Assembly: GCF_003704095.1 (NCBI RefSeq)
Contig: NW_020847002.1
Location: 62,001-126,000 of the forward strand
Reading direction: 5' to 3'
Length of the DNA stretch: 64,000 bases
Origin: Pocillopora damicornis
Lineage: Eukaryota
The first letter of the stretch is position 1, and each line of letters begins with the position of its first letter. Under the pieces are notes generated by a model. The model had not been told where the DNA came from and made no database searches. It worked only from the letters and a program-made list of their open reading frames with translations. The translations under genes were made by a program, and so were the position numbers. Positions 1-64,000 of this stretch are shown here, in pieces.

Positions 1-1276
1 TTATATTGCGCTCATATTTCAATACCTAACGACACTGACTGTCCGTTTTACCCAACAAACCAATCGGAACACAGAGATCAGTTGTCAATGTTCCGTCATC
101 ATTCGCTAATGTTTAGGTGCAGCTCGCCAGACGAACCTTGTCAAGACGCGGGATTGACCTGACCAAAAGGGTTGAGATTCAATCAATTTTTGTCGTGTAA
201 ACATAATCTCAAGAAGCCTTTTCAGGCTTCTTGAGATCAAAAATCTGGAACCACAACTATCCCGTCGTACTCGAGTTTGAAATAATTTTTATCACCACTA
301 TTGTCTCTCCTCTTTTGACGTATTTGGTCACCAAAAATACTGACCCGGGTCAGTCTCGAGGTAAACCACGCCAAGTTCAGTCTGGGAAAGCAAACCTCCA
401 GGTTATTACTGCAGTAATTCGTCCCATGCAACTGAACAAATCAACCAGGGGTCGTACAAAGAGACAAAATAAACTGAAGTGGAGAGGCCGGGTCATCTCT
501 TCCTGCCGCGTTACCCCTGTTGACAAATTCTTAGAGGTGAAACAATTAACGGTGAAAATCTTTTCAGTAAAACTCTTTACTTTACTCTCTGAAACTCTTT
601 TCGGCGGCAAATTTACGTTATCAACTCAGCTGATGGTACTTTGTTGACACTCAGGTTTGAATTTCTCTATTTTTCCAATGTAAAGACCGGTCTGAAAGCT
701 CTCTCGGTCTTGTACTTTCTCTAAAGTAACAATTTTTGTCTCGCCGTGGCTATTCTTTCTTTTTCTTTATCCGCTGACATATTATTAGGTGTTTGGTTGC
801 CAGAAAGGTTGGACCAGGTCATTCTCATAGCAAACAATACACCAGTAGAGACTGGCTCCTCGGGTTCGTGTATAAAGTACTTGTATTATTTGGCGCTCTT
901 TATGTTGATTCAAATCGGGCTCGTGATCAGAGGCACATGAGGGCAATTTTAGAGGAAAACCAAGCTGAAAAGGAGCGCAGTAGGTATAATTTATGTCCGA
1001 TTTCCTTTAATTTCGTTAAAAAGGTGAGAGATCTCTGAAACCTTTCCTGCGATGTACTTCACTCCGAAACCATTGCTGTAATGTTAATCATACAGTAAAT
1101 TTCAAAAAATACTTTTGCATATATCTGAATTTAAAGATAGTTTAATTTTGAATTTAAAACTTTCTTAGCTTTATAACAAATATAATCTTTCTCCTGTCGG
1201 CTATCGTGTCATGTTCCATGCCGTGACAAGGCTCTTCGAAAACTCCGTATAGTCATTGCATAGTCCTGGCCAGTTG

Positions 1277-2146
1277 TCAGCTGTAACGAATCATACAAGA
1301 CTTCACCATCTTTCTCATTGTCTTCCGAAAGTTAGCGCTTCGTACGCAGTAGATGTATGGATTTAAAGAGGCATTTAAATAGTATATTATGTTAATCCAG
1401 TTCTGTATGTCGAAGTATCGTGGATCACTTGGAAAAACTACTGAGTAAAATATAAGAGCTGGGATCCATGCAGCACAAAATACACCAAGAATTATTGCCA
1501 TTGTTCTCGTCGACTTTCGTTCATGTAAGAAGTTTGTATTTCTTTGCACGTTTGAAATCTGCAAGCTGGCAATCTGTCTTTCTTTTTTCAGAGCAAACAG
1601 GAAGATATGAATGTACAAAAATATTGTCACCAACATGATGACAGTGCAGTATGCAGGCTGTATATATATAAAGTTTAGTACCATAAAAACAGCTGATATA
1701 AATGCCCCTAACAGCCACGTAAGGGAGATAATGACGACAGCACGTCGTTTTGTCATCATAGAAGTGTACTTGAATGGATATTTAATGGATAAAATACGGT
1801 CTACAGCGATCGATAATAAACTTGAGACTGCAGCAGGCGCGATAAACTGTGAAAGTCCACGATTTGCCACAACAAACGTTTCTGGGACGTGACAAAAACC
1901 TTTCCTGCACATATATTTATAGATACCACCAGGAGAGACGACAAACAGACTTAATAAATCAATTAGGGCCAGGTTTCCAAGAAGTAGGTTAGATGGTGTT
2001 GCAAGTCGAATGTTGAAAAAAATCACCAAAAGTACCAGTAGATTACCCAGTGTACCCAAGATAATTAGTAGTCCGTTTATTGTGACGGCTGATAGAACTA
2101 AGGCCAGGTTTGGAGGCGTCACCGAAGGGCTCGCACTTGCTGTCAT
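1277..2146 (-). CDS. Intronless class A (rhodopsin-like) GPCR, orphan, adenosine/amine receptor-like, 289 aa
   Basis: Seven hydrophobic segments; TM1 GNLLV, TM2 NLALIDL, TM3 DRI (DRY variant), TM6 FCAAWIP, TM7 LNPYIY, helix 8 FRKTM. Confidence 0.9.
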   Translation of the reverse strand: MTASASPSVTPPNLALVLSAVTINGLLIILGTLGNLLVLLVIFFNIRLATPSNLLLGNLALIDLLSLFVVSPGGIYKYMCRKGFCHVPETFVVANRGLSQFIAPAAVSSLLSIAVDRILSIKYPFKYTSMMTKRRAVVIISLTWLLGAFISAVFMVLNFIYIQPAYCTVIMLVTIFLYIHIFLFALKKERQIASLQISNVQRNTNFLHERKSTRTMAIILGVFCAAWIPALIFYSVVFPSDPRYFDIQNWINIIYYLNASLNPYIYCVRSANFRKTMRKMVKSCMIRYS

Positions 2147-5100
2147 CGTGGTTTTCCTTTGGAAGTTTGTAAACAGAACAATGATTAATAATCACTTTAG
2201 AATACGATTATTGCTTTGGTCTTTTCGACAAATATGTTATGAATGTCATTACGTTAAAGCAAGAGTATGTGAATGGATAGCCACCAACCGGGAACATAGT
2301 GATGATGTTCATCTTGGGCGGGCGGCTTTCCTCCATTGCCAAATATCGCTTCCCCCTTCCAGAAAGAGCTAAAAATATTTTTACTGATGTTCATAAAGAT
2401 GAAGACGATGATGAAGTGAGTACGATAGGTTTTTTTTTTTTATCTCATCACTGTACAACTTCCGATTGGGAACAAATGTTAACAACCTTATTTAGTGCTC
2501 CTTATTATGTTAAAACGCTCGTAAAATATCAGTCACCCTTGGAGCAATTCAACTGTTGAAGGATCTGGTAAATATTTATAAGTGGTTTTAGCTGTCAAAA
2601 CATAATTTAGTCAATTTAGTCTCTTTGCTGACTGTTCTCCATACAGAGAAATCATTGTCCATTTTTCTTCTTGCTGAAAGGCTTTGACAATTTGTACGAG
2701 TACTCTACGATAGAATCCTCATGCAATATACTCTAAGTATACCGAAAGGAAAGAAATGATATCCCCGACAGTTTTCGTGCTTCCCGTTCATTCTTGAATC
2801 TGCTGCGTTTCGAAAATTCCACTCTGTCATAACCATACCTATTGCACATCTTTTAGAGGTTACCACTCTTTAGTGCGACATTTCACCCGGTAATTAAACT
2901 GCTCGGAAAAAAATAGAATTGAAATCCTAAGGAAATGTTTGTAAATGAACCAAATTATTATCACTTAAAGTTGTACTTTCAACTGTCTCACCCGTGATTT
3001 ACTTTTTCGTTATTCTTTATTGATAGCTTTGCAAAATTCACTTGAGAAAAATACTTACCACTTTAATAAATTAAAGGAGTTTCTACAGAAGAGTTAAGTT
3101 CGAGAACTTACCTAAGCAGGAATAAAACCACGATTAATGATCTTTTTCTCTCAGTTTCTGACAGCAATTGTAGTTCCGCAGTGAACTCAAGAAATAAAAC
3201 ACGCGACTCGAGTTCTAAACAGAAAACACCTAAACAAACCCAGTACAAACCGTTTATCACAATACAACCGTATGACACTGAAAATTTGTTTCCAGATGTG
3301 CTTGGCTGACGATCTTTCCTATATGCCGCTGTATACAATCTTTTGCGCAACCGCAGGCACAACAGAGCTTGATAGAGTGGGCATATGACGTTCCAACAAC
3401 ACGACTGGTCGACAGTTTGAACCGAACTGAGCTGTCTTACGGCAATATCCCATATAATTCCGGAAACATCATATCAGGTGGCCTTTGCGAAGCATGTTCC
3501 ATCGCTTCAACCGGGTTATATGCAGTCACTAAACTACGCATAAAAATATCCTTCTAATTACATTGGAATGTTTTAATAAGTAATGAAGTTCATGTGTGTG
3601 CGTGTAAAGGAAATACACTTGATATATCAGCCTTTTCCAGCGCATCCTTCGACGTTTTATTACCGGTTTAGGATGAAATATTTTCCAGAAGTGATGCTAT
3701 TCAGAATTGACAATGAAATAAGTTCTTGTCAACTCATGCCAGTTTATTTTGGTCTACCACAATTCATGACCTTTATCACGTGAACTATTTTGGTTCACAA
3801 TTAGCACTGCCAAATGTTTCCCTTGTTGATTTTTAGGAGGTTTGCTATATTGCAATGCTATTTCTTCCTCGCACGATAACGTTTCACCATAAGTGTAGAT
3901 CATGGCTTGTTGACTTTCAGGAGCCAGTTTAGAATATTTATCTTTATGTGTGTTTCAGTGAAAGCAGTGAGGGATACAAGGTCAAAGCTTATGACTAAGA
4001 GGCGTCAAGAAACGAAAGCAACCGCTAACCAAACAAATATGTTACATAACGTAATCGACGCAAAAAAGGTATATTGTCAGTTATTTAAATTGATATCAGA
4101 CCAACAATACCCGTGAACAATATAATTGCGTGGTTGTGGCCTACCACCTTTTGAAGAATCAACTGCTGTTACTGATTTAAACACCGTGTAATGCATGAGG
4201 TATTAAAATGACCACTCGTTTGTGTCAATGAAATCTAACAAAGCAGGCCTTCACGTAATCGTCGGGATAACACACCCGACAAATAAAATAAAACAAAATG
4301 ACATTTTAAACATAGAATTCGCAATAAGATCGCAAAATTGATCAGAAAACAGTAATTTTAATAAGGTCTCAGCTATTGCACACGTCTTAGAAACGATTTA
4401 GACTCTCTCTAACTGTTAGCCAGCAAATTTAGTCTCACTTTACGTCTGTCTTTTGGATTGGCCATCTTGATTTTTATCCTTCACATCTAAGTTGGCTTTG
4501 TGTAATTACTGATGAAGGAGAGCAGTTAAAAGCCTGGAGACTACTGGGTTAGTATGCATCAAGCTACCATTAGAGTAAATTTTGAGCTTGTTGGTATCGT
4601 CTCAAAGTGCTGACAAATGTGCTGACGAAACACTACGTAACGTGGCTGATATTTTGAGTTTGAATACAACAAAAATCACGAGATGAAATCCAACAGGTAT
4701 CAAATCTATAATGTTACTCTTAAGTTCATTTTTTTTTAAACAAGCAATCCAAAGATCTAGGCTAGGGATGGCAATCATTGAAGACTTAAAATATTTGTTG
4801 AAACCAAATTTGTCCCCACAAATTTCCCACTATTAGAAATATGTGATTATGCGGTAGATTCTCTCAGACATCTCGTCTTGTTTTATAGCCACACACTGCA
4901 GCTACGCTAAGCAACAACCAATCACAAAACAAACGCTAAACACTTCGAAGAATTCATTCGTTCGATAAAAATTGTTCTAGAAAAACCAAAACCAGCTCAA
5001 ATTAAATACTAATAGTCTAAAATACAATTACCCGTCGAGCAATACATTTCGAATCTTCAAAATTACTACTTCTTGTAAAATTGCTTGACTAAATAAAACT

Positions 5101-5625
5101 AGTTTTTAACAATCTTGTGTATTCTGTACTATAAATAACGCTAACGTCGCATTAAATCAAACTAATGGCTCACAACTTAGAAATTACAATGCTAACTAAA
5201 ATGGGAGTAAAAGCCAACCATTTTCATTACTTTTAAGTCCTCGAAACATGGTAACACACGTGACAGTTGGTACTGTCATGAACAACTTGCACGGTTGTAG
5301 TCAGAGAGAGATAAACGTTGTAGTGTGTACATTAGGACCTCGTACATAAAAAGTCATCATTTTCCTCTTTTTAACGGACTTTAAGCCCTTTTTGTTGAGA
5401 AAAATCTCTCATCTCCCTCTTGTCATCAATATAATTATCATACGTATCATTTTCAGTATAAGTATAACATAGGAATTATTAGTTTCCTTCGAACTTTTGC
5501 AGAAGGGGAAGTAAATATAGTACGAACACGAGGAATAGTCAAGCAAAGAAACTCTCTTAAAGGATTTTGTGGCAACATAATAACATGCTATAACATAGTA
5601 ACATGCTATAACATAGTAGCATTGA

Positions 5626-8600
5626 TTACGGAATCAAGGAGTTAAACTCCTCCAGCCGCGAATTAAATTTTCTAAACTCCGTGTCTCCCCAGGCCTCCCA
5701 CAGGACCAACTGATAGCGCTCCAAACCGCGTTCTGTAGTATTCACGCTACCTCTTGGAGTCTCCAGGCGACGCAAACAGACCACCTTGTCCATGCCACTG
5801 CTGACAATTTCATCCACTTGACCATTTTCGTAACCTAGAAGATTGTCACTCTCGAGTTGAGCGAACACAAGACCCAAAGGAACATCATCATTAAATGAGT
5901 TGACGTTCAGTGTTAGCACGTCACCAACTCCTCGTCCAATCCACAACGTGCCATTCACTAACGAAAGTGCTGTCACACGATTAATTGTGCCAGCAAGTAT
6001 TCGTATCCGAGGTCTCGCTGCCCACGGTTTACTAAGTGGTGACTTGTTGCCTTCATCTTTCTCCTGTCGCCGTTGAGATTTTCTCCTGGTTGAACTCATA
6101 AGCGAGGGAGTTCGAGAAGGTGAATTGAAAGGCTGCCTTAACGACGTCATAGAAGCACATGGACGGGATATCGAGCTTTCAGAGCCTAAACTTTTTCGTG
6201 CACCTTCGATGAAAGCTTGACGAGTTTCTTCGCGGTCAACGAGCTCAAAATCTGCACCTTCCCTTTTGTCGACAGCTTCTCTGGTTACTGTTTCGGTCTC
6301 TTTTTCATCTTCAACATTGTTGTCTCCTGTCTGTCTCTGGGCTTCAATTGTAATTTCAGGAATAGTTTCAACTGATAATGTCATAGATAATGCATCACTT
6401 TTGCCATGATTGGAAGTAGCGTCGCATCTCGATTCTATGACTTCCTCGCCGGAGTTTCGAATATTATCGATTGTCGCTGTTTTTTCGATTAAAGTTGGAA
6501 CATTTTCGGAAATTACTGAAACAGAATCTTCGTTTGTTTGAAAATCTTCGGTTTGAGAGTGAGACTCCTGCGGGGTACTGCTAGCCTGAGCAAGAACTGT
6601 GATACTTTTCGTTGTATCTGTGCTACAAAAAGAAGAAATTCCACCCTCATCGGAGACGGTTTCCGCTGGTAGGGACAGAGAACGGGAAAATGCCTGAACC
6701 TGTTTCGAATCCATATTTCCAGAATCCTCATGACGATCATTTTCTGTTGTATTTCGACCAAAGTCAGAACCAATTCGACGAGGAAGTGAATCCTCTTTAC
6801 GCAAAGAGTTTGTTTCGTCGCCTTCTTCATTGATACTACGATCCATCGCCTCTTTAAACATCGATTCAGTGAAAGAGGGCTCGCACATATCAGGTGGGTC
6901 ACTGACTGTTCTGTCACGACGGGAAGAGCGTTCATCATCACCTTTTCTTGAAGTGAAACGGCGGGACTCTACTATGTTTGTGTCTAAAACTTTTCCAACT
7001 GGACTGTTAACATCACAGTCAAAAATATTGGTCAGCTGACGACTGCTAACTTGCCATTGTAAAATTTTCGATGACCTCCTGTCCGCGCACCAAACACGTG
7101 TTCCGTCCGTTACCATGATCCGGACATGCGTCCTTTGCGTTTGGTACACCGCAATCTCGTCTAGAATTACCAAGGTGTTGGTATCCACTATCACAATCTT
7201 GTTGCCGCATCCAACCCACAGTTCTTTATTATTGAATACGAGAACCATACATTTGGTGGGCATACCAGACTGACCAAGGTTAACAACCTACAATAAGTGA
7301 ACACAGCTATGTATCACTAAAGAGTAACCCACAACCTGTTAGTGCCACCAGAATGGTCTTCGGCTAAGAAGTAAATGAATTTTGACCAAGAATAATCCAT
7401 TGTCGTTAGACGTGTACATGTTGTGAACTTATGTGTAATACCATGTTCGCAATATAACGTGCAATCGTTAACAACAAACTGTTTCAATCTCTCATTTCTA
7501 CTGTCACAAAGGGTAAAGTCTTTCTCCTTTAGTATTTCTCGCAACTGAAAAAAACGACAACATACACAACAAACCTGAAAGTTAGACCACTTGTCACTTT
7601 CCTTTTTCAACCGTTCATCCTCGCCTTTCGTTTCTAGAGTGACATCAGCATGCGAAAATCTTCGTGCTAATCTAGTTTTAGGAGTGAACACTATCAGGGT
7701 ACCATTGGCAAGGGAAGCAAATACACTTTTAACTCTTGTGCCACTCTATCAATGGAAAAAAGACAGAAACCTCAATTAAATGTGAAGTTCAAGATACTCT
7801 AATCTTGGAAGTTAAAAAACTAAATGGAAGTGTTTGATCCAGGCCAAATTCCGTCCAAAGGTATTTTTTCCCATTCACCTTTGAAAGGTACTGGATTTGT
7901 TACATTTTAGCGAGGTTACTTCAGTTGCCTTTGTGTCCATTTCTCTATGTAGCTTCGAAGGGAACCATTTTAAACACCACTAGTGCATAATGAGGAAGCT
8001 CCCTTGGAAGAGAATTTAACGCTGGCTGCGACATACAAATGCACGAATACAAAACACAAAACCATGGCAACTATATCATAGTGACAATATTACACAAAAA
8101 ACATTGTAGCTATACCTCAAGCTCTGCCTTTTCAGGAAGGTCCTCATCTGTTGGAAAATACTCCGTCAACAGCGCAAGAACTGGAGCCTTAGTGGTATAC
8201 GACCACAGAATTGAGGGATTACGCCAGGACGTCCGTCCGAACACCTCTATAGTGCACCCCTACAAAAATGGTCCCTGTCAGATTTACACTCTTATAGACA
8301 TTAAAAATAAACTAAAAGCAACACTAGAACAATTTTTTTCTCTCAGTTTCGAAATTAATCATATCCACTCCTGAGTACTGCAAGGAAGAAGTTTTTCTTT
8401 TCAGCTTGTTTGCGATTAATAACAAAATTTATTTACCTCCGTGCCAAGCCAAGTTCGATTTTCAACTCTCGTCATGCAAAGCACTCTATGTCCCTCACAG
8501 TTTTGTCCTTGTGTATGGAACACTCCTGTCTCACAGTTGATTATACTGTAGTACCGATCATTTCGTTCACGACTCCAAATCAGAATAAAGTTCGAAGCGA

Positions 8601-11600
8601 TCTCAGTTGAAGAACCCTCCATAGCCTCAGGGACCTTGGGATTGCCTGCAAGAGTGCGCAGGTAACATAAGTTGACTGGTACATGAGCAAAGTCGACATC
8701 TTTTACGGATGGAAAAGACCCAAATGAACGAGAGAGATAATAAAGACACAAGCAACACGCGCACTTATACTAAATGATCCAATGGTGATAAGCCGTCGAG
8801 TCTTACCAGAAGCAACATTTGATAAGGCATAAATTGCTGTAACTTTCTCCAACAAGTTTTCATCAGTGGCTGGTAACAGTCGACACTGACATAAGAAAGC
8901 TGGATCTTCCATCTCTTTTAAAATTTCGCTTGCAGGAGGACGCTTCTCTGGCAACTGATGCCAGCATGATCTACAGAATGCAAAGCAACATAAGTTATGA
9001 TGCAAGTTACAAGGTAAAGTGGGAATGAGAATTGCGTGTGAATGGGATTTAATTAAGCGTTGACCCACATGATCCAAACCCTCTATAATAATTTTACATG
9101 CATGACCACATTCAGAAAAAGTACTTAATATCTTCTTGCGGTGGGTAACTCATTCAGTTATAGTTTTTCCCGCCTTCCTTCTCCTGTGAGGTGGTTTCAT
9201 TATCCCAAAGAAGCCTTGCAATATCAATAAACTGAATTTCCGTGGACAATCTTACAGGGGTATTAAGTGTGTGAAGCAGAGGTATATCATTGACAAATTC
9301 TTACCTCATTAGCCGTTCTAATCTTGGCAATTGTGAATCTAATTCAAGCTGAGGTGAAGGCCGCACCCCTCGTCGAATCGCTTTCTTGATGTCCACGACA
9401 TTGCGATAATCACTAAAAGGACGACATCCTGTCAGCAGCTCAAACAGAAAAATTGCAAAGGAGAAAATATCCACCTGGAACAAAAAAAAGAGGAAACATA
9501 ACTGATGCATTAAAGAAAGATGTTTTTTCGTCTTGTCACGAGCGGGGGACAAAGAAAAAATTCTGAGTCCTCATGAGGAATCGAACCTCAGCCCTTCAGA
9601 TTCCGCGCTCAGATGCTCGTAACTAATGCACTTTGACAATTTTACTTGTAGGTAGCACAATATCGCTTAACCTTTCTGCTTTTATCACTAAGTCTGTGAT
9701 TTCATTACCTTTTCATCGTAACCGACTCCAGTGCGAATTTCCGGAGCCTGATATCCTGGAGTCCCTTCCTCTCCAGCAACTCCTTGAGGTGTGGCGAAAC
9801 ACGAGATTCCGTAGTCAGATAGTTTGACGTTCAATAAAGCGGACTCATCCATGGACCAAACTAAAACATTGTCGGCTTTCAGATCTCGATAGATAATGTT
9901 ACAGTCGTGGAGATACCAAAGGGCACTGGCGACCTGAGGCGATAAAAAGAATTAAAAGCGTTGAAAGGAATTGCAAACATGCTGTCTTTTTCTTTTGAGC
10001 TTTGGTGCGAAAGCAAGAGCAAAAGCAAACAAGAGGCAACACACGGATGCCTGTTGAGGGGTTCTGACTTTCGTACTTGCTACAGGTCAACTCTTGTTTG
10101 TTTGTTTGTTTGTTTGTTGGCTGTCTGTTTGTTTTCCTGTCTAAGGAAGGAAGTAAGCGGTTTATGGTAGCAAACGGTTTCAAGTCACCGCATACGTAAG
10201 AAAACTTACGAGAAAGAAGCAATCACGTGTCAACATCGTCACAATCCTAAAGCTAAACCTTGGAGGTACCTTTAGACACCTTCTACTTCCAAGGTAATCC
10301 TCTAAGGCGTCTGTTATTTCTCTACACGTGACAGATACCTGGAAAGCGATTTTATAGGATAATTCACGCCCAAGAATTGACTCCCTGCTCCTGGAAACTT
10401 GGCTGCCTTCGTTCTCTCGAGCTTCACGCTTTGATGAGAGCTCGTCAAGGACTGTAGCTAAACTACCAAAAGGGGCGAGCTCCAAAACAAAGCATAGTGG
10501 ACGCAGAGAAACGGCAAGAAGTCTGACAACACATGGATGATTCAATCGGCAAAGGACTGCTACCTAAAAACACGATCACAAAGAAAATCCTTGCTACTCT
10601 AATAATTTCAAAATTATCAACTAAAGCAAATTAACAACCTAATTCAATACGAAAATAAGTAAAATTAACTGTTCGAAGAACATCTTAATACTCTTGAATC
10701 ATTTGCTATTTGCCGCATATTTAGGGAATATGGCTGAACTTAGTTTCTTATGAATAATGCCCATCTCTGTCATTTATTCATTATTATTGGTTTTGTGGAG
10801 GGAGATTGAAGAAGGGCTGGAGGTTCTTACCGGGTGTGTTATAAAACTAAGAAACAATGGTGGTATGTGAGAGCAACAACTTCTCGAGCGTTTACTTGCA
10901 AATAAGCGACCCGTTAGTGATGTGTAGTCTGTAATGCAAATGAAAAGCTCTTGGGAGTGAAACGAGGGGATTAGGGTGGCGTAGGGCAGGGTAAAGAAAA
11001 ATATGACACTGTTAGTTACTTTTATTACAAAAGATTAGAAACTGATATTATGTTGCTTTATTATTACCTCTTGACGTAAGTCCCAGAAAGCTTTGACAAC
11101 CTTAGTCCTTTCCAGTTCCTCCTCCATGTCACGTTCAGTGTTGGCAGTGTACACATCAGATCTCCGGCCACTTGAGCCCTCACTCACATGGGACCTATAA
11201 CAGGATCCACTTAAAGTCCTGGATCCAGGAGAGGGCCCAGTGTTTCCAAGTCCGCTGTCAAGGAGAGAGCTGCACATCGGGAAGAGTCAAAGAAACCATA
11301 AATGTCACGCAAGGGATTTACCACTTCTAATGAATAATATTTAGGATAATATGTATTCCAAACGTGTAATGATAAAGTGCCTGAGTCCTTAGTCACAGAA
11401 GCCCAAACCATGATGTCTGAACACCAGTTAGTTGTAAAATCCTTCGACACGCATCAAGCACATGAACATGATCGTTAACAACTCAACTCATAAGAAGAGC
11501 ATAACAGAAAAGTTAAATTTGAATTTCTCAGACATTTACCCAGTTTGGCCTATAGAGTGGAATATTTTCACCGCCACAGTCTCGTTTCGATATGATCCAC

Positions 11601-14600
11601 GATACACTTCACCAGAGCCACCACCGCCAATCTTATGTGATTCTCGCGGGTCGAACTTGAATTGAGTTTGATCCACAAGTAACTGCCGGGGTAGGTCTGC
11701 CATTAACAAGTCCGGGATAAGAAGCGATATGGACACCACTCTATCCGGATGGGAAGGACAGCTGATAGTTGAAAAACGCATCGCAGTTGCTGCGCATTCC
11801 GGCAGAGTGAAATTGTGCGGATGAAGAGTTTGCAACATAAGAAAATTAGAGGGAAGAGTGGATGGAAACTCCATAGAAACAGATCGTTTCATTGATTTGC
11901 GGTGAGTCATCCAGTTGATACAAAGCGGACACGGAATTAAACGACGGACCAATGGCAACCCATACATGTCAGTCTCGTCGAGACCTACAACCAATTATTT
12001 TAAAGGTGAGATATCGACTGTGGGTATTTAACAAAGGAGGCTCAACCAAATTAATTCTCAGAGCAAACCAGCCACAGCTACACTGATAACTAGGTGAAGT
12101 TATTTTTTCTCTAAACGAGCTGGGCTTACAATATTTTTCCGACTATTTCACGGGTTTCTTTTGTTTTCTTTTTAGAATTGCTTCTATATCGATTTTCAAA
12201 AAATAACTTATTTTTCACAGGGATTGTGATTGCTAACCCTAAGCAAATAGCTTCAGTATTTTCATTTACCCGGATACCATTCCGAAATGAGAGCGTCAAT
12301 CTGATCGACAATGAATCCAATAGCAGCAAAGTCTCGCTGTTCTGACCATACAGTGATAGCGACACCATTGATTTCTTGGAAGACGGCCTTTCCTTGATTT
12401 ACAGGGATCTTGAAGAAGAAATACAGAGTCAAAAATAGTTAGTTTCAAAGGCAAACAAAAACATCATGTAACGTGAACTGACTTTTTTTAATAGCAATCA
12501 ACGCAACACTTAAGGGTCACAGAAAAGAAGAGTCATGTAACACAAGGATCATACGATACAAAAAGTCACGCACCAATTCTTGGTATGATTCCACCTTGAA
12601 GTAACCTCCCTCATACACGACACCAATCCCCTCCCGCCAGTAAACCAAAGAATAGCTTTCTTCCTTTATTTGCTCAATAGTCCGCCATCTTTGAACGGAC
12701 ACAATAAGCCTGGTAATGAGTCGGCTCCAGAACCCGCTCGGCGTGTAGGCCATCTGGTAATTCCTACACACTGTGTTGATGTTTGAATTGTCTAGTGAGC
12801 TGCTGCCACGACTACTGGAAAATCTGCCCTGTTGATCAGTAACATACAATAGTAAGTCAGAAATATTATAAGAGTACATACTTTTACTCAAGTTCAAGTA
12901 CTGTGAAGGTGAGGAACGTGAGTAATTTAGCCACACCTGTTCGTTTGACTTTTTTCTCTTGGCCATCAACTTCTGAAGCTTGTGAAGCTGCAGTCCTGGT
13001 TTCTCTTTTGGTAGCATTGAAGGAATTAAAAGCTGTTCCTCGTTTATAGAGAGAGCAATCTCGAAACGCTCCATTAGTTGCAGATACTGAAACAAGTAAT
13101 TATTCAGTCAATAAATCCATCAGACGGCTGATCGGTCAGTGTTGTACAAAATATGACTTTAAGGCTCACCTGTAGTATAAAATTTTGGGGGAATTTGGGG
13201 TCTCTCAACACCAACTGCAAATCCTTCTTCTTCATGACACCGTTAACAATAAAAGGATTTCTCTCTCGGACGGTGACAAGAGTCGCAATAAGATCACAGA
13301 CCCAAGCAGGGTCAATAAAGTAAAGATGATTGAGGCCCCGCAGCTGATCATTGTAGTGAAGTAACACACCATTCTCGTGTAAGAATCTGGTGGCTAAGAG
13401 AAGACGGAATACGCCCAGGAAAAATTAGTTTTTTTTAAATACCACAATACGTTCAGCTCACAAGTTACTGGTGGATAGGCATGTAGTTAACTGAATTTTG
13501 ATATTGCATCTCTCGGACGTCTGTTTCTGTTTTTATATTATTATTATTATTATTATTATTATTGTTCGTTTGTTTCTCCGAAAACGCTAAGACGTGAACC
13601 ACGTCAGAGAGATCTTAAGAAGTTCGCGAAAGGTTTCTTATCCTCATGACGGTAATTCTTACCCATTACCATAAACTGTAGCAAAAAAACATGCAAAGTT
13701 AATCCGAAACGCGACAACGAACCCGAGGTCTGAACAAACAACAACAACAAAAATCACCTTCATTCCCACATATCAGTGGTGAGATAACGCCAGTGACACT
13801 TGTAGTCGTGTTCGATGATGGAAGCTCACTTACCTAGTGTTAGCTCCTCAGTATCTAAGATGTCATTCTGTGGACTGCACTTGGCGAGTTGCAAGATTTC
13901 ATCTTCCAAGAGTAAGGGTGGTTCGCCTGTGGTTCTCCGGCGCTCAGCCTCTTGTATAACAGCTTGTTGGAGGTCGATGTAACTTTGTGGTACCTGAAGA
14001 GAATTCAGAGAGAAGTAAGAAACAATTAAGTCATCAACCGATTAGCACTCTGACTTTTTCAAGCTGAACAAAGATGAAGGAGGCAAATGAAATAAAGGAA
14101 GAACAATGTTGACGTTCTGTCTATCTCATCATAAATCACGGCTGTTTCGAAAATCAAATAGGAAAGGAAAACAATAAAAACTAATAACCATTCGACCAAT
14201 GATGTTTTCTCCATGATCCTTGACTTTTAACGCCTTGCTGTAAATCAGTTCTTTCAACTCCGGAATGTTCTCGCCAGTCGTCGGCGACACAACAATATTG
14301 CCGACAATCTTCGGAAATCCTTGGTTGTCCAAATACTTCAGCGCGATGCTTTGCTTCAGTGCATCCACGCGGTCTTGTCGATTTTTCTTCGGAAGCAAGT
14401 CCAGATGTGTTCCGACAATCAAAACTTCGGAAGACGGTGCACGAGCCTGAAAGGAAACACAGGGGAAATTCTTCAGAACCCTAGTTATGTCATGACACCG
14501 GAGGTATACCATTTTGGACAATGTGGTTATCACTTTGTATAAGAAACACGTCGATCATAGGCGACCTTGGAGCAATTTTTAATCGAGAGGCGAACGTTAT

Positions 14601-17600
14601 CCGGGATTGCGTGGGATTCGCTTCCCTTTGTTTTAAGAATGGCCTTAAAGATTCGTGATACTCTCTCAACCAATCACGTCCAAAACAAAAACCAATCGTT
14701 ATACTTGGCCATGTCCACGCATCAGGCTGTTTTTTTACTTGTCTTGTTTTTTTTAGTTCTCATTGGGGCCTTGTGACATTTACTTTGCACTGATTGATCA
14801 TTGTGGTTACTTTGGTTGTATTTCTGCCGCACCCAATCGTAAAGCTCTTCATGTAATTTATCCTGAACAGTGAATCTTTCTAATCCATGGGTGAAAATGA
14901 AGATTAACTAATGCTGCGTGCGTAGCTGACCTGACAAACATTCGAGTCAGGTTTGTTCCAGTAAAATGACTACAGCATTTAAATCACCACCTGTATGTTG
15001 AGAAGCCAACGTCTCAGACTCTCCACTCCTTCTTCTCCATGTGTCACGTTCCACACGGCCAGGTACAGAGTATGAGGCGACAAAAACATTTGATGAGCCG
15101 CGTAATAAACATTTTGCCCCGCAAGATCCCAAGTGCTGAACGTTATTAATGGTGCGTCACTCTGGTAAAGGAAAAAAGGTCAGAATCTAGAGTATTTCAG
15201 TTCAACTTAAGGTTCTAATATTCTAATGAAAATGTTTGATTCATTTACTAACCTGTGTTAAGAAGCGCTGTAATGAAAACCTTGAACTGGCCCCGATCTG
15301 AACCTGCCATTCGTCAATCACAATTCCCACAGTGGACAGGTTAGGTGGCAGTTTTTGACCTTTTAAAGCAGACAGCAAAGTTGTCTTCCCTCGACCCTTA
15401 AAAAGTAGATGTAATTGTAATCAATGGAGGTTGATTGCACGACTTTAATATTAAACCCAGAACCTAGGCCATAATAATTCGTAACTAAGAGGGAAAGTAC
15501 TTCTTACCTGTAAACCTACCACCATCAGTTTCATGCGGTAATACGGTACAGACTTCCGAAGAGTTGCTCGTAAGTATGCCAGCGTGTCTTTTGGTCGGAC
15601 ACCAATCTCACCTGAAAAGAGCGGAGACAAACGGCATTTATGGATGAGCGCCCAGAGACATAAGACAGGAGAGAGGAAGAACGAGTAAAGAAAATTTAGC
15701 AATCGTAGAGTGACTTCGTCCTTTTCCCACCTCCTCTCTCTCGCGACGCAAATTTTCCGTCTTTAAATTGAAATTCATCTTTAGAGGTCCAGGTCAACGC
15801 CAAGGTCACTTACCAGGTCTGACGTGTTTAGGAATGCCTGAAAGATTTAGTTTGTTCAATCGGAGCTGCCAGCAATCGCGTAAGTTGCCAAGTTCAGGAG
15901 GAAGTGTGCGCAGTTCAGGGTTACTGCATGAAAACAAAACAACAAAATAAATTACGTAAAAAAATAGCATTAACTTTGGAGAGAATGTGAGTGAAAGTTA
16001 TCAATCATTCATTTCGAATTAGATTCCAACTATCTTCTCATTACTGTAAACGAGGCTAAGGAAGGAGATACGTGCCAATAACTGGAGCCCTTAATTGCTC
16101 GCTTTCACCCAGCGGCAACTTGAATTAAACCTCAACTATAATCAACCCGTAATTACATTATAAAGGGTAATTAAGGGAAGAAGACAAGAAAGAGATGGGT
16201 GAGGGAGAGAATAAGATGGGTGAGGGAGAGAATAAGATGGGTGAGGGAGAGAATAAGATGGGTGAGGGAGAGAATAAGATCGTAACTTAGTTCTGCCCTA
16301 AAACATTACTATAATTCTTACTTGCTTAGGTCCAGTTCGATGAGGCTCATCAATCCGCAGATGCTTAAGGGTAAGGAATGTAAGTTGTTGTCGTTTACAG
16401 AAAGTGTCTCTAGCGTGTGAGAAAATAGTGCTGTAGGAAATTCACAGTCAGTCTTTGTTTCTTGACCATCTTCTGAGCTGGAGGCTTTGAAAAATTGGAA
16501 ACGCTTCAGTGTTGAAGAACCCATCTGTGACTCGACAAGTGGTTTGGCGGATAACTGTAGAGAGTAAAATCAAATTCATTCAATTAAGATCGATCACAGA
16601 TCACAGCCAGCCAGGTAGAATAAGAGAAGCGCCTTCCTCCAGATGTTCGTCACTCAGAAAAGCAACAATAATTTTCACTTATTTTAGCCGTTTTACCTTG
16701 TTGAAGGAAAGGTTTAGCTTGTGCAAAGTGCTGCATGTCCAGAATTCTGGCTTTGGCAACATTCGAATGTTATTGTGACTCATATCTAGATCTTGAAGTC
16801 CTGACAACTGACACAAGTTCCAAGAAATGGATCCCAGATTATTGCTTGAAAGATAGAGACGCTTCAGAGAGGTGTCCCACACCATTTCCATGTTACAGGA
16901 AAAACTGGTTAACTTATTGTGCGAAAGGTCAAGGATTTCCTTTGAACCAAGAAGACAATAATCGTACTCAATGAGTTTACATATCAATTCTAATAAACAT
17001 ATGAATACGCAGTGAAACGACAACAACATTCATCTTACCAAGGGGCATTTCCAAGCCATCGGAAAGTCTCGTAGATTATTGTGATCCAGATATAGTTTTG
17101 TGAGCCCGACAGCTCCCTGAATACCGTTAGGTAAACTTTTTAGCTGATTGAATGACAATGTTAGAACCTTCAGTGCAGTACAGCCCCATGTGTCGCCATC
17201 AGCTTCCTCGCCCTCTTCCAGCTCGCCAAATAAGGAAGAGATATTGTTCTGAGCGAGGTTTAGTTTCTTCATTGTGGGTAATTGAAACAAAGAGACAGGG
17301 GCGTATGTCAGCTGGTTATCAAAAGCTGATAGCTTTTGTATCCTGTTGGATAAAGTGAATGTTAAATTTGCATTCAATGAGGCATTTACACGTAAGAAGA
17401 CATGCCATTGTGGCTAGATCAAATAAACCAGCTTCAGAAATGTGCCTCTTCGCACTAATTTATTTTGAGCTGACTCCGTGAGAAAACGTGATTTGTGAGA
17501 CAGAGTGGCTAATATATAAATTTGCTCGCAGGATGTTGGAGGATTTACGTTCTATATCTGTCATTATGAGCGAGGTTTTATTTTCGAAGATTAATTACGG

Positions 17601-20258
17601 TGAGAAACGGCGTGAGAAGTTGAACATTTTAATCACTGAGTATGTCCGAAGATGTACCTGGATTTTACAATATCTGATTAATACGGGTAAGTTACAAGGG
17701 TTCCTTACAACTAATAAGTTTGTTCATTCCGATCCCGTCGTTACAGTTTTTCAACGTCTCTTTTAAACGTCAGTTTCCTAATCTTAAAATGCAAGATCAA
17801 ATAGCGCAATTCATTTGCTTGCTCCTCAGAATCGAAGTAACTTTCCCTTCTTTATATCAGTCAATGATTTTCTTGTTGATGCTCAGTACGAGTCACGCAG
17901 AGGACGAATTAGATCTATATCGACTTGCAAAGGGTTCACAGAGTCTCGATTCCACGAAAATAGAAATGTGATACTCAGGAACAATAACCAAACACCCTGT
18001 CGTTATTTTATAACAGCAAACTTAGAGACCGTCATTCCGAGAAAATTCCGTTTCTGGGAAAAAACCGTCATAATCAAGTTACTGTCTAACTCAAAGCCGG
18101 AAGCTTCGATTTTACCTATTCTCATAACATCAATGTAGACATGAAAATAAAGTCGGGAAGGTAAAATTAAGTTCTTAATAGGCTGGGGTCCTAGTTTTAA
18201 CTCTCAAAGGGCACATGTAAATGAGATTATAAAACTTTCACCTTTTTGTGGACAAAGCGTTTTACAATTAACAAATACATTATTTCCATACAGTATGGCG
18301 TTATACCTTGTGTAGCTGCTGATAACTTCTGGTAAAGATTTCAATTGATTTCTAGACACATCAAGCTCCTCAAGGGCTGGAAGAATATTAAACAGCTCTT
18401 CTGGAAGCTCCTTAATGCAGTTATCAGACAGGTCAATACTCACAAGTCTTGCTGACAAGTTAACAAACCAAGCTTTATGAATGGCGTACAAATTTTTCTT
18501 ACTCCAAGCAGCAGAAAACATTGTCACACTTGGATCAACTTCAAAAGAAAGTGCTGTCTTGCGTTTGTTCCTAGTTTCTTTGGTGTATCTGCAGCCAAAT
18601 TAAAAATACAAATAATGTCATGGCACATCAAGGTTGCCACATGATACCTTGGTTTATCAAATAAATTTTTCTCAGAAATTACATATAAATATTAAATTTA
18701 AAATTTATATTCATTATCGAAGTGTGAGAGCCATTCCAACACATGCAAGCCTTCCCATGTCCTCTTGTTAGAAGCAATATTATTGTCCATGTATGTATCT
18801 ATTATTTCCTGTGTCTGTCTCCAAGTGCATGAGACAGACAGTGATCAAGGTTTGTTTGTGCTACAATCAAACCCAGCAAACTAAATACTCCAAAAGATTT
18901 TAGTATCCTACCTCATTAGAGCTTCTCCAATAAGTTCCCAATAATTCTCTACAAGATCACAGGTCACTTTGGCCCCATTTTCAATAAGGTAATTAACAAC
19001 AGCAGTCTGATGACCTTCACATGCACCTTTGAGAGGACTGCCTGGTGATTCCCTTCCCTGGGAGTCTAACGATGTAGATGGTGGGTTCACATCAACACCT
19101 CTCCTGATCAACAGTCTTGCCAGCTGGACATGCCCAAGTCTGCATGCCTCATAGAGTAACAATGGTCCATGGGATCCAAGGAGACTGGGCTGCTCAGATA
19201 ATAAAAATTCCACTACATCATGTTTTCCAGATTTACAGGCAAGTAAAATTGGCGACAAATGACCAAATACAGGATTATGTACAGATGCACCTTCTTTTAA
19301 CAAATATTTTGCAATATCTGCATATCCTTTTATACATGCAACACATAAGGGAGTTCCAATTTCTTCAACAACTTGATTGACATTAGCACCAAAGGCTACA
19401 AGTTGACGTACCACTTCCAAATGGCCATTTTCACAGGCCACATGAAGAAAATTTCTCGGCAAAGTTGAGCTAGCTACATCTTCTCCACAAATTAGCTCCT
19501 TTACTACATCTTGATTGTGGTAAATGGCTTGTAGTAGTGTGTCAAGATCACCTGTTGTGCAGGCTTCAAACAACTGTTTTCTAACACCTGGAAACAGAAA
19601 TGATAAATATGAACTAAGATAACTCTTTTTTTATGCATACAGTGTAGAAGCAGTCGTATGTCATGATAGATGTTACTTATCTCTGGATGTAACTAAAAGG
19701 GGGATGTCCTTAGCTGTTGGTTAGGGGTTGGGTTAGGGTTAGGAAGGGATGATCAGGAGACAAATCTGAAGTCAAAAACTCTCCCAATACTATACAATAG
19801 TTTACAGCTTTAACATGTTTTTACAAATAATTGCTTTTACAACACAAAGTGATCACCATTTCAGGTATGATACCAAAATTATTCCAAGTGCATGCTGTAT
19901 TTGAAATATATAAAAAAAAATAGCCGAGTGAATATGCATTTTATTTTCATAGATGACATAAACACGATCAACGAACTTCGGTCGTAACTGCAACGGAACG
20001 ATTTCCCTTTAACACTTGGAAACCCCGTACAATTCCAAAACAAAGCGTAGTCGCCATTGTCTTCTATTAACCAAGAATTGTAGGTATTATTAAAGAAGAA
20101 TGCCAGAAAGGGATGACTAATTATTTCTTTAATTACAAGACACTCGAAATCTGGTGTACCGACACAAAGAAATGGGCGCCTCAAGGAACAAAATCACTGC
20201 GATATCGACACACTTACTGAGGCACAAATTACTTACTGTTACTTAAATGGCTCTCCAT
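5626..20258 (-). CDS. LRRK-family ROCO kinase (ANK-LRR-ROC-COR-kinase-WD40-like), LRRK1-like architecture, ~2368 aa, 26 exons
   Basis: Exons (high to low): 20258-20237, 19587-18912 (ankyrin repeats), 18588-18307, 17342-17039, 16939-16697, 16554-16322, 15923-15814 (LRRs), 15611-15508, 15396-15253, 15161-14991, 14446-14189 (ROC: GLQGRGKTT, WDLAGQ, VGTHLD), 13993-13834, 13393-13170, 13086-12937, 12828-12574, 12408-12270, 11984-11540 (COR to [13 protein letters not shown]), 11269-11068, 10563-10339, 9933-9709 ([20 protein letters not shown]), 9474-9305, 8970-8807, 8645-8437, 8274-8116, 7745-7575, 7287-5626. All introns GT-AG; summed length 7107 nt is in frame. The 22-nt first exon is the least certain. 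Confidence 0.92.
9510..9619 (-). mobile_element. tRNA-derived SINE fragment (5'-truncated) in an LRRK intron
   Basis: Minus strand has a Pol III B-box GGTTCGATTCC (9587-9577) in a tRNA-like 3' half; no complete A-box or acceptor stem. Flanked by an 11-bp direct repeat TAACT(G/A)ATGCA (9499-9509, 9620-9630), a candidate TSD. Confidence 0.7.
10093..10135. repeat. (TTTG)n microsatellite, degenerate
   Basis: Direct reading of the sequence. Confidence 0.8.
13537..13563. repeat. (ATT)n microsatellite
   Basis: About 9 tandem ATT units. Confidence 0.85.
14567..14850. mobile_element. Degenerate MITE-like interspersed repeat in an LRRK intron
   Basis: Imperfect terminal inverted similarity (GAGCAATTTTTAATCGAG ... 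CCCAATCGTAAAGCTC) and several CCAATC/ATTGG motifs. Resembles a common anthozoan repeat as I recall it; not database-verified. Confidence 0.4.
16193..16280. repeat. 21-bp purine-rich minisatellite (AGATGGGTGAGGGAGAGAATA) x4.2
   Basis: Perfect units start at 16193, 16214, 16235 and 16256. Confidence 0.95.
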
Positions 20259-20821
20259 ATTGCTTCGATCTGGATCGATCGTGAACCCTCATATATGTAA
20301 TCAATTGCAATGGAGTGTCAGGAAACGCACACGATAACTAATTCTTACGTTTACGAAAGCAGACAAAGCGCGTCACTTCGAGATTAAAAGGTGGACGCAA
20401 AGGAGCATCAAAGATCAGGTCCTAATAAAATCATCAACACTCGAAGGAGAGCAAAAACAGCTGTTATAAAGACTTTCAGCATTATATTAGCATGTTTTGT
20501 CACGTTTCCGCATTTTCTGCGAAAACTATGTTTACCTTTGCTCATAGCGTATTAATCTATGCACATATTCCAGGAATCCTTTTTCCCTCTCTGTCTGGGC
20601 ACAGCTTTCGACTGAAAATGGAAGATCAGCATCATATCATCGGCTATATTATTATGGATTACCCAGATACACCGTGAATGCTTCTTGTTTCCAAGAAAGA
20701 TCTGCATACCCTTCCGTAATTTAGTACCTCTAGAGTACCTCCAAATATGGAATATTTTTCTATATTTGGGAATACAAAATCCCGTATGCAGAAAACACAT
20801 TTCGCGGGAAATTTCACTAAA
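20259..20821. promoter_or_regulatory. Candidate bidirectional promoter region between the LRRK gene (-) and SMC5 (+)
   Basis: Divergent start codons 563 bp apart; E2F-like TTTCGCGGGAAA at about 20800-20811. Confidence 0.55.
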
Positions 20822-33779
<12,958 letters not shown>

Positions 33780-34751
33780 ATATCTTTGTGTTGGGTTTGA
33801 TGTAGGGCCAATGAAGATACACCATTCTGCTGTTGACTTTTCAGAGAATTGATATTCACATTGTTGCAATTTATCATAGATGTAGCTTGAAATTATTTGT
33901 TTTTGTTATTATGAAAGAATAATTGATGCCAAAATCAGAGATGGTTAAAGGTTACAAAATTGTATTGGGTAATGAACCTACCAGAAAGTGCAAGTGGTTA
34001 CGCAGAAACTCTCCTTTCCTTTATTTGCATATAAATACACATTTTTTTTTTTGTCATTCTTAATGTTAGTTTAGCTTTCATGTTTTCCACAGGAAGGAAC
34101 CAAAACAAAGAAATTAAAGAGTATTCTGGTGCATTGTTGCTGCAAAGGAGTCAGCAAATGTATCTTGCAGCGTTAGTTACTCACTTTGCTATGAGGTGCA
34201 AGTTAAATAGTACCTATGAATAAAGTGTTGGAAATTTATATCAGTTTTGCTGTTCTGAGTTGGGATTTGTACATGGGATTGTTTGTACTTGCACTAATTT
34301 CTCTTTTCCCTCACTAGTGATAGTGTTACAGTACTGTAGATGCCTATAGTTTCCTTTGAAAACTGAACTGAACACTGTCATGGTTCTTTCATTGGGATTA
34401 GTGGTTATGATTTGTCTCTAGTCTTAGTGTGTCTAAGGTTTAAGGACAATACTTTTTTGATAGCAGATTGAGATATGAACTCAAAAGAAATACAATGTGT
34501 TAAATGGTTTATTCACTTTTCTTGAGGCCTTGATAAAATACAAACAGGAATTCTTGATTAACTAACAAGATTAAAGATACATATAAGTACAAAAGACGAA
34601 GTCTGTCCCTTGTCATACACAGCTGCCTGATCCTCTTGACTACATATGCCAATGGATATGATTAATTATACTTAACTTTTTTTTTAGCTTGTATTTCTAA
34701 TACTTTTTTCATTTTTAACTGGTAGGACCTTGAAGAACTAGTACGTTTTCT

Positions 34752-36290
34752 TTATGCTGGACAATTAACCCCACTCAATTTTGCAACAAGAACTTTCCTT
34801 AATGTAGTTGTAAGCTGTTCTAGTTCTTGCACCTGCTTGCGCAGTTCTGCATTACTTTTCTCAAGTTCCTCCTCTTGTTGGAACAGATCTTGTTCTTTCT
34901 GCCTTCTAGCAGCACGAGCATGTTTTGAAGCAATGTTATTCTTTAATCTTCTCACTGTTTGTTTGTCAAGAGTACTGGAAATGCTCATAACTTCATCATA
35001 ATCACTCTCCTTGTCTAAATTCTCATATTTTACTTTCTTAGATGGTGATTTACAAACATCAGCAGAATTAACTCTCTTTCTTTTCTGATTAGATTGAACA
35101 TGAGCACTGCTTTCTTGACTAACTGTACACACACCACCTTCACTTGGCAAACTAACATTGTGTGCATGTCCAAGATCATCAGAAAGAGAAAAAATGTCAG
35201 CAATTTCAGCAATGTCCACAGTCACAGTTGAAATATTTTCAGAGCTACTGGCCACATTCTCAACCGACATTGGAGAAGCTACAGGCACAATGCTAACAGA
35301 AGACTGTAACAGCTCTTGAGTGAGAAGAGTCAGTGCATCTGATGTTTGGATGACTGTGATTTCTTCTGCGGCTGTATCAGCCATTTTTTCTCCATTAGAA
35401 TCAGAGGTAAGTTGATGAGTACATGATAGAAGACTTTTGCAATCCTCTTCCAGAGACACAACATCTACTACACTCTCAGGGGAGAGTGCCATGTCAGTCA
35501 AGTCTCCAGCAGATGAGAAGACCTCAGAATCACTACCTAGTGAGACAGCATCAATTGCATCACTACCAGGGGAAGCCACATCTGAGTACTCAGTAGTTCC
35601 AGCAGTCTCCATCCTCACTACATCTGACTGGCAGATGTCTGAAGTGGAGACTGGCAATGTATGCTCCACTCCAAACCCTAGATCCATTGTATCAAGATGT
35701 GGGAGATCTGGAAACAGGTCGTCGATATCAAGGTATTGCTCGAAGAAAGGATTGCCCATACCGCCTGGTGACTCACAAAAGTCCAATAAACTTTCCATTG
35801 GATGTTTTGCTGTTTCTGATGGTTTGGCGTTCAACTCATCAAGGAGCTCGAGGGCGATGAACTCGTTATCTTCAGCATCAACCTGATGTAAGCTTCCAGT
35901 GTCCTCCAATGTTTCCAATTTATCTAGAAACGAAAACAGAAAACATTAAGAATTGTTTGACACGAATGAGATAGTAAATTAACTTTACAGTTGCGATTAG
36001 GTTTTGCTTTCAAGAGGAGTTACGACATGACTGATGGACAGAGGTATACCGGCAACAAAGAAATTTACAGCTAAACTTCAATACTTTGTCTTTGTTCGAG
36101 ACTTTTCACAAGAAATCACTGCCTTTCAAAATAAACCTGTTCAAACCTTACCATTTTGTAGGTCATCAAACAGGCCGCATAAATTCCGAGTCCAGGGTTT
36201 GTTTCCATTGTTTTCGTGTGTTTCCATTTTCGTTTCCTTCTCGCCGATGTATCGATTTTTTTCCTCTACTTCGATCGAGCCGCTTTCCAT
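34752..36290 (-). CDS. bZIP transcription factor (PAR/C-EBP-like basic region), 2 coding exons, ~436 aa
   Basis: Exon 1 36290-36152 (MESGSIE...QN G|gtaagg) joins exon 2 35923-34752 (tttctag|AT AAA TTG) in frame. Long acidic/Ser-rich N-terminus; NLS-like QKRKR and SKKVK; basic region RRLKNNIASKHARAARR followed by a heptad leucine zipper. Confidence 0.88.
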
Positions 36291-36369
36291 GCGGTCGATT
36301 TTTTCGAGGTAAGGATCCTTCGGAATGTACCATGACGAAGATTTCTGCGACAGCGAACTTACTAAGCAT
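36166..36369 (-). promoter_or_regulatory. Overlapping out-of-frame upstream ORF (67 aa) of the bZIP gene
   Basis: ATG at 36369 (acaATGc) and an in-frame ATG at 36333 (gtcATGg); stop TGA at 36168-36166. Covers both main-frame ATGs (36290, 36227). Confidence 0.65.
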
Positions 36370-36601
36370 TGTGAACTTTTCAATGTAGATAGGTTAACCG
36401 TCGAAACTGCCGTTGTGTGGCTTAAGCCTGAACTTTGTAGAGAATGTTTTCGAGCGCCGACTCGTCTAAAAGCGGCGCCAACGCTGTCGATCTAACGCAG
36501 ACCAAACCCAACGAAGACGTAAAATTTCCTCGACGTACCTCACGAGGAAAAACAAAATTGAAGATAAATTTGTGAAGTTGTTGCACTCTTTATCCAGATG
36601 G

Positions 36602-36697
36602 TGGTGCAATAGTTGTGCTATAATTCTTCACTTACGTCAACATGAACCAATCACAGGCCGCGTAAGTTTAGTTTGTGATGTCATTTTTGACCAATCA
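36602..36697 (-). promoter_or_regulatory. bZIP gene proximal promoter: CARE-like site plus two CRE-like/CCAAT composite units
   Basis: On the + strand: TGGTGCAAT 36602-10; TTACGTCA-N7-CCAATCA 36632-53; TGATGTCA-N7-CCAATCA 36676-97. Confidence 0.6.
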
Positions 36698-37269
36698 TGT
36701 GTTGATTTTATCAACAATGAAAACCAAATAAATTATTTATTTTATTCGACTCGGCCGTTCAAGCCGTTTGTACTCGTCCAAACAGAAGGTGAATAGACCA
36801 ATATTTACGCCACAGATTCAAGAGGAAGGATAATTCAAGAAATGCAACTAATGTTCATTTTAGTCATTGTTATGAAGTGAGTCTTCAGATGTTTCTTCGC
36901 TTTGCGAACAATCAGGCCTTTTTGAAACTTGTGCATTAGAAATTAATCTAAAATAGGAATTTGTTTGGTTACCTGATTTTCTTCTTTTTTTTCTTTATTT
37001 TATTTATTTATTTGGTCTTTGCATGGCGAAAATAAATTTTGTTGAGAAAACCTTTCGTAATGGTGCAACTTTCTATACTCTTTGGACCAAGAGCAATGTG
37101 ACGTGAAGGATACGATAACTCACTTATAATTTGTTGTCGAAGTGTGTTTCGCTGTAATTTTTTGTTCCTTAAGTTTAAAAATGGTTGAGTCTTACGAATT
37201 TGAAGGTGAGTTTATAACTGGGCTGATTTTGTAGAAATGTGTGGGAAAAAGCTCTGGGTGCTTAGGATC

Positions 37270-37470
37270 TAGATTGAATGTCCTTCAACTCTGAACAACA
37301 AAAACATTCGTCAGCCGTAAGATAGCTTCGCAATGTCCTCTCCAAAGACACCATTCATTCAGTGTTTCCGACTCTCGTAAAATAATCAATCGCAGCTTCT
37401 GTTTCCTCGATGCCTTCTTCGCTTGGAGAATAACTGGAAGGGTTATAAGCCACCCATATTTGTGAAATAA
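37270..37470 (-). pseudogene. Decayed P2X7-ballast/Nanor/KolX-like Cys-rich domain fragment (possible Kolobok-type transposon remnant)
   Basis: Correcting a 4-bp duplication (GAATGAAT) and a 1-bp frameshift gives TRVGNTEWCLWRGHCEAI-TADECFCCSEL, close to the R-GN--WC-CG-C--M-T--EC-CC-E motif; preceded by an acidic stretch. Confidence 0.6.
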
Positions 37471-38022
37471 AGACCTACAAATGTAAATGTAAAATTTGCA
37501 CATAATATGCGCTGCTAAGCAGCATTTGCAATTGAGATGAGTGTTTTATTTCCCCACCACAAACGTCACATTCAACCGCTGATAATCCTTTTGAGCCGAC
37601 GGTTTACGGCCGCTAAAGCGCGAAAAAGGGAACTTCAAATCTAATTTCCTCGTAAATAACAAGAAGTGAACGAAAATGACTACCGATAATTTATCTTACT
37701 CCTCTAAAGCTAACTAGAAATGAGTGCCGATAAAATGAAAATTTAAAGACTTCATTTCCTCATTAAGAATACATGAAACAGAATAAGATTTGACTGATGA
37801 TTAATAAGACCTCTTACTTCCTGCTCGTCCCAGTCCATTCCCGTTCAGACACAAGAATACTGTAAGGGTGGGCGAACTTAGGACGAAATCACAAGCTTCT
37901 GTAGCTAATCCATCCAGACTAGAATACACCCTTTTATCATTACTTTATCTGTGTTCATTTCTATTTTGTCAGAAAAAGTAAATATGCCTCTTTTTAGTTT
38001 TGCACCAGGGCTCCTAGCTCCA

Positions 38023-40689
38023 CTAAGTAATTCCCTCTCCATTGCGTGATTGGGATGGTAATGATTGCCTAAAGGTGTAGTCTGACACCTGGCATCTGAC
38101 AGCTGCCGTCGTGTTTTGTTCCGGATGAACCAGAATCACATACAACTTAGGAGCGAACATACATCCCAACAAGCCATACGAGCTCACAAGTGTAGTTACA
38201 CAAGTCACGATGGTTACACTTTGGTTTTCTAGGCCTGCAAAGTCCACTGGGAAGTAAGCTATGGTGGAAAGAAGGAGAATATAAATTGCAAAACCGATAT
38301 ACCTCGCTTCGTTGAAGTTTTCAGGTAACTTTCTCACTTTGAAAGCATGAATGGTGCAGATAGCAGATATCAAAACGAGGTAGCCGTTGATTGCCATATG
38401 CAAGCTGAAGCCCAAAGAAGAACTGTGTGGGCGACAAGTCAGAAAAATGTACTCGCCTCGTTGTATAACTCGTGTCATAAAGGGAGCGTCCAGAAAAAGC
38501 CAAAAAGTCAACAGAAAAAATACAACCGAGTTCAACAAAAAAACCAAGGTGGCTTGAACTTTTATCGTCAGAATGTACTGCTTCATTCGTTTGCCGATGA
38601 AATCATCACGGAAAGCACTTAGAATACGAAGAGTTTTAATCATGAGTGTCGCAACACACGTACCGAGCGCACTGTAGTTCAAGCAGTAAGCTAAACGGCA
38701 AGTTAGAGTAGTAGGTTGCATGATACTTAGGAACGTTTGAGCGAAGAACATGGTGATGGACAACAATAAGATTGCGCTTAGTTCACGGCTTGAAGCTTTC
38801 ACGAGCGGTGTCTCTCGATGTCTCATTAGAACAAGGGACGAAAATATCGTAATTAGCACACCGAAAACTATAAAACCAGTGACTAGGTAACCCGTAGTGT
38901 CTGTCAGTTGGATGTTAACTATCGGTAGATCTTCGCATTCTGTACGATTTTCATTTGACCTCTGACCCGCAGGACATTCTGTGCAATTTCTAGACCCAGA
39001 GTCTCGATTAACAGAGCCCAGAGGGCATCTTGCACATTCCCAGCAGCATGCAGTTGTAACAGACTGCACAGTGCCTGGAGGACATATCACGGAACAAGCT
39101 GATGTGGGTGGAACACTCGCATTTGAAGACTTCCTACTCCATTTGATCTTATCGACTTCAAGCTGAAGTCTTACTCTGGAACTCCTATTCCAAGATCCGA
39201 TGATTTGTTTGACATTTTGTGTAACCCCTCCCTCTTCGTGTCTATGAAAGTTAATAACTCCATAGGATGAGGTCACGGGGTCCCCTGACTCATCAAATAG
39301 AAATTTTCCCATAATGCCATCAAAAGAAACGTTTCTCAGGTACTGATCAACATCCAGCGGCCTCACTGATGGATAAATTTGAGGACATCTCCCCTCTGGG
39401 AGTAGACCATGAGGTTCCCTGCATAAATACATCATGTGGAGAGCATGCGCAACCGCATAAACTGCCTCGATTACATAAGGTAGAAAAGTGTCGTAGAGCT
39501 TTTGAACTACATTTTGAGTCAGAGTCGCATTCTCTCCACACGCACGGAGTACAAGCGATTTTTTTATGGAGCAATTGAACTCTTTCGTCCAAACTTTTTC
39601 CCACCATTGAGACGTACGTTTCTTAATCATGTCCTTCGGAGTAATTGTTGCCAAATAAGATTTGAATTCTTCATTGTGATGATAAAATGGCTGAATGCCC
39701 AAGGCCCCATCCAGGACACTGAATAGTGATTGAATGTGGTTTGGTTGTTCTGATGCGAGGGCGTCACTTAAAATCCAGGTGCGATCGAGTAAATTCTGGT
39801 TCTCCACTTCGTGAATGAAAGTTCGTCCATAGCCACCAAACAACCAAAGAACAACCACTCTGACATTTGAGCGCCTCTTCAGTTTGCTGACTATGACTTT
39901 AATTTTGTTCATGTAGTTTAAACGAGGAATGTATTCTGAGAGAGCTAAGCAAAATGACTTCCTTATGAAGGACTCCTTTTCAAGTGCCCACACTCCATAT
40001 CTGCCATACGAATCATCAACAGCTACTGTGGCAATGTAACTCCAATCAAAGTATTCAAACAGATCCGCCATTGCACTTGCCTGCTGCTTGTCCGATGGTA
40101 CTGTTCTATAAAAGTTTTTGTAGAACGGCGAGCTTAGTTCTTCACTCGTAGCAGCATAACTGACAGCTGGTATACCGGCGACTTTAAGCAAGCTTCCAAC
40201 TAGGACGGAGCTGCCGGAGTCAGCTGGCCCAATCAGAGAAACAATTGGACTCGAAGAATGCGTCGCTGTTTTATTCCTTGCAAGTGCCCTGATGGCTTCC
40301 TGTGAGCATGCGTAGTGTGAGTCGCTACCTTTGACAAACTGATAAGTGGATTTCATTGCAAGCGCAGCACTCTCACAGTAGTCATGTATGTCATAGCCCA
40401 GTGTTATGTTTGGAAGCAAACTCGAGTCGTTGTTTATCTTTTCTATGGCGAATATCATTGCCTGAGCGTGACCTAATCCAGGGGCATTAAAATTACCGCA
40501 GTCCTCATTGTCAGTGCCTTTGTAATGAAGGAAAAACAAGCCACCAAGGGTTACGTTGCTAGTTTCGAAACCTGGTATGCTTGTGCTAGTAATGTGTTGC
40601 AACTGTTCCGAAATTGAATGGGATAAAGACAATAAGATACAGCTAAGTAAAAAAAGTGACGATATCATTTTCTCCAAATGGCAATCCAT
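38023..40689 (-). CDS. Class C GPCR, extracellular calcium-sensing/amino-acid receptor-like, 888 aa, intronless CDS
   Basis: Signal peptide; Venus flytrap domain (LGGLF, AMIFAIEKIN, LLPNITLGY, SYAATSEELS, RTVPSD); nine-Cys domain (CCWECARC); 7TM with TPLVKAS, KLPENFNEARYI, FAPKLYVIL. Confidence 0.95.
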   Translation of the reverse strand: MDCHLEKMISSLFLLSCILLSLSHSISEQLQHITSTSIPGFETSNVTLGGLFFLHYKGTDNEDCGNFNAPGLGHAQAMIFAIEKINNDSSLLPNITLGYDIHDYCESAALAMKSTYQFVKGSDSHYACSQEAIRALARNKTATHSSSPIVSLIGPADSGSSVLVGSLLKVAGIPAVSYAATSEELSSPFYKNFYRTVPSDKQQASAMADLFEYFDWSYIATVAVDDSYGRYGVWALEKESFIRKSFCLALSEYIPRLNYMNKIKVIVSKLKRRSNVRVVVLWLFGGYGRTFIHEVENQNLLDRTWILSDALASEQPNHIQSLFSVLDGALGIQPFYHHNEEFKSYLATITPKDMIKKRTSQWWEKVWTKEFNCSIKKSLVLRACGENATLTQNVVQKLYDTFLPYVIEAVYAVAHALHMMYLCREPHGLLPEGRCPQIYPSVRPLDVDQYLRNVSFDGIMGKFLFDESGDPVTSSYGVINFHRHEEGGVTQNVKQIIGSWNRSSRVRLQLEVDKIKWSRKSSNASVPPTSACSVICPPGTVQSVTTACCWECARCPLGSVNRDSGSRNCTECPAGQRSNENRTECEDLPIVNIQLTDTTGYLVTGFIVFGVLITIFSSLVLMRHRETPLVKASSRELSAILLLSITMFFAQTFLSIMQPTTLTCRLAYCLNYSALGTCVATLMIKTLRILSAFRDDFIGKRMKQYILTIKVQATLVFLLNSVVFFLLTFWLFLDAPFMTRVIQRGEYIFLTCRPHSSSLGFSLHMAINGYLVLISAICTIHAFKVRKLPENFNEARYIGFAIYILLLSTIAYFPVDFAGLENQSVTIVTCVTTLVSSYGLLGCMFAPKLYVILVHPEQNTTAAVRCQVSDYTFRQSLPSQSRNGEGIT

Positions 40690-43600
40690 GGATAACTATC
40701 TCTGGCAGGAATTGGGTAAATAGAGCATCTTATCTCTATAGGTTAACACGTTTTGGACATCTTCAAAGATCTTCAAAACAGATGCCTGCAAAGAAATTAA
40801 GTTGAGCGCGTGAGATGAAAAGAAATGAGTAGACGAATTTTTACGCATAGCACCCCTTACCATAAATTTACAGTTCATGAATTCATGGAGTAAACGGTTT
40901 TAGGATGGTAATGAAGGTGAAAATCAACACGAATCACTGACTTTATAAATTGCCAACATTCTCGACGTTGTCTACAGTGTTGAGAGTTTGAAGTTCATGT
41001 AAGAGCGAAGACGTGTAACCACAATTACATATATATTTTGGTAGAAAAAAGCTTTAAAGATGTTATGAGAACATGTTAACTGTAATGCAAACAACTTTAT
41101 GTCTTATAAAAAGGGATTATTTGGGTCCATAAGTCAGTTGTGCTGGCTCAAGCAAGGAAGCATTGTTTCTCCGGCTCTCATTTATTTTTGCTAATGGCTT
41201 AGGTCCTTCTGAGCAAAAAGTTTATTTGCTTATTCGCCCGAACTTCTGACTGAATGCATCAAGGTCCACCTTAATTTATATTTTTTTGTGACCATTCTTA
41301 TCAAACTTTCCGGTTTTAAGCAAAGTACTTTTATAATGTGACAAGCGACAATAATGTGACAATAAAGCTTGCATGGACCCAAAGTTAATCAAACTACGGA
41401 GGGAATAAGGTCAGCGCGATTATTGACTCAGTTACGACACATTTAGTAAATCTCAGGGCGAAAAGATGAACTAAATGATTTGCAGAAGATATTTAGAGAT
41501 AACACCCGAAACCTTTTCGTTGAGTGTCCCGGCCGTATGCGAGCTGTTCTAGACATAAGCTTCAATTTACGTTTTTGAAAAAGGCTTAAACGACTGTGAA
41601 TTTAGTGAAGATGCATCCCCGCCAACTTTTCGGCTCAGCTCAAAGCAAAGGTGTAATATTTCCTCATTTGATTACACTGAAAAGAAAGGGATTCTGCTTC
41701 GTGCGTAGTTGAAAGAACAGCAATGAATACAGTTCTTGGCACGATCGACGTAACGGAACCGAGGTAGACAGCAAACAGAGAAGAAATTAACAAAACTCAT
41801 GCATTCATGACGATTGAAAGTTCAATATGATGAGATTTTTCTGGCCGGTAAAAAAAGCACTTACAACTCCATAACGTCTCCATTCGATTTCTTTTTCTTT
41901 GAGCTGATATGCCTAAGAACACGTATTTTCAATGATGTTTACTGAGCGAGAATGCTCTATAACTGAATGCAAAAGGGTAGAAGTAAAAATTTGCTCGACT
42001 TTATAAATTGTCTCGAAATTAAACAAACTTTACCTCGAAATGTAGTCCTTTTCAACGTTATATTTAGGTATAGGACATGTTGTCGTCTTAATAAAGAGAG
42101 GAAAAAAAGGATGTAATGACTAATCGGTTACGTACCGACCACAACCTTCTGTTACGAGCAGAAATCTCTCACTGAGCCACGCACAATGTAGTAAAACGTT
42201 GAGTCATCTGCACCTTACCTCTGCTTGTGTCTTGTCTCCAGTTTTTCAGTTTACCATCGCCCTGGCTTACGGCTTGTTGTTATTTTCAGTTTTTTTCTAA
42301 GAATAATTAAAAAAGTTTCGCACCTCAAACAAAATTAATTTGAGGGCAGAAACACTCATGAAAAGATTTCGCACGTTCTCCTGATAATTGTTTGACCATA
42401 AGGGTCCATAAGGTGTTAGATCACGAAAAAAATTAAAACAGAGTATGATTTCAAAGCAGATTATTATCATTCCAAAATTATATCTTTAAGTACCTTTTTT
42501 TTGACGTGGAGCTTCTATTGATAAAACTGTCATCATTAAATTGATTTAGACACTAACTGTCAACATTAATTCCAGAAAACTCAATTTAGGCCTGTATTTT
42601 AACGTTCATGATTAAGATAAGAGAAAAGCCATTAACGTAAACAAAAGCATCGCGAATTGCTTTTGTTAGTTTTCTTTGTAATTATTCAACGAAAGAATCA
42701 ATATCAAACAGTAACCTAAAAAAATCAATTTCCTGTTCGTGGACGGATCTAACTCAGAATCCACGTTAGACCTGAACTTCTGGACAATTGTATTTTACAA
42801 TCCTTTCTGTATCAGACGAATGGTACTGAACAATGACGACAATTTCATCAGTTCTTTGTAGTGGCGTCCAAAATCCACGAGCATGAAAATAAAAACACAA
42901 AAATATAATGTTGCAAGGAAGAACCAACCATCAAGCACCAAAATTGAAAATTGATTCGTCAATCTGATGCTTTTACTTTTTCCTTGAGGCCTGGTAGAAA
43001 GGTTGATAGCACCCGCTCAAGGAGAGTCGAATGAAGATTGTAGGAATGAAGATATTATAATTGGAAAATGACAGCGGTAGTTTCAGTGAAAGACCAGTGA
43101 AACGAAAATGAATTACATTGTATTTATTTAAAGGCGCGCAGCTCTTTCGTATCGAAACATTTGGATGCTAGTTACAGCAGTGAATCCAGGCTCTATAACA
43201 AAGTGCGGTGCCGTGTCGGTGGGGGTGATACAAGATAAATTGGTTTTATCCCCTGAGTCGATAGATGCAAATTGGCCTGCATAAGGAGTTTCTGAAACTG
43301 AGGTTTCGAAGGATAGCGCGCGAAAGGTAAATAAAGAAAATAACCTCGTTTTGAGGTTTGTAGAAACACGTTATGAAATGGACACTGATACATATTTTTT
43401 TAATTTGTGTGTGTCCTGGTACACGATATTTTCCTATAAATTGTTACAGAATTGTCATGATAAAATACTTTTTTTTGTATGTTATTGTGTTTACGTATAG
43501 ATTATTCAGACATAGATCATTTGAGGCGCAGGGGTTTGATCAGACAGACGGTAGAAAATTTTTGAGCATACATGTGTTGCTAGTCACTTCAGATAACTGT

Positions 43601-44309
43601 TGGCAAATGATTAAATGCGTGCTATCAGTGACATGGGTTTAAAGATTGTGAGTGGAATCACTGCTTCTTTCCTGGAGCTTCACGCCGCTGTTGTCGGCAT
43701 GTCATCAGAATGATTATCATCACCGTTATCATTATTGTTATTGTATTTCTCATGTCACCTGAATATTTGCATTTTTCTTGTATTACGCGGTGTACTTCGT
43801 ATGCATCACTTTTTTGTATTATTCTGGTATGTATCATGAAAATGTTTTCATTCGCTTGAGAGAATTAAATCTTTTATCTAATAAACCGATATAAGTTTCT
43901 TTCAAGTCAAGACAAACTTCTTATAAAGGGGTCATTGCAGATAATATATAAAGAGCATATAATATATAAAGAGCATACTAAGTTATGATGATTTTATACG
44001 ACTCTTTGACATCTTTTGACTATGTAAACAATTTTTTTGAGTTGCATCATCTTGTTCGACCAATCATTTTGGATCAGTACTTCGTGAGGGTTAACATCGA
44101 ACTTCTATTTTTGAGGCCCCGCCCCCACCCCACTTTGATAGCAATCACGGCTATCATCAGTGGTCGTTTTGATTGGTCGATAACCCGAATCACAGAAAGC
44201 TTAGCGATCAAACTGGGAGAAGGCTGATCTCATGGCGACTGATTATTTCGCGAGCTCAATATTCAATTTTCTCTTTAAATAGGTCCACTGACTGGTTATA
44301 GGGTGCCTC

Positions 44310-46560
44310 TCATGCCATCAAGGAACCATGAACAATCGGTGCTGTCGAGTTGCTGGTTAGCATCTTCTTGAGAACGTCTCCCATCGATGCTCCGCGCAAA
44401 ACATCGGCGAAAAACAGCTGTTCAATAACTGTGGGCTCAATTTTCCTCAGAGATGACAACATGAGCAATAGCTTGCCAAAGCGAGTGGGTTGACTGGAGT
44501 ATTGGGTTCTGATGTACTGCTCCAGAGAACTCTGGGAGGTATCTTGGAGGATCTCAATCTGCTGGGGCTGTGTAATTGGTGAACCGTCTAAGGAGACATT
44601 GGGTAAAAATTGCTTAATAAGCTCACGAGTCATAATGAGTGATTTGAGAAGAGAATCTTAAAACGGTTACTTAAATTGCCACACTAATACATGAGGTCTT
44701 TTTTCATCATAGTTCCACACTTCGTTATCCAGTAGAATCTTCGCTGCTGCCTACAGCAGTAAAAAAAAGGGCTCGTAAGAAGAGTTCCAATGGTGAGATG
44801 AGGAAACTTTCGTTTGTTGCTTAGTTATGTCAACGTTTTACATCAATGTACCCTAGGAATGCAATGCAATGTAGTCCAAGGAAACTATATCAACCAAATG
44901 AAGAAAAATTTAAACTTCCTCACCCGTTCTGAACAAGACGATGCACTTTATGTGAAAATGTTCTGTCAGATCCATTCCAAGCGAGCGGACTTTCTCCATC
45001 TGGTCCTGAAACAAGCGGGCATGCTCCATCCGCTTAAGGATATTCTCCATGGACACTTGCCTGGCCTGCATGTTCGCTGTGGCGTACAACTGCTGCATAT
45101 ACAGGTGAATTGGACTGCGGGCACTCTCTAGTACGTACAGGTCGCTCCACGCCATTTTAAGCAGCGTGATTTGATCGCTCTCTACCAGGTTATTAAATGT
45201 TGGCAGCTTTCGTGCCCAGTCCACCACAGAGAAGAGCACATGGGCGGCTAACTCATAAACGACTTCAGAAGTTCCCTGTGGTTGTGGGAACATTCCCATG
45301 TGAATATTCCCCGGATTGGACAGCGCAGGTTGAAGGAATGTAAATGGTAAAAGCCCTGGTGCGTAAAGCCCATTGGGATCTCCAAAATACGGGAAGGAGA
45401 AACCAGGAAAAGCGGGTAGCTTGGTTGTTTGTACTGCTGCACAAATGAACAAATTACATTTACTAATTTAGGGTTTGTATCTGGCTAAAAGAAATTCGTA
45501 ACCCATAAGAATTTGAGAGGTAAAATTTCTGTCGCTGATTCGTTTGTGGTAACTCGGGTGTTCTCATGAAGGTCACAAGCTGAGGGAAATTAAATTCAAG
45601 TAACAAGAGATCCTTCTAACAATTATCTGCCAATGACTACTATCTGATTGGTTGACAGGTTTTGATGACACGACGAAAATTGATCGGGTCAAAGCGAGGT
45701 CATGGTGCTGTTAAATGCTGTGGATCAAGAGGTTATTGTACAAAAAATTGAATCAGTTGTACTAATTGAAAGCAGTTCCCTTAAAATTATGCGATGGAAG
45801 AATTAATAAAATAAAAAAAATAAAATAGAATAAAAAAACTCATTTAATACTACCAAAAGAAAATCTATTTGTAACTATATTTGGACATTCAAGTGATTAT
45901 TGATGCAAACGAAACAAAACTGTTGATGATCCATGGAAATATGAATAGGCTGTTTTTGTTATTATTCTTTAACTTTTAAATTGAATACAAAAAGTTTGGA
46001 GTTCGATTCATTGTTTAAAAGAATAAACAGTTCAGAGATTTGAAATTTCACAAAAACCTTCGAGATTTTGTTTTGGGTTAGTATTAGTTAGTATGATAGT
46101 CAATTAGTAATTAACAATGGAAAGCTCCGTCAAACGTAAAGCAAAATCGGAAAAAAATGAAAGAAATTACAAACAGATTACAGATCTGAGAAACCAAGCA
46201 TCGAAAGCCTTTTTTTAAAACAAAGAATATTATGTTAAACACAAAGATTATGAATATGAATAACAAAAACATACGGTTACCTTCTTTCTTCATCCCAGTG
46301 CTGAGGCACTTTTGAAATCGGCAAGATGGACAGCGACTTCGATTGTCTCTATCCACTGTACAGTTGTTATTTCCACGGCAAGTGTATGATGTACTGTTTC
46401 GGACAGTGCGCTTGAAAAAACTTTTACAACCTTCGCATGTGCTGACTCCATAATGTTTCCCGGTCGACTTGTCTCCACAAACAGCGCAGTCCAGTTTATC
46501 TGCTTCTGTTTTTATTTTTGAAAGTTCTGTTATGGTGTTGGTGTCAGTACATGCGGTCAT
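44310..46560 (-). CDS. Nuclear receptor, NR2F/COUP-TF-like, 3 exons, ~356 aa
   Basis: Exons 46560-46281, 45436-44924, 44587-44310 join in frame (1071 nt). [17 protein letters not shown]...[10 protein letters not shown]...GMKKEAVQ with an NR2E/F-type P-box; [11 protein letters not shown]...[29 protein letters not shown]. Confidence 0.92.
45686..45702 (+). promoter_or_regulatory. DR5 nuclear-receptor response element in intron 1 of the NR gene
   Basis: GGGTCA-AAGCG-AGGTCA, two consensus RGGTCA half-sites; another AGGTCA at 45570-75 and CCAAT/ATTGG motifs at about 45630-45652. Confidence 0.5.
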
Positions 46561-47499
46561 TTTGTGATGAATTTCGGATTCAAATGACTTGCAGTTTTCA
46601 GTTCAAATAAACATGCATTGAGGTTTGGTTGAAAGCCGAGTCGTTTCAGTAGCAGCCACAGCTGTATTCAATTTGTCTTGATTATTAATTCAACAATGGC
46701 CCGGTCAAGCCACAAGCTCGACTCATGTCAAATATTTATTGTAAAAAGGTCGTTTAGGTTGTGCAATGAAAGGAAAACCTTTTTCACTACCTGCTATTCT
46801 ACCTGTAACCCCTTTTAGCGTTTTTAACTATGTGAATAGGTTTTCTCGCCTGGAACTTAGAGAACCGTAAACGCCAATTTCACAAATTATCTATCTCTTA
46901 AGGATATATTTCCAGTGTAAAACTGAATACATTCTGTTCGCGAATAGTCTGTTTGCAGTGGAGGCAACTTAAAAAAAACTTTGGCTCAGGAAGGACTTAG
47001 ACTTAACTAAAACATTCACTCATGTGCGAATAAGGGAGTTGAATATCGTTATACTTAAATATTTTAACACGCTAAGCAACGCCGAAAATTGGAATCACAT
47101 AGCATAATGACTTTTGGCCAAACAAAGATTTGAATAGGTGATTCAAAAGGCAAAATACTTCTTGAAGAAACCATAGAGAGGGTGACTCTACTTTTAAGGG
47201 ACTGGACTAGAAATAAAATGCTACATGAATGAACGTTTCTGTAAACTACCCCAGTAAGATTGTAAATGATTTACCGATAGAGAGGCCGACCTTTGTGATC
47301 AGAGGGCAATTTGTATAGCAAACTTTCAGCAATCCTTTCTTAGGCGTGTCTGTGGGTTCCTACCCTACGATTTAGTGTCATATCACAACGATGACAGGAT
47401 CATGGCTAAACTAAAGCGAATCAAATATTGCAGAGCGGTTCTGTAAGACTGAGATCTTTTTGCTGTTTATCACATCTTCAAAATGTATTCAAAATTGGC

Positions 47500-48560
47500 C
47501 CGCGGGCACAATATTGTTCGCTGTCCTAGGCTCGTTTCCAAGAAATTCTTTTGTGTTCTGTTCCGGTTTACCAAATATAAAATACATTTCTGGCGCAAAC
47601 ATGCACGTCAGCAAACCATACGAGGTCACAAGAGCTATGGTGCATGATACCACAGCCACGTACCACCACGTACCACCCCCCTAAGGAAGTTTGTACAGGA
47701 AAGAATGCAATCCACGAAAGAAGAAGAACATAAGTCGCAAAGTCAGTATAACGAGCGTCGTTGAAGTTCTCTGGAAGGGTGCGAGCTTTAAAAGCGTAGA
47801 AGGCACAAACACGAGATTATAAAGATCGAATATGTCAGCATAGAAAGTTTCAATGAAAGTCCAATAATTCCTTGTTAAGGACTGCAAGTAATTATAACAA
47901 ATTCTTTCGTAGAAGGAGAATCAACTTCTGCCCAAATTATCGCCATAAGAACTTCAGCCAGGGTTAATAAAAATAGCGACATAACCTGGCCACTTGTGCT
48001 CAGACATATCTTCTTCAAACAGTTTGCAGCAGAAGTAATTTGAAAAGCTTTGATTGGTTTCATTGTCTTTACCAACAGAATGGACACACTTAGTGACAAT
48101 GCCAAAACGTGGCAGATACAATGCTGGACAGCGAAATAAAACTTAATTGACGATTAGCAGCTTTTGCAAATGGAGTATGGCGATGGCGGATAAAAACAAG
48201 AGCTGTGAACTGCCCGTTTCAGTCTTTCGACTACAGTTTTTAGCCTTCTTTCGTAGTTAGTCGGTGTTATGTATTCCACTTGTCCAATGCAGAACGTCTG
48301 ATGTTGAATAGACAGACACCATGCAGTCCGTAAGAATGTTCCGTTGCTATCAATGCCACGTAGTTCCAATGGAAATATTCGATAAGATCCGCCATAGCCC
48401 TTGCTTGAAAACCATTCGCCAAAACTGTTCGTAAGAACTTTTTATAGAAAGACCAGCTGAGTTCGGCACTTCTTGCTGACGGGCTTATAGCCGGAATGTT
48501 CACAACTTGGAGCAATCAAGCTACTTGCAATGAGTCTCGGGAGCCATAAGGTCTAATTAA
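47500..48560 (-). pseudogene. Degenerate, internally deleted CaSR-like class C GPCR pseudogene
   Basis: LIRPYGSRDSLQVA*LLQVVNIPAISPSARSAELS...RTV...AMADLIEYFHWNYVA aligns by eye to the VFT of the 38023-40689 receptor. It then jumps to TM fragments (VSILLVKTM; TSYGLLTCMFAPEMYFIFGKPEQNT). Stops and frameshifts; ~1 kb versus 2.7 kb for the intact gene. Confidence 0.85.
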
Positions 48561-49179
48561 TCAAGAAAGGAAGGCCTTTAATATTTTCTCATAAAAAAAC
48601 TAATTATTGGTCTAAGTCAATGCCGCGAGATCACCAAACACTCACTAATGCTATTTCTGCTTCGAAAAAATTATTTCCTGCAGAGTGACAGAGCATTTAA
48701 AGGAAAAGTGAAGAATGGTTTGAAAATTAAAATGGAATACCTTGTATGTCCTTACAGTTATTCGATCTAAAATGATGTGAAAGCGGGACACTTTTCACCG
48801 GGTTAGAGTCCATTCATTTTAATCATCTGTTTCTCAGTTTTGCTGCTTCTGTAGGTTCTCTATTTCAATATCTATTCTACTAATGAAATAAATTTCACAA
48901 ACAAGTTTCAGTCAGGTTCACTTATTAAAGGATTGTAAAATGACAAGGTCAGAGGAACTTTAAAATCTTTATTCAAGTATTATCAAAAAAAAACAAACAA
49001 ACAAAAAACAAGGGAGACACTGCCAAGTGTGGAGTGTTTTAAACAAGCATACGCATTGAAGTAATAAAAGATACAGGAATACATAAAAGTTGGATACTTT
49101 ATCAATATATATCATGGGATCAAATCCTTGTATTTGCCTCTTCACAGCATCAAATAAATTCATTTTTTCGACCCATCAG

Positions 49180-49472
49180 GAAAAACCTTATTCGAATGGA
49201 TGTTCATTACTCATCTATGCCTCGCGAGCATATCATACAGAAACAAGGATATACGGTACGTACGGAGCTCGCCCAAATTTATAACAGTGACGCCAATTGA
49301 TCACAAATCAAATTCCCTCAGTATTTATCTTAATGAGTGTGTTCAATTTTATCCTTTTTAGTTGAGCAGCCTCGTATCTGACATTGGCGGTCAGTTGGGT
49401 CTGTTTGTGGCAATGTCTGTTCTGACAGCAACTGAATCTTTGGAGTTTTGTATCACGTGGTTGTTTGCCTAA
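49180..49472 (+). pseudogene. Orphan last two exons of a DEG/ENaC (ASIC-like) channel
   Basis: Exon 49180-49255 (KNLIRMDVHYSSMPREHIIQKQGYT|gtacgt) joins exon 49362-49472 (tttttag|LSSLVSDIGGQLGLFVAMSVLTATESLEF...*) in frame, giving the pre-TM2/TM2 signature. No convincing upstream exons are visible. Confidence 0.8.
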
Positions 49473-49801
49473 TTGCTGTCAGCTCGTGCGCGTGCTATCC
49501 ATGAACACTGATGTACTCTGTTGTTCTTTAGGCAAATTGGAAATGATTGGTTGGTTGTTATATGTTACATAAAAAATAAACGGGATAAGTGAACTGTAAT
49601 CAGGGTGTTCCATCGGATGAGTCCTGTTCTAATAGTTAAACTAGATTCTCTGAAGTTTCACTTAACGTAGCATCCAGCAAATAGAAATGTCATATTTTGG
49701 CGCTCCCAAGTAAAACTGCACATTTCCTCGCGAATTATTGATTCTTGATTCATGTCTTTTATTCTTCTTTGATGAAACGTGAATCAACAAAAGACAACCT
49801 T

Positions 49802-50278
49802 TACGGAGTCCAGTTAGTGCCATCTCGTATTTCTCATCAACTTCAACTTTCCTGCATGACTTCAAATATCCTGATTGACTTCAACTTTGCTGCACGACTT
49901 TAATTTTCTGGCACGACATTAATTTTCCGGTACGATTTTTCTGGCACCAATTTTTTCATGGCACGACCTTCAACGTTTTCCACCAGAACACTCAACTCAA
50001 GAATCAACGCGGCGGATCACCGCCGGCCGATCGTAATTTACCTACTGTAACACTGTCGGAAAATTAACATCGTGCCGGAAAGTTACAGTCGTGCTGGATA
50101 GTTGAAGTCGTGCCGGAAAGTTGAAGTCGTGCGAAAAAGTTAAAGTCGCGAAGGAAAGTTGAAATCGTACCGGAAAGTTGAAGTCGTTCCGGGAAAAACT
50201 GAGGTGATGAAAAATAAAGTTGAATTGATGAAAAAAAAGTTGATGAGAAATACGAGATAGCACCAACTGGGCTCCGTA
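49802..50278. mobile_element. Non-autonomous TIR DNA transposon, IS3EU-like, 477 bp
   Basis: 42-bp TIRs with 3 mismatches starting TACGGAG...CTCCGTA; perfect 6-bp TSD AACCTT (49796-801, 50279-84); arrays of a 19-bp subterminal repeat (GACTTCAACTTTCCGGCAC) in opposite orientation in the two arms. Confidence 0.88.
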
Positions 50279-61000: not shown

Positions 61001-64000
61001 TAGTAAATGCTATGGATATATTTTTATTTTGCTTCATTTTTTCTACCTTAAATCTCCCAAACCAAAATTGGGAACAATTATTCTGCAGTAAACGTAAAAC
61101 TAAAGCTTATAATGAGTGGAGCTGGTACCTATCGATTCCAAATATCTTTCATTTAAACAGGTAAAAGCTGCGTTACATCATGTGGACAGGGTTTCTATGG
61201 TGATACCTCTGATCGACAATGCAAACCATGTGATCCAGGATGTCGCACATGCGCAGACGGAACCTCGTCCACCGCTTGTACAACTTGCCCAGATGATCGA
61301 TACTTAAAAGGAGACGAGTGTGTCGTGAGCTGCGCACCTTCGCTTGTCGGTCAAAGACGACGCATGCGCCTAGCAGGGAAAAATTCCACCGAGCTGGAAG
61401 GTCGTTTGGAAATTTTTGTAAACGGCGCCTGGAGCACGGTTTGTGACAAGACCTTTAATTTTCCTGAGGCAAGTGTCGTATGTCGGCAGCTTAGGCTTGG
61501 ATCCGCCGTAAAAGCTGTCAAGAAGACTGTGTACGGACTTGGAAGCGGTCCAATATGGTCCAGAGACGTAAAATGCACTGGAAGAGAACTAAGTCTGTTC
61601 GAGTGCAAAACTACGCCTCGCGCACGTTCGGGTTGTTACCATAGCAGCGACGTAGGAGTTGTTTGTTCTGGACCAGTGCGTGGCGAGCCACCGATTAACC
61701 AGTGCTTGAAGCGATGCAACCCTGGCTGGTACAAGAATGACTTTGATGTCTGTAGTTTGTGCGCATCACAGTGTGCTGAATGTTCAGGCAATAGCTTCCG
61801 CTGTACTAAATGTAAGGAACCTAAATTCTTAAAAGACAATACGTGCGTTGATAAATGCAACGATGGAGAATATGGACACATTCCTTCGCGAGAATGCCGA
61901 AAGTGTAACAGAGAAAAATGTGTGACGTGCGCAGATGGAAACGATGAAAATGACTGTAAGTCATGTACATCTCCAAAAGCGCTGAAGAATGGCACCTGTG
62001 CGGAGAGTTGTGGGCCTGACATGTATCATAAGAGTGGAGTCTGTGTCAGTAAATGTGGTGATTTATTTTATGAGTTTGCTGGAAATTATTCTTGTCTCCT
62101 CTGTCCACCTGAATGTTTGCAATGCGTATTCAACAGTGTGAAGGGTCTACCTCATTGTACAATATGTGCTCCACCTCTTGTGTTCGACAACAACGTTTGT
62201 CATATCAACTGTTCTGGCTCAAAGGTAGCCGTACCAATCAGAGCTTTGAATGATTCATATCCGAATTCAGCGCTGATTCGACTGAGTAACGGTTCCGACT
62301 ATCTTGAGGGTGTGCTGGAGATATTTCACGATGGAGTTTGGGGAACCGTGTGTGATGATGGATGGGACGCGAAAGAGACCTCAGTAGTATGTAGAGAGCT
62401 TGGCCTCGGCAAGGCTGACACAACGGCATCCCTTGGCCACATCCTAAAACAGCCTAGGGAGGCGCAGGGCAAAATTTGGTTAGATGATGTTTTCTGCACA
62501 GGAAGCGAGAAAACCTTGCACGAATGTCGACATAGTCCTTGGGGGAATACGAATTGCAGGCACGACGAAGATGTGGTTCTCCGTTGCACAGGGCCAGGAA
62601 TACACAAATGTCAACAGAAGTGTCCTGCCAAATTTTACGAAAAGGGAAATGTTTGCTTCCCATGCAATATCAACTGCAACTCTTGCGAAGGTGGTCCTAA
62701 TAAGTGTAAAACCTGCCAGACCGGTTATTTCAAGAAGAATGAAACATGTGTCGCTGATTGTGGTCGAGGCTTCTATCCTGCTGGTATTACATGTTTGAAG
62801 TGTAATAAGTCGTGCAGTAGCTGTGAGGGGACACGTAGTAACTGTACATCGTGTCCCAAGTCTAGATACAAGAAAGACTCAAAATGTGTGACTGACTGTG
62901 AGCCGGGGTTCAAGCCATCCTCCATACCATTTGTGCGTCTAGTTGGACCGACACCGTTTGAAGGACGCGTTGAGGTATTACATTTCTTGAGGCTCATTCA
63001 AAATGCATAAAGAAAATCAGTCTTATTCACATTTCAAGAGCTGCTGGTCATGTAAGTTTCACTGCTGATTGATTTCTTTGCTTACAGATTTACCACGGAG
63101 GCAGGTATGGCAGCGTTTGTGATGACTTCTGGGATATAAAAGATGCTAACGTTGTGTGTAGAATGTTAGGGATGGGAAATGCTACAGCTGCTGTAAAACG
63201 TGCAAAGTACGGATCATTAGAGGACGGACCAGTTTGGATGGACGATGTTAATTGCACTGGTAAGAATTGATTATCTTGCTGTCACAATTGTAGACGTTAT
63301 GAATAAACGGGAGAGTTAGCCACATGCAGCAGTTTTAGCACGCATGTCTTCGGTTAAATATCTTTGTTGCTTAAAAAATGTTTTTGTACCATGAAACCAG
63401 ATCACATTAAAAGGTATCTTGTTCCGGTTTTAGGGAACGAACTTTCTTTGGTTGAATGTGGATTCAATGGATGGGGCATTGAAGATTGTACTCACTCTGA
63501 AGATGCAGGAGTTATTTGTCAGCGTCCCGGTAACAATCAAGACTGTTTTTCAAGCTGTAATCTCAGTAACGGATACTTTTTGGACGGAAACAATGGGTGT
63601 GGTAAATGTAGCAGTGAATGCAAAACATGCGTGGGTACTCCCGAAAATTGCACCACATGTCCACAAAATACCTTCCTCAATATGACGGGCAACATGACGT
63701 TCAACTGTGCCTCTTCATGCGTAGAGCGTTACTTTGCAGATCCTCTCACTCAACACTGCATGCCATGTGGCATAAATTGTCAAGACTGTGAAGGTCGTAA
63801 AGATAACTGTACTGCCTGTGCAGGGAAATTTCTTAATAACTCAAAATGTGTTGATCAATGTTCAGAGAACGAGTTGACTATGAAAGGTGTCTCTGGCATT
63901 CGTTTAGCCGGTGCAAACTCAACAGTGGAAGGAAGAGTGGAGGTACTTCATGACGGGATATGGGGAACCATCTGTGACGATTCGTTCGATATGATGGACG
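58087..64000 (+). CDS. Secreted or cell-surface protein with alternating SRCR domains and furin-like Cys-rich repeats (3' end outside window)
   Basis: Signal-peptide exon 58087-58171; further exons at about 59136-59321, 60085-60350, 60558-60816, 61161-62974, 63088-63259 and 63434 to beyond 64000. At least 5 SRCR domains (IRLVGG..EGRVE..WGTICDD.W..DA.VVCR.L) separated by CxxCxxxCxxC furin-like repeats. Confidence 0.9.
59550..59930. repeat. Degenerate (CTGA/CTGG)n tetranucleotide microsatellite, intronic
   Basis: Direct reading; explains the spurious SVSQ-repeat ORF on the minus strand. Confidence 0.92.

Follow-up and report, generated by a model that had tools for sequence, protein, structure and literature searches.

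A conserved overlapping reading frame in a PAR-like bZIP gene of the coral Pocillopora damicornis and a candidate +1 frameshift site at its stop codon

Introduction

A bZIP gene of two coding exons is present on the minus strand of the Pocillopora damicornis contig NW_020847002.1, within the window considered here (the whole stretch of 64,000 nucleotides that was analysed), and its first main-frame AUG codons are covered by another reading frame, ORF1, which begins further upstream. The preliminary description of this DNA took the arrangement for an ATF4-style overlapping uORF on a bZIP gene other than ATF4, and the gene for a candidate effector of the integrated stress response (ISR). The question that this locus raises is whether ORF1 controls the translation of the bZIP factor and, if so, by which mechanism. 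The evidence described below makes it very likely that ORF1, which is conserved, controls translation.

Structure of the gene and its transcript

ORF1 opens at the ATG at 36369 (acaATGc) and closes, after 67 codons, with the TGA at 36168-36166 (Table 1). Its reading frame is -1 with respect to the main one; it starts 79 nt 5' of the main-frame ATG at 36290, overlaps the main coding sequence by 125 nt, and contains both this ATG and the second main-frame ATG at 36227; the preliminary description had given all of these coordinates and frames correctly. An additional upstream AUG at 36333 (gtcATGg) shares the frame of ORF1, and neither it nor AUG 36290 is conserved.

The 5' ends of RNA contigs are located at 36525, 36531, 36539, 36552, and 36582 in five of seven RNA runs; the lowest end is at 36384 (run X9), the contig of run X1 extends beyond 36900, and run X15, which is unspliced and whose type is not on record, continues past 36525-36582. 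Because of these contig ends, the AUG at 36369 is part of the mRNA leader, and the three-codon frame ATG-TTG-ACG-TAA (36643-36632, minus strand), which had been suspected of lying upstream of the transcript start, is probably outside the leader, five of the seven runs ending at or below 36582. The joint of the intron was present in contigs from six of the seven RNA runs, the seventh giving loose ends. In nine spliced loci of this family the splice donor is found 5-14 nt past the ORF1 stop. Junction-dependent decay follows a 50-nt rule, and since the intron of the coral gene is so close to the stop (donor 14 nt away), termination of ORF1 should not set off such decay.

Two A-runs in exon 1 (36299-36304 and 36256-36262) had been singled out as possible places of a homopolymer assembly error. 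No indels are listed at either of them in the assembled contigs (as distinct from raw reads) of eight runs, and one contig of run X3 passes from 36539 through both A-runs and across the splice junction, with exon 1 free of any gap. The anatomy of the overlap is by itself unremarkable, as an overlapping out-of-frame ORF was observed in 42% of shuffled leaders and an overlap of at least 125 nt in 14% of them, and the case rests on conservation. These shuffles would speak for ORF1 being a chance ORF, but this reading, like that of an assembly error, is refuted by conservation, since ORF1 and its stop recur both in further cnidarians and in animals far removed from them; with the A-runs also intact, it deserves hardly any credence. 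Additionally, the leader showed no unusual folding (z +0.61), no Rfam family was found apart from one chance snoRNA match, and the ORF1 peptide had no Pfam match and no Atlas match above 0.81.

Table 1. Positions of the observed and predicted features of the coral bZIP locus, numbered from the first letter of the window.
Feature	Position	Strand	Remarks
Two CCAAT boxes (GATTGG at 36696-36691 and 36652-36647)	36647..36696	-	Inferred promoter; TGACATCA (36683-36676) lies between
ATG-TTG-ACG-TAA = TTGACGTAA element (CRE/PAR-type)	36632..36643	-	Probably 5' of the transcript start
TATTGCACCAC	36601..36611	-	One mismatch to the C/EBP-ATF response element; identical in 4/4 genomic cnidarian loci
Approximate mRNA 5' end	36525..36582	-	Lower bound from contig ends; five RNA runs, two ending in adapter sequence
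Leader block ATCGACAGCGTTGGCGCCG	36473..36491	-	Identical in the window, L080, L081, and L086; missing from L093
ACG, strong context (acaACGg)	36411..36413	-	Main frame, 44 nt 5' of the upstream AUG; frame open to exon end; predicted non-AUG start, 477-aa form
ORF1, overlapping "uORF"	36166..36369	-	67 codons; predicted N-terminus of a 462-aa fusion (67 + 395)
Main-frame AUG (cgcATGg)	36288..36290	-	436-aa product; not conserved
Main-frame AUG (aaaATGg)	36225..36227	-	May serve as a start by leaky scanning (415 aa); matched in most stony corals
Predicted +1 frameshift/slow-termination site CGG CCT GTT TGA T	36165..36177	-	Main frame G-L-F-D
Intron, 228 nt, phase 1	35924..36151	-	From RNA joints; begins 14 nt past the ORF1 stop
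Exon 2 of main ORF	34752..35923	-	Acidic region with NPFFEQYLD motif and C-terminal bZIP (34815-34970), PAR-like/ApAF type

Identity of the bZIP protein

The basic region of the protein (RRLKNNIASK) contains the Asn-Asn pair of PAR and C/EBP proteins. The protein matches the Pfam family bZIP_2 with an E value of 6e-10, and its exon-2 part is 80% identical to Stylophora LOC111328017. Named relatives identified by a profile search come from gastropods, one bivalve, one brachiopod, one annelid, and Nematostella, the last bearing the automatic name DDIT3, and no relatives were found in viral and prokaryotic collections. Phylogenetic trees were built on a 72-column bZIP alignment. With the target row dropped and Stylophora P0056 as its stand-in, a 51-row group that included ApAF had support of 85/72. 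When the target row was included, PAR and PAR-L were separated from the rest with support of 95/83, and PAR-L itself did not form a resolved clade. The phylogeny that had been called for thus places the gene with moderate support on the PAR/PAR-L side, apart from C/EBP and ATF4, but a grouping of the target with the ATF4 clade was not rejected by the AU test (p 0.06); the monophyly of PAR-L is weakly suggested. The earlier view that this is a non-ATF4 bZIP with a PAR/C-EBP-like basic region is supported by the basic region, by the trees, and by the presence elsewhere in this genome (G000:C1619) of a true ATF4 gene with its own uORF1 (MAV*) and overlapping uORF2. The latter ends TCT-TGA-A and is devoid of the NTT-stop site that is described below.

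The PAR-L subfamily is defined in PMC4736632, and in the available part of its supplement the PAR-L rows of Lottia and Nematostella match P0160 and the paralogue of the coral gene in this genome (G000:C315). Membership of the coral gene in PAR-L is supported by this sequence match together with the shared site and the intron phase. The fly PAR-L row FBpp0083114 we take to be Xrp1. An FFDQ-like motif before the first AUG of the paralogue aligns weakly with the NPFFEQ motif of the family (E 0.02, probability 2%). The gene is referred to as a PAR-like bZIP related to ApAF of Aplysia, and it is probably also related to ZIP-2 of C. elegans and Xrp1 of Drosophila.

A conserved site at the stop codon of ORF1

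A set of 59 related loci was fetched on the bZIP basic-region pattern alone, and these loci were labelled as cnidarian or bilaterian-type by their likeness to named proteins. The comparison of orthologous leaders, which the preliminary description had proposed as a check, showed that conservation of the out-of-frame ORF extends beyond this coral to further cnidarians and to more distant animals: it measures 73-80 aa in the cnidarian loci and 53-89 aa in the bilaterian-type loci. In 41 of the 59 loci, ORF1 is in the -1 frame, a base behind the main one, and is closed by the site [T/C]GG-NNN-NTT-stop-[C/T]. The 18 loci without the site comprise 10 that are cut short at or near their 5' end, seven apparent genomic pieces in which exon 1 is presumed to lie off the contig, and one true exception (L096), whose overlapping ORF ends CAA-TAG. 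When the analysis was repeated with the motif left out of the search, NTT-stop closed 26 of the 30 overlapping -1 ORFs, as against 40 of 610 other -1-frame stops (6.6%); as the loci include many close kin, P-values for such comparisons overstate the support. Three of the four misses in this repeat are genomic pieces, two of them with the true site in exon 1. For five genomic loci without an acceptor under the splice rule, only the upstream part was used.

Within 26 less redundant bilaterian-type loci, all three stop codons occur at the site (TGA 15, TAA 10, TAG 1), ORF1 has ATT, GTT, TTT, or CTT as its last codon, and 25 of the loci have C directly behind the stop, at a position that is silent in both frames. 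For the 21 mRNA loci, C was found at this position in 20 where 12.4 were expected. The paralogue in the coral genome (L038) has the site CTT TGA C. A Nematostella model, read from its protein only, has N-G-Q-F-N at the corresponding place, a sequence that would allow W-P-x-stop to persist in the -1 frame. The 14-nt bilaterian consensus was not enriched in the genome of this coral (22 matches vs. 25 in the control).

AUG 36290 had been taken for the main AUG; what is conserved, however, is the ORF1 stop site and, in bilaterian-type loci, the ORF1 peptide, rather than this AUG. The main-frame AUGs before the site shift in position between loci and are often by-products of ORF1 codons. L056, L057, L058, and the paralogue L038 have no main-frame AUG before the site, the frame being open for 79, 70, 14, and 71 codons, respectively, to the first AUG. 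Two observations count against a frameshift. The main frame is open for at least 30 codons upstream in 30 of 32 loci (19.4 expected), and a long open main frame throughout the family fits upstream initiation; in addition, some upstream main-frame AUG is present in most loci. A weak search for fused ORF1-main proteins found none among 7993 candidates.

Change of the conserved reading frame and hairpin in bilaterian-type loci

The ORF1 peptide is conserved in the bilaterian-type loci (LDELVDLL ... F..EDxWP[IVLF]), and the cnidarian and bilaterian ORF1 profiles match, with a probability of 13%, over no more than the final 17 columns. Among the isolated substitutions upstream of the stop in 13 bilaterian-type pairs, 78 of 114 were synonymous in ORF1 and 14 of 114 in the main frame. 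After the stop, as seen in nine of these 13 pairs, the proportions were 9/116 for ORF1 and 65/116 for the main frame. Hence, in these pairs coding selection clearly moves from ORF1 to the main frame at the stop. Thirteen of the 21 bilaterian-type loci have a hairpin that starts 7-11 nt past the stop and ranks within the top 5% of CDS windows, its sequence differing between loci; 8 of the 21 are without a hairpin of this rank. Some compensatory change is seen in seven gastropod-type loci, where both partners vary in 2 of the 10 base pairs of the hairpin.

Other ways in which ORF1 and the main frame could be connected were also considered. Readthrough of the ORF1 stop codon, with which a C at +4 and the hairpin would fit, was rejected on the post-stop synonymous bias, which is in the main frame (65/116) and not in ORF1 (9/116). 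A second possibility is that splicing makes the join, either with a different intron or by a cut of the IRE1 type. In the gene model P0286 of Nucella, the main frame is preceded by an N-terminus that resembles ORF1 (58% to ORF1 of L046 over 26 aa), the Xrp1 models of other flies show the same join, and three gastropod-type hairpins carry a 7-nt loop with the IRE1 stem-loop consensus CNGNNGN. However, introns are often invented by gene models to bridge frameshifts, and the canonical joint alone was seen in the RNA runs, the stress status of which is not on record. IRE1-type splicing as in XBP1/HAC1 was rejected because the two flanking CNGNNGN stem-loops that it requires were found in 0/26 loci, and splicing in any form is a highly improbable explanation.

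The predicted frameshift and a second route in corals

The combination of a fixed stop, NUU before it, a pyrimidine after it, a 3' hairpin, the switch of frame, and an unstable main start matches, by analogy, +1 frameshifting of the antizyme type. On these sequence characteristics, a +1 frameshift at the ORF1 stop is probable for the family. For the coral gene we incline, with less assurance, to the same reading, in which ribosomes would slip +1 at GUU-UGA-U and thereby join ORF1 to the bZIP frame as in antizyme. [quoted passage not shown] The trigger, by analogy with ZIP-2, would more likely be stress on elongation or termination than phosphorylation of eIF2-alpha.

The cnidarian loci differ in several respects from this picture. 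The sequence GTT-TGA-T is found in all eight cnidarian orthologous loci (the window being counted), with U after the stop, where U is also the commoner base. The 3' hairpin is absent in this gene (rank 0.97), the rank being 0.93-0.97 in four cnidarian orthologues and 0.69 in the paralogue, and the substitutions that precede the stop in corals favour no frame (synonymous in 11, 8, and 10 of 37 cases). Because the coral main frame is open for 100-118 codons upstream and contains an ACG and an AUG, the shift is not required in corals. The G-L-F-D of the main frame may be a protein motif, since L086 and L093 keep G-L-F with the Pro of ORF1 changed, and exon 2 of other corals contains a further motif of this kind, GL(L/F)DEL; with a stop, such a motif would force NTT-TRA.

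These differences lend themselves to an explanation without a coral frameshift, in which ORF1 would be an inhibitory, slowly terminating peptide (W/R-P-x-stop) and ribosomes queuing behind it would start at the ACG at -44 or at AUG 36227. A strong-context main-frame ACG lies at exactly -44 from the upstream AUG in 6/6 cnidarian loci, as against 0.12 expected (the search window was chosen post hoc), the main frame is uninterrupted from this ACG to the site in all seven loci shown, and divergent alleles at 36371-36399 in Pocillopora-like runs preserve length. The lack of a hairpin and of a frame bias in corals also agrees with this explanation, and queuing is described in the available part of PMC6601509 as letting non-AUG starts resist elongation inhibitors. 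It leaves unexplained, however, the bilaterian-type loci, where main-frame stops occur inside ORF1 and a similar ACG (at -42 to -48 in 6/23 loci) is in the ORF1 frame, as well as the paralogue L038, whose exon 1 is without a main-frame AUG and which also lacks such an ACG, and the molluscan-type hairpin. It is the strongest of the alternatives to the coral frameshift, and we regard it as rather unlikely. The frameshift at the ORF1 stop, the ACG start, and the AUG start can coexist as routes to the factor, and in corals, which lack the hairpin, the conserved main-frame ACG 44 nt upstream may be a second route, one that queuing of ribosomes behind a slowed ORF1 could favour.

Promoter elements and the comparison with ATF4-type control

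In the inferred promoter, both GATTGG boxes are aligned in 4/4 genomic cnidarian loci, and TGACATCA in 3/4. TATTGCACCAC differs at one position from the consensus of the C/EBP-ATF response element (CARE), TTGACGTAA is of the CRE/PAR type, and the former may serve ATF4, C/EBP, or auto-regulation. The three-codon ATG-TTG-ACG-TAA had been suggested to mimic uORF1 of ATF4, but it forms part of a conserved promoter element: TTGACGTAA is retained in L080 and L081, where the ATG is lost, and L093 is also without that ATG.

Under control of the ATF4 or CHOP type, phosphorylation of eIF2-alpha would cause the upstream AUG to be skipped and translation to start at the main AUG. The anatomy of the locus is compatible with this, the C/EBP-ATF-like promoter element is conserved, and the automatic name of the Nematostella relative (DDIT3) points in the same direction. 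AUG 36227 stands in a good context and is matched in most stony corals; it is the start of P0056 and P0057, and a Met is also present in P0059, P0086, L080, L081, L084, and L086. However, no AUG occurs between 36642 and 36370, which leaves the gene without a uORF1, and the 5'-most AUG opens ORF1 in 23 of 26 mRNA-type contigs. A poor context of the upstream AUG is the mark of CHOP-type leaky bypass. The context here (acaATGc) is strong, and nearly all ORF1 AUGs have a purine at -3, the exceptions including L039, L056, and L057. The main AUGs are unstable or missing across the family, and the fixed register of the stop, the C at +4, and the hairpin are features that such a model does not need. 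Because of the lack of a uORF1, the purine at -3, and the conservation of the stop rather than of the main AUG, the ATF4 mechanism put forward in the preliminary description is unsupported, and we consider it improbable. As to published cases, the accessible text of PMC8514241 reports induction of Xrp1 via PERK and eIF2-alpha, whereas that of PMC11831180 reports zip-2 to be independent of GCN2, PERK, and eIF2-alpha. The Xrp1 leader by itself is not inducible. By analogy with the PERK dependence of Xrp1, and with the zip-2 case opposed to it, an ISR link may exist for the coral gene.

Novelty and significance

No paper dealing with the shared site or with ORF1 in ApAF, PAR-L, or coral genes was found in a full-text search that covered few subscription journals, and the words "bZIP" and "zip-2" have no occurrences in the first 300,000 characters of PMC5009743. 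The bZIP family and the type of mechanism are known, and the worm case has been published; the site shared across phyla, the hairpin, and the coral ACG appear to be new.

Conserved programmed frameshifts in animal genes are, to our knowledge, rare. A +1 shift at the ORF1 stop would be a rare translation switch, unlike the textbook ATF4 type. Whether the PAR-like bZIP family (ApAF, ZIP-2, Xrp1, and the coral orthologues) is one ancient translation-stress sensor, with a single +1 site older than the split of cnidarians and bilaterians, is in our judgement evenly balanced. If it is, a transcription-factor family would join the very short list of cellular programmed frameshifts, the site missing from the work on zip-2 and Xrp1 would be named, and the Aplysia memory factor ApAF would be gated by recoding and would have been cloned without its true N-terminus. 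Gene models would be corrected across invertebrates, and corals would have a candidate translation-stress switch. The fixed and mutable 13-nt site, the molluscan-type hairpin, and the in-frame ACG of corals would make the questions of the zip-2 junction and site, of the role of the Xrp1 main ORF, and of the Xrp1 orthologue testable by point mutants.

Comparison with known systems

The likeness of the coral gene to ATF4 and ATF5, which employ delayed reinitiation, is one of anatomy only, in that an out-of-frame ORF lies over main-frame AUGs; the PAR-like bZIP gene of the coral differs in having no uORF1. Drosophila Xrp1 (PMC8514241, PMC13268129; available portions) is alike in its overlapping uORF2 that encodes a conserved peptide, and in that induction needs both the leader and the main ORF, and it differs in the length of uORF2 (288 aa), the presence of a uORF1, and the PERK dependence of its induction. 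In the annotations of other flies, the Xrp1 protein starts with the peptide of uORF2. In the Xrp1 study the role of the main ORF is called unexplained; Xrp1 is said to be without a clear orthologue outside Diptera, and the word "frameshift" has 0 occurrences in the two Xrp1 texts searched.

For ApAF of Aplysia, the protein P0134 (Aplysia) starts with MISSIS and ends with MAGTA, like the cloning primers in the part of PMC2064337 at hand, and the sense primer in the -1 frame reads D-I-Q-H-F, an ORF1 motif of gastropod-type loci. The Ser175/Ser266 numbering of ApAF could not be mapped on P0134 (different species, 360 vs. 342 aa), and the identity of the two therefore rests on the primers. Because relatives have Q, L, V, T, or P in place of the start Met of the cloned protein, the ApAF protein that has been studied may be without its natural N-terminus. 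The accessible portions of PMC2064337 and PMC4736632 contain no mention of a uORF or of recoding for ApAF or PAR-L.

The zip-2 gene of C. elegans (Kniazeva and Ruvkun 2025, PMC11831180, in the part available) likewise encodes a bZIP with an NNxAS basic region, and has a -1-frame overlapping ORF (oORF) that opens about 75 nt before the main AUG and an intron past the oORF stop. The oORF, as read by eye from the supplement, ends CGG GAG CTT TGA (main frame G-S-F-E), which is the same register as in the coral. In zip-2, by comparison, the overlap is of 121 codons vs. 41 here and the stop is followed by A; orthology was judged by eye and not from a tree. In that part of the paper a +1 fusion is proposed from genetics, without use of the AUG of the main ORF (mORF) and with the shift placed at any point of the overlap. 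The study detected no fusion peptide and identified neither a junction nor a site; the word "slippery" has 0 occurrences, and conservation is reported in Caenorhabditis only. In worm mutants described there, a stop at mORF codon 15 reduced induction to 1-4%, and an early oORF stop was still inducible. Because of these mutants and the absence of a fusion peptide, the native stop is not the main route in worms.

Lastly, in the mRNA of ornithine decarboxylase antizyme (PMC1874602, accessible sections) a short ORF1 ends at a stop codon where the +1 shift takes place. This stop is followed by C or U, the 5' context is conserved, and a 3' structure is present in certain branches but not in others; in all of these points antizyme resembles the family described here. 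Its natural shift sites have AUU, GUU, or UUU in the P site before UGA, CUU-UGA is active in mammalian cells, and C after the stop is a weak termination context. The bZIP family is distinguished from antizyme by its product, which is a transcription factor, by its use of all three stop codons, and by the main-frame starts that corals keep upstream of the site.

A second PAR-like gene of the coral

The genome that carries the window gene also contains a second member of the PAR-like bZIP subfamily (L038; coordinates of this and other features are compiled in the table). Its ORF1, the overlapping -1-frame reading frame, is comprised of 59 codons and ends in CGT CTT TGA C, with a splice donor located 5 nt past the stop codon. 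No main-frame AUG is present in exon 1 of this gene, the first one being found 71 codons downstream. This paralogue is a less ambiguous test case for the proposed frameshift than the window gene.

Coordinates of features in the window and at related coral loci
Feature	Location	Strand	Remarks
890-codon open frame	window 38023-40695	-	class C GPCR-like, by eye
Two exons	window 44310-45467	-	nuclear-receptor ligand-binding domain-like, by eye
PAR-like bZIP paralogue	L038:5580-5764 and 6756-7445 (G000:C315)		same genome as window gene
Coral ATF4 gene	L037:6698-7270 (G000:C1619)

Upstream regions and variant forms

In many loci of bilaterian type (L040-L048, L062, L063, L069, and L074), the ORF1 frame is open for 60-80 codons before its AUG, and in some of them this stretch contains an in-frame ACG; it is a possible non-AUG extension of ORF1. 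In the cnidarian mRNA contig L086, the upstream AUG is likely an artefact of the 5' end (positions 1-130), which resembles chimeric 16S rRNA. A different N-terminal motif, VF(L/F)(T/P)G, is common to the family proteins P0115, P0119, P0121, P0122, P0127, P0140, P0176, and P0233 and, as read from the proteins alone, may mark a variant junction. The coral protein P0095 contains this bZIP twice, in tandem.

The leader of the window gene immediately before the uAUG (36371-36399) is represented in sequencing runs X10-X13 by a strongly divergent allele or haplotype with 10-14 changes, which is of the same length and retains the ATG. Upstream of the promoter (36750-37157), separate low-depth RNA contigs are present in runs X10, X11, and X13; these may represent an upstream transcript, the 3' end of a neighbouring gene, or DNA. 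Of the other open frames in the window, the 890-codon frame looks like a receptor of the calcium-sensing or glutamate type, and the exon pair has the appearance of the ligand-binding domain of a nuclear receptor.

ATF4 of the coral

In the ATF4 gene of the coral, uORF1 reads MAV*, and uORF2, of 57 codons, is interrupted by an intron and overlaps the CDS; a TTGCATCA element lies upstream.
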